DNA of 56,955 nucleotides, the filler included, from Platydemus manokwari (Eukaryota), in NCBI GenBank assembly GCA_037951405.1. It is 5 parts of 5 records of this genome, joined end to end, with 100 filler letters (N's around TTAATTAATTAA, not from the genome) between each part and the next. Parts side by side here need not be neighbours in the genome. Positions count along the whole stretch, not along the records: positions 1 to 10,639 come from JBBMOY011117441.1; 4 more parts are not named here. One strand, 5' to 3'. The notes beneath the pieces are model-generated. The model did no database searches. It had not been told where the DNA came from and saw only the letters and a list, made by a program, of their open reading frames with translations. The position numbers were made by a program, and so were the translations under genes. Each line of letters starts with the position of its first letter. Position 1 is the stretch's first letter. Below are positions 1 to 56,955 of this stretch, piece by piece.

Positions 1-3000
1 TATAAATTCAATGTAAATGAAAGACCGCGAATTGTTGAGAAAATAAGATTGATAATCAATTTAGTTGAAACAAATCAGTTTGATAAAATTAATGAAGATT
101 TGGAAAAATTCATTACAAATATAGTACGCCGTTTAAAAAACATTTTCAAGAAGCCTCATGGTAAGAAGATTGATGATAAGAAACCTCAAGGTGAGAATAT
201 TGATGATAAGAAACCTCAAGGTGAGTCGATTGATAAAAAGAAACCTCAGGGTGAGACGATTGATGATAAAAAACCTCAAGGTGAGAATATTGATGGTAAG
301 GAACCTCAAGGTGAAACGATTGATGATAAGAAACCTCAGGGTGAGTCGATTGATAAAAAGAAACCTCAGGGTGAGAATATTGATAATAAAAAACCCCATG
401 ATGAGAAGTTTCATGATAAGAAGCTTAAACTGAAATATGATAGAAAAGTAAAATTTCTTACAATTATTCAATTCTTTAAAATAATCAATTGGGAAAAATT
501 TATCTATAAATTCAATGTAAATGAAAGACCGCGAATTGTTGAGAAAATAAGATTGATAATCAATTTAGTTGAAACAAATCAATTTGATAAAATTAAAGAA
601 GATTTGGAAAAATTCATTACAAATATTGTAGTCCGTTTTAAAATCATTTTAAAGAAACCTCACGGTAAGAAGATTGATGATAAGAAACCTCAGGGTCAGA
701 ATATTGATGATAAGAAACCTCAAGGTGAGACTATTGATGATAAGAAACCTCAATTTGAGAATATTGATGATAAGAAACCTCAAGGTGAATCGATTGATAA
801 AAAGAAACCTCAAGGTGAGACTATTGATGATAAGAAACCTCAAGGTGAGAATATTGATGATAAGAAACCTCAAGGTGAGACGATTGATGATATGAAACCT
901 CAAGGTGAGAATATTGATGATAAGAAATTTCAAGGAGAGAAAATTGTTGACAAGATACCTGAAGATGTGACGATTGATGATAAGAAACCCCCAGGTAAGA
1001 AAATTGATGATGAGAAGCTAAAAGTCATTTATGATAAAAATGTAAAATTTCTTACAATTATTCAATTCTTAAAAAAAATCAATTGGGAAAAATTTATTTA
1101 TAAGTTTAATCTAAATGAAAGACTGCGAATTATTGAGAAAATAAGATTGATAATTAATTTAGTTGAAAAGAATCAGCTTGATAATATTAATGTAGATTTG
1201 GAGAATTTTATAACAAGTATTGTTAACCAGTTTAAAAACATTTCTAATGCTTTTACAACAAGAGAAATAATAAATACAATTCATGTTTATTTACCAAGTA
1301 ATTGGAAAGATCTCCTTAGACGAATTCCTAGAATTGATCAAAATTTATGGATCGAGAGAATTAATTTTTTAGTATCAAAATTGAATGATACAAAAGCTGA
1401 GGTCAATGTCGATTATCTGAATGAATTGCAAAACATTATCGATTTGATTTATCAAGAAGATTTAAAATTTAAAAAAGAAAATAAGTTAAGTGTTCAATCT
1501 GTTAACGATTTCCGAGACAAATTAAGACAATTAAAAGAATGGAATTGGGAATCTCTTCAAATTTACATTGATGAGAAAATTCGTCAACAGATAATTAATG
1601 AGATTAAAAGATTTATGACTATTTCCGATAATAACAAGTTGGATGAACTAAATATTAAAACATACAATTGGTTTATACAAATATTTGGTATATTTTCCAA
1701 ATATAATGAAATTATTAAAAAAGGTTTCGTGTTTAATGCTCAGACTAAAGAATGGGAAAAGAAAATTGTAGAACCAGTTGGCGAAAATAAACCAAATAAA
1801 ACTGTTATTGACGAAAAAGTGAAAAATGACTTAATATCCCAAGTCAATCAATTGAAAAGTTGGAATTGGGAAACAATGTTGATATATGTGGATGAAAATA
1901 TGCGTAAGCAAACTAGAGATAATATTCAAAAGATAATCTCGATCATTGATAATAAACAATTTGATCAAATCGATAATCAATTTTTGAGTTGGTTTTTACA
2001 AATATTTGATATATTTGCCGAATATAATGAAAATGTTAAAAATGGTTTTGTTTTTAATGCTCAGACTAAAGAATGGGAAAAGAAAATTGTAATACAAGTT
2101 GGCGAAAATAAACCAAATAAAACTGTTATTGACGAAAAAGTGAAAAATGACTTAATTTTCAAAGTCAACCAATTGAAAAGTTGGAATTGGGAAACAATGT
2201 TGATATATGTGGATGAAAATATTCGTAAGCAAATTAGAGATAATATTCAAAAGATAATCTCGATCATTGATAATAAACAATTCGATCAAATCGATAGTCA
2301 ATATGTGAATAATTTTGTACAAATATTTGGTACATTTTCCAAATATAATGAAAATATTAAAAATGGTTTTGTGTTTAATGCTCAGACTAAAGTGTGGGAA
2401 AAGAAAATTGTAGGGCCAGTTGGCGAAAATAAACCCACTAAAACTGTTATTGACGAAAAAGTGAAAAACGACTTAATATCCCAAGTCAATCAATTGAAAA
2501 GTTGGAATTGGGAAACAATGTTGATATATGTGGATGAAAATATTCGTAACCAAATTAGAGATAATATTCAAAAGATGATCTCGATCGTTGATAATAAACA
2601 ATTCGATCAAATCGATAGTCAATTTGTGAGTTGGTTTTTACAAATATTTGGTATATTTTCCAAATATAATGAAAATATTAAAACTGGTTTCGTGTTTAAT
2701 GCTCAGACTAAAGTATGGGAAAAGAAAATTGGCAAGACTTTCCGAAAAAAAAGGAATATTTATGTAGAACGAAGAGAAAAGATAAATTCACATCACAGAG
2801 TGGGATCTGTCGAACACAATAAACACATTGGAATAAATAGTGGGAATTCAAAAGTCGGTGTAGGAAATACTGTGCATGAACAATTTCAAATTAAAAGTAA
2901 AAATATTATAAAAGATAGATATAAAGTTGGGGAAGATAGATCCAAAGTTATTCAGATGGTCAGTTCTCGTGGTCATGGAATAAAAATGGTTGGCGGGGTT

Positions 3001-3203
3001 CACTTTTATCCTTTAATTGGTCTCAATTTAAGGTAATTTTAATTTTTCACACTGACTTATTGATTTCAAAATTTAGGAAACATTCAAGCTTGAATCGTTT
3101 TCACTTCTGTACATATGTTCGAAAGGTCGACAGTGGATTCTTAACAAAATTCACCAATTGTGGAATTAGACAACAATTCATTTGCAAAAAACAATTGAAT
3201 TAA
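1..3203 (+). CDS. Split C-type lectin / giant helical-repeat protein, paralog A (5' part lies upstream of the window)
   Basis: Frame is open from position 1 to donor AG|GTAATT at 3032/3033. A 44-nt intron (3033-3076) leads to terminal exon 3077-3203 encoding KHSSLNRFHFCTYVRKVDSGFLTKFTNCGIRQQFICKKQLN*, which matches the C...C...FIC pattern of a CTLD C-terminal half. Homologous to the gene at 6653-10414. Confidence 0.85.
148..420 (+). repeat. 30-bp coding minisatellite (KKPQGENIDD)n, cluster 1, ~9 units
   Basis: Units of AAGAAACCTCAAGGTGAGAATATTGATGAT are visible directly. Confidence 0.95.
652..1017 (+). repeat. 30-bp coding minisatellite (KKPQGENIDD)n, cluster 2, ~12 units
   Basis: Same unit as cluster 1. 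Part of a larger duplication whose units start near 1, 505 and 1099. Confidence 0.95.
1666..2730 (+). repeat. 321-bp (107-aa) near-identical coding tandem repeat, ~3.3 units
   Basis: GCTCAGACTAAAG recurs at 1738, 2059, 2380 and 2701, an exact 321-bp period. Confidence 0.95.
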
Positions 3204-3669
3204 AAATATAAACCTAAATTACAATTTGTTTTTTGTCAATAGTTCAACATTTATTAAAGAATTGATATCAAAACATTAATCAATAACTTAATGCTTTCTC
3301 TCAAATTTGAGACCGCATTCAATTAAAATAATTTATAAATTTGTACATTTCTCCTCAAAATATTTCGTTTTAGGATAATCGAATTTAATTGTATTCTCTA
3401 TAGAAATTGTTTCGAGTTGCTTTGCAAATTTAAGATTGTAATTTGTGGTCGATATCTTTTCGTTTTAAAGATTTGTGTCTATTATTTTCGTCAAAAGTTT
3501 TCTTGAGTAGTTATTATGTTTTACACATTAAGTCCTTCGTGGATTAGAACTCGTAGCAAAGAGTTTGTTATCTTTTTATTTTATTTATTATATTTTTTTA
3601 GCTTATTATTTATACACTGTTCATGATTTCATGCCGTATTTATTTTACAAATTCTAATTTGTACAAGAT

Positions 3670-4020
3670 AATTTAGCCTAAGTTATGAAAAATGGCTCTA
3701 AAATAAAAAATTTAGTTTTAGGTGCATTATAAAAAATTTATAGTAATTAATTAATATAATTCTAAATTTTTGTTTAATTGTCAGAAAAAAATATCTGTGA
3801 AATCGAAAATTAGATAAAACAGAGCTTTAGTATTTTATTAACATGACTACTTGAAAAATCGTTCATAAATGTCAAATTTCAATAAATCGAAAATTAGAGA
3901 TGGAAACTAATTTTACAATTAGAATGAATTTGTGAGAATTTTACATTTATTTTACAAAAACAATTGATATTCGATTATTAAAACATGTCGGGTTTTGTTA
4001 GGACGTTATGTCATCTAATG
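3670..4020 (-). repeat. Diverged copy of an AT-rich dispersed repeat, reverse orientation relative to 34650-35010
   Basis: By-eye similarity to the reverse complement of 34650-35010 (CTAAAATAAAAA...CAGAGCTT...TTGAAAAA blocks in the same order). Confidence 0.55.
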
Positions 4021-4439
4021 TTTTATTGAATATCTTCCTAACTTTAGATATCTACATGGCATTATTAACCATTTAAAATTGTTTATCAACCCAGGAAATC
4101 GATTTATGTGCAACCACAATAATGAAGTACTTTTGAAATCCAGTTAGTTCATATAATTTTTCTCTAAATTTATAATTCTTTTTTAAAATTAATTTTGATA
4201 TGAAATTTTAAAAAATATTCCTGAAATTAAAATATTAAAATTAAGATGAAAATTTCATCAAAATGGAATTAGATTAAAGTGCCCATAATTTTTTGTTATA
4301 TTATTTATTTATGTTTTATTATGTTATTTTCTAAATACCCTTATTATATTATATTTTAATAAAATAACTTTTGCTTAATTTGTGTTTCAAAGTGGTTTGG
4401 AATTGCCGTCATCCATTGAATAGCTTTTGACTATAATGA

Positions 4440-5060
4440 CCTTGTTTAAAAGGGCAACCAAAAAGTTCCCACTGAAGATGCAAATTTTAAAAATGTGAGT
4501 AATTCACATTGTGCTGTCCCGCAATAGCGTTGAAATGAGTGTCTTCAGTACCAACTTTAATAAGAACAGTAGACAGATAATCCGTTGTTTTCATAACAAG
4601 CATGAATTAGGCATTTGTATTACTCTACTATAGATTATAATAGTGAATTTGATTTGATACTTGCAAGACGAAGTATCTCTTGAATTTCCCTCACAATTGC
4701 AAAACATCATAATAATTGGTAGAGTCAGGATTAAAGTTAGTAATTGATATGGATTGTGTTAGATCATTATATACAAAAAATTACTCTTCTAGGCCAAGTT
4801 CATTAATAACATTAAAAACATAAGAAATGTTAAAAAATTGTCGAAGTTGCATATGCCTAAAAACAAAATCAATATTTCAAGATTTGATTCATCATGACTA
4901 TATCCATTAGTAAGGTAGTTATTAGTATTCGGAATGATGTCCTTTCACTCAATGGAACCACCACAGCCCAACGATATTAAGGAATAAAATTTGGTGGAAA
5001 TCCAGTTTCCGTTTATTTTCATGGATATACTCTTGTTCGAAAGACTACGATTTGTGGACA
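4440..5060 (-). pseudogene. Decayed multi-exon gene, possibly F5/8 type C (discoidin)-like
   Basis: Partly splice-flanked peptides HMQLRQFFNISYVFNV, DYLSTVLIKVGTEDTHF and WELFGCPF. No continuous frame could be built. Confidence 0.25.
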
Positions 5061-6610
5061 GCTGAATGACATAAAAGCAAATCATTACTCCTCAATTAAC
5101 CTTATAGGCTGTTAGTGATAAATCAGATCATTAGAATCAAAATAAATTTTTAAAAAATTTGGAATCATTAAAGATTTGCCTTTATATTCCATGGTCCTGG
5201 AAAACACCTTTAATCGGGTCCAGCCAATAGTTAATTTATTTTATTCTTTCATAGACAAGCAGAACCCAACAGCAGTTATCAACATTTACTGGTAAAAACA
5301 GCTTAAATATTTGTTGATAAACTATAAAAGTATCATAGGGTATTTTGTATTTGTTTATGATTTCGGACATAATAATCGTATCAATGAAATTAAAATACAT
5401 CAATATCAAGATTAAATGATAATCGATAATTAAAAAATCAAATCATTAAAGTTTATAAAAATCGAATCAGTTTGGATGGGCCTTTGAGAACTAGTAACTC
5501 ATTCTCACAAATATCCTATAAATAGTTTTGTGCGTCTGTGTTTTTTAGGTGGCTTATACTTTACATGTGAAATTTCATGTTTTGTTTGGTCTCCTGGAAA
5601 GAATGCTTTGTATGTGTAAGTACGATATGTGAAGACAATGTCTATACTGGTACTCTTTAAACAAAATTTCTAATAAATGATGAAATCTTGATGTTACCCT
5701 GAAGAACATTATATTATTTATAAATATAAACACAACCACAGCACACAATCCTTATAAAGAGATTGAAATACATATTGAAATCCAACAGCCTAAATAATAA
5801 TAAAATATAAACACCAATATTTAGCTCACCATTAAAATAGTGATGATGAGACACTAATATTGCTGGGTTTTTATCTTTCATATCTGAATTTTGGAGCATT
5901 TTATCTACTTTGTAGTCTAGATTTCCACTAAAGTGTTCACAGCAATTAAGTAAGTTAAGTTAATATTGTTTGAAACTAAATCTAAAAACGTTATTTTGAA
6001 CTTTATTACATACGAAAAGGGGTAATTTTAACAAATATTATTAAATAATAAACTAATTAAAAAGCTACAAAGAAATTAGGTCACTAATGAATTGATAAAA
6101 CAAATGACGAGTATTTATGAAAATTAAATTAGTAAATTTATTAAACATGTTTTAATATTAAGTGGACTTTGTTGAATAACAGGGAAAATTGAAATTAAAA
6201 TGATGATAGAAAAATAAATATTTATACTTCACCTTAACAAGAAGACCAAGATTGCTTGAATCTGTATGATCGTGGTATACAATGTAAATCTCTTACGATT
6301 CCAGATCAAATTATATGACTCATTCCGCCCAAAAATAACAGAAAATGTGCAATAATCATTATGATTTCAATAATGTATCAAGATATAACAAAAAGTACTT
6401 CAACAAAAAATATATTAGGAAATTCTATTAGATTCATTCCATGTGGTTTATCAAAATCAATATCATAAAAAATTGAAAAAGGTAAATATGGTTCTTCTAT
6501 TTCAAAATGTTTAATTCTACAGCAACGGATTTAACGTGAGTATGAATTTCACAATTATATGATAATGGCTCTCAAGATAGGCATTTGCAAATCCATATGA
6601 TTCAAGAATT

Positions 6611-6618
6611 TATATAAA
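6611..6618 (+). promoter_or_regulatory. Candidate TATA box of split-lectin paralog B
   Basis: TATATAAA ~35 nt upstream of ATG 6653. The AT-rich background weakens the call. Confidence 0.4.
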
Positions 6619-6652
6619 TAATTGAGCAAACATCAAGGTGTAAAACTCAAAA

Positions 6653-9600
6653 ATGAAAAAGATTTTGTTAGCAATTAAATTGTTAATGCTCGTACATCTA
6701 TGTAAGATTTGCAGTTACTATGTCGATTTTGTTTTTCATTAATAAATTTGATTTTCAAAGGTACATCAATTTGCAGCGACGCGTTAGACGAAGAATTTGG
6801 TACAAAATTTGAAATTAACTATTTGTTATCTTTATTAATGGTTTTTTAGAACGATATTGTGTACAAAACGAAGCTTGTTACTTTGTTTCGAAATTTAAAA
6901 CGACTTATGAAGATGCACAATCGATATGTGAACAAAAGATTCACCAAAGCCCTGCACCACTTATTGAGAAAGACAAGGTTTTTTCAACCATAGACAAGAT
7001 TTTACAATAATAAATAATAATTGTAGATTGTTTTAGTAAACAAAACTAATAAGAATAGCTATTGGGTGGTCGATCCTGCTAAAGAACCAGGTGGAAGGTA
7101 AGATATATTTATTTTAATTTATGGAATCCAAATTCAGTAAATAAAACATTTTTACAGGAAAAATTACATTATTATTTGACTAAAAATAAATCAAAATTTC
7201 CTTTTAAAGATTCTAAAATTATTAAAAGGTTTACAATTTCGTACCAAAGAATATTTTCAGGCTAAATTTAATTGTCAATAAAAGAATTATACTAATGTAA
7301 ATTATTATCGATAACATGCTGAAATATTGTAGACATTTTGGATCAAGAAAGAAATTCAATATCAAATTGAAACCTTTCAAAAGACAGAAAATAACTACAG
7401 TAGGCCATATAAAAATTGCTAAATTCAAACATGCATTGTTGCGAATTCTGGAAAAATACTCCAAAATTCTAGAAGAATCAAAGTGGTTTGCTTTTCTTAA
7501 TTATTACGAAGAGAGTGATCAACCAGTTATAGAACACAGAATAAAAACATTTGTTAAATTAGTAAACAAGAAAGATTTTGACTATATCGATAGAGATACG
7601 GCTGAATTCATTACAGAAGCTGTGGCGAAATTAATAGAATACGAAACAAGATATCTCATTGATAATATGTATGATGTTAACAAAAAATTGTCACTATTCA
7701 AAAGATTTGTGAAATACATTTCATTACTGGAAGAAATAAATTGGGAAGAATTGGTTAAAATTTATGATGAATACAGGAGTGATGAAATAATAAAACGAAT
7801 GAAGATATTCATCGATTCCGTTAGAAATTTGCAATTAGAAAATTTAGATGAAAATTCAATTGAATTAGTAAGACATATTGTGAAACCAATATTAAAAATC
7901 AAAATAAGAATTCTTTTCGATCATGATCAAGATAAGGAAAGAGCCCAATCAATTATGGATACATCGAAAAAATATGTAAGCATATTAGAACATTTAAAAT
8001 GGAAAGAAATCGCAGAAAAAGTTGAAGAAAGTAAGAAAAAAGAAATAAAAGAGAAAATAACGACATTCATGGAATCAGTAAGACAAGGTAAAAAGGAAAA
8101 TATTAATATCGAATCAATAAATTCAATAAACGAAATAATAACGATATTAGAGACACTACAAATAAAGTTAATATACAGTTTGAAAAATAATAACAACATT
8201 TACAATGCAATAATAAACGCAAGTAAAAGTTTTATAGACATAATGCAAACATTAGATTGGAAAAATTTGATAAAATATTTCGAAGAAAAAGTTAGAGGAG
8301 ATATTGATAAAAAAATTAACACGATTATCAAATTGAGTAATGAAAATAAAGAAAGTAAAATAACTATAGATTTATTGAATAATATACATGAAATTGTCAC
8401 ACATTTCCAAAGGATTACAATCAGAGAAGCCTGTAATTGCGATACCTTTGAAAAAGCAGACGAAAATTACGAAAATCATATGTTAGTTGTACAATATTTG
8501 ATGAAAAATAAATGGAAGGAAATGGTTCAACACATACATATCAATAAAAGACATGAAGTCATAGAACAAATAAAATTATTTATAAAACTTGTGAGGGACA
8601 AAGAAATTAACAAAATAAATGGCAAAATGCAAAACGAAATCATAAAAATAGCAGAAAAATTAACTGAAATACAAATAAAACAGGACAAAAATAGAATATT
8701 CCGAAACATAATCACTTATTTTAAAGGATTGCAGTGGGAAAACCTTTTAAAATATTTCGATGCAAATCAAAGATCGGATATTACAGATAAAATAAAATCA
8801 GCTATCAATATTGTCACAAATAAGAATTATGGAGAAATAACGAGTGATTTATACAAATATATAGAAGGAATTTATCACAAATTCAAGCAATACGATATTG
8901 AACACGAAAAACCAAGCCATGTCACTGTCACTGATAAACATAGAGATTTTGTAAGTAGTGTTCGATTCTTACAAGGTGCTAAATGGGAAGGGCTTTTGAA
9001 ACATTTTGATGAAAAAGAAAGACCCGAGATCAGAGACAAAGTGAATTTAGCTATAAAACTCGTTCATAATAAGGAATACAATAAAATCGATGATAATTTA
9101 CACAAATTCATTCATACCGTCACTAAAAGATTTAAAAAATTTGATATCGATCTTTACAAACTAAGTGAAAAGAACATTTATGATATCACTGTAAAATTAA
9201 ATCAATTAATAAAATGGAAATGGAATAGTTTGATGATATATTGGCATGTTATTATCAGGTCAGAAATAGAAAAATATATTGAAAAATTTGTCAGTGCCGT
9301 TGATAAGAAACAATTTGATAATTTAGATTTAGAAAGTTTTAATAAATTTGTTCAAATTTTTGATACCTTTGCTAGAATAAAGAAATCTCTTGAACATGGA
9401 TATATTTTCAATTTTAAATCCGACACTTGGGAAAAGCCTAAATCACATATTTTAGACTCAGTAACTGGTAAATATGTTTTACCACCGACAGCCATAGCTG
9501 GTTTAATCGATAAAGTTACAAAATTATTAAAATATGATTGGAAGACTCTTATAGAGTATATTGATGAAAGCAATCGTAAACAAATTTCCGTAAAATTCTC

Positions 9601-10414
9601 TACAATTATTACACTCATTGAAACGAAGCAGTTTGACAAAATTACTGTTAAATATCTCAAATTTTTCGAACACACTTACAATACATTTGCACAGTTATAT
9701 CATCTAATCCAAAATGGATATGTTTATAATGTTCAATCTCAAGTTTGGGTAAGAAAAGTTCAAGTGAAATCAGTTCATATCGCTAAAACAGTTATTGATG
9801 TAAAAACAAAATCGGATCTAGTACAAAAAGTGAACCAACTAAAACAAATGAAATGGCAAACCATGTTGTCATTTGTCGACATAAATAGTCGTCAACAAAT
9901 TAGCGAACATGTTACTAAAACAATTACAACCGTTGAAAATGAACAATTTTCTCAAATCACTGTGGATCATTTTAATACTTTCTCGAGTGTTTTTAATACC
10001 TTTTCTAAAATGAATACGTTCTTGCAAAGTGGATACACGTTCAATACGGAATCTAGCGTATGGGAAAGTTCAGAAAGTTCGACAGTTGAAACTATTTCTC
10101 GTAAGAAAAGATCACTATTGTCCGAATTTCGTGAAAAAATAGCTAATAAAATATCGAGAGAATTTCATTTATTTCGTGAAACAAAGAATCGACTTGGTGA
10201 CATTCTTCGAAAACCTCTAAACTGGTTAAGCTCGAAGTATTTTTATTTTGATATATATTTACTTTTATGATACTATAATTCCCTTAGGAAACTTTCAATC
10301 TTTAATCCGTACCGATTATGCACTTACGTGAGAAAAAGCGGCAATGAATTCTTAACAAAATTCACAAATTGTGGAATAAAACAACAATTTATTTGCAAAA
10401 AGAAATTGAGTTAA
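6653..10414 (+). CDS. Secreted split C-type lectin-like protein with a 968-codon helical-repeat insert, paralog B (complete)
   Basis: Exons 6653-6701, 6761-6799, 6850-6977, 7027-7097, 7333-10236 and 10288-10414, all GT-AG and phase-compatible. Signal-peptide-like MKKILLAIKLLMLVHLCTSICS. CTLD N-half YCVQNEACYFVSKFKTTYEDAQSICEQ...SYWVV. C-half LCTYVRK...FTNCGIKQQFICKK*. Optional extra exon 7138-7228. Confidence 0.85.
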
Positions 10415-10639
10415 ATAAAACACTCTAAATTGCATTTTGATTGATATCTAATGCTTATATATTATACTTTTATGTCATTACTGAAAAGATATTTTATAAT
10501 GATTCTGAGGTTATAAAAAAATTATATTAAGGTTACATTTTTGTGCAAAAGGTTAATTTTTGGGCTAAGGTATAGACTACTCTGAACATTGTTTTATCAA
10601 ACTAATTTAATCTAAAAGTTGACCTACATATTATGAATA

Positions 10640-10739
10640 NNNNNNNNNNNNNNNNNNNNNNNNNNNNNNNNNNNNNNNNNNNNTTAATTAATTAANNNNN
10701 NNNNNNNNNNNNNNNNNNNNNNNNNNNNNNNNNNNNNNN
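10640..10739. other. Artificial contig linker 44N-TTAATTAATTAA-44N
   Basis: Identical 100-bp structure occurs four times. The palindrome puts TAA in all six frames. Confidence 0.97.
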
Positions 10740-11516
10740 TCACTTTGAAATACCGATTGAGCATATGTCTTCTTGATGGCGTTTATGGGCTTCGTCGGAG
10801 TTAACTTCTCAAAATTAACAGCTAGCTCTCTTCTTCTATCGTCGGACATTGCAGGGTCGAGAGTAAATGACTCAATTTCTTGCTATTTAGACCTTGCAAA
10901 ATAAATAATATTGAAATTTCTTCAAGAGTGTTTTTCTTGTCAAACACTTCCAAAACTAGCTTCTTTACCCGAAGTTCATAACTGCGATATTTTTCATCTG
11001 GTCTCTGATGCATTGATGCCTAATTCTGAACCTTGTCATAAGCTGTTTTGGCGTGTGAAAATGTTTCTAAAAACTATTTCTCAATTTCTTCATTTGAAAC
11101 AGCCTCTTTGAAACTGCGGAATTCTTGCCACAGTTGTTTGGCGTCATCTCTCAAAAGCATGTCAAATGCAAACGATAACTCCATTTGATTAAAGGTCGCG
11201 AAATCTTTTGTTGCTTGGAAACATTTCTCAGCGTCTTGGTTTGATGAATCGAAGAATGAGGGTTTCGGAATTAATAGCTCCTGAGTTTTTTGTGACAGAT
11301 TTGCAAATATTTTTGCATCTCTTCTCGTTTATTTCTAGTCAGAGCGTAAATTTCGGTGTGGTTACCAGTTAAAACATATGTCTTGTCCATCAAGATATTA
11401 TTAACCTTAAAAAGTATCAATTAAATCACAACACAACAATTGATTAATGCCATATCACTAAAACAAACAACAATACGCAAAAGTTTGTAGCTGTTGATTA
11501 AGTTTAGAATTTAACA
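10740..11516 (-). mobile_element. Ty3/gypsy-like LTR retrotransposon 5' part: LTR (~11368-11516), PBS and gag pseudogene, truncated at the gap
   Basis: Minus strand reads TGTTAAA...TTTTAAC followed by TGGTAACCACACCG (PBS-like). Translation LLRDDAKQLWQEF...*FLETF...*ASMHQRPDEKYRSYELRVKKL fits the retrotransposon Gag capsid pattern and carries in-frame stops. Confidence 0.75.
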
Positions 11517-12403
11517 CTCAATATCATGTGAAAGTTTAATTATGCGAGGCTTTTGAATATTTGACTAAATTGAAGATATGAGATATTGGATCGGGGGTTT
11601 TTAGATACACATTTTTAGAAGTTATAGCATAATGACTACATATAGTTTAAAATGTTGCTCAAAACTATTTGAACATTTATTATTGACATTTTCAAGTTGA
11701 TTTTTATTTAATAGAAATTTTATTTATCAAATAGATAATAGTTTGAAATTTTTGAAAAATATTAAAATTTGTATTTACGTCTAATGAACGTCAAATAAAA
11801 ACTTCATTGATAATAATACATATTTATTAGCAAAACAAGATTCTCGGCGATTTGTAGGTCACGAAATTATTCGTTGGTAAAAGGAGTCTTATGACATCAG
11901 TAGTTATGTAAAACTCAAATTTATTAACAGTTTTATAGTGATAATGTTTCGTCGGAAAACATTTAGTAATTCCAGAAAATATGTTGATTATTAATCCGCT
12001 TATTGCTTTTTCATTTCCATTGATCAAGTTTTCATATGTTTGATTCTCCTTCTTTAACATTTATTTCCCTGTCTCTTACCACTCTCACTCCATTTCACAT
12101 TCCTTCTTGTTACTTGGATACAAGAATGTTTTTTAGATTACACAATCTTTTGAACTTTTCAAAAAATGAGTATCAGTATGAAGATTCTTTGTTGAATGAT
12201 CGAGATTTAAACACCGTAATTTAACTAACATGAATTATATCAATAACCAAAAAAAACTTGCTAGAAATAATATTGAAATTTTAACTCATCATAAAATTTA
12301 AAAAAATCATTTTAGTTTTAAATGAATCTGAAAATCATCAGTTGATTTGTTTACAATTTAAGATAATTTATCAAAGGTCAGTCACTTTTACATCACGCAA
12401 CGA

Positions 12404-13439
12404 ATGGATGTGAAACCTATTAATTTCAGGCCAGTTTTCTTAGGCTCGTTGTCAAATAAATCACCGAATATATTTCGCTCCAATGCATTAGATGATAGAA
12501 ATTACAAATCTCTTCAATGGTTACGAGACACAATGAAAATCAAAACGTATGTGGATTTGAGAGAAAAGAATGAATGTCCATCACCAAGTTTATTACGTGA
12601 ATTTTATATCGATGGAAAATCTTCTGAAAACTGGAAATATCATCATAAATCTGGTAACCATGGATACAGATATCATATCGGATTCATAACTTTTACTTAC
12701 ATGTTGAATTTTATTCTATACAAATTAAATTGGTTTCAAATGTTGAAAACGATTTTCCTTTTATTCCAACATTTAATTTATAATAATTACAAATATCAAA
12801 ACTATGCAGGGTCGTGTTATGCGAAAATCGGTAATCTGGGTCAATTTTATTGTTCTTTACTTGATGATTGTCGAAGTGTTTACAAACAAATATTCCATTT
12901 AATGGTAAACATCGATAATTTCCCAATATTAATCGCCTGTAATCTTGGTAAAGATCGAACAGGAATGGTATCAGCTCTGGTAATGAATCTGGTGGGTTGT
13001 GATGATGAACTGATAATCAAAGAATATTGTAAAAGTGAAGTAAGATTTTCACCATCACTATTTTTGTAATTTTTATGATAAAATTTTATTCGATTTCCAG
13101 AATAATTTACTGCCCATCCAAAGACAAGTCGATCAATGCTTCATGGATTTAGGTGTGGGTAAAAGTTTTGCTGGATCACCACCAGAAGCTATAACGGCAA
13201 TGTTAAATCATTTGAAAAACAAGTAATGCTAATATCGATTATTTGCGATTATTATAAATCGATAATAAATGATTTCATTTGATCGAAATCAAATTCACAA
13301 TCAATAATAAAATATGTGAACAACGAATTCTGATATTTATAAACGATTTAGATATGGCGATGCCGAAGGCTATTTGAAATGCTGTGGATTAACAGGATTG
13401 GAAATCGAACAAATTAAACGAAATATTCTCAATCAATAA
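12404..13439 (+). CDS. Protein tyrosine phosphatase, PtpB/IphP-like (Y_phosphatase3 family)
   Basis: Exons 12404-13039, 13101-13222 and 13352-13439. Motifs NFR, IFRSN, YVDLR, P-loop CNLGKDRTG, EYCKSE and C-terminal KYGDAEGYLKCCG..IEQIKRNIL. An additional upstream exon cannot be excluded. Confidence 0.85.
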
Positions 13440-16400
13440 CAAAAAAAACATTTCTACAGAATCACTGTGCGGCATAAACATATCAAATTAGTCAATTATT
13501 GTTGCATTCCGAGTACTCCAGATTCTATTAACAACCTCAATTTGTGATGAGTTTCTCTGTCAGCTTGTTTGATTAATCTACAATCGATATTAAATCAGTA
13601 ATTTCATAGGAAAATGTTGAATGGTTTTTTTTACATATTTAAAATTAAACAATAACGGAATAATCTTGATGGTTATTATTGTATGATTAGAGAGAGTTGT
13701 GCTCAACAAATTATTAACCAATCACCAAGCATGATTTAGTTCAGTCGTAAATCCATATAAATCTGATATCATTTATTTTAGAAAAGAAGTGCCCATTCAA
13801 TATTATTATTGATTTTTTCTATTATTAAGGTTTTGACTAACTTTCCATTTTACCAAAGTCTTGTTTATAGTTTAATATGAAATTTTTTAGCGGATAGCAA
13901 TGATTTCATGCCACCAATATATGAAGTCTTCATCAATATGCATTTTATTGTTATTTCTATGTTAATGTTTTGTAGTGATTTATCGATATACTACTTATAT
14001 TGAAAATTTAACTGAAATTTCATTGAAACCATACGAATGAACTTGTTTATATTATAGCACATTTCGAATAGCATTTATTCAATATATCACTCTGAGAATA
14101 TTGGACAAAATAATTCCTTGTTGATGCTGCTAGTTGAGTTACGATATTATTAATGACAATGTTCAACACACTGAACATGTAAACTTTATGACAATTATCT
14201 CACATTATGTATTCCAAATGAATCAGTGTGTCAATAAATGTGGTTTTTGTTGAAATAATCAGCTGATATAATTGTGAATCTATATTTATATAATCTAGAT
14301 ATTTCCCGCATATATTGAATGTGGTGTGCTGATATGGTTGGTAGCTGCTAATATCATTAATTGATTGGACAACATCATAAATAATTGAGAAGATTTTATC
14401 ATAAATATCAACCAATAGAGATTTTAACCCTTTCAATACGACTTTTGGCCAGTGAAAATATTTTTGTATAAGTGAACTATATGTGCTGCAAATAAACAAA
14501 GGAACATATTTACATAATTTCAGATTTTTAGAAAATATGGTTTTTTGAAAAAATGCCTTGGGACACATATGTCCCTGCAGTAGTTTGATGCGAATATTTT
14601 TCGCATTAGTAATTTTTGGACATTCTCTGGCACTTATATTGAAAGGGTTAACCAAATAATCAATTAGTATAAACAATACAAAATCGGTACAGTTAGAATC
14701 AGGTTCCAGAGAGCCTATTTTAATGATAAATATAATTCACACGTATGCCCTGAATATCAACAGATATTTTCGGTCGTTATTTTTTATCAACTTACATGAA
14801 TAGTATTTTCAAAAACCAATGTCTGCACATTCAGTCTGATAATTTAATTATTGATAATTTTTTTAATCGTTCGGTGGTATTTTATTTGCTTTTTAATATT
14901 TCTTGGTAAATGAAATATTGATATTCATCCAAAAATGGCGAACAAAATCGATGTCCTATTTTCTTAATACCCGCTATTTGTTCTCATCAATCTATTGTTT
15001 GCGCTTAGACTATGACAATTAGAGATATAGACATTAAATTTCACTTTTTCTTGATAAGGTCCTGTCGCTGTCAATTTTCCGTCGCTTAACATCCTTATGT
15101 TTTTATTTCTGCATCTGATTTTGATAAAGAATTATAAATTCTGTAACCAGCCATAGATATTCAATTTAATGCACATTTCTCAGTTACGTGGTCCTCTCTA
15201 TAAATTGTTGCTATAGTTTCTATAAAGCATGACAATACATTTTCTGATGTGCTCTAAAGATTCCTTCTTACCAAATAGATTTTCATAATTTCAATCTTCA
15301 ATAACTACGAGAACACGATTTTCAAATTACGGTCTCTGTTAATGAAAAATGAAAGAATAACTATATTTCGAAAATTAAGAAATAATAATAACGATGAAAT
15401 TTAAATAATCTGTTCGCATAACGACTTTGACATAATCCATGATGATGTAGACTAGATACTACAGACTTTCGAGTAACGAATTACATTATAGTATTTTAAG
15501 GTACTATTGTAGAAATATATTTTTATAGTTTAGTTGGTCCAATAAAATAAGAAAACTTCACCTTTATTTTTGAAGGAAATAAAATCTTTAATATTTTATG
15601 TCAGTGCTTGATATTATTTTTTTAAAATTTTCAATTTTAGAACCATAATTCTATAGTATTTGTCTTCTAATTTATGAAACTTTCCAAATACTAAATAATG
15701 TTATAAAATCGTTTTCAAATTAGCAAATCAAATCAATCACAAGCATCACACCTGTTTTACTTCAAATTAATATCATTTTTTAAAATCTGAATCTGTTTTA
15801 ACATTTTGTGTGAAATCCACTTGGGCTTATTAGATATTTATAAAGATCACAAAATATGAGATTTGTTAAGATAATATATGAAATAAATGATATAAATGAT
15901 TGATGTCAAATGATAATATTACATTAAAATTTATCCAAACGGGAAAATTTTAATTCCACACTGAATATTCTGTTAATAACACAATTCAAAGTATGTCTTT
16001 ATAAATCATATTGATGTGTTCATATAGACCAATCTTATTCATTAATTAATTGAAGAAAATTTGAAAATTAAAACAATCTGTGTGAAGCATATGATGTTAT
16101 GAAATCCAAATCCAATTACAGCTGGTGCTCACATTCAAACGATAAATGATAATGAAGTTGAGCAGAAATATTATTGTGAATTCTACAATCTACGCATTAT
16201 TAATAAGCAGAATGAACTAAGAAATCAATTTATCAGTGATAAGCGATAAGGATTGGCAATATTCGAATTACGAAATAATTTCAATCCTTTTGATTTATAA
16301 GATTTTACGTGCTCACAAACTGAATCAGATATGAAAATCAGATACACCAATTCATCATTAAGAAGTATTTGATCGGTTTGTAGATACAAGTTTGATAAAT

Positions 16401-17114
16401 GCTGATTGTTGTTGTGAGGCACACAAATATTGATTTGGATTAAATTCAAACAAATTGGCAGATAAAGATAAAACACCGAATTGTTGGTTAATCAAAAATA
16501 AATCATCTTCAGTTATGTCTTTAATTTATTATTAAAATATTTATAATAATATTACACAATATAATAATAATCACGCTAATATAATAATAATAATATATTA
16601 TCATATAATATAAATTCAGAGATTTGCTGGCAACTTCAGCCATCATAAAGCTTTGCACCCGACTTATACGCGGAATCTCAACCGACAATTCCAGAACCAA
16701 CTAAGAATTTGTACCTGTACCATACTGGCACAAGCCATATTAATAAGAATAGCAAAATCTTAATCCATCAGTAGCATTTTTAATAATTATTGATTTTAAT
16801 TTTTTTCTTTGGAAAGAGGTTCACATTTTTATGGATTAAAATACCCATGTTAATCATGGCCCCAATTTTCAAAGCGTGTACACAAAACAGCATCAAATAG
16901 TTGTAAGTAATTCATAATTTATTGCAACCGTTATCAATTACTAATATGCTGAACATGATATCTCGAATCGAATATATTATATTCTCATAAACCAACCCAG
17001 CTATGTTAGTCAAAACTTGAAATGAAATAATATAACAGAAATTTTATTTTACTTACAATTAGTAAGCAGTTGATTTTTAACAAAGTATGATTTTTAGAAT
17101 AAAAAGTTTAAAAA

Positions 17115-17992
17115 TTACCTCTGCGCTTCATTTGGATCGGATCGTAGTGAGTTGATTATTTTCTGAATTTTCTCATCCAGCAAAGCTTCCTTGACACCGT
17201 CAGTGGCTAAAGCTTTTTCGACTTGGTTATCCAAAGAAGATTTGATAGCTGGATATTGAGTCGGATCATAGCCCGATATAATAACATCTTTGGACTTTGG
17301 ATTAGAACTTTCAGTTGGCATTTGTTTAGAAAAGTGACTCCCTTAGCATGAAATATTTAGAAACCATAATAATTCGTTTTGTTTTACCTAATAAATGACC
17401 AAATTTCATTAACATGTTTTGTGTTTCTTTGTCATCTTTGTATTTTAAAATTGCAGCTTGGGGATTAGTTTCGAATTCTGATAAAATCACTGCCGTTCTT
17501 GGATCACTCAACCAAGATGATAGTTGAGTATCATCGGAAACTGTGTTGAGCAAATCATTTGTTAGCCATCCGTCTAAATTCATTGAAAGTAGGTAAAATA
17601 TCAGAAATTTAATCTTAAAGTAAAAGGAAAATAAAAATTCGAAGTTTACTTTTCTTATTTTCTTCTTGAATTTCTTTAAAAATTAAATTTTCTTTTGCAA
17701 CATTAGGTTTGGCTTTTAAAAATGGCACATTGTCTTTAGTAGCACGCTTTTTCTCAGGTAAACCACTGGATAAAAAACCTTTTTTCATCCCTCCAAAATC
17801 TACATTATTTTCTGTTTTCTTGCTGATGACATTCTAAATTTTATGATATATAAATTGAGATTTATGTTTATGGTCTGCTTATCTCACTGTATTATTTTGA
17901 TTTGAATTATTGGATTTAATTAACGCGTTTTTATCTCTAACAGTTTTGATAACTTCTGACAAATCTTCCAATTCTGGAATATCTGAATCCAT
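17115..17992 (-). CDS. Uncharacterised protein with STI1/HOP DP-like repeats
   Basis: Four phase-compatible exons: MDSDIPELEDLS..., FGGMKKGFL, WLTNDLL...LSDPR...FETNPQAA..KY, and VKEALLDEKIQKIINSLRSDPNEAQR. The 3' end is uncertain (stop at 17115 or a donor at 17118). Confidence 0.7.
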
Positions 17993-19532
17993 TTAATATA
18001 TTTAAAACAGCAACTGTAACTATGCAAATGTTAAATATTTAAACAAAGTACTCCTTAAAGATACTAAAATTTTCTTTTACCGAATTTAAATTAATTATTT
18101 TTATTTAATTAATGTAACATTTTCAGAAAGCATTCAAAATAATTATTATAGATTTTATTTTTTACTTAATTATTAAAATTAACCAACAATTATAAAACAA
18201 TGATCATTTTTCATAATTAAAATGGGTCTGAATAATGTAAAACAAGGTAATGCATGCAAAATCCCTAAAAGAAAAATAATTAAATGAAATAAATTGACAA
18301 TTTACCTTGTGAATGCCAAATACAATAAAATATAACTGAATGACCGTAGTATTTATGTTGTATCTTAAAATAAGATAGCATGTTTTCTAATTTTCTCAGA
18401 GTCTATTATTTTAAAACCATTTATTGGAAAAGATCCTTTCATTTTATTCCGGCTTTCAAATTAATGTCACCGAATCAAATATAACAAAAATGTAAATACA
18501 TGGTTAAAACTAATAAATATTTTTGATGTGGTTTGGTATCAAGAGACATATTCAAATGGGTTCCGTCAGTTATGTTTTTAAAAAGTTTTTTTTCAAAGGT
18601 GCTTTGTGGGCAACTGGTTTTGTTTGGACAAACTTGAATTTTCCAATAGCTTTTCGTAACACTTGATAACAAAGTATATGTTAAATATTTTAAGATTTTA
18701 ACCAAATGCAAATTTCTTGATATATTTGAAATGGTGTTAAATTGAAAAGAGGATTCGTTGGTTATTTAAATGAATAAGTACGATGATGATTAATATTAAG
18801 GTTATAATAAGAGCCCAGCAATATAATCAAATGTCAATGTAATCAAATATCTTTGTTTACGTAATAAAAGCTTCATCTCAATTTCTTCACAGAAATCAAA
18901 CTCATGGAAATGGAAATAAATGGACTTCAAAAAATTAACCAAATTTTTCTTCTACTTTAAATAAGTTTATGATCTTAGTAATCATTATTTCAGTCTTTAT
19001 TGTAGCATTCTTTGTTAAACATTTACATTGAAAATGGGAACCAATTGTGCGGTTTTAGGGTCACTGTTTTTATTTATTTTATTTTATTTTTATTGTTTTT
19101 AATCGAAATTTATGGCTTAATCAGTTCTCAGAGTCTGTGTTGACCTTCAAGTAGTTATATGACCTATGTATTTTGATATTGCTTAGTCTTGAACTTCTCA
19201 ACTTAAGCGAAAATTTGTGGAACGCCGTAGAAATCAATTTAATTAACTTTGATCTTATTATTTTCTCTATTATTGTCTTATCGACGTTATTGATTTTACT
19301 ATCAGTTTCAATTAATTTAATAATGCATCAGAATAAATTCAAAAGGTGCTGAATGATAATGAAAAGTTTAATAATGAATTTATGACTCCTATAGATGCTA
19401 AATGCTAAATGAGTATCCAAAAAGTAATTTTTAACACCTAAATATGCATTAAAATTAAATGTTACAAATTCAATACTTTTATACACTTATATAATTTTTA
19501 AGCTGCTTATATACACATAAACGATGGAATTA

Positions 19533-19909
19533 CCGTAATCACCCAAGTATAATGCTCTCCCTACTTTTAAATTTAAAAACTGGTCTTTTTTCAAATACCC
19601 TAGTATAAAGCTCCCCTAAGTTTTCAAATTTTTCTGTTAAAAAATTAAGATTTTTTGTGAATAAAATTTTATTCCAGACAATTACATTTTCTGCAATTCA
19701 ATCAGAAATTACTTTGTTATCAAGGTCTGAAGGTAGCTTTTGAGTGATTTTTGTCTTCTTCCTTAGGCTTAGGTCATTTCTCTTCATGAACCTGTGGACC
19801 CAATTTAGAGAAGCCTTGAAACTTTGATCCCCCTTCCTTTTGAGAGCCTCTAGCTGGATATGAAGCATCGTGACAATGTAGCCATTGCATCTCTGGTCGG
19901 TTACCCACT
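19533..19909 (-). mobile_element. Internally deleted pogo/Tc2-like DNA transposon (CENPB-type HTH fragment plus one end)
   Basis: Translation WVTDQRCNGYIVT...FKASLNWVHRFMKRNDLSLRKKTKITQKLPSDLDNKV is typical of pogo/POGK transposases. End TA|CCGTA at 19531-19537 with two subterminal ACCC.AGTATAA repeats. No DDE domain. Confidence 0.85.
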
Positions 19910-20009
19910 NNNNNNNNNNNNNNNNNNNNNNNNNNNNNNNNNNNNNNNNNNNNTTAATTAATTAANNNNNNNNNNNNNNNNNNNNNNNNNNNNNNNNNNN
20001 NNNNNNNNN
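19910..20009. other. Artificial contig linker
   Basis: 44N-TTAATTAATTAA-44N. Confidence 0.97.
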
Positions 20010-20090
20010 GAATAAATCGATGGCAAAACGTGATGGCAAATTTTTATTTACAATTTTGTCCGCGAACTTTATTTACAACCTAATATAATG
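20010..20090 (-). mobile_element. End of a mariner-like element running into the gap
   Basis: Reverse complement reads TA-TTAGGTTGTAAATAAAGTTCGCGGAC, resembling mariner TIR starts (TTAGGTTG...). 80/81 identical to 30052-30132 in inverted orientation. Confidence 0.65.
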
Positions 20091-20379
20091 TCATTTAAAC
20101 AAATTTTGAGTATATTTCAATTTCAAAATATTTTTTAATTTTATTGAACTTGAACAAAAACCATGAAATTGTATTGAATGCGTCAATATATTCGCATTAC
20201 TATATCCACAATTTGGTGTATATCCAATATGCAATGAACTTCTTGTTGAACCCAACTGTTGAGCATCACCTTCAATTGTGTTTCTATTTTCGCTCATAAA
20301 AATTTCGATATGATAACACTATATATTTAAACTATTTATTTAATAATATCGGACTTATTTTTATTGACAATGACAGACT

Positions 20380-20910
20380 CTAAAGGTTGGCTTTATGGCA
20401 TATACAATCGTCGAGCGAATTAGACTATCTTTGTCTCACGGTTTACTGTGAACTCAGTAATGAGCTTTAGGGGTTTCTTATAATATGGCCAGTTCTCTTT
20501 TTCTGAACCTCTATTTATACGAATTTAGGACATTCATGGTAAACCACATAATAGATATTCTCACTCACAAAATGACCGACCCAGCCAATCTCGCAACCGC
20601 ACTTCTCTGGATTTCTGATAAGCTCCAAACGGAGAAGAAAACGATTTCGGCCACATGGTGGACAAAAACACGATTTGCCGCCCGAAAACTTAGCAAAATA
20701 CAGATAGACGCTGAATTTTACAATCACCATATGGAAATCTTGCTCAAACTCACAGTGGATAATAACAAAACATTCCATTTCAACTTTGATAACCGTGGTA
20801 AACTCTCCGATATACTTCATGATGCGGTCTCTATGTATGCCTTCAACAAATGGACCACCATGAAAAAGCAGGGCCGAATTGCTCACTGCTTCGGTGCACG
20901 CAACCTCTCC
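20380..20910 (+). mobile_element. Non-LTR retrotransposon relic (RLE-type, NeSL/Utopia-like), post-RT region
   Basis: ORF 20485-20958 has TWWTKTRFAARKL and DNRGKLSDILHDAV...KKQGRIAHCF, homologous to DNKNKPSDIRHDAV..KKQGRLVHCF in the RT relic at 28165-29330. Confidence 0.6.
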
Positions 20911-21928
20911 CAAAAACCGATTAGAATTTTATTCGTCATGCTTAAAGATTTAAATTGATATTTTATTATTTTTATTCTCCAATGATTTTCTTTTATATGT
21001 TTGAATTTTTGCTACCACGTATGATTTTATTGGAAAATATTTATTTTAAATTGCTAATTCCATTGTCAATTATATAATTATATTAACTTTATTAAATAAT
21101 TTATTATATAACTTTATTATTAAAAAATTTATTAACAATTCGATTATTATTATTTAGTATTAAACGGATTGTTGTTAGGATATATTGATACAATTTTTGC
21201 AACGATTCGTAATAAAACAATATATATATATAAGAATATTTAAAATATTTAGGATGAAGAATAGGAACATAACTCAAACCGTACTTCAATTCACAAATCT
21301 AATCCCAAAACTTTTTACCAATTTTTGCATATATTAAATCGAAAGAACTTTTGATCATTTTTATTCCTGTGTATCTAACTCGTTAAATTTTAAATAGTTC
21401 ATTAAATTAATTCAGCATGTTTCATTTATGTTATAATACTTTTCTAATAAATAAATTATAAAAATTTAGAATACTCTTTCAACTACCTCCAAAAATAAGA
21501 GAAGTGCCTGATAACGTGCAAAAAAATTACAATTTGACGTATTTTATGCACTTTTCAAATAACATTTTTAATTCTCAACTTCGATTTTTGATTTCAAAGT
21601 ATAAAATTCTTTCTAAACACTGAAAACGAAATTTCAACGCCTTAATTTTTATATTCATTAAAATTTAAATTTTATTTTAGGATCTCTTTTATTAATTTTA
21701 GCGGTTATATTTATTAAACTATTATATTTGTGAACTGATATCGATTTATATTCTGATATCGATTAACATGTTAACATAATTTTGAATGTATAAATCAAAT
21801 CAATCAATCAATAATTACACCTTATAATATTATATCAATTATTTATGAATACAATTATGAATAAATTAATTATCCATTGACAACATAATTTTGAATTAAT
21901 CACAGCCAAATCAATCGTCTCGTCTTAC

Positions 21929-24900
21929 CTGGAATACATGATTGCAGCTTCAACTATTTTCATGGTCTGAAATATCGATATCAATTCATTGAAACACGTT
22001 TTAACAAGGCCATACCAATATTAACAATGTGACCACAAATTCCAATCGACAACCTTGTTTACTGAAATAAATTCGAACTCCCATTGCGATACTTTTCGAC
22101 ATTTGTTCACAAATGTATAAAATAATAAATATCCAATTGAAAATCTGATGAAATACATCAATATATACACACACACATAAATATTAATTGATTTAAAAAA
22201 TCAATAATTATCGAAAAATTTAATTACTATTTATAGAAACAATTTCAATTTCATAGATTAACAAATGACTTACTTCCAAGCTATGTGCTTCTGTGGTTCC
22301 TTTTTCAAATTTATTGCTAACATCAATCTAGTGTATATGATGATGAAATATGAAGGTTTATGAATATAATACAATACTCACAGCTATAACAAGAATATTG
22401 GCAAAACATATCAACAAACCAATGATCTCAAACCATCTAGATAAAATGAATTTCTGGAATTGTATTAATCGAGGGCTTTCGTATTTCGGTACAGTTAAGA
22501 ACTAAATAAGAAACGTAATCTCGATTATTGTGATACCAATGACACATATTACGTCATTAATTATTAATATTACAATGCTAACAATATTTATAACAATATC
22601 ACTATTGACAACAACAATATAGTTGATGTATTTATAAGAATATTGTAAATCAATACAACAACATTCACTGTAAAAGATAAGCATATCAATATCGATAAAT
22701 ATATCCAATATTATGTATTAAACAACATTTATAATAATTGCTATTGGATATTTGTGAAAACACATTTCAATATAATTGATTAATTTGTATTATCATTACT
22801 AGAGTTGCAATGAGGTGGTGTTGTAAATGGTAAATGCCGATAAAATATTCTATGAAACTATTTTATTTCATCATCATGTACTTGTTGTGATAAATGATGT
22901 TAGGAAAATATAGGCAACACAACAATCAAATGAAAATTCGATTAATCAATTCTCCAACCGATCTATAACAGAATAAATCACCAATAATTATCGACAATTG
23001 TATAACAATTCATTACAAAACCATTGCTATTTTATTCAACAATTGCTGATATTTTATTTGATTGGAGATTTAGATTTGAAAAACATAAAAATAAGATCTT
23101 ATTTCTAACAACATTTGATGAAGCAAAATTGCGTTATATTTTATCATTAATGGTATTAAATTAACAATATAAAGGAAATAAGAATAGAGAGATATTATCA
23201 CCATGAACAGTTGAGGGTAATATTCCACTCACATAAAAATATGGGGGGAAAACGTTAAATTGATTCACATAGACATCAATAAGCACAAAACAAATCACAA
23301 GAATCTTGCAAAAATCGGAAAACAATAAATTAGTGGTTTGATAGAAAGAAGGATATCTTAAACGATACTGGGCTATTTGAAGATAATTGCTTGAATTCTA
23401 AAATCGAATTTGTATCTTGATTATGATAAATATTTTGGGTTACATATCACAGTTATTGATTTGCAGATTTCATTGTTGGGTTTTTGAAAATCCATGACAA
23501 AATCAATTCAGTCTCAAGTGTTAACTTATTTTATTGATTCAATCAAATGCCGAAAGCCATGGCAACAAATAAAAATCATATACATATAAATTCTTTTTTA
23601 TCATTACCTCAAAACTATTAATAAAATAACCAAAATCAATTTAATATTTTAATTTATTGGGGAAAAATCAAACTAGTTATACCAAATTTGATCTATCAGT
23701 CACCATTCTATTATAAAACCATTTCTATTAGAACCAGATAAAAGAGATGGCCAGTATATTTTCAAATTCATCAATAAAATATATCAAATCAAATACATTA
23801 TAGAGATAGTCGATAAGTTTAGAAAGCACATTTATGCAGCGATCAATCAACAGATATACAATAATAAATTTATCCAAGCTAGTTAATGTATGGAAATTGT
23901 TTCGAAACAACTTTCAAATCAGATAAAATATATCAGATAAAACATGAGGGAAAGATCTAATTGAAGGAGTTAGAATAAAGTGCTGTTGTTCCGTTCAAAA
24001 TAAACAAAAAATATAAGACTAAAAAACCTACAAAGATCAAAGAGAGATAATATTATAATATATTATATTTAAAATATTTGTGAGCATTTTAAACTGAATT
24101 AAAATTTTGAAACATTTAATTTTGTTTAAAGTTTGATTTTGTATAGAATTATATTTATTTGTTTAAATAATTGGATTTAAATAGAATTTGGTGTCGGGAT
24201 TTTTCAGTTCGATTGTAATATGTGGTTTTTGAAATAATCGAGGCTTACAGCGCGACCAAGCATCAGGATTTGATTTTCAGAAAATCAATAACTGAAAATT
24301 ATGGAAAAGATGTTGAGAATATATAGATATTAATTGAAGATATAAATAAGATGTAGAGAAAATATAAAGTAGATGTAAAGTAGATATCAAGACTTAGAGA
24401 AGATATAAAGCACAAAGGCGAACTAGAGTTTTTGTATGCAGATAGATATGTGAGCTTTAGGTACAATGTCAATTAAGAATACAATGAAAGGGGGTGCGAG
24501 CTTATTAAATTGAAAATTTTTAAGGATTTAATTTGGTATAAAGTTTGACGTAATATAAAATTTAATATAAAATATTTTTGTATAAATTAATTAATTTGTT
24601 TAAATATTTTTAGTTAAATATATTTTGGTGTCTTGGCTATTCAGTTCGTTTGTAATGTGTCGGAAATGGTTGGGGCTTACAGTATTCATGCCACTGAATA
24701 ATCGATCATTCAAATAATCTATTCAATATATTTATATAATTCAATAATCGATAAATCAAATAATCTATTCAATATTAATTTGATAAATCATTCAGATTCA
24801 TATTTATAAATTACCGTTTTTGATTCCTTGTGTTCATCCAAAGATACAAAAATGAATTTCATATTTTCCCAATCGATTTTATCGGTGCCAAGAGAATCGA

Positions 24901-25966
24901 TTGTCTTAAATGATGTCACAATATCAAATCATACATGTTACCAATGAGATCAATAAATGATTATTTACAAGGCTACCTTATTCATTTCTATTTTTCTCCA
25001 TTGATGAATATTCGAATTATTTATCACTCGTTTCAATGTCTCTACATCAACTTCATCACTAATTCAATCATTATTCAAATAAATCAATACATATTCAATG
25101 AAATATCATTTTACTGATAAATTGTCATATCTGTTTTATTGGAATTTCCTTTCAATACTTCATAGAATGCCCTTGAAGCCACACGTCTCCTCACTAACGA
25201 TGCTTGCATCGAGTCCTGTTTATAGTGAATCAGAATCATCATAACAATAATCATTCATCATAAAATCATTTTGGTCTAACAGAACATGCGTGGGTCACAC
25301 CATGTCAACAAATAAATACAAATCATGAACTAATGTTATTAAAATGTTCAAAATTTTTCAACCAGATACTTCCCGTTTATAAAGATCACCATTCATGTAA
25401 ATACAACAGTTAGGAGAATTGCAATAAGTTTTAAAAATTTGTTTAAAAATTCAAATTTATCATTAAAATTCAATTGTCAAGTTTTTCGTGAACAAATTCA
25501 CGTTTTAATCGATATATCATCATTTAGGCAATCATGAATTAATTAATTAATCTAATAATAATAGCCTAAATAATAATAATAATGATAATAATATCATTAT
25601 AACTGTTATTAATATCTATATTTATAAAAAATTGATAAAATAATTGTTAAAATAAATAGATTATTACTCTTCCATATCTATACACTTACAAGGACATGAT
25701 TGCGGAACTCATTGAATACAATAGCTATGAGAACGTTCATGAATACAAATATACCCACTGACATAAATATAATGAAAAATATGAATGCCAGACGATTTTG
25801 GTTATAAACTTTGATCATAGCTGTAATAATAATAACAAATATAAATCAACAAATATCATATCATATCTACACATGTGTTCATACCATCAGGATTGTTTGC
25901 TGTTGTCAATAGGACGAGTAACGTAAATAATGCATTATAAAATGATCCATAATTGCTATCGAATAC
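21929..25966 (-). CDS. TPCN2: Two-pore channel 2, internal exons only (domain I pore to domain II S3)
   Basis: Spliced exons encode LLVLLTTANNPD (25885-25966), YNQNRLAFIFFIIF...FMNVLIAIVFNEFR (25690-25820), SMQASLVRRRVASRAFYEVL, PKYESPRLIQFQ...WFEIIGLLICFAN, FNWIFIILYICEQMSK..AMG and TMKIVEAAIMYSR. The 5' and 3' exons were not found in the window. Confidence 0.9.
24079..24681 (+). mobile_element. TRIM-like miniature LTR element in a TPCN2 intron
   Basis: Two direct TG...CA repeats (24079-24249 and 24495-24681), a 245-bp non-coding interior, purine tract GAAAGGGGG abutting the second LTR, and flanks ATATT/GTATT. Confidence 0.75.
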
Positions 25967-27176
25967 CTGAAAATGAGAACTGTGTGAAAATATAATATAT
26001 TATTATCATAAAAGATTATTGCTATAAATATATAAATATGGAATTATATTAGGAAACTGTTGCTCAATGCCTCGTTCTATATGATAGTTGTGCTTTCTAA
26101 TCATTTATCAGTTAATAATATTATTTATAACTATTGACAGTAAAATATGTAGCGGGAACAATAAAGCCATTAATAGACGAAAACCAATCCACAACCAATC
26201 GACCAATCCAAAGCCATCCAAACATAAATCAACAGAATAACCAGTCACGTGATTGGTTGTTTTAAAAATATAAACTTATATTTACCATGAATTACTGACG
26301 ATAATATTATTTATAATTAATGACAATAAAATATGTTACGGGAACAACAACAATATATCCCACGAAATCGCCATGAGTAGACGAAGAAAATATAATCTAT
26401 TATTAAATGTATAAACTAATTGATTGTTTTTGGAAACTGCGGACTTATCATTAAAATTATATCACAGCTTACACTACACACACACATATATATATATATA
26501 TAATGATGTTTATTAAAACTATGATTTCGATATCAATCGATAAATCAATCAGTCATAGAGAGACATAATCTAGATATTATGTGTTATTTTGTGATTTCGA
26601 TCACTTATTAATGATTTTTGTGATAATTCAGCTTTGAAATAATTCAATGAATATTTGTGGAGCAATTATTATGAAATGCGAAACATCTATAGTATCTATC
26701 AATATATGTGTTGTCAATTGATTGTATAACTATGGCAACCTAATATTCATATATTAAGATTAAAAGTTCATATTTAAACTTTCAATTAAATTCTCTTCTA
26801 ACATTATAATAATAATAATATAAACGCCATAATTCAATCACTAATTATTTGATGATCACAACATATATTAATATTGTTGTTGTCAAGGCAACACTTGATT
26901 TATTCTTCGTGTTAAATCAACAATTATTGATTGTTTACAATTTATTATTTACAGTTATTTACAAAAAAGCTTAAATTATTTAATCGCGCATGCATATAAT
27001 TCAGAGAGAGAGATATTGAAAAATTACAAATAAAACAACAAACATATTTAATTAATTACCTGGAAATTTAAAATATATTTATGCATTGCAGGTGCTATTT
27101 AATAATAGTTTCAAAATTAAATCAATATTTATTAATTACTTGAGATTAATATCAATATTTGTGGATCAAACTTATG

Positions 27177-27401
27177 ATCTATACCAATACTAGTAATCGA
27201 TAGCAATACTAGTTATCGATATCTATACTTCTGATCGATATCAATACTAGTTATCGATATCTATACTTCTGATCGATATCAATACTGGTCATCGAAATCA
27301 TTATTAGTCATCGACATTAATACCAGTGATCGACATCGATACTAGTTATCCATATCTATACTAGTGATCGAAATCAATACCAGTCATCGATTTCAATACT
27401 A
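27177..27401. repeat. 19-bp tandem repeat (ATCGATATCAATACTAGTT)n, ~12 degenerate units
   Basis: Directly visible. Confidence 0.85.
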
Positions 27402-27699
27402 ACGACAGATAACAATTTTTAAAAATTATGCTAATTCAAACAAATCAATCTTAGTTAAGAATGTAAAATTAATGATTTTTCTACAATATTAATTCATTCA
27501 GTACAAGTACACGGAAACAGTGGGTCACGTGTTATTATAATAATACCGGTTTAATTATAATCAAACTGATAACTCACAGTAGAACAAATAAATGAGAAAA
27601 ACAAACATATTGACGAATAATGAGGAATATCAATGATGCACTGCAGACATGTTGGCACCATGTATAAATATGTATTAGAAATCATTTATTTGTTAGAAT

Positions 27700-28071
27700 G
27701 GAATACTGATATCGATCCAATGAGATGTGATAATGAATGACAGTGAAATACTGATATCGATCCAATGAGATGTGATAATCAATGACAGTGAAATACTGAT
27801 ATCGATCCAATGAGATGTGATAATGAATGACAGTGAAATACTGATAATTGATCCAATGAGATGTGATAATGAATGACAGTGAAATACTGATATCGATCCA
27901 ATGAGATGTGATTATCAATGATAGTGAAATACTTATATCGATCCAATGATATGTGATAATCAATGACAGTGAAATACTGATATCGATCCAATGATATGTG
28001 ATAATCAATAACAGTGAAATACTGATATCGATCCAATGAGATGTGATAATCAATGACAGTGAAATACTGAT
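27700..28071. repeat. 45-bp minisatellite, ~8 units, with a further diverged unit at ~29858-29905
   Basis: Unit ATACTGATATCGATCCAATGAGATGTGATAAT(C/G)AATGACAGTGAA. Confidence 0.95.
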
Positions 28072-28164
28072 GTCGGTGCCATATTTCTTAAATTCCATAT
28101 CAAAAAATCTATATATTTAACCAACATTCCCCTTAATAGAATCAATCTCACACTCGAAAATGAA

Positions 28165-29330
28165 TGTTTTCCCATAGACGAAAGTAAAAACCTTTATACA
28201 TATCTCGGAGTACCTTTTGGACTTCCAAAACGTACCTCTATGACCGACATTCTTCAGAATATCGTGGCCGACTTTGGGAAAATTGCCAAATTCCGTTTCT
28301 ATCCATCCCAAAAATTCCAGGCATTTAATACTTTTATTCATTTTCGTCTTTCATTCCACGTCCGGATCCAACAACTAGAAACCATTCAATTACATTCCCG
28401 CACTTTGATTCATCACGATGGAAACTCCAATATTCAAGTATTTGACGAAAGAATTCGTTTCATTTCCCAAATACTCGAATATCCTGTTCTTTTATTCTCT
28501 CCGAAAACTTGGCTGACTTGGACTCACACCTGCTTTACTTGAATATTGTATCCAAAGCATTGTTCGTTCACTTCGACTCCTTACAAGTTTTGACCTTACG
28601 CTCCGGGACTTCATAATCTCACATTTGTTATACATTGTTATGGAACCCCTTAATTCATCCTACACAATTGACTTACACACCACACTCTCTTGGACATTTA
28701 TTCTCCCAAAACCCATCCTTTGCTTGGTGGACCAAAGACAGCTTCTGAAACTCCACAAACACAACATTGACATACAATTTCTCCAAAAAGATTCTCTAAC
28801 CCACATTAAAATGATTGTAAATAATGACCTAACATACTTCTTTTCAATTGACAATAAGAATAAACCCTCTGATATTCGACATGACGCTGTCCAAATTACA
28901 TAAAAAAACAAGGTCGACTAGTCCACTGCTTCTCCACCCCTCGTTCACAAACACCTTTTAATAGTTGTCAGCTAGCTCCTGAAATCTGGATTTTCACTCA
29001 CTGGGTCCATAACAATTTACTTCTATTCAATTTACTCCCTATACTTCATTAAGCTCAACATATCCCTCCTTTACCACAGATGTAACACTCAGCCCGAAAC
29101 TACTACTACTACTACTGCCCAACTATTTAATGAAAAAATCTGCAAAAGACATGCTCTCATTTTTAATTTTACCCAGCACCATACATTAAACTGTGAAAAA
29201 TACAAATCTTCCACGTCACAGATCGCAACTATCACAAAACACAAAACAACATTAATTGTTCTTAATATAGGAGTTTTATGATTATGGGACCCGCATAATG
29301 ATAAAATACTTGAGCTATCGGCGGTAAGAC
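28165..29330 (+). mobile_element. 5'-truncated, decayed non-LTR retrotransposon (RLE-type, NeSL/Utopia-like)
   Basis: YTYLGVPFG (RT domain 7), IAKFRFYPSQKFQAFNTFIHFRLSF (thumb), KKQGRLVHCF and LAPEIWIFTHWVHNNLL (cf. W.F.H.AR.N motif of R2/NeSL-type elements). Frameshifts and stops present. Confidence 0.8.
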
Positions 29331-30051
29331 AATAAGCACATCAATGTTCTATCTTCAATCATTATCACCACACTTTTAAGTGATGCCCACCCTACATATA
29401 ATGCTCACATGAGTCCAAATAGACCTAAATTAACTCACCCCTTTACACCAAATATGCTATTTATCATTTAAAATTATTTTTTTCTTCTATTAAATTTCAC
29501 CACATATTCCGCGTTGAATATTTTTCCCGATTAATCTACTCATGTCAACAGGAACAGCACCTCACATTGCCATAAAGCCTCCTTTGTTCAATCAATCTTC
29601 GCCAAATTGTCTCCATAAATATCACAATGCCTTCAGTATCGAAAAAATCTATTTTTCCTGCCAAATGGCAACAACACAACATTCTCTGGGAAGCTTGAAA
29701 CTTTTGCTGCTCCAGACGACAATGGGCCAAAACATTGGGAAGCTCAAATTAGGAAAATATAGCAATAAAAACATATATCAATGTTTTAAACCCTGTATGA
29801 TGGATATTCCCATCACGTCGTGAAAGTTTTATTTATGTTTAATAATAAATAGTTTCTTTTGATAATGACTGACAGTGAGATACTGATATCGATTCAATGG
29901 GACGTGATTCGAGTTGATTGTGATAATATATATCTTATCAATCGTTATATATTATCATTATATATTATCAATCGTTATATATTATCATTATATATATTAT
30001 CATTATATATATTATCAATCATTATATATTATCATTATATATATTATCAAT

Positions 30052-30141
30052 CATTATATTAGGCTGTAAATAAAGTTCGCGGACAAAATTGTAAATAAAA
30101 ATTTGCCATCACGTTTTGCCATCGATTTATTCAATGGATTA
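30052..30141 (+). mobile_element. End of a mariner-like element running into the gap
   Basis: TA-TTAGGCTGTAAATAAAGTTCGCGGAC..., inverted copy of 20010-20090. Confidence 0.65.
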
Positions 30142-30241
30142 NNNNNNNNNNNNNNNNNNNNNNNNNNNNNNNNNNNNNNNNNNNNTTAATTAATTAANNN
30201 NNNNNNNNNNNNNNNNNNNNNNNNNNNNNNNNNNNNNNNNN
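30142..30241. other. Artificial contig linker
   Basis: 44N-TTAATTAATTAA-44N. Confidence 0.97.
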
Positions 30242-30528
30242 ATAAGACGAATATCGAAAATTTTAAATAAAACTCATTATCTTGCTTAGTTAAACAACGG
30301 AATGTTGATTGACATTTTTCAAAAACTATTTTTTCATTCTACTTAATTCAGGCTTAATGCTTTGATATTATTATTTTAAATCTTTAAATATAGCAATTGA
30401 ATTTAGAATAATTTTCTAACACCTTACTATCGAACATGGTGAATTTATGTTATTACACTAATATTTTATTACTGCTAATATGTATCCAAATAAAAGGGTT
30501 TGAAAAAAGCATAAAACAATGTGGTGGA

Positions 30529-30689
30529 TGTGAGAATTTTTAAATGGACTATATTTTCAATGTTTTCATTCAATTTTTATATAAAATTATATTAATTTGC
30601 CTTTATAATTGTATTTAAATATATAATTTGGTGTTGTGTGTTTTCAGTTTGCGTTCAATTCGTGATTTATAAAACAGTAGCGGCTTACA
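30529..30689 (+). mobile_element. Solo LTR of the TRIM family
   Basis: TGTGAG...GGCTTACA with a perfect 5-bp TSD GTGGA. Confidence 0.9.
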
Positions 30690-31115
30690 GTGGATATATA
30701 TTCAAATGTGAATCTCATAATTTGGAAAAATAAAAGGAAAATATCCTTTGTCAAAACTATACTAATATATTCAAAGAACAAAAGGAAATAAAATATAATT
30801 TTAAAATATTCCGACAGCGTAATGTTTGATTGGTTTTATTGTCCGAATATAGATTCCCTTTTATTATAAATTATTGTGTGGGGCTATTTTAAAGATTGTC
30901 CTTGAAAATTGTAAAGATTCAGAAATTCTAATGAACGAATCTTTGATAATATAATCTTAAAATTTTTATCGGATTCCACGACAGTCACTTTATTCATATT
31001 CGTTATCATTTATAGTTCTATAACGAAAATTTGTTTTCAATATATATAATCTTAAATATGTATAATCATGCTAGTGACTTGAAATTAGAGAAAATGTTTC
31101 ATTTGCAATTTTCAT

Positions 31116-31278
31116 TGTGAGATATTTTAAATGAATTAAATTTTTAATTCAATTTTAATTCTAATTTATATAAAATTAAATTTATTTGTTTAAATATTCG
31201 TATTTAAAGAGATTTTTAATGTCTTGACTTTTCAGTTTGTTTTTAATGTGTGGTTATTAAAATAGTAGCGGCTAATCT
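31116..31278 (+). mobile_element. Solo LTR of the TRIM family
   Basis: TGTGAG...GGCTAATCT with flanks TTCAT/CTCAT. Closely similar to 52445-52608. Confidence 0.8.
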
Positions 31279-32660
31279 CTCATGATACAATTCGTACTGC
31301 TATTAACGTTTTGATCTCATTGACTAAATTTGGAAAACTAAAATAATAATTAGAAGTTTGTAATAAATTGATTTTTCGTCTTAAACATTCTCCATATACC
31401 ATGTGTGCATTCTTCTAAACAATTATTCATAACATTTCTATGGACTACAAGAATCATTGGTTTTCCATATTCGTGAAATTATTTTTTTATCACCGTTATT
31501 GATTATTCAAATTTTAAGAAATCGTTTAGCCTCGAAAATTAGTGTTTTCTTCTGATCTGATTAAGAACATAAATTATTATTAAACAAACATTGGAGCTTG
31601 TCATGCAGATTCAAAACAATTTTATAGACGAATTTCCGATATTGTCAAATAAATTACATTCATAATTTCGAATCCTATACATATATCAACGATTAGAAGT
31701 TTAATTGAATAAATTCGCTTATCAATTTTTTTCAAGCTTATAATTAATAACGATAATTGTAGATTATAGAAAAAGGGAAATACGTGTTTTCCCATGTTCA
31801 TTGTCAACAAAACGGAGAAATGAAAAAAGGAAGAAAGGTATTTAATTAAAGCTTTTTTTGTGCGTTGGTTTTGATGAATTTTATTGCTCATCAATTATTG
31901 AATTTCAAAACGATATCTAAGAAATTATATAATTAACGCTCTTTAATAAAATTAGCTTTATTCTAAATTGGCGCATTTGATTGTCGAAGTTAGTTAGCAA
32001 ATTTTTATATTTTTAAACAAATTATCAATTCGAATTAATTAATTAGAAATTTAAAAATATTTGATGTTTCTGATTGCATTTATTTTCTTAAATCGTTTTA
32101 TAATTTCTTAATTCAATGTTTATATTTAATTTGTTATGAAATATTAATTTTGTGCTTACTTATCCATTTTCAACAATAACATGAAAAAAAATTTTAAAAT
32201 GTGTTTGTTGTTTTGCAAAGTATGCAATTTTAATAATTGTGATACCTTAAAAAAGAAATCTATTTCATCAGTGATTAATTAATTTGTTGATAACTGGGAA
32301 TCAATTATTTCAATGATATTTTCCAAAAATCTGGTACAAACAATATCTGGATATTTTTAATTTTGTTTTTGTATTGATATCTTTTATAAATAATTCAATT
32401 TGGTGTTTTTATTTCAATATGTTATTTTAGTAAAATAGTTTAATTGTTTTGACTATGATACTTGTTCTAATTTTCTCGTTTAAATACAATTTAGCGTGCA
32501 ATCAATATGGTTTAAACTTTAGAGTGCAGCAAGATTTATTTGTTATTCATTTAAAAGTATTGAATCGAGTAATTAAAGTCAATACCAAATAAACCGCTAT
32601 TTAAGCCAAATGTAAATTTATTAGAAAATAAAGATTGTTTCGAAAAAACGAAATACAAAA

Positions 32661-34400
32661 TTGTGCATAAATGTGATAAGTTCGACTGTATTTAGCATTG
32701 CTAAAGAGCAAAAATTAAATTTCTTGGTGAGCAGTAGTGAATACATGTTCCATCACCCCTTGTATGGGATAGTGTTCTTTCTACGTACATGGTATTTGGA
32801 CTCAACTTCAGTCTCGATATTATTGAAATCAATCATTGTAAGCTAATCATCGCGGTAAAACTTAACTTCCTATCTCAGAGTCGATGTTCCCTAAGCTAAA
32901 AATGTTTTATATACATGATATGAATTTTATAATAATAAAGTCAAGTAGTGAAATGAATAACTACTGTGAACACCATAAAATTAGCGAAACATGTCAGACT
33001 TTTGCGATTGATCAAAGTGAAACAGTAATGCAATTTGAGTTTATTTGTCAGTTTCAATTCCCATCATCAATCTTATTAGGGATATTTATACCCTGGGATC
33101 ATTTTACACTACCAGATAGTTTTTGGATGATAAGGAGCAAAAAGATTATACGTCAATCGTTTTTGAGCATTGTCAAAATTCGGAGTGATGTGGGAAATAC
33201 AATGATCGATTACGGTAATAAGATAAAAAAATTCTAAAATATGTCATTTCTATCTATAATTACCCAAAATTCTCTATACCAAATAGTCCTTTAAAGCTGG
33301 AATGATTTTAAAACCTCCAAGTTTGCGAGGTTGATACTGCGGTTATACTGCATCCCACGGGTTAATACCTATAAGAAGTGCTAAGAGTCAACGTATGCCT
33401 TAATGATTCTTACAATGAATGGGTGGTTGAAAGTGAAGGAAAGCATTATTTATTTATATTTTCTGAGATGTTGGAGGGAAAATTAGTTAGAGTTTGTGCT
33501 TACTAAAGGCACTCCTATGTATTTACACAAGTTACATTCATCAATATAAAGAGTAAGCTGGTCAGGAATTGTCAAATTTATCATGTGAGAGACATTATCA
33601 AAACGAAAAAACTCATTTGTATATATATATATATATAATTTCAGATAAATGTAGTTCGCATGATGCACGCTGTGATTGACCCATATGTTCTAAATTCTCA
33701 CCTAAACTGCCAATAATAAATAATTACTAAAATACTTAAATTTTTCATACGAGATTCATTTATAAATAATTACTTTTCATCAGAATTTATCTCTTTCTTT
33801 CGTAGTTACTTTATTTTTTACATGTTTTATCTTAAATGAATTCTAGTTTATAATGTTTGGAAAATATATTTATTATTATCGCTGCGTAATCCGTAAAGTT
33901 GTTTCAAAACAATTTCCAATTCAAATTACTTGTTGATTTAGTCTGATAGAATAAATTTAACTTTTTATTAGAATGTTTCACTGATTAATATATATCGCAA
34001 AAATCTGCAAGAATTTTTAATTTCGAATAATTGTATTATAATTATTTAATATATAAACTTTAGAATTGTGAAGATATATTAAATATTGAAGTATTTTTTA
34101 TAAACTGTGTTTATTAGTTATGTATAAAATTTATAATTATTTCAAGATCTGTTTGTACTATACGGAAGTCTTATATGTAAAAATTTAACTATTGAGAGAC
34201 AGCTCACAAACCAAATAATTATAATAATTTCTTTTTTACAAGTCAATACCCATACAGTTATCATATTTAGTTTATGCTTTTTATTTTTTCTATAGAAAGA
34301 CCCTGATGAACCAGAACCAGAAATTCGTTGGAAAGCTGAATGTTTTGGTCAAATTAATGATGATATTCCACCAGTATTCATTGACAGAGAGAAAATTTAA
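32661..34400 (+). pseudogene. Decayed or divergent multi-exon gene of unknown function
   Basis: Exon-like ORFs at 32661-32838 and 32884-33213, and a clean terminal exon ~34276-34400 (KDPDEPEPEIRWKAECFGQINDDIPPVFIDREKI*). Frames do not join cleanly. Confidence 0.25.
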
Positions 34401-34649
34401 TACAAGTAAGCACGAATAAAATCTTTAAGAAAAAGTAATAGTTTCCATATTAATGTATTCATTCTGGTTTTCAATTATTTCTGTCAAAAGATAAAATAAA
34501 ATTTGTTTCGTTAAAATGAAAGCTTAAGTAAAGAAAAAGGGTCCTCTGACCTTCTTTCGTAATAATGAATTTTCGCGCATGAGATAATTTTATATATAAT
34601 TGCGATATTTGATTTATTCGTATAATTCAGTTAATATCTCATTTTTAGG

Positions 34650-35010
34650 ATGTCTAATAGGGTCAAAACAAAGTTTAAAAACCAAGTTCCTATTCTGAAA
34701 TTGTAAAAATTGAGAGTATCTCTTAATTTGTTTCTAATTTTTTTAAAAAAGTATTCCTAACTAGTTTTCAATAAATTGTAATTCGATCTACTTGGATGCC
34801 TTTTTCAAACAGTCAAATTTTAGGAAATTTCTAAGCTCTGGTTTATTTAATATTTTATGTCAAACAACTAAACTTCTTCTTAAGTACTTACATAAAAATT
34901 TTTAAAAAATGTTAAAGAATTTAATTAAATAAACTATATACATTTTGCGATGCACACAGCAAATTAAAATTTTTATTTTAGAACTCCTTTTCTTAAATTT
35001 AGCCCTATTT
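34650..35010 (+). repeat. AT-rich dispersed repeat, homologous to 41495-41880
   Basis: Collinear blocks such as TCCTAACTA.TTTTCAATAAATTG.AATTCGA, TCAAATTTTAGGA, CTTCTTAAGTACTTA and TTTAGCCC. Confidence 0.85.
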
Positions 35011-35369
35011 TTAAAATGTTAAATATCATTTGGTTAAAAAGTTTGTTTGTATATGAATTTTGAATAAAAACAACTACATTGTGATATCTCAAAAGGCCTG
35101 TTATATATTGATTTATCTTAAATCGACAAAGTAACTTTAATATCAAAGGTTTACCAATTAGAATCATTTCAGAATTTATAACAATTTTAATTAAATGAAA
35201 ACCATACGACAATTAAAACCAACTCATCTCTGATTTGAAATTATTTTGATAAAAAATCAATTGTTTATTTTAAAGTTGGATAATATAATTATTGATAAAA
35301 TAAATCTTTTTATTAGAAAATGGTAATATTGAAACATTAAGATCAACTATCCACCTCTCACTGGTTTAC

Positions 35370-35760
35370 TTCGCTATTAAACCAAATGCATTAGTAAGCT
35401 GGTAATATGAAAGCAATACCCGACATGTATATTGGCTAGTTGATTTGGTGAAATTGTGAGCCAATTATTGTTTCTAGTTAGCATATTTTTACCAACATTT
35501 TCATTACTTAATCGAAAATTGATTAATTGATGTTGCTACCTACGTAAAGGAAGTTCTGGTTTCGTTTGATGGAAAACATTCGATGGAATATTTATGCTTT
35601 TTACGACAATTTGGCACAGCCATTGTCATTAAATTTAGAAAGCAAAGTCTATCATATAGAGCAAGAGTTCAATCCTTATTTCCTCAAAATCAGGCTTCAT
35701 ATTTTTGTGATAAAATTAAATATCATCAACCTAATCATCATGAAATAGCTAGCGATTATA
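35370..35760 (+). pseudogene. Possible decayed F5/8 type C (discoidin) domain fragment
   Basis: VSW*YESNTRHVYWLVDL then TYVKEVLVSFDGK resemble the W...WLQVDL...YV..Y.VS.DG motif order. In-frame stops present. Confidence 0.3.
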
Positions 35761-36415
35761 GACGGATTCATTATTTTTTAATAATCCAAAATTATCTTTT
35801 AAATAAAATATTTTTTTCGAGAAAAAATTATTTTACGTATTTTTGTAAATAAATTTTCATTGCGCAGGTTAAAAAAAGAGGCAGATAATGAATAAAAACA
35901 AAAGTAGAATTATCAGACTATTACAAAAATTAAAAAAATATTTTTTGTACAAGTCTCTGGTTTGTTTAGTTGTTTTTAATAGTGATAATGGTTTTGTCTG
36001 TCGATTAATGATATTGGTTTTTACGAAACACAAATTAAGATTTGATTTATTAAGTTCTTTCTAATGTTAACTGATTTCACTTATAGTTCACGGTATCTAA
36101 TTACATGCCCGAAAATTGATTGATATGTATTTACCAGTGAAATTTGATTGGTGTTTCTGATTATCTCAGGAATTGTTGAATCATATATTTTCTTAAATCA
36201 TATTTAATAGATTTAAAGTTAAACGGCAAATGATTAGTAAAGTCAAATCGAACTCTATTTAATTACATTTCATTATGAATTATATTGGTATATAATTAAA
36301 GATATTATATCTATTTCAGAATTCTAAAGAGAATATTAGAATAATATCAGATATCGGTATTGTTTATTGGACAGTTTGTGTTATTGTTATTGGGAATAAA
36401 AATCAGTAATAATTC

Positions 36416-39400
36416 TTAATTTATTTTGATTGGATCCAATGCAGATAAAATCACTCGTTTTGATGATGATTGATCGATTAGTGATTGCTCCATATTTGAG
36501 ATCAACTTTTCCGAATTGCTTTGATTTGCTCCTAAAATGTGCATCGGAGTTGAATTGATCTGTATGGTTTCAGCACAGAATTTCTGAATAAATAGTCGAT
36601 TGTAATTATTAATCGAAAAATCAATTAATTATAAACGAATAAATTGAAGTACAACGCACAGTAACATTGATATTGTCGATATCTGTTTTATGGAACACGG
36701 TGGATTTATCAGGATTTTTAATTATGATTCGAGAAGCTTCGATATTAGCCAATTGGTTCCGTTTAGCTAGCTTCAATTTTTCATAATTCGATGTCCTCTC
36801 GATAAACTCATGAAAATGTTGAATATTTTTCTCTTTTTGTCTGTGATTTTCTCGCAACTATCAAATAGGGTTTGTTTAATTACAGAAATTCTGACAGTCC
36901 AATTATTATGTCTAACTTGATTATAAAATTCAAATTCTTCAATTCCATTTTGTGATTTCATGGCTTCAATTAGTTCTTCTTGTATTTTATGAACTCTTAC
37001 ACCTTCTTGTTCGATGCATCGTGATATCCATTCCAAGGCCTCGATATCTGCAGAAATAGGTCGTACGTTTTCATTGGTTAATTCTCTCTGTACTTCAGTC
37101 CAAACCTCTCCCATCGTTAATAAAATCCATTTTCAGTCAACATTAAAATAATTATTGAATAAACCTTGAATTCTAAATAGCTTTCGATAATCGTCAATGT
37201 TACGTGGTCATCGATTTTCAATCCAGGATGATCTAAATAACCGAGTCTCGAAAGAAGCGAATAAATATTCGCTCTTAAACTTTCACTGACTTCCAGAATT
37301 GATCTGGTCGGCTCATCTGCCTCAAGGTTGGCAATGATAGAAGCGGATTTTTGTTCAGCACCCATCAGAGGATTGTTGATATCTGTAATAATTATTATAA
37401 TTATAATGATAATATGATAAATATCAACAACCTAAAAGAGTAGAATATTCTCCTCTTTCCACATCAATTCTGATTTCTTCTTCTCGCCAAATTCGGCACA
37501 GTAAATGAGCGATATTTGTTTGTATTTGAGTATCTTTATTAGTTATCAAATGTTGATCTTTTTCACGAAGAATAGCACCACGCCAAGTGCTTAAATGGCT
37601 TAACGCTTTTGCATTTTCACTCAAATCAACCAAGCAACCCAAAATTTGCGGATACAGTTCCGAAGGCAAAATCTGAATGCCATTATTTTCATAACGCTAC
37701 TCATTATTTTCATCAATCAAACCTCTAACATATCAAGAATCATAAAAGCACCATTGTGATCAAGAAACATATGTTCAGTGACATAACAGCCAATGATGCA
37801 ACCCCAAATGGCATCGATGACTGCAATGATTAATTTCTGCCAACCATTAGATTCAGCTGGATTCGGTTCGATCGACGATGAATCGTTTTCCATATTTTTT
37901 GACGATAATCTGAGACAATTTTGTAAAAATCCTATTGCCACCATAACACCGTCTTGACCGAACAATTCTTTTCTAAATAAGAACGAAATTCAATCCAAAC
38001 AAAATTAGTCTTTCACAAATATTTCCTATCACTGCCACAGTATTTATTAAGCTACTTATCGTGCTAAATAAAATTATCTGGTACACTATTCAATATGTAG
38101 TATTATCAAAAATAAAACGTCTCACAATCAATCAAAAATGCCTTCACCATTTACTAATTGACAATCGCTACTACAAATAATCTGGCGTACTTTGAGAGAA
38201 ACTCTACGAATCTATTCAATATATTATTCACTGAAATCACGCTATTTTTATTGAGAGCATATTGAAAGTGATTTAAATATAAAGTGTTTTTTTTTACCAA
38301 CCGATGAGGATCTTTCTCACACAATGCAGCCAGTATGAAGAGCATATCGCATTGAATTTCTAAGTCGATACCAGTATTGGAATCATGACTTTTGATGACG
38401 TTATTCAAAATCTCAATGAACAGACTGATACAGCCTTCATCAACAAATTCCTAAATTTAACGGATTTATCATGATTTCAATTTTTTGATGATTTTTCACT
38501 TGATTAACGATCTCATCGTTTGCTCGAACAATTCTGAGAATCAGTCTCATACAATGACGCATTTGAGCTAATTTATTTCCACGGCCACCAGCTCCATGGA
38601 AACTATTGCCATTACCGAAAAATGCCACTGAGAAAAAGTAACAAATTTAATTTAATAATTTCTTAATTTTTTCTTTGAATATTTACTATCATCATTGATA
38701 CACCATTCGACTAGCATTAACAGCCTGTTGACGCCACATAGATCTTGGAATTTATGGATCATTTTTGGAACTATAGCCGTCAATGCTGATAATGCATATA
38801 ATTGAAGTTCTTCTTGATATGCGGGTTTCCATAAACTTGATGTAGTTTGATTATGTTTTGACAACTTCGATTCAACAGAATTTCTGGTTCCACCATTGAG
38901 ATTATATTGTGGATGAATATTGGTGAAAAGTGCCAACATAAATTGACCTTCTTCCATAATCTAAACAATTGTCAATATCTAACATTAATATACAAATATA
39001 ATAAAACATGAAATAAAATAGAATGGTGATAAATCCTAAAATATGACGACGTTTATCTATCTGACTTATCCGTTGAAATATAAAGAAGCTGTTCAAAAAT
39101 TGTTGAGTAAACATGAAATCTCACAAAAGAAAAACGATTTTCCCAATTGGAACCCTTATGTTGGCACTCTAATCAATCGGAGGATATTAAAACGGAAGAT
39201 TCTACTTCGAAAAATATAACTAGACAATAACACACACATACCAATCCCGATCACACAAAATCAATAAATTCAACTGAAACTTGAGAAATAAAAGATCAAA
39301 TCAAAACATGACACATAAATTACACTCAAATTTCAAATAAAAACACTGATGTAGAGATGGCCAACTGCCATTTTTAAGACGAATATTATAACGTTGTTGA

Positions 39401-42400
39401 CGAAGTTTGGGGTTATTTATGTACGTATCGACTCTTACAATTAAGTGAAATATAAATTGCAATCTTAAATTCTTTTGGACCCAATAAAATGTTTGCAAGT
39501 GGCCAAAAAATCAAAAATATAGCCCTAATTTTTAAATACCGATACGATGAAAAAGTAGTTGAAAAATAGAGAAAATAAATATATGATACCTTTAACAATA
39601 ATTAAATTAATAACAGTAACATTAATAAATAACCTAACAAATAATAATTGTAATAATATTAATATTAATAATAATAACAGTAATAATAAAATCTTTATAA
39701 AACTCTTTAATTACTAACTGGGATACCTTAGTGATCAAAATGATGAATTCTATTGAATACAAATCTATGATTATTGTTGCGTTTGAAAATACGTGAAGAT
39801 AAAAATACATTTATCTCAAAGCTCTAATTTAACACAATATCTAATACGATAAAATTTTATAAGTCCAACTATTTTCAACTTCATTTTAAACTTTTAAAAT
39901 AAATCGTTTTCGCGAAATTAGTAGTGATAATAAAAGCCTTTATGAATATAAAATGTACTACAATCAAAGCTTTATCATAGCCGTGATTTTGTGCTGGTTG
40001 CTATCAAGTATTCTTATTGGCTATTTGAAATGAAATTTTATACCACAAATTTTCAAATTACTTGATGTGTTTCTCGAAACACAAGTGTTAAACTATAATT
40101 GAAAAATCATTTTAAGATCAACAATTAGGAATTATCTGCCTTTGACTGTAAATAGAGAAATTTTCAAGTTAAAGCAGAAAAATTAAGGCAAAGACGTGTA
40201 ACAAAACATTAAATTAGTCCAATAGAAATTAGACGAAAATTAAATGTCAATGATAAGTTCGACCTGTTAAAGTTGTTGCTTTAATCAGTATCAATTTGGT
40301 AATATCAAACCTTACTAAATAGACATCTAGTTAACTAAATTTACGACAATCCAGAAACAAGCATAAAACTTTTGTCTTCATAATCATAGAAAAAAGAATA
40401 ATTAAAAACCAAAACGAATGAAATGACAAAATTTCGTAAAAAAAAATATTCGGAGCCGCAAAAATTGAAAACTTGAAATGGCCTCAATGAAACATTAAAA
40501 TAGTTTAATTATTTTTACATTTTAATTTTAAATGTAAACCAGGTAGACATGCATTGGTAGACATATTAAATTATGATGAGAGGCAAAGCGTCTCATATGT
40601 ATTATCGGTTGCAAATAATGTTGGGTCAATGTTGTATCAAATTACACTAGAAATGCGTGAACGAAGAGAAAACGCAAAAATAGAACTCACAAACAGAATT
40701 AAAAAATTAAGAATTAAAAATGTTTATGAAGCAAAATTTTAGGATTAATTGTTAATATTATTAATAATATATCAGTATTAATATTAATATTATAATGATG
40801 ATGTAATAAAAATCAGATTATTTGTAAGGATTTTCAATTTATTCTAAATAATTTATATAATAAAGGAATATTTGTCAAAAATCGAAGAAAACTCATTTGT
40901 TTGAATATTGTAACCAAAATAGTTGTTTGGTCAAATTTTTAACCAATTAAATGGCCTAAGTTAAGAAAAATAGTCCTTTGACATAATTTTAATGCAATGA
41001 TTTTTCGTGTATCATTTAATTTTAAAATTTATTTACAATGATATTTTTATGATATTTTGCTGAAAAAGAATAAAACAGTTGTATTCTATCAGAAAAACCA
41101 CAATTTCAAGTTCATATTGATTCAATATTTTCAGCATGATATTCATCTTGCAACTTTTCCAATAGGATTGTCAGAACTAGATTTTTAAATTGAAAGGAGA
41201 AGAAATCATTAAATTTTACTTAACAATAAAATTTTTAAATATTTAGTTTTATTGTTGATGTTTTTTATCATTTTGTGAGTGTTGATTTATCGACATATTT
41301 CAGTTGATAGTTCACATTTTACGATGAAGAACAGAAACTAAACAGAATCGTTAAACCAAGTTCCTATTTTAATCACAACACTCTTATATGAATTTTTTGA
41401 TTTTCAAAATTTTTTGTACCTATAAATAGATTTATTAAGCTTATGACATGTTTAATAATCTGATATTACTTATGTTTATGAAATGCTTGTACAAATTTAG
41501 AGTACCTCTCAATTTGCTTCTAATATTTAATAGACTCCAGAGGTGGCCAACTTTTGTGTACGTAAGATCGACTTTTCATTTGAATAACATCTCACGCGAC
41601 CGATATGGCCACCCCTGTAATAGAGGATCCTAACTAATTTTCAATAAATTGCAATTCGACCTATTTCGATGCTTCTTTTCAAATAATCAAATTTTAGGAT
41701 ATTTTAAAGCTCCGGTGTGTTTAATATTTGATTTCAAACAATTAAAATCCTTCTTAAGTACTTAAATAAAAAATTCAAAATGTTTTTAAAGAATATAATT
41801 AAATAAGCTATATCGATTTTTCAATACACTCAACAAATCTAAAATTCCATTTTAGGTGCCTTTTTTAACTTTAGCCCATTTTATAAATAAAAATGTATTA
41901 TTTTCGAAATGATATTTCAATAAATTTCATTTATAATCATACCGCAACAACTGATCGATTTTCACTTAATATAACAAGGATATTAATTAATAATCTTTTC
42001 AATTCAAAGTCTTCGTGATTGAGTGCCAACTTCAGATTTTTGACCAAAGGATTGTGGCTTTTAACTAGGAAAACGAATCAATGAGAATCGATTATATAAA
42101 TGTTGAAACCTTCTTGAAATGTTGCAAGTAAAGTTAATTGTTTAGCAAATCCCGTTTCCACAAATGGCGCATGGGGATTCAAGCTCGCTAATAATGTTAC
42201 CAGAACTAAAATATCGTTCCTCAATTGTCTGTCATGTGACGAATATCCTTTCGATAATTGGCCAATGAATGAATCGCGTAGCCAACTTATAAATTCCTTG
42301 AGAAGAATAAATTTCCAACTTACAAAAATTATGGAAAATTTAATTACAATAGTGCTTAACTGTTCAGCGAGCATTGATTTATCACCGTTTTCCAATAAAT

Positions 42401-44969
42401 TCCACAATATATTCACAGAACGAAAGAGAAGATTTTTCGAACATTCAAAATTTCCAACCAATTGTAATAAATTATTGGCACAGTTGACTTTGATAATTTT
42501 ATTGCAGCAATCATCTGGATAAGATATATTGATATTATTATCATCATATATAACTTTTATTTTCGTTTGACGTGCTCATAAAACTTTCAGTCTATTTTTT
42601 GAGTTAATTTTAAAAATAAATAAATACATTTATCTACTTTCAATTATAAATATTATAAAAATATTAAAATTTTGAATTTAATTTTTTTATAGATTATTAT
42701 AAAATGTTGTGAAATCAGTTCTGGTATACCTGTTAAAAAAATATTTGAAGCTGGTAAATTTTTTTCACCATAAAACTTTGAGTAAAAAGGATTAAATTTC
42801 GTATGCAGGATTAAGTTCATCATAGTTGCATTTTTACATAAATATATCGAAATTAAATTGAAACCAAATATTTAATAAGTTATTAAATCAATATATTACA
42901 GACTAAGAGTATATTTAAAATGAATTAGCTTAAGGAACATGTAAGTCTCGACTGAAAATTTTAATCCATTAAATATACCTGAATTTTTGGTTAACAACTC
43001 CAGTAGATTCAAAACAGCTATTTTCAATTCAATCGAATCTCCAATAATAGCCAGCGACTATGATAATAGATATATTAATGACAGCAAAATATAACAGTAA
43101 TCAATAACGACGGTAATTATGTACCTGGATCAATATTTCCGCCACATCACTCTCTTCAACGATTGATTTCGTATAACTCAAATCGTTGGGAACCAGATCT
43201 AAACATCAAATATATTTGTTTATTTATAAATATTATAATAATTCGATTCAAATGGTAAACAAGTCATAATCGAAACCTATGAAATTTTCAAACCAGTTAC
43301 CAGATATGACAACGTATTGTTGATTGGCCAATCAAAAGCTCCAAATAAATTAACAAATTTAATCGAATTCAGTTGATGAATCAATCACTAGCACGATATC
43401 AGTCAAACTGTGTGTCATCAATTTGCTTTCATGTATTTGAAAAAATCAATAAAAATATTCGAATCAGCATTTCCATCGTAATTCGTCCGCACGATCAATC
43501 CATTACACTGATATAAATGAGTATCTATTTCTCTCTATTGGAAATAAAGAATGATTTCATTGCCATTACAAAAATTATTGATTTATTCTCACTCATATTA
43601 ATCGAGTATATTAAATTTTGTTGGTGTTTGTAATGGTTTGTAAGTCGAGATGTCAAAAAGTTTCTTCCACAATATTCGCCAATAAAGATTATGCAACAGA
43701 AAAAGACATCACAGTGGATTTATGTACATCTCCCATTGAAATACTATTGATTTTATTTTCATTATTTCAATATTAAAAGTACAAATCAAAAAGATTCATT
43801 AAAACAAAATAAAAATAAAATTGATGGATAGGATATTAAAGACCAAGTTTCATTCGGCTATTATTGACATCGTAATTTTTCTACTTTCAAATGTAAATAG
43901 TATAGAAATATTGAAATTAATAATAAGCTTTTTTATTGGATAATTATAAGTGTGTCAAATTTGAAAAATAAAGTTGAAAAAAAAGTTTAAAAGCCATATA
44001 ACAAATTGAAAGCATTACCGTTAATTTTCTCCGTTGCTGGAGCTTGGCTGTAGAGATCGTAAAGAGATTTGCACACTTGTAACCTTATATCAAGGTTGTC
44101 CAGCCGAAATGTGTAGCCTAAATAAACGATTAGTTACCCAAAACCAACGAGACATTTATAATATTCTACCCAGCTGAGATATGAGATCGATGTAGATCTT
44201 TCTATAAATCACTTTATCCGATGATTTTTCTTTCAGAAATGGTTTGGAGCAGATTTGCAAAATTTCGATTATCGGTTGCAGATATATTTTAGGCAGCAAT
44301 GAACTGCGATCGACACATACATTCAGTAATTTGCTGACATTGAGCGAATCTTTCATCGACTTAAATTTTATCTCAGATAAAATCTTTGATTTTTATGTTA
44401 AGAACTTACAAATCCGAGTTGCGAGTATTTAAAAAGCTTTCTCAAAGCTATGGCATGTCGTTCGTAAAGTATCGACTAACAAATAAATCAATGATATGCA
44501 TTGGGAAAAATGATTTATCTCTACTCACCGAATGGGGTTGGCTTAATAAACGAATTATCTTCTCTAAATCCACGGATTTTATTGACTCCTTTTAAGATAA
44601 TTTCAAACAAATATCATACACCAACTTTTCAGTGTTATTTTAAGATTATTAATTTACTATAGAAAAGAAATTTGTTTATTATTGATATTTATATTGATAT
44701 TTATTGAATTTTATTTCAGTTTAATAAGTTTTTAATATTAAAATCAATAGATATTCAAATTATAATATTAACAATTAATATTCAAAAAATCGATGAAATT
44801 AATTATAGAAATTCAATTACAAATTTACTTTATTCTCAGAATCGTCTCGGAAAAGTTGATAATGCACAACGGGAATAGATTTTTGCGTGCTAGCATAATC
44901 ATTAAAAACTATATCTTTAGACAAGAAATTAGATTTTTGACGATTTTCCATGTTGTCAATTATCTCCAT
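36416..44969 (-). CDS. CFAP69: Cilia- and flagella-associated protein 69, multi-exon, apparently complete
   Basis: ATG at 44969. Exons encode IPVV, VDLEKIIRLL, KPFLKEKSSD, LLFRSVNILWNLLE, DRQLRNDILVL, VKSHNPLVKNLKL...EDFELK, EELQL.ALS.L, GNSFHGAGGRGNKLAQMR, ILGCLVDLSEN and SESLRANIYSLL. Stop at 36416-36418. Confidence 0.93.
40951..41880. mobile_element. Probable long-TIR (foldback/MITE-like) element in a CFAP69 intron
   Basis: Left end ATGGCCTAAGTTAAGAAAA resembles the reverse complement of the right end (ATGGGCTAAAGTTAAAAAA). Arms are related to 34650-35010 and 3670-4020. No TSD seen. Confidence 0.45.
41538..41617. mobile_element. 80-bp hAT-type MITE
   Basis: TIRs CAGAGGTGGCCA / TGGCCACCCCTG (11/12). 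Near 8-bp duplication TAATAGAC..TAATAGAG, the left copy offset by 2 nt. Absent from the homologous site near 34750. Confidence 0.75.
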
Positions 44970-45619
44970 GTTGAGTTACAATGCAAAAATGTTAAAATTG
45001 TACTTACAAAACACAGTTCAAATCAATATTCAAATACCAATGAAAAATTGCCATGACAAACATATTATTAAAACAATGAAATAATTTGTTATGAATTAGT
45101 TATGTAACGAAAAATTATTTGATATTTTTTCCGATTTTTAAAATATTTAACATCAATCGATTTTTAATTGAAATTCAATTTATATTTTGTGCAGTGACGA
45201 TAAATGATGATCATTTTTAATTTTCTACTTATTGTAATATCTGGAAAAACCCACGGAATCATAAATAAATTAAACGATAAAAGTGCGACCAAATAAATAG
45301 ACAGAACAATAAATCTCAGAAACCAAGTCATAGAATATGGATACAACAAATTTTCCATCAAAAAAAGCCTTGTAATATTATTTTTTCAAGGGTTTCGAAT
45401 TTAAGATTTTGTTGGGATAGACAATATAATAAAACAATATAATAATATCAATAATATAATTTATCTTATTATTATTTGTTGTAGTTCTACACAGCACCTT
45501 TACATTGATTGTATAATATTATTTCTAAAATAATAGAACACTTATATTGATCTTATCAATCAAACACATTGTAACACCAACAATTTGTTAGTTTCGTTCA
45601 GTGCCCTTTATTGATATAA

Positions 45620-46250
45620 TCATACGTCTCGGGCTCTAAAACTAAAATAAAACAACAAAACACAATATAATTTTTACTCACATATTTATACTCATTGATA
45701 TTAACTATTATTCATTGATTAATGTACTTTATTTCTTATTTTTTATTAATCAGTTGCACTATTACAATATGGGGGAAGTAGCTGGTGATGTCAAATTTCG
45801 GTTGCCGATAAAATGTATATAGTTAGCCATGCAATAGCGTACCATGGTAGTGCCAAAGCTTGCCAAGAATTTCAACATTTTAATAGGGCACCACCAGCTA
45901 AGATAACAGGGCAATACTGGAAACAAAAGTTCGAAAAAATTGGAAACTTATTCACTAGGTTGCGATCAGGAGTACCTTAGGATGAAACATAATATTGAAC
46001 TTTTGTGGAGCTACGCAATCCATAACATTTATACAACGCTCAACTTGAATTTATAAAAATCAATCAAGAAGTCGTCAGGAAACGATGCAATATCTGTTTG
46101 GAGCAAGATGATGAACATTTTGAACAGTTTCTATGAAATTGCTTATTACCGTTATTTGTTCTTACTGTTATTGTGTTTTGTTGTGCATTAAAGTAACTCA
46201 ATACATCTAGTTTGTTTTTACTGTTGTTTTATTTTAGTCTTAGAGACGGT
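45620..46250 (+). mobile_element. Internally deleted Tc1/mariner-superfamily element (Tc3/DD41D-like)
   Basis: N-terminal HTH-like RAPPAKITGQYWKQKFEKIGNL..RLRSGVP lies next to C-terminal RCNICLEQDDEHFEQFL*, with the catalytic core missing. Inverted subterminal repeats CGTCTC..CTAAAATAAAA at ~45625 and ~46245. Confidence 0.75.
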
Positions 46251-47373
46251 GGCTTGTGAATCGCACGGGATTTGTTGATTTTGGTGCATTAGTGATGATC
46301 AAGGAGTTTTTCTTATTTTAATTAAAATTTTAATCTCTTTTAAAGACTAGTTTTAATCGATATTATCTGTGAATAGTGAACAGCAAAAGGTTATTGAACA
46401 ATATGTTTCTTAAAATAATCTGAAAATTAAACAACATGGACTCTTATTGTCATGTGCAGACTACTAGTCACTGTAATGTGTCACTCAGAGTAATAACAGC
46501 TAATTAAATGTAGAAGAATATGTCTGAGGATTTTGACAAAAATCCGTTATCTAATTTTAGGAATTCAGCATCAGATCACTTTTGTGAAAATCAACGATAA
46601 AGATTACAACGTATAAGATTTCTTTCCTGATATGCTTACTCTAAGATAACAGTAAACTCTCATTATGATTATGGTTAGGCTTATATAGCAAATATAATGT
46701 TCGGCAATTATATTTTAATATTTATGTTATCGTTGTCCTATGTTTCCATTGCAAGTTCTTTGAAAGATTTAAAAATTAGCTAAAAATTCAACACGATTTC
46801 ACTCTTGAGAAAGTATGATTTGATCATCTGTTACAATTTTAAGCACAACTTATCGTTAATCATTTTGTTAAATGAATTATTATTGTTTTATTACATGTTC
46901 ATAATCACTATGACTTTTAAAATATTTTGGCTTGGAAATTTAGACAGAAATCTCTTCTCATGACAATATCTCTTCTCAATAATCATTATCTTTCGTATTA
47001 AGGAAAGACTATATATAGTATTGAATGAATTTTGATATTATGGTTGTTGTTGATTTTGTTGGGCTGTGGTAATTTAATTAATTGAATAAAAATTAATCGC
47101 TTTATCCTAAAGGCACTAGTTCTGATGGGGGCTTCAACACCTGGTATCGAAGACCAAGATGTCGGCAGTTGATTTTAATATATTAGACTGAAGCACAGAG
47201 ATCGAATTGAGTCTCTGAGCCTGTAAAAATGAAATTTAATTAATATTGATAAACACGGTTGTACTATAGAATAAGACAACGCAATGGATTATCAAGTTTT
47301 ATTTACGCACGAAATTGCTACACTGATTTTAATGGTACAAACAATTGGCAAAATGTCCCGTACCTCGCCTCAG

Positions 47374-47473
47374 NNNNNNNNNNNNNNNNNNNNNNNNNNN
47401 NNNNNNNNNNNNNNNNNTTAATTAATTAANNNNNNNNNNNNNNNNNNNNNNNNNNNNNNNNNNNNNNNNNNNN
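47374..47473. other. Artificial contig linker
   Basis: 44N-TTAATTAATTAA-44N. Confidence 0.97.
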
Positions 47474-47997
47474 AACAATAATAATTGGGAAAACGCCTTA
47501 ATGTATACTAATTAAGACCGGGTTAAACATCTTGTCGACCAGTATATATTCATTACAGAGAAAATGAAACCAAAGAAATGAAACCAAAATATAATGAAAT
47601 AATTATTTTTATTTTAATAAATATAAAATATGAGAATATCACTATTAATTGACAAACATTGCGTCCTAGAAGATATACAACAGGTACCATAGCATATGAT
47701 GATATTTATATCTAATAAGCACTAGCACTAAAATAAAATGATTTCAAACTTTTACAAAAATCAAAAACGTCATCAGATTTATAAAAATCGCTGCCATTGT
47801 TTAACCGGATACAAAAAGCCTATGGAAAAATTGCAAGCTATTTTTTGTGCTGAAAGTGCAAAAATGATTATCGGTAAATCCTTATCTTACTTGTAGGCGG
47901 CTTTTCAAGATTGTTATATAAACAACCGTCTCTTATAAAAGAAAAAAAATAATTATAAATATAATAGCTACACGAATTTTGAATAGAAGTGACTTAC

Positions 47998-50900
47998 CTG
48001 AATATTATTGAGTCTAAATCGAAAGGATATTCAATTATTCCAGTGGTTGGAACTCTCACACGAAGAATATCCTGTAACGTCGGCAAATAATCAGGAGTAA
48101 CAATTCTATCCAAATCGTCAAGGTAACTGAAATAATGAAACACCAATATAAGCAATTTTGAAATTCAACTTAAAGATTACGCATAATAATTCCATTATAT
48201 TTCAATTTATATTATCATTTACACAAAATAAATTTATAGCACTGCTAATATATAAAATGTGGAGGGTTTAATCTAAAAAATACGTCAGTGATGGTCCAAC
48301 GTTGCTTATTTTATTTTAATATAGGGATGTAGGTTGGAAAATAATTATTATAAAAGAATATCCTCACACATATTCATTAGATTATAATTTTATAAATAAT
48401 CTATGAATATTTTTAAATTCTGGGGGTATAGAGACAAAGCACAAATACCAAACTTGGGATCAGTTCATAAGGAAAATGTGGCAAATAATTAAATCACCAG
48501 TATTTGTTAATAATCCAAATCGCACACGGAAAGAGAAGCATCTGAATTCAGATAAACAATATATATGTTGATAATTCTAATAACTATTCCCATAATTTAT
48601 TTCATGGCATGAATTGCAGTCTGCTTATTTAGAGATCGAGAAATAATAAAGTGCAGAGAAATCTTTTGATTTTACAAAGGCTAATTATACAAAAGAAAAT
48701 ATAGATATTTTCGAATCTGACAAAATATATCGTTATTAATATCGCATGTTCGTAGAAAGTACATTTGTCAAATCGAAAAAGTAATTTCTAATTGTCAAAA
48801 TCGGAATCAATTCTGATATTTTCAGAAAGAAAATTTTTAAAAAATCAATTGTATTTACCTAATTAATTTTATTAACTGTTCATAAGGAAAATTGTAGCTG
48901 TGATTTCGATTTGATGAAATTATTTGATTCGATCAATTCTAAAGTTGCTATTATTTTCAAAACCAAGTATTGCTAACGAACTGAAAAATCACGACACCAA
49001 ATTTAAATACGATCATATAAATAAATTAATATAATTTTATATAAAATTGGAATTTAAGCTCTAAAAATTTAAATAATTTAAAAATTCTCACATCTTCTTT
49101 TTTAAAAAAATCTTCGATTTTCTTTATATTCTTAGTTGACTTTGTATCGAATATTCTATTTAGTTATCTACATAAATTTTTACAGACTTTGAATTTCATA
49201 TAAATAAGGAAATACAAATGTAATCGATATCAGAATAAAACCACTGATAACAATTAAATTCCTAATATTAGAGAGCGTCTCTCTTTAGCTGTGATTATCG
49301 TTTTATCATAATTTTAATAGATCACAACAATTTCAAAACTGGATTGAACAGAATAATAAATCGCTTTGCGAAATGTAATCGAAAAATAAAATTGAAATTG
49401 TAATAAATGTCGAAAGAACAAAACGATATTATGACTTAAAAAATAAAATGAAAATAAATTAAATTTTGAGTCTATAAAAGTAAAATTAAATCACTGATCG
49501 ATAGCATATTTTTGTTTACTGATATTTTTATAATAATTCCACAATGTTTACTCTAGATATCGATCTATTCTTATAAATAAACACCGTTAATAAAAGTGTG
49601 AATAAGAAATATCGCGTAACAAGGTTATATCAGGGAAATTTTTGAACTTGACGAATTTTTTAAATTGTAAAAAAATATTCGATAATAAAATTCAAAAATT
49701 TTTACTCGGTTTACAAAACTTTCAATTTTTATTTTAAATTAGCACTGATTTGTTGATTTTTTACTTCGTTGCAAACCGTATAACTTATAAAACATCTTTG
49801 AAATTATAATAGATTTTTAATAAGCAACTAAGTTACAATAATGTTAGGTATATCACAAATCAGTCAAAAGAGCCACAAGAACCAAGGAAAACCCTAAAAT
49901 GGGTAAATACACAAAAACCCGATAAACATACGTGCCTTTAACTAATCAGATTTGTTCTAATATTAATCCATATTTAGAAGCTAAGAATCGACAAGCACTT
50001 GCCTACAAACAGTAGCAAGCTCAAATATCCACCAATAACATGAGAGGAAAATCTCAAGTAAATCGATCCACAAACAAATTCACCAAATTGAAAACGAAGA
50101 TCTGCGATATCAAGTAGACAAGTCCAATGGGTTAAATTCCATGGATTCATGCCAGTCTGCTTTTAACTTTCTGGCGCTGATCCAATCTTGAATGATTTTC
50201 TTTGTGAATTGCGTAAAGATTTGTTATTGTTATTATTGAGAATTCGAGTGTATTATTTTGGTTAATACAGATTTGTATAATCAAATTGTTGTGAATAACC
50301 CAACAATAACAATAGATATCTGAAATTGTAAATAGCACATCAACTCACAAATAAAATTCAAAAAACAATCTCGGTGGCACCAAAATTGGATGCTAGTCAC
50401 CACAATTGGATTGCACATAGATTTCTTATCCACATACGGAAACCATCAACCAAAACCTATATAATCAATTTTAAAGTCGACCTGAGGGATTACCCCAGCA
50501 CGTCGTGTAGAAATCTTTGTATGTATAATAAGCATCGATTAATATTATGAAGTTTAATTAGCAGGTAGTTAGATCAAATTATAGAAAGATTGATTCGGAA
50601 TCCTATTCTATACTGATGAATAGAAAACACTACGAAACATGTGTGCATTGTTAATGATTCGATCAGCAATTATCGTATAACCATTGTACAGACACAAACC
50701 GGAGAAATTATTTCTGTACAATATTTTCATTACATAATTCAAAAATGGGCACTCAATTATTATTTTTACTTATTCAGATAATAAATCTATTTCTAAAAAT
50801 GAAAACATTTTACCGAGATACGTTGAAATCACACTAACATTTTGATTAAAAATTTGAATACATCCACCTGAAGAAATATGAAAATATTGTTCATCTCCCC

Positions 50901-53173
50901 CAAACATGAACTTGATTAGCTGAAAATCTATTACCAATTCAAAATATATACTTAACGGAAAACAATAACGTCTTCATTAATCGAAGAGAATTGTATTATA
51001 TTTTAAATGAAATACATAAAGATCTTATCAAATAAATTATACTTCCATCTGTATAAGTATGAAACCAGTGGAAACTTGAAGTTTTCGTAAGCCGACTGTC
51101 ACAAGTAGAATCATGTTCAATTCACATGTTCATCTGTCAAAGTGAAATTCATTACGAAAACTAAACACCGATTATTAGTGGTTAGGAATTTATTGATTGA
51201 AATTGTGAATTTAAATTGTTTGATAGAGAAATATATTATTAGCGAAATGTTATGGGATGATTGTTTATGTATGCATATGTATGCATTAGACTTGGTAAAT
51301 AAATCATTTCTAGGTTTTATTCGATAATAAAAACTTCGGAGTTGATTTTATTTGATAGAATAGTACAAATGTATCATGACATCATGGAATTTATACATAA
51401 TATTTACATCAATAATCGATCAGGTATTAATGCAAGAGTTGACAAATGATGTGACAACATTTGGGTTCTTTGAGAAGTTTTGATAAAATAATATTTTGGG
51501 TAATTTTTTATGCCTCTCTAAAATTGTCAGGTTGTCATTAAAAAACTTATAGAATCTATTATTTATAAAAACCGAGTTAGCAATGTCCATGTGATTTACA
51601 AATCAATCCAATTTCGAAACATAGCGAACGATATCATTGTATATATTTATGGAGTTTTATATTCATGGAGTTTTAATATAAATCACATTAAGGACCAACT
51701 GGGAAGGTTATTCGAAACTGAAAACAATTTCATAAAATTTTATTTTATAATAAATCTTTAAAAGTTTGTGGATGCCTCATGGAGTTACGAATTCGAATTC
51801 CATTCGGCTATTGAGCTATAGTACTATCTAAACAATATATTGGAGGACTACTTGTAGGAATTATCGATGGTTCGACCATCAAAAAATCATAATTATGATT
51901 TATAATTTAATGGTACTAGTTTAACAATAATATTTCCAAAATCTCATATATTCGTGTTGTTCACATATTTTCAAATACTTAATCGATAAACATGTCTTCA
52001 TAAACGCGCCAATGATTGAACATTTATTGTGCCATGACATGTAAATACGTTACCTATTAATATCTAACAGTTCTTATAATCCAGGTAATCAACGCAAAGA
52101 CCTCATGACAAACGATGAAATGTAAACATTTAGTTATCAACATTTTAAGACAAAGTTTTATTTATTTTCTTATAAGCTGGAATCAATTTTTGATTTAACT
52201 TCTCTAACAAGATTCGATTTGGTCTCCGAGAGGCAATTAAATTGTAAACCATCATGGAATATAAATATCATTTTATAACTGGATTCACATATTCATGTCT
52301 AATTTTTCATTATCAAGCTTGAATACCTTCAGAAAATATAAAAAATAAAATAAAATTACAACATGTCCTAGGCACACTCAAACCAACTTCAAACTTATTA
52401 CGCTTCTCAATTTTAAAATGCACGAAGAAGAATTGTTAAAAAATTGTGCGATATTTTAAATGAATTAAATTTTTAATTCTAATTTGATATAAAATCATAT
52501 TCATATAAAATTGAATTTGTTTAAACTTTTGTATTTAAATAGATTTTTAGTGCCTTGACTTTCCAGTTCGTTTTTAATGTGTGGTTTTTAAAATAGTAGC
52601 GGCTAACAAAAATAAAATTGATAATTCTGTTTTTCTCAATTTAATATTTGAAATCTTTGTATCCAAGTAGAAAATGTTATTAGTTTGTCAAATGGCTTTA
52701 ATCAGGTTAAACGTGACTGCTACAATAAAACGTATTTGATACACTTACAGATTTGAAATTAATCCAATAATGAGTAGGAAAATAAATTTCAATTATAGAT
52801 TAGCAAGAATTTTTAATCAACTAGTGATGGAAATATCGATTTTCACAGAATACGTGATTTTCCACATTTTCAAAACAATTATTTATAGATACAACCATAT
52901 ACATATAATCATATGATTAGCATTCGAATATAACCAAATAAATAAATTAAAACCTTCCGTATTAATAATATAAATTTTGACAAAAAATAACTCATTATCA
53001 AATATATTTATCATTTACTATTTAGCGGAATCCGTTAGTTGATACTCTCGACGTCTATCGTAACATTCTTTGACACCGGCATCATTCCATAAAGACCGCG
53101 TTGCAATAATATGGTTTGACTCAAATGTGGTCACTGTTTCATAATCGATATCTCGAAGATCTTTTGCATACTC
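47998..53173 (-). CDS. GNAQ: Heterotrimeric G protein alpha-q subunit, two internal exons (53019-53173 and 47998-48126)
   Basis: [10 protein letters not shown]...[25 protein letters not shown]|[41 protein letters not shown]. Exon sizes of 155 and 129 nt match the conserved G-alpha-q structure. Other exons were not found in the window. Confidence 0.95.
48938..49092 (-). mobile_element. Degenerate solo LTR of the TRIM family, inverted
   Basis: Reverse complement starts TGTGAGAATTTT and contains TTTGGTGTCG..TTTTTCAGTTCG like the other copies. Confidence 0.7.
52445..52608 (+). mobile_element. Solo LTR of the TRIM family
   Basis: TGTGCG...GGCTAACA with a perfect 5-bp TSD AAAAT. Confidence 0.88.
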
Positions 53174-53265
53174 CTGTTTAATAAAATTCCACATAATTCA
53201 ATAAAGATCTTTAAATTAAGAATAAACAATATCTTTTCGATTATATTATAAAAATTATTTTTAAA

Positions 53266-53310
<45 letters not shown>
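53266..53310. repeat. (ATT)n microsatellite
   Basis: About 15 consecutive ATT units. Confidence 0.95.
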
Positions 53311-56300
53311 TAAATCAAAATATTTACGAGTGATTATAATATTTATAATAACCACTTTATAATCATCATAGCAGACATAATTATAATTACACCAAGTGGA
53401 TTTATCTTAACGGTGCTCTTAAATTAAATCATATATCTTCAATTTAATATTTATCGTAAACAGAAAACCTTTAAATTTTAATATATATTAAAATATATTA
53501 TATATATAATTAGTAGGATCAAAAAATAAACGAAAACATATAGAAGACATTTGATTGGCAATGCGAATCGATTCTAAAAAAATGAAGACATTTATTCCCA
53601 GAAATAATCGTCTAATTATAAGAAATGATAGATGTTGCAGCTATTTATCGTCACTGTAACACCAATTTTTAATCTAACATTGCCCAAATTTTATTTTGGT
53701 CCAATCGAAATAGAAATTTTCGAATTATTTCACCGAAATTATTGATCGAACATACACCGAAATTCTCTGTATCATTCTAAAATACGATTTATCTCAGAAC
53801 ACAATATAAAACTATAAAATAATCCCAGTCAACTATGAGGATTGAATTTTCAAAATATATCCTATTAGTTAAATGATTCGGAAATATGTTATTATTTCAT
53901 TTTCCATTTCTTTGCCCAAGTTAGAATTGTGTTTACATAATTTTACAATTATCAGTTCGTCACAATGCAAATAGATAACCCGGCAAATGGAGGAATCATG
54001 AATTTGTTATATCCTGCTGATTGATGGAAATCGTTTAGAACTTCGTTATATTGATGGATCTAGAAATCGGACAGAGTTAGAAAATTCATGAAACGTGCTT
54101 GTGATGGAATGTTATTTGGTTGGATAGGATTCAAAAAATTTTTCAAAACAGAAATACAAGCAACGCAAAACAAAATTTCCATAAAAATTTCAATGTAAAA
54201 ACCAGTCGCTATATTTCACTAGAAAAAGTTCATTTGGAATATTTAATTGAAATGAATGTCAAATTTCCAAAAAAAAACTTCAAAAAAAATTATAATCTCG
54301 AGAACAGAACGAACAACTCTTTCTCTCAATCATTAAAACAAGAATATACGTACTAGGCTAGCATAGGAGGAAAAATTTTAGTTTTAATATCGATCAATAT
54401 TTTCGCTACAATCATGACCTTTTATCAGTTTTTTTACAATTTTTTCTTTAAGAAAATATTCTATTTGGAACTTAGCGCAACTACGAAAATTAGTAGGAAT
54501 TCCAGATTTCAAGAAGTAGTTTAAACCATCCTAATAGATGATTTTTCAAGTCTTAGCTTTGGGCAAAAATGGTAAATCAAATAACAATCAATATTAAATT
54601 TCAACATAAAATATTGCTAAAATGAATAAAATCATTTTCAAGTGTGAAGGAAAAGAACACAATGAAAACAGTAGAATAAAAATACTAATAAATATCCACG
54701 GAAAAATATGCAAACATTTCAACAAATATTTTTCTTCAAATTCATTAATTCGTTTTCTTTCCATTTTAAAAATCTCTGATAAAATGTTATATAAATTGCT
54801 TATTTGATACTAGATTTTGTTAATCATTTCTATAGGACAGTGACGATGAAAAGGATTTAAACAGAAATTCGGACAGAAAATAGGCAAAACAATTTTCCAC
54901 CAACCCATTTAAGCGAAATTCGTGGAAAATTCTTCCAAATTTATTGTATTTTCAAATAGTTAATATGAGATACATAAGTACTTGTAACAAGAAAATAACA
55001 TTCGCAAATCAAAATCGGTTCATATTATTTTAACCTCAGATTATATTATATTCAAAATCCATTTCTTGACACACAGGACACCACTAGCATAGGGAAATAA
55101 ATTATCAAGTTAATTTTGTTTATATTTATATTAATCCCAATTTTCTTTCATAATTAGGGATTTGTAGGTAATAAATTTTATTATATTTACGATTCTTTGA
55201 AATTTTTATTATATGATTGATTATAATATAAATAATATAATTAATTTTACAATAAATTTATTTCAACGAAAAAAAGAAAAAAAATTTTTCCCAAAACCGA
55301 CTATTTTGAAGTATCAATAAAAGAAAAATTTGCAAAACACTTCTCTTAACATTATATTTTCGGCGATAAAATGTGGTGAAAACAGGCAATATAAGAAAAA
55401 ATTATCAAAAAATGTAAAAAAATTATTTTGATATAAATAATAAAATATAAACTGAAATCGCTTTATATATATATGGAAATTTCTCAATTATATTTTGCTT
55501 TTGCAAGTTTTCAATTGAATCAATCTTAAGTGACAAATACCCATCTTTGGAATTTGTCGAAACCATCTATTAGATAAAATTTAAATTTTTTTTAATTTGA
55601 ACATTTTATTATAGAAATATTAAAACAAAATTTTATTACGGTTTCTAAATTTTTAAAATTTGGCTTATTTTGAGATCAATCTTAACATGAGTATATTCAT
55701 ACGTTAAATATAACATTAATTTATTCAATAACGTAATTATTACAATGTTTCATACTATTTATTTATTAAGATAAATTGGAAATTGATTTTAAATTTTCTA
55801 TTTTATTATTCTTTTGTTGTGAGAAGGGAAAAATGCAAAAATTCTAGAGAATCAGAAATGTTTGCAATGAGCAGATTAGTGCCATATCCCGATAACAAAA
55901 CAGAAGAAGATGGAAATATGCTCATGTTCATAGCATAAATGGAAGAAAAATAATGCCGAAACAAACAGAGAAAGAATGTGATAACGAGAAATTGGGTAAT
56001 AAAATATGGCAGCATTGGTAAAATTATAAAAATACTGGGAGGAGCTGTAACAGAACAAAGAGATCGAGTGGTAGAAAAATAAATTGGAATTATTGGGTCC
56101 AAGGGGATTGGAGGTTGCAATTTTTATTTCATTAATAGTACTAATCAGTACGTATATAAACAACTCTAAAATTCAACAAACACTCCATAAATCAATACAA
56201 ATCAATGTCATAATACTTGGCTTCCAACTGGTAGTTGGTCATCTTTATATCAGTATTTATATTTGAAATTTGTGTGGTATTTGTGTATCACTTTTGATTT

Positions 56301-56955
56301 GGGCCTATTATTTTTCAAGTTCCAACTGGCTTTAATGATTTTATATACTCAGAATTCTTCTTTTTGAACAAATAATAAATATAAACTAAACTTTATACAT
56401 CTAAAATCTGAAAAGTTGTAAAGTTAGTTCTTGGGATTTCTACGATTATTTGCTGTAAGATAAAATTTAATCCAATAAATTTTTACATTATATTGCTTTT
56501 GTTATATGTGAAAAAATTAATTAAAATTTACATCTCATTTAACTAATACATTTATATTCATAAAGAACTCATGGTGCCGAGTTTCAAAAAACATTTTAAC
56601 ACCACAAACACTTTTACAAACTCATTTATTAGTAATTATTATAATTATTTTAGGAATATCATTATTAAACAATTAATTAAAAAACAAAAACTATTTTATA
56701 TAATTTAGATTCTATAAAGCAGCTTTAAATGCGATAATAATAACTAGTATTATAGTTGATATAAATGTTAAGATTTTTACTGTAATTCTAATTTAATTTT
56801 TCAGGTTTCTTATGTTCACTGTTAAAAAGGTATACCATACAAGTCATTATTTCATATTTGTTTAATTCAAGTAATATGTATTGATATATTGTGCCCAGTT
56901 AATACTAACTGAAGATTAATTGGATATTTTCGTTTTTATTAGGGTTTTTAGTAAT

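What the first reader, a model, noticed from the sequence alone, without database searches (positions are those of the whole stretch)
6653..10414. C-type lectin domain split by a giant, frame-symmetric 968-codon exon
Seen: four tiny upstream exons missed by the ORF track encode a signal peptide and the first half of a CTLD (C-x5-CYFVS..TYEDAQSIC...YWV). A 127-nt terminal exon encodes the second half (C...C....FICKK). Between them lies one 2904-nt exon (7333-10236), phase 2 at both ends. Joining donor 7097 directly to acceptor 10288 stays in frame and gives a compact ~135-aa lectin (...YWVVDPAKEPGGRKLSIFNPYRLCTYV...). Established: the insertion point corresponds to the CTLD long-loop region, and the helix-1 Cys pairs with the FIC Cys. 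Inference: the lectin acts as a disulfide-clamped scaffold presenting a ~110-kDa loop, and/or the gene yields short lectin and giant isoforms. I do not know of a described family with this architecture.
Basis: partly seen in the sequence, partly recalled or inferred. Interest (0 to 1): 0.92.

Follow-up and report, generated by a model that had tools for sequence, protein, structure and literature searches.

The report
Lectin domain split by repeat array
A small family of animal genes appears to encode a secreted protein whose compact lectin-type domain is split in two by a roughly 970-residue string of ten unknown helical modules ending in a conserved cutting site; we found no description of this layout, and no RNA was available to confirm the splicing.

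Summary
The gene model holds: six GT-AG exons, four introns of 49-59 nt and one of 235 nt, and a stop-free 2,904-nt exon, phase 2 at both ends. Each flanking half matches only weakly (E 0.08-1.3), but matches the correct end of C-type lectin domains (CTLDs). The four canonical cysteines are present; the sugar-binding motifs are not. (1) It is a family: a tandem paralog lies at 1-3203 with the same junction phase; a third contig carries exon 3 plus the insert start; a diverged database protein joins repeats to the lectin C-half. (2) The insert is ten tandem ~76-aa helical-bundle units with an invariant Trp and no known family or fold match. (3) A single R-K-K/R-R furin-type site follows the last unit in all three sequences that reach that point. 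Best reading: a secreted precursor; the lectin halves fold together as a disulfide clamp, then a convertase opens the loop. A short exon-skipping isoform is unsupported. No RNA run was available, the organism is unidentified, and the joined protein was not searched or folded (operator rule).

The parts
6653..6701 (+). Exon 1: start codon and hydrophobic, signal-peptide-like segment
   Evidence: 11-aa hydropathy up to 2.9; no dedicated signal-peptide predictor was available
6761..6799 (+). Exon 2: end of the signal and a short acidic linker
   Evidence: AG/GT boundaries, 44% GC
6850..6977 (+). Exon 3: CTLD N-half (Cys33, Cys39, beta-1, helix-1 Cys56)
   Evidence: 12 of 12 PDB hits are CTLDs; paralog copies
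7027..7097 (+). Exon 4: probable helix 2 and beta-2 (YWVVD, WIGL-equivalent) and start of the long loop; strong GTAAGA donor
   Evidence: no database hit on its own; assignment inferred from position
7333..10236 (+). Exon 5: giant phase 2-2 exon, 968 codons, ~116 kDa, pI 9.4, no transmembrane segment
7361..7384 (+). Basic leader motif IKLKPFKR, also matched at DNA level in a paralog contig; possible second (dibasic) convertase site
   Evidence: (table 5)
7424..10021 (+). Ten tandem ~76-aa helical-bundle units with an invariant Trp; units 8-10 add a GY-x-[FY]-N...W beta-hairpin
10100..10111 (+). RKKR furin-type site, the only R-x-K/R-R in the insert
10288..10414 (+). Exon 6: CTLD C-half (Cys1075, Cys1092, Cys1100 in FICK), stop codon, AATAAA directly after
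1..3032 (+). Upstream paralog, giant exon (cut by the piece's edge): at least 7 units, two blocks of 10-aa KKPQG repeats, a recent 321-nt triplication, RKKR at 2743-2754
   Evidence: (30% identity, E 2e-73)
3077..3203 (+). Upstream paralog, terminal CTLD C-half exon after a 44-nt phase-2 intron (3033-3076)
   Evidence: (66% aa identity to exon 6)

Best explanation
One gene encodes a secreted ~1,105-aa precursor: signal peptide, CTLD N-half, basic leader, ten helical-bundle units, RKKR, a short variable linker, CTLD C-half. Shown: the exon layout, the repeat array, the conserved site and the family. Inferred: in the ER the two halves fold into a CTLD that does not bind sugar through Ca2+, held by C56-C1100 and C1075-C1092, with the array as its long loop. 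A furin-like convertase then cuts after RKKR, giving a two-chain protein: a ~120-kDa chain with the array now a free-ended beads-on-a-string rod, and a ~10-kDa C-half chain held by disulfide. If the KPFKR site is also cut, the array is released whole, like a giant C-peptide. The likely job is a bulk secreted structural or storage product of gland cells (adhesive, mucus, egg capsule or yolk), with the CTLD as a packaging, sorting or assembly head. That last step is a guess.
For: Both halves hit the right ends of CTLDs. The Atlas feature search calls P0002 CTLD-like (0.86, a lead only). The tandem paralog has the same phase-2 junction to the same terminal exon, and its donor is the only in-frame GT among 9 nearby. 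Genomic contig record 2 carries exon 3, the IKLKPFKR codons and repeat unit 1 in the same order and spacing. Database protein P0002 joins two units, the hairpin and RKRR to the C-half. R-x-K/R-R occurs once, just after the last unit, in all three sequences, whereas the linker after it is not conserved; the chance is about 0.005 per 20-aa window in each window protein. A furin site implies passage through the secretory pathway, and only exon 1 offers a signal. The two-unit model is confident (pLDDT 87) with loosely related units (pTM 0.46).
Against: No RNA or protein data. The CTLD hits are individually insignificant, and there is no Pfam Lectin_C hit for either half. P0002 is itself probably a predicted gene model and lacks the N-half. 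The joined protein was not folded. The function of the repeats is unknown, with no family or fold match. A possible 42-nt in-frame mini-intron at 10101-10142 would remove the RKKR, though its acceptor is purine-rich.
Confidence: 0.6

Rival explanations
1. Same gene, but not cleaved: the CTLD is a permanent clamp holding a closed ~110-kDa loop.
For: The layout fits equally well. The long loop is the variable, independently evolving part of the CTLD (PMC7618208).
Against: It does not explain a furin-type motif kept at the same place in three sequences that are only about 30% identical.
Confidence: 0.17
2. Alternative splicing gives both a 137-aa lectin (exon 5 skipped) and the giant form.
For: The exon is symmetric and the skip product is stop-free with all CTLD cysteines.
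Against: In-frame skipping follows from the symmetry alone. Skipping needs a 3,190-nt intron in a gene whose other introns are mostly 44-59 nt. A homolog search with the C-half found no short relative (limited reach). No RNA.
Confidence: 0.12
3. The giant frame is a separate nested gene or mobile-element ORF (ATG 7316 to stop 10270) inside the intron of a small lectin gene.
For: A complete 984-aa ORF exists on its own.
Against: The start of that ORF is hydrophilic, with no signal. It has no transposon or phage domain. In both paralogs the frame ends within a few codons of an in-phase donor 44-51 nt before the C-half exon, and P0002 is fused to the C-half.
Confidence: 0.06
4. The flanking cysteine motifs are not CTLD-derived; they form some other small disulfide cap.
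For: E-values of 0.08-1.3 only, no Pfam hit, no WIGL, EPN/QPD or WND.
Against: All 12 exon-3 hits are CTLDs, the C-half top hit is a CTLD, and the cysteine spacing fits on both sides. Motif-like strings arise in 9 and 1 of 3,000 shuffles (the patterns were written after seeing the sequence, so these figures are optimistic).
Confidence: 0.05

Closest known systems
[quoted passage not shown]
   Same: Beta-1 / helix-1 Cys / beta-2 order in the N-half, beta-3 Cys ... Cys-x7-Cys (FICK) in the C-half, signal peptide, no sugar motifs.
   Different: The long loop holds ~970 residues instead of a few dozen; the domain is normally 110-140 residues (PMC7618208). Snaclecs extend this loop for domain swapping, but only modestly (own knowledge). 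No paper on a split CTLD was found.
Proinsulin/relaxin C-peptide; coagulation factor V and VIII B-domains (own knowledge)
   Same: A large internal segment lies between two parts that fold together and is cut at basic sites; the factor V and VIII B-domains are each encoded by one ~3-kb exon.
   Different: No sequence relation was shown. Here the insert is a folded, conserved repeat array and most of the protein's mass, so it is probably the product, not a spacer.
Nematode polyprotein allergens (ABA-1/NPA; own knowledge)
   Same: Secreted tandem helical units with a conserved Trp, processed at furin-type sites.
   Different: NPA units are longer, contain cysteines and are each separated by a cleavage site. 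Here units are ~76 aa, essentially Cys-free, with one site after the array, and no Pfam NPA hit.
UniParc-only proteins P0001 (UPI000602F892) and P0002 (UPI00060AB4B2)
   Same: The same repeat unit, including the divergent LPSNW unit found in the upstream paralog; P0002 also has the hairpin, RKRR and the C-half.
   Different: Unnamed fragments with no organism or function given; neither has the N-half.

Membership tests
CTLD superfamily | Two conserved disulfides (helix-1 Cys to beta-5 Cys; beta-3 Cys to post-beta-4 Cys) | tested here: met
   Cys56, 1075, 1092 and 1100 sit at the expected places; the C-half three are invariant in 3 sequences. The cysteines are shown; the bonding is inferred.
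CTLD superfamily | Sequence match to CTLD profiles or structures | tested here: inconclusive
   No Pfam hit per exon; consistent but weak PDB hits; Atlas feature score 0.86.
CTLD superfamily | WIGL motif on beta-2 | tested here: inconclusive
   Degenerate YWVVD at the expected place; no WIGL.
CTLD superfamily | Double-loop fold of the assembled domain | not tested
CTLD superfamily | Contiguous compact domain of 110-140 residues | tested here: not met
   Interrupted by 968 codons; about 120 residues if the insert and signal are discounted.
Ca2+-dependent C-type lectin (true CRD) | EPN/QPD and WND motifs of Ca2+ site II | tested here: not met
   Absent from exons 3, 4, 6 and the paralog exon; only EPG is present.
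Nematode polyprotein allergens | A cleavage site between every unit; Cys-containing units; NPA profile | tested here: not met
   One site only, 2 Cys in the whole insert, no Pfam match.
Saposin-like (surfactant B) repeats | Six conserved cysteines per ~80-aa helical unit | tested here: not met
   The units have no conserved Cys and no SapB hit.
Proprotein-convertase substrate | R-x-K/R-R motif in a secreted protein | tested here: met
   Motif in 3 of 3 sequences at the same place.
Proprotein-convertase substrate | Actual cleavage in vivo | not testable with these tools
   Needs proteomics or expression.

The most novel reading that the evidence does not exclude
A lineage-wide family in which a CTLD serves as a folding and sorting clamp for a proinsulin-like precursor: convertases cut at both ends of the loop (KPFKR and RKKR), releasing a ~105-kDa rod of an undescribed helical repeat as the main secreted product and leaving a two-chain CTLD.
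Probability: 0.3. Interest if true: 0.85.

Novelty: new variant of a known kind. Interest (0 to 1): 0.72.

Why it matters
The CTLD is one of the best-studied extracellular folds and is treated as a compact unit. A conserved family that carries ~1,000 residues in its long loop, and probably matures into two chains, would show that the loop tolerates whole multi-domain cargo. It would also explain why such genes escape Pfam annotation: neither half scores. The repeat unit is a foldable ~76-aa module with no match in Pfam, NCBIfam, PDB or the Atlas representatives. The model makes direct predictions: two splice junctions, one or two cuts, and an inter-chain disulfide.

Tried and rejected
Pfam, NCBIfam and PHROGs on the exons and units: no consistent family; the DUF4042 and CRAL_TRIO_2 scores are treated as artefacts of summing over repeats. 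Word-based homolog searches: nothing with the giant exon, only P0002 itself otherwise (length-limited, so a blank says little). No contigs on record for P0001 or P0002. Single-sequence fold of the whole exon was poor (pLDDT 40). Fold searches with the two-unit model gave only generic helical bundles, best Z 6.0. Paper searches found no split CTLD and no description of this family. I pursued a planarian origin because of the AT content, the ~50-nt introns and my memory that UniParc-only records of this number range are often worm proteomes; it is NOT shown. A planarian yolk-gland C-type lectin needed for capsule tanning exists (PMC5544531), but I could not compare sequences. A 71-nt AG/GT-bounded stretch in intron 4 (7158-7228) was rejected as an alternative exon: 14% GC and no similarity to exon 4. 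Searches were run exon by exon by reference; the joins were translated in a script only to check frame, stops and cysteine positions.

Full report
Observation. The piece is AT-rich eukaryotic DNA (about 26% GC). Exon 5 is 968 codons, phase 2 at both ends, with no stop in its frame against 33-109 in the other five, and with coding-type codon-position bias. The joins give 1,105 aa with exon 5 and 137 aa without, both stop-free (frame arithmetic only). The acceptor at 7332 is the first in-frame, stop-free one; 7347 and 7383 are also possible. There is no RNA: the only run holding the locus gives contigs that run unbroken through the introns, so all junctions remain predictions.

Are the flanks a CTLD? 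Searched exon by exon, neither half reaches Pfam. Exon 3 retrieves 12 PDB chains at E 0.27-1.3 and every one is a CTLD (agglucetin, mucrocetin, CD69, NKR-P1A, CL-P1); the printed agglucetin alignments cover beta-1 and helix 1. A profile of three terminal exons ranks REG4 first over its last strands (E 0.084) and also finds bitiscetin, among unrelated hits. Cys56, 1075, 1092 and 1100 match the two canonical disulfides, and Cys33/Cys39 may form a short extra N-terminal pair. The beta-2 strand reads YWVVD, and the insert begins about nine residues later and ends about ten residues before the beta-3 cysteine. That is the long loop region, described as the variable, independently evolving part of the fold (PMC7618208). 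EPN/QPD and WND are absent, so Ca2+-dependent sugar binding is not expected.

It is a family. Bases 1-3032 hold a second giant frame, 30% identical (E 2e-73), followed by a 44-nt phase-2 intron and a terminal exon 66% identical to exon 6. That donor is the only in-frame GT among nine nearby. Its 5' end is cut by the piece's edge. In the genomic run a separate 3,287-nt contig matches exon 3 (6857-6929), 7361-7384 and 7456-7516 in the same order and at similar spacing, and two more contigs match the terminal exon. So the N-half is linked to the repeat exon in another gene too, and there are probably four or more members. Among 1.84 billion protein representatives only two relatives were found. 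P0001 is six repeat units. P0002 is two units, the hairpin, RKRR, a linker and the CTLD C-half in one chain. At about 30% overall identity they probably come from another species. Both are unnamed UniParc records without organism.

The insert. It is not featureless. Ten Trp-anchored units of ~76 aa align almost without gaps with seven units of the paralog and eight from P0001 and P0002. A profile built without this gene finds all ten (E from 3e-11 to 4e-20). The last three carry an added GY-x-[FY]-N...W hairpin. A two-unit model from 20 aligned pairs is confident (pLDDT 87): each unit has three long helices, one short helix and a hairpin, and the low pTM (0.46) and low-confidence linker suggest beads on a string. 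No Pfam, NCBIfam, PDB-sequence, Atlas or fold match stands out; best Z is 6.0, within the noise for helical bundles. The arrays are still changing: the paralog has a recent 321-nt triplication (92% matches) and blocks of a 10-aa spacer repeat. There is no transmembrane segment, and the pI is about 9.3.

The cleavage site. Each giant exon has exactly one R-x-K/R-R, an RKKR 5-13 residues after the last hairpin Trp (window 10100-10111 and 2743-2754). P0002 has RKRR at the same place, while the linker that follows differs in length and sequence. About 0.005 such sites are expected per 20 residues. At the other end of the insert, the 24 nt that the third paralog shares are exactly the codons of IKLKPFKR, a dibasic site inside a very basic leader. 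I could not read the paralog's letters, so this second site is a lead only.

Mechanism. Shown: architecture, repeats, conserved motif, family. Inferred from established CTLD and convertase biology: secretion, folding of both halves around the loop, cleavage after RKKR, and a disulfide-linked two-chain product; possibly full excision of the array. Guessed: a bulk gland-cell product (adhesive, mucus, capsule or yolk) in which the array is the payload and the CTLD the sorting or assembly head. I put 0.6 on this overall. The rivals are an uncleaved clamp (0.17), two isoforms (0.12), a nested ORF (0.06) and non-CTLD caps (0.05).

Comparison and novelty. It works like proinsulin or the factor V/VIII B-domain (own knowledge) without being related to them. 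It fails the tests for nematode polyprotein allergens, saposins and sugar-binding lectins. It is best filed as a CTLD-superfamily variant, with the fold test outstanding. Full-text searches found no split CTLD, though the library lacks most subscription journals. The organism is unknown; a flatworm is my guess and is not shown. Interest 0.72: a surprising, conserved and testable architecture, held back by the lack of RNA, the weak individual CTLD scores and the unknown function.

Noticed in passing
   Followed up: yes
window 4440-5620 (+): Broken coding-like fragments with stops, one resembling a P-loop stretch (4981-5112); contig depth rises to 122 at 5096-5293, so probably a decayed repeated element. 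Pieces were searched apart: no Pfam or PDB hit, one weak PHROG of unknown function.
   Followed up: partly
window 10560-10639: Edge of a very high-copy repeat (summed contig depth about 14,000 in the last bin).
   Followed up: no
window 7158-7228: A 71-nt AG/GT-bounded, stop-free stretch in intron 4 with the same length and phases as exon 4; 14% GC and not similar, probably chance.
   Followed up: partly
window 10101-10142: GTAAGA...TAG, 42 nt and frame-keeping, overlapping the RKKR codons; if spliced it would delete the furin site. The acceptor is purine-rich, so unlikely.
   Followed up: partly
window 2755-3032: The paralog's linker after RKKR is 92 aa and rich in His, Gly, Lys and Val, unlike the 41-aa linker of the main gene.
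   Followed up: no

Follow-up and report, generated by a model that had tools for sequence, protein, structure and literature searches.

An R-x-K-R motif conserved at the end of a repeat insert in a C-type-lectin-like protein family of Platydemus manokwari: a putative site of two-chain processing

The R-x-K-R motif that directly follows the last repeat in two tandem genes of Platydemus manokwari, A and B, is, as judged from sequence comparison, a feature of a whole protein family and is not confined to these two genes. Read from their exons, genes A and B would encode secreted C-type-lectin-like proteins in which the lectin fold is interrupted by a repeat arm of ~970 residues. Maturation into two chains by a convertase nick is the best reading of the motif; the cleavage itself we infer, and we consider it reasonably probable. 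This two-chain interpretation, put forward in the initial annotation, is favored by the conservation of the motif, by the disordered linker predicted around it, and by the position of cysteines C1 and C4 on either side of the site, whereas two of its parts, excision of the insert and an additional IIKR/H site, are not supported.

In the scheme that we propose, a furin-type proprotein convertase would nick the protein once, after R-x-K-R, in the secretory pathway. The N-chain would then comprise the N-terminal half of the lectin-like domain together with the repeat arm, and the C-chain, of ~75-135 residues, would comprise the variable tail and lectin strands beta3-beta5. Both chains would be kept together by the C1-C4 disulfide that is canonical for the fold and by the beta-sheet that they share, and the C2-C3 disulfide would be internal to the C-chain. 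After the nick, the arm would have one free end, and the C-chain would begin with a new N-terminus.

Gene structure and the giant insert exons

The window, that is, the entire stretch of 56,955 nucleotides, begins with contig C1117441 (positions 1-10,639), on which the two paralogs lie in tandem, both on the + strand (Table 1). All exons of gene B are present on this contig; gene A is truncated at the 5' edge, and only its giant exon and last exon are visible. Introns on the contig are 44-63 nt long, save for one of 235 nt in front of the giant exon of gene B. The giant exon of gene A ends with a phase 2 donor (ttaag/gtaatt) that is followed by a 44-nt intron, and in all ten loci tested the giant exon is connected to the last exon by a phase-compatible intron of 40-63 nt, with a phase-2 GT donor and an AG acceptor. 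An alternative donor for the gene B giant exon is found at 10224/10225. Upstream of this exon, the join from 7097 to 7333 is in frame and agrees with the structure of the C426666 and C295225 loci. The initial annotation had considered a further exon at 7138-7228, which would have supplied an IIKR/H site; it is unusable, reading AAA TAA, an in-frame stop, in the phase left by exon 4. An alternative acceptor at ~7157 was likewise rejected because of an in-frame stop. The symmetric giant exon of gene B could be a cassette exon. Alternatively, it could be a trace of the insert's origin by exonization in an intron at the long-loop position.

The inserts are built from tandem units of ~100-107 amino acids, which in gene A have a period of 321 nt and 92% identity. 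In gene B the giant exon runs from a basic, beta2-like start through helical repeats to three terminal hairpin repeats (9143-10075); in gene A it contains 10-aa arrays of the KKPQGE-NIDD type, helical repeats, and four terminal hairpin repeats. The decapeptide arrays of gene A, at 148-422 and 652-1016, consist of 9 and 12 copies of a 30-nt unit encoding KKPQGE(N/T)IDD, with an 82-83% match, and are interleaved with the helical repeats in the N-terminal part of the insert. Such arrays also occur on contig C1153827; gene B has none.

The assembly comprises 911 Mb in ~2 million contigs, with a GC content of ~27%. It contains four different full-length mitochondrial COX1 sequences (C1514745, C1389203, C1344449, and C1440324), with protein identities of 64-85%. 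One of them has AAA at Asn and ATA at Ile columns, corresponding to the flatworm/echinoderm code; the code of the other three resembles the general invertebrate one. From COX1, we suspect that the assembly derives from a mixed sample, for instance predator and prey or host and parasite. Arthropod cuticle proteins gave a single match in the assembly, and nematode cuticle collagens gave none. Together with the low GC content and the short introns (44-63 nt), the COX1 sequences suggest an AT-rich flatworm with foreign DNA that may come from prey or a host.

Table 1. Features of genes A and B in the window and junction sequences of the surveyed loci. The slash marks the putative P1/P1' bond.
Feature	Position	Strand	Sequence or basis
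Gene A giant insert exon	1-3032	+	Open frame 1-3033; tandem repeats; 5' end cut by contig edge
Gene A RKKR (P4-P1), then NIY	2743-2754	+	cga aaa aaa agg; context KTF RKKR NIY; junction RKKR/NI
Gene A last exon	3077-3203	+	C-half profile A3 matches REG4, PLA2R, and CD94 C-termini
Gene B exon 1, ATG and hydrophobic signal-peptide-like start MKKILLAIKLLMLVHL	6653-6701	+	Read from sequence; layout alike in C426666
Gene B exon 2 CTSICSDALDEEF	6761-6799	+	Splice phases from sequence; homologous exon in C426666
Gene B exon 3, start of lectin-like domain RYCVQNEACYFVSKFKTTYEDAQSIC	6850-6977	+	Ten paralogous exons; N-half profile A4
Gene B exon 4 (…SYWVVDPAKEPGG), WIGL-like strand region	7027-7097	+	Ends in phase 2
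Gene B giant insert exon, 2904 nt, phase 2-2	7333-10236	+	Open frame, splice phases, AlphaFold models
Gene B RKKR (P4-P1), then SLL, putative convertase site	10100-10111	+	cgt aag aaa aga; context TIS RKKR SLL; junction RKKR/SL
Gene B variable tail, would-be N-terminus of C-chain	10112-10236	+	Unalignable with gene A tail; low-confidence helix predicted
Gene B last exon KLSIFNPYRLCTYVRKSGNEFLTKFTNCGIKQQFICKKKLS, lectin-like C-terminus and stop	10288-10414	+	Exon alignment, C-half profile, splice phases
C1689177 junction			RMKR/AI
C1586322 junction			RMKR/AL
C426666 junction			RKKR/GL
C1665325 junction			RIKR/NI
C152655 junction			RKKR/SI
C1032745 junction			RKKR/SI
C1300139 junction			RRKR/SL
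C295225 junction			SFKR/SL (P4 Arg absent)
C1284761 junction			HSKR/TT (P4 Arg absent)

Conservation of the junction motif

Reading the codons confirmed the exact positions of RKKR given in the initial annotation for both genes, as well as its placement right after the last repeat: the motif lies 8-13 residues past the last ~107-aa repeat. The flanking sequences of A and B, which had been described as unrelated, are so downstream of the site, where BLASTP found no alignment, but not upstream, where the last repeats are homologous and share 47% identity. Conservation of R-x-K-R extends well beyond this pair. The lectin C-terminal exon is present at 11 loci of this genome. A survey of all of them found R-x-K-R at the junction after the last helix-bundle/hairpin repeat in nine, with K-R kept in the remaining two, although these counts come from paralogs of common ancestry and do not represent independent events. 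RKKR is present in five loci (A, B, C426666, C152655, and C1032745, the last two being near-duplicates of each other), RMKR in two, and RIKR and RRKR in one each; the two K-R exceptions, C295225 and C1284761, have a basic residue at P6 and/or P8. A UniParc fragment, P0002, which shares no more than 50% identity with any locus in this assembly, has RKRR/SL at the equivalent place and runs unbroken into the lectin C-terminus.

A site logo of 12 junctions has Arg at P1 in every case, Lys at P2 in 11 and Arg in one, and Arg at P4 in 10, whereas P3 is free (K, M, I, R). Downstream, a small or polar residue (S, N, A, G, H, T) occupies P1', P2' is Leu or Ile in 11 of 12, and the other flank columns vary. 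The consensus R-x-K/R-R at P4-P1 with a permissive P1' is found at 10 of the 12 junctions. Chance does not explain the junction motif. From amino acid composition, 0.1-1.1 occurrences of R-x-[KR]-R are expected per ~1000-aa exon, and ~3 when summed over the exons with the terminal module; away from the junctions, these exons contain none. Furthermore, the Arg residues at P4 and P1 are encoded by CGN (cga/cgt) in some paralogs and by AGR (aga/agg) in others, which points to selection for the amino acid itself, beyond mere inheritance of the DNA.

Several loci have peculiarities of their own. C1586322 is a near copy of C1689177 with several in-frame stops, and is probably a pseudogene; its junction still reads RMKR/AL. 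In C1300139 (open frame 543-2777, minus strand), a module has been duplicated within the giant exon and the motif is kept in both copies, in the order hairpin repeat, RKKR/HL, short tail, second basic stretch resembling an insert start, more repeats, and RRKR/SL. The tail that follows RKKR in C426666 is Gly-rich, cationic, and amphipathic (GLLSGVANLIRGVGRTIGGLFGARSRLRVRVK) and resembles antimicrobial or fusion-type peptides; the tails of the other paralogs are unlike it. The giant exons of C835757 and C1115053 belong to a more distant subfamily, the assembled part of which is without hairpin-type terminal repeats. Their extra R-x-[KR]-R occurrences were set aside as incidental, because they belong to the conserved helix of the repeat (LV-x-EKR-x-N-x-ID) and lie outside the linkers.

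The split lectin-like domain and the repeat arm

To characterize the exons on either side of the insert, ten paralogous copies of each terminal exon were aligned, and the profiles were run exon by exon against all PDB sequences. The N-half profile (A4) matches CLEC2D (E 0.0018), CD69, CD209-like proteins, snaclecs, and CD94, always at the chain start, and its matches in the PDB are almost exclusively C-type lectin-like domains (CTLDs). The C-half profile (A3) matches the extreme C-termini of REG4 (E 0.0087), PLA2R lectin domains, CD94, and bitiscetin. Pfam searches with the giant exons and with each small exon singly gave sub-threshold noise and no PF00059 match, single exons being too short.

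The cysteine C1 (A-Q-x-I-C) is invariant in all ten N-half exons, and C2, C3, and the C4 of F-I-C-K are invariant in all ten C-half exons. In gene B, C0 and C0' are found in ACYF and C1 in AQSIC of exon 3, and C2 in RLCTYV, C3 in FTNC, and C4 in FICKK of the last exon, the stop codon of which ends at 10414. Since the cysteines map as C0, C0', and C1 in the N-half and as C2, C3, and C4 in the C-half, the position of the giant exon is between strands beta2 and beta3, normally the place of the long-loop region of a CTLD. Like a canonical CTLD, the domain has this order of cysteines, an ACY-x-S…A…C start, a YW-hydrophobic strand, and an FIC-K end; unlike one, it accommodates an insert of ~970 amino acids in the long-loop region, and the EPN/QPD and WND motifs are missing. 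EPN/QPD was not seen next to C2, and the last exon has FTNC or LTNC at the WND position. With these sugar- and Ca-binding motifs absent, the domain is better described as lectin-like than as a demonstrated lectin.

The disulfides of canonical CTLDs are C1-C4 and C2-C3, and the pairing used here is taken from this established knowledge of the fold. On the exon alignments, for which exon-wise E-values are marginal, C1 would be N-terminal and C2, C3, and C4 C-terminal of R-x-K-R, and C1 would presumably pair with C4. A C1-C4 bond would tether the two chains, since the N-chain would contain C1 and the C-chain C4.

What is the arm itself? A single repeat unit, modeled with 18 paralogous units as the alignment, is predicted to form four helices and a beta-hairpin (pLDDT 91.5, pTM 0.81). 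In this genome, at least 14 contigs carry copies of the family. A word-index protein search with the last repeats (proteins of 541-1722 aa) returned no homologue. From 1.84 billion cluster representatives, searched exhaustively with a profile, only the UniParc fragments P0001 and P0002 and one weak bacterial match were recovered. The family is lineage-restricted and nearly absent from public protein sets. The bacterial match, P0003 (1078 aa), is lipoprotein-like and has ~90-aa repeats (…ITxxNFNQF…GYKFG) that match in six stretches with an E of 5e-8; its resemblance to the repeat is probably due to convergence on a helix-plus-hairpin repeat and not to homology. No specific fold relative of the repeat was found in the ESM Atlas (by features and by structure), with Foldseek against the PDB, or in a wide VIA-align search; at best, helical bundles of a generic kind, among them the Hsp70 lid, matched with Z = 6.

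Convertase cleavage and its alternatives

Would the site be accessible to a convertase? In an AlphaFold model of a 339-residue fragment, consisting of the last three repeats and the tail of gene B without the lectin core, the repeats have a pLDDT of 85-94, RKKR occupies residues 294-297 inside a segment with pLDDT <50 (residues 285-305), and the tail forms a helix of low confidence. The low pLDDT around RKKR places the site in a predicted exposed, disordered linker between the confident hairpin and the tail. The hydrophobic first exons of gene B and C426666, as read, resemble signal peptides and suggest a substrate bound for the secretory pathway. Genes for furin-like convertases are present: P-domains (Pfam PF01483) score above the cut-off on at least five contigs, and a catalytic exon with a GSIFVWASGNGG…DNCNCDGYTNSI signature matches human furin with an E of 2.6e-27. 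The convertase contigs are AT-rich, as is contig C1117441.

A basic cluster at the end of the arm could also have been kept for binding glycosaminoglycans, polyanions, or membranes, or for a structural contact, in a protein that remains a single chain. The proteins are Lys-rich (10-17% K), and secreted matrix and adhesive proteins commonly have basic patches; an example is the Lys/Arg-rich adhesion proteins of flatworms, in which a C-type lectin domain is present as well (PMC8621496). However, the columns of the motif follow the pattern of a protease site and not that of a charge patch, with P1 and P2 strict and P4 nearly so, P3 free to the extent of including Met and Ile, P1' small and P2' aliphatic, and in exons with the terminal module the motif is found at the junction alone, so that we regard retention of the cluster for binding or contact as unlikely. 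Another alternative is that the insert is not nicked at one end but excised whole in the manner of a C-peptide, one of the two outcomes envisaged in the initial annotation, through cuts at the basic start and at R-x-K-R that would leave a small two-chain lectin core. The basic start that was described for gene B (HFGSRKKFNIKLKPFKRQK) is real, and basic residues open the insert in all eight paralogs in which this part is visible, extending to RKRR/SL in C835757, RKKR/C in C1822168, and FKRRR (KFRIKLANFKRRR) in C1153827. The boundary motif R-x-[KR]-R is nevertheless present in just two of the eight, C835757 and C1822168, most having [FY]-K-R instead. Gene B and C674430 read KF-I-KLKPFKR, and C295225 reads KFRIRLKSYKRKK; C1689177 (…KSHTQRK) and C426666 (…RLRGFVRRG) have no R-x-[KR]-R. 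The alternation of hydrophobic and basic residues (KF-I-LK) suits lectin strand beta2 and is probably buried, and the in-frame stop removes the IIKR/H exon as a source of a second site. Excision may take place in a subset of paralogs and is not a feature of the family, for which we consider it distinctly improbable.

If the gene model were wrong, or if the giant exon were usually skipped, the motif would rarely or never be part of the secreted lectin. The giant exon of gene B is symmetric, exon 4 and the last exon would join in frame without it, and the product of skipping would be a compact lectin-like domain without the long loop. Against this, open frames of 700-1500 codons are not expected by chance in a genome with 27% GC, the giant-exon frames are conserved as protein on at least 14 contigs, the single repeat folds at high pLDDT, and in P0002 the repeat, tail, and lectin C-terminus occur together in one predicted protein. 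We consider an erroneous model or habitual skipping to be highly improbable.

The preferred reading, a single convertase nick after the arm, has parallels among known proteins. Furin nicks Notch at S1, in the heterodimerization domain, the insulin receptor and Met pro-receptors, and integrin alpha subunits, which become heavy and light chains. Like these two-chain proteins, the family described here has R-x-K/R-R in an exposed loop and fragments that would be held by a disulfide or a shared fold; unlike in them, cleavage here is only predicted, and the comparison is one from general knowledge. Snaclecs, which are matched by the N-half profile, are likewise CTLD chains with a long loop that does not serve sugar binding, and form disulfide-linked two-chain molecules. 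They arise from two gene products and a loop swap, however, whereas here one gene product is putatively nicked. The nicking of AB toxins and the release of the insulin C-peptide also involve a basic convertase site between two pairing cysteines and chains that stay tethered; this is an analogy from general knowledge, without similarity in sequence or fold, and a second site of the insulin type is found here only inconsistently.

Sea-star Sfp1 is cut into disulfide-linked subunits. Sfp1 and Macrostomum ap1 are large secreted proteins with a C-type lectin domain and long Lys/Arg-rich repeats (PMC8621496). In size, secretion, and the combination of a C-type lectin domain with long repeats they are similar to the proteins described here, but in them the repeats flank an uninterrupted lectin domain, whereas here the repeats split it. 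Neither the word-index nor the exhaustive profile searches found homology between proteins of the ap1/Sfp1 type and the present repeats.

Convertase sites and C-type lectin-like domains are each common. Neither the literature that was searched nor the word-index and profile searches of proteins yielded a case of a lectin-like domain with a ~1000-residue long-loop insert and a conserved terminal nick site. Tentatively, and with considerable doubt, the family may be viewed as an undescribed architecture, in which a CTLD-like, disulfide-locked clasp encloses an arm of ~1000 residues made of an orphan helix-bundle/hairpin repeat and a distal nick acts as a two-chain activation switch. If so, the nick would also expose a new, paralog-specific N-terminal peptide, which in C426666 would be the Gly-rich, cationic, amphipathic one, and the switch would activate a secreted adhesive, defensive, or membrane-active protein. 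If the nick occurs, it would represent a compact natural conversion of a loop into two chains on a very common fold, and it would offer a way into the function of this secreted family, which is expanded, with members on at least 14 contigs, and evolves fast.
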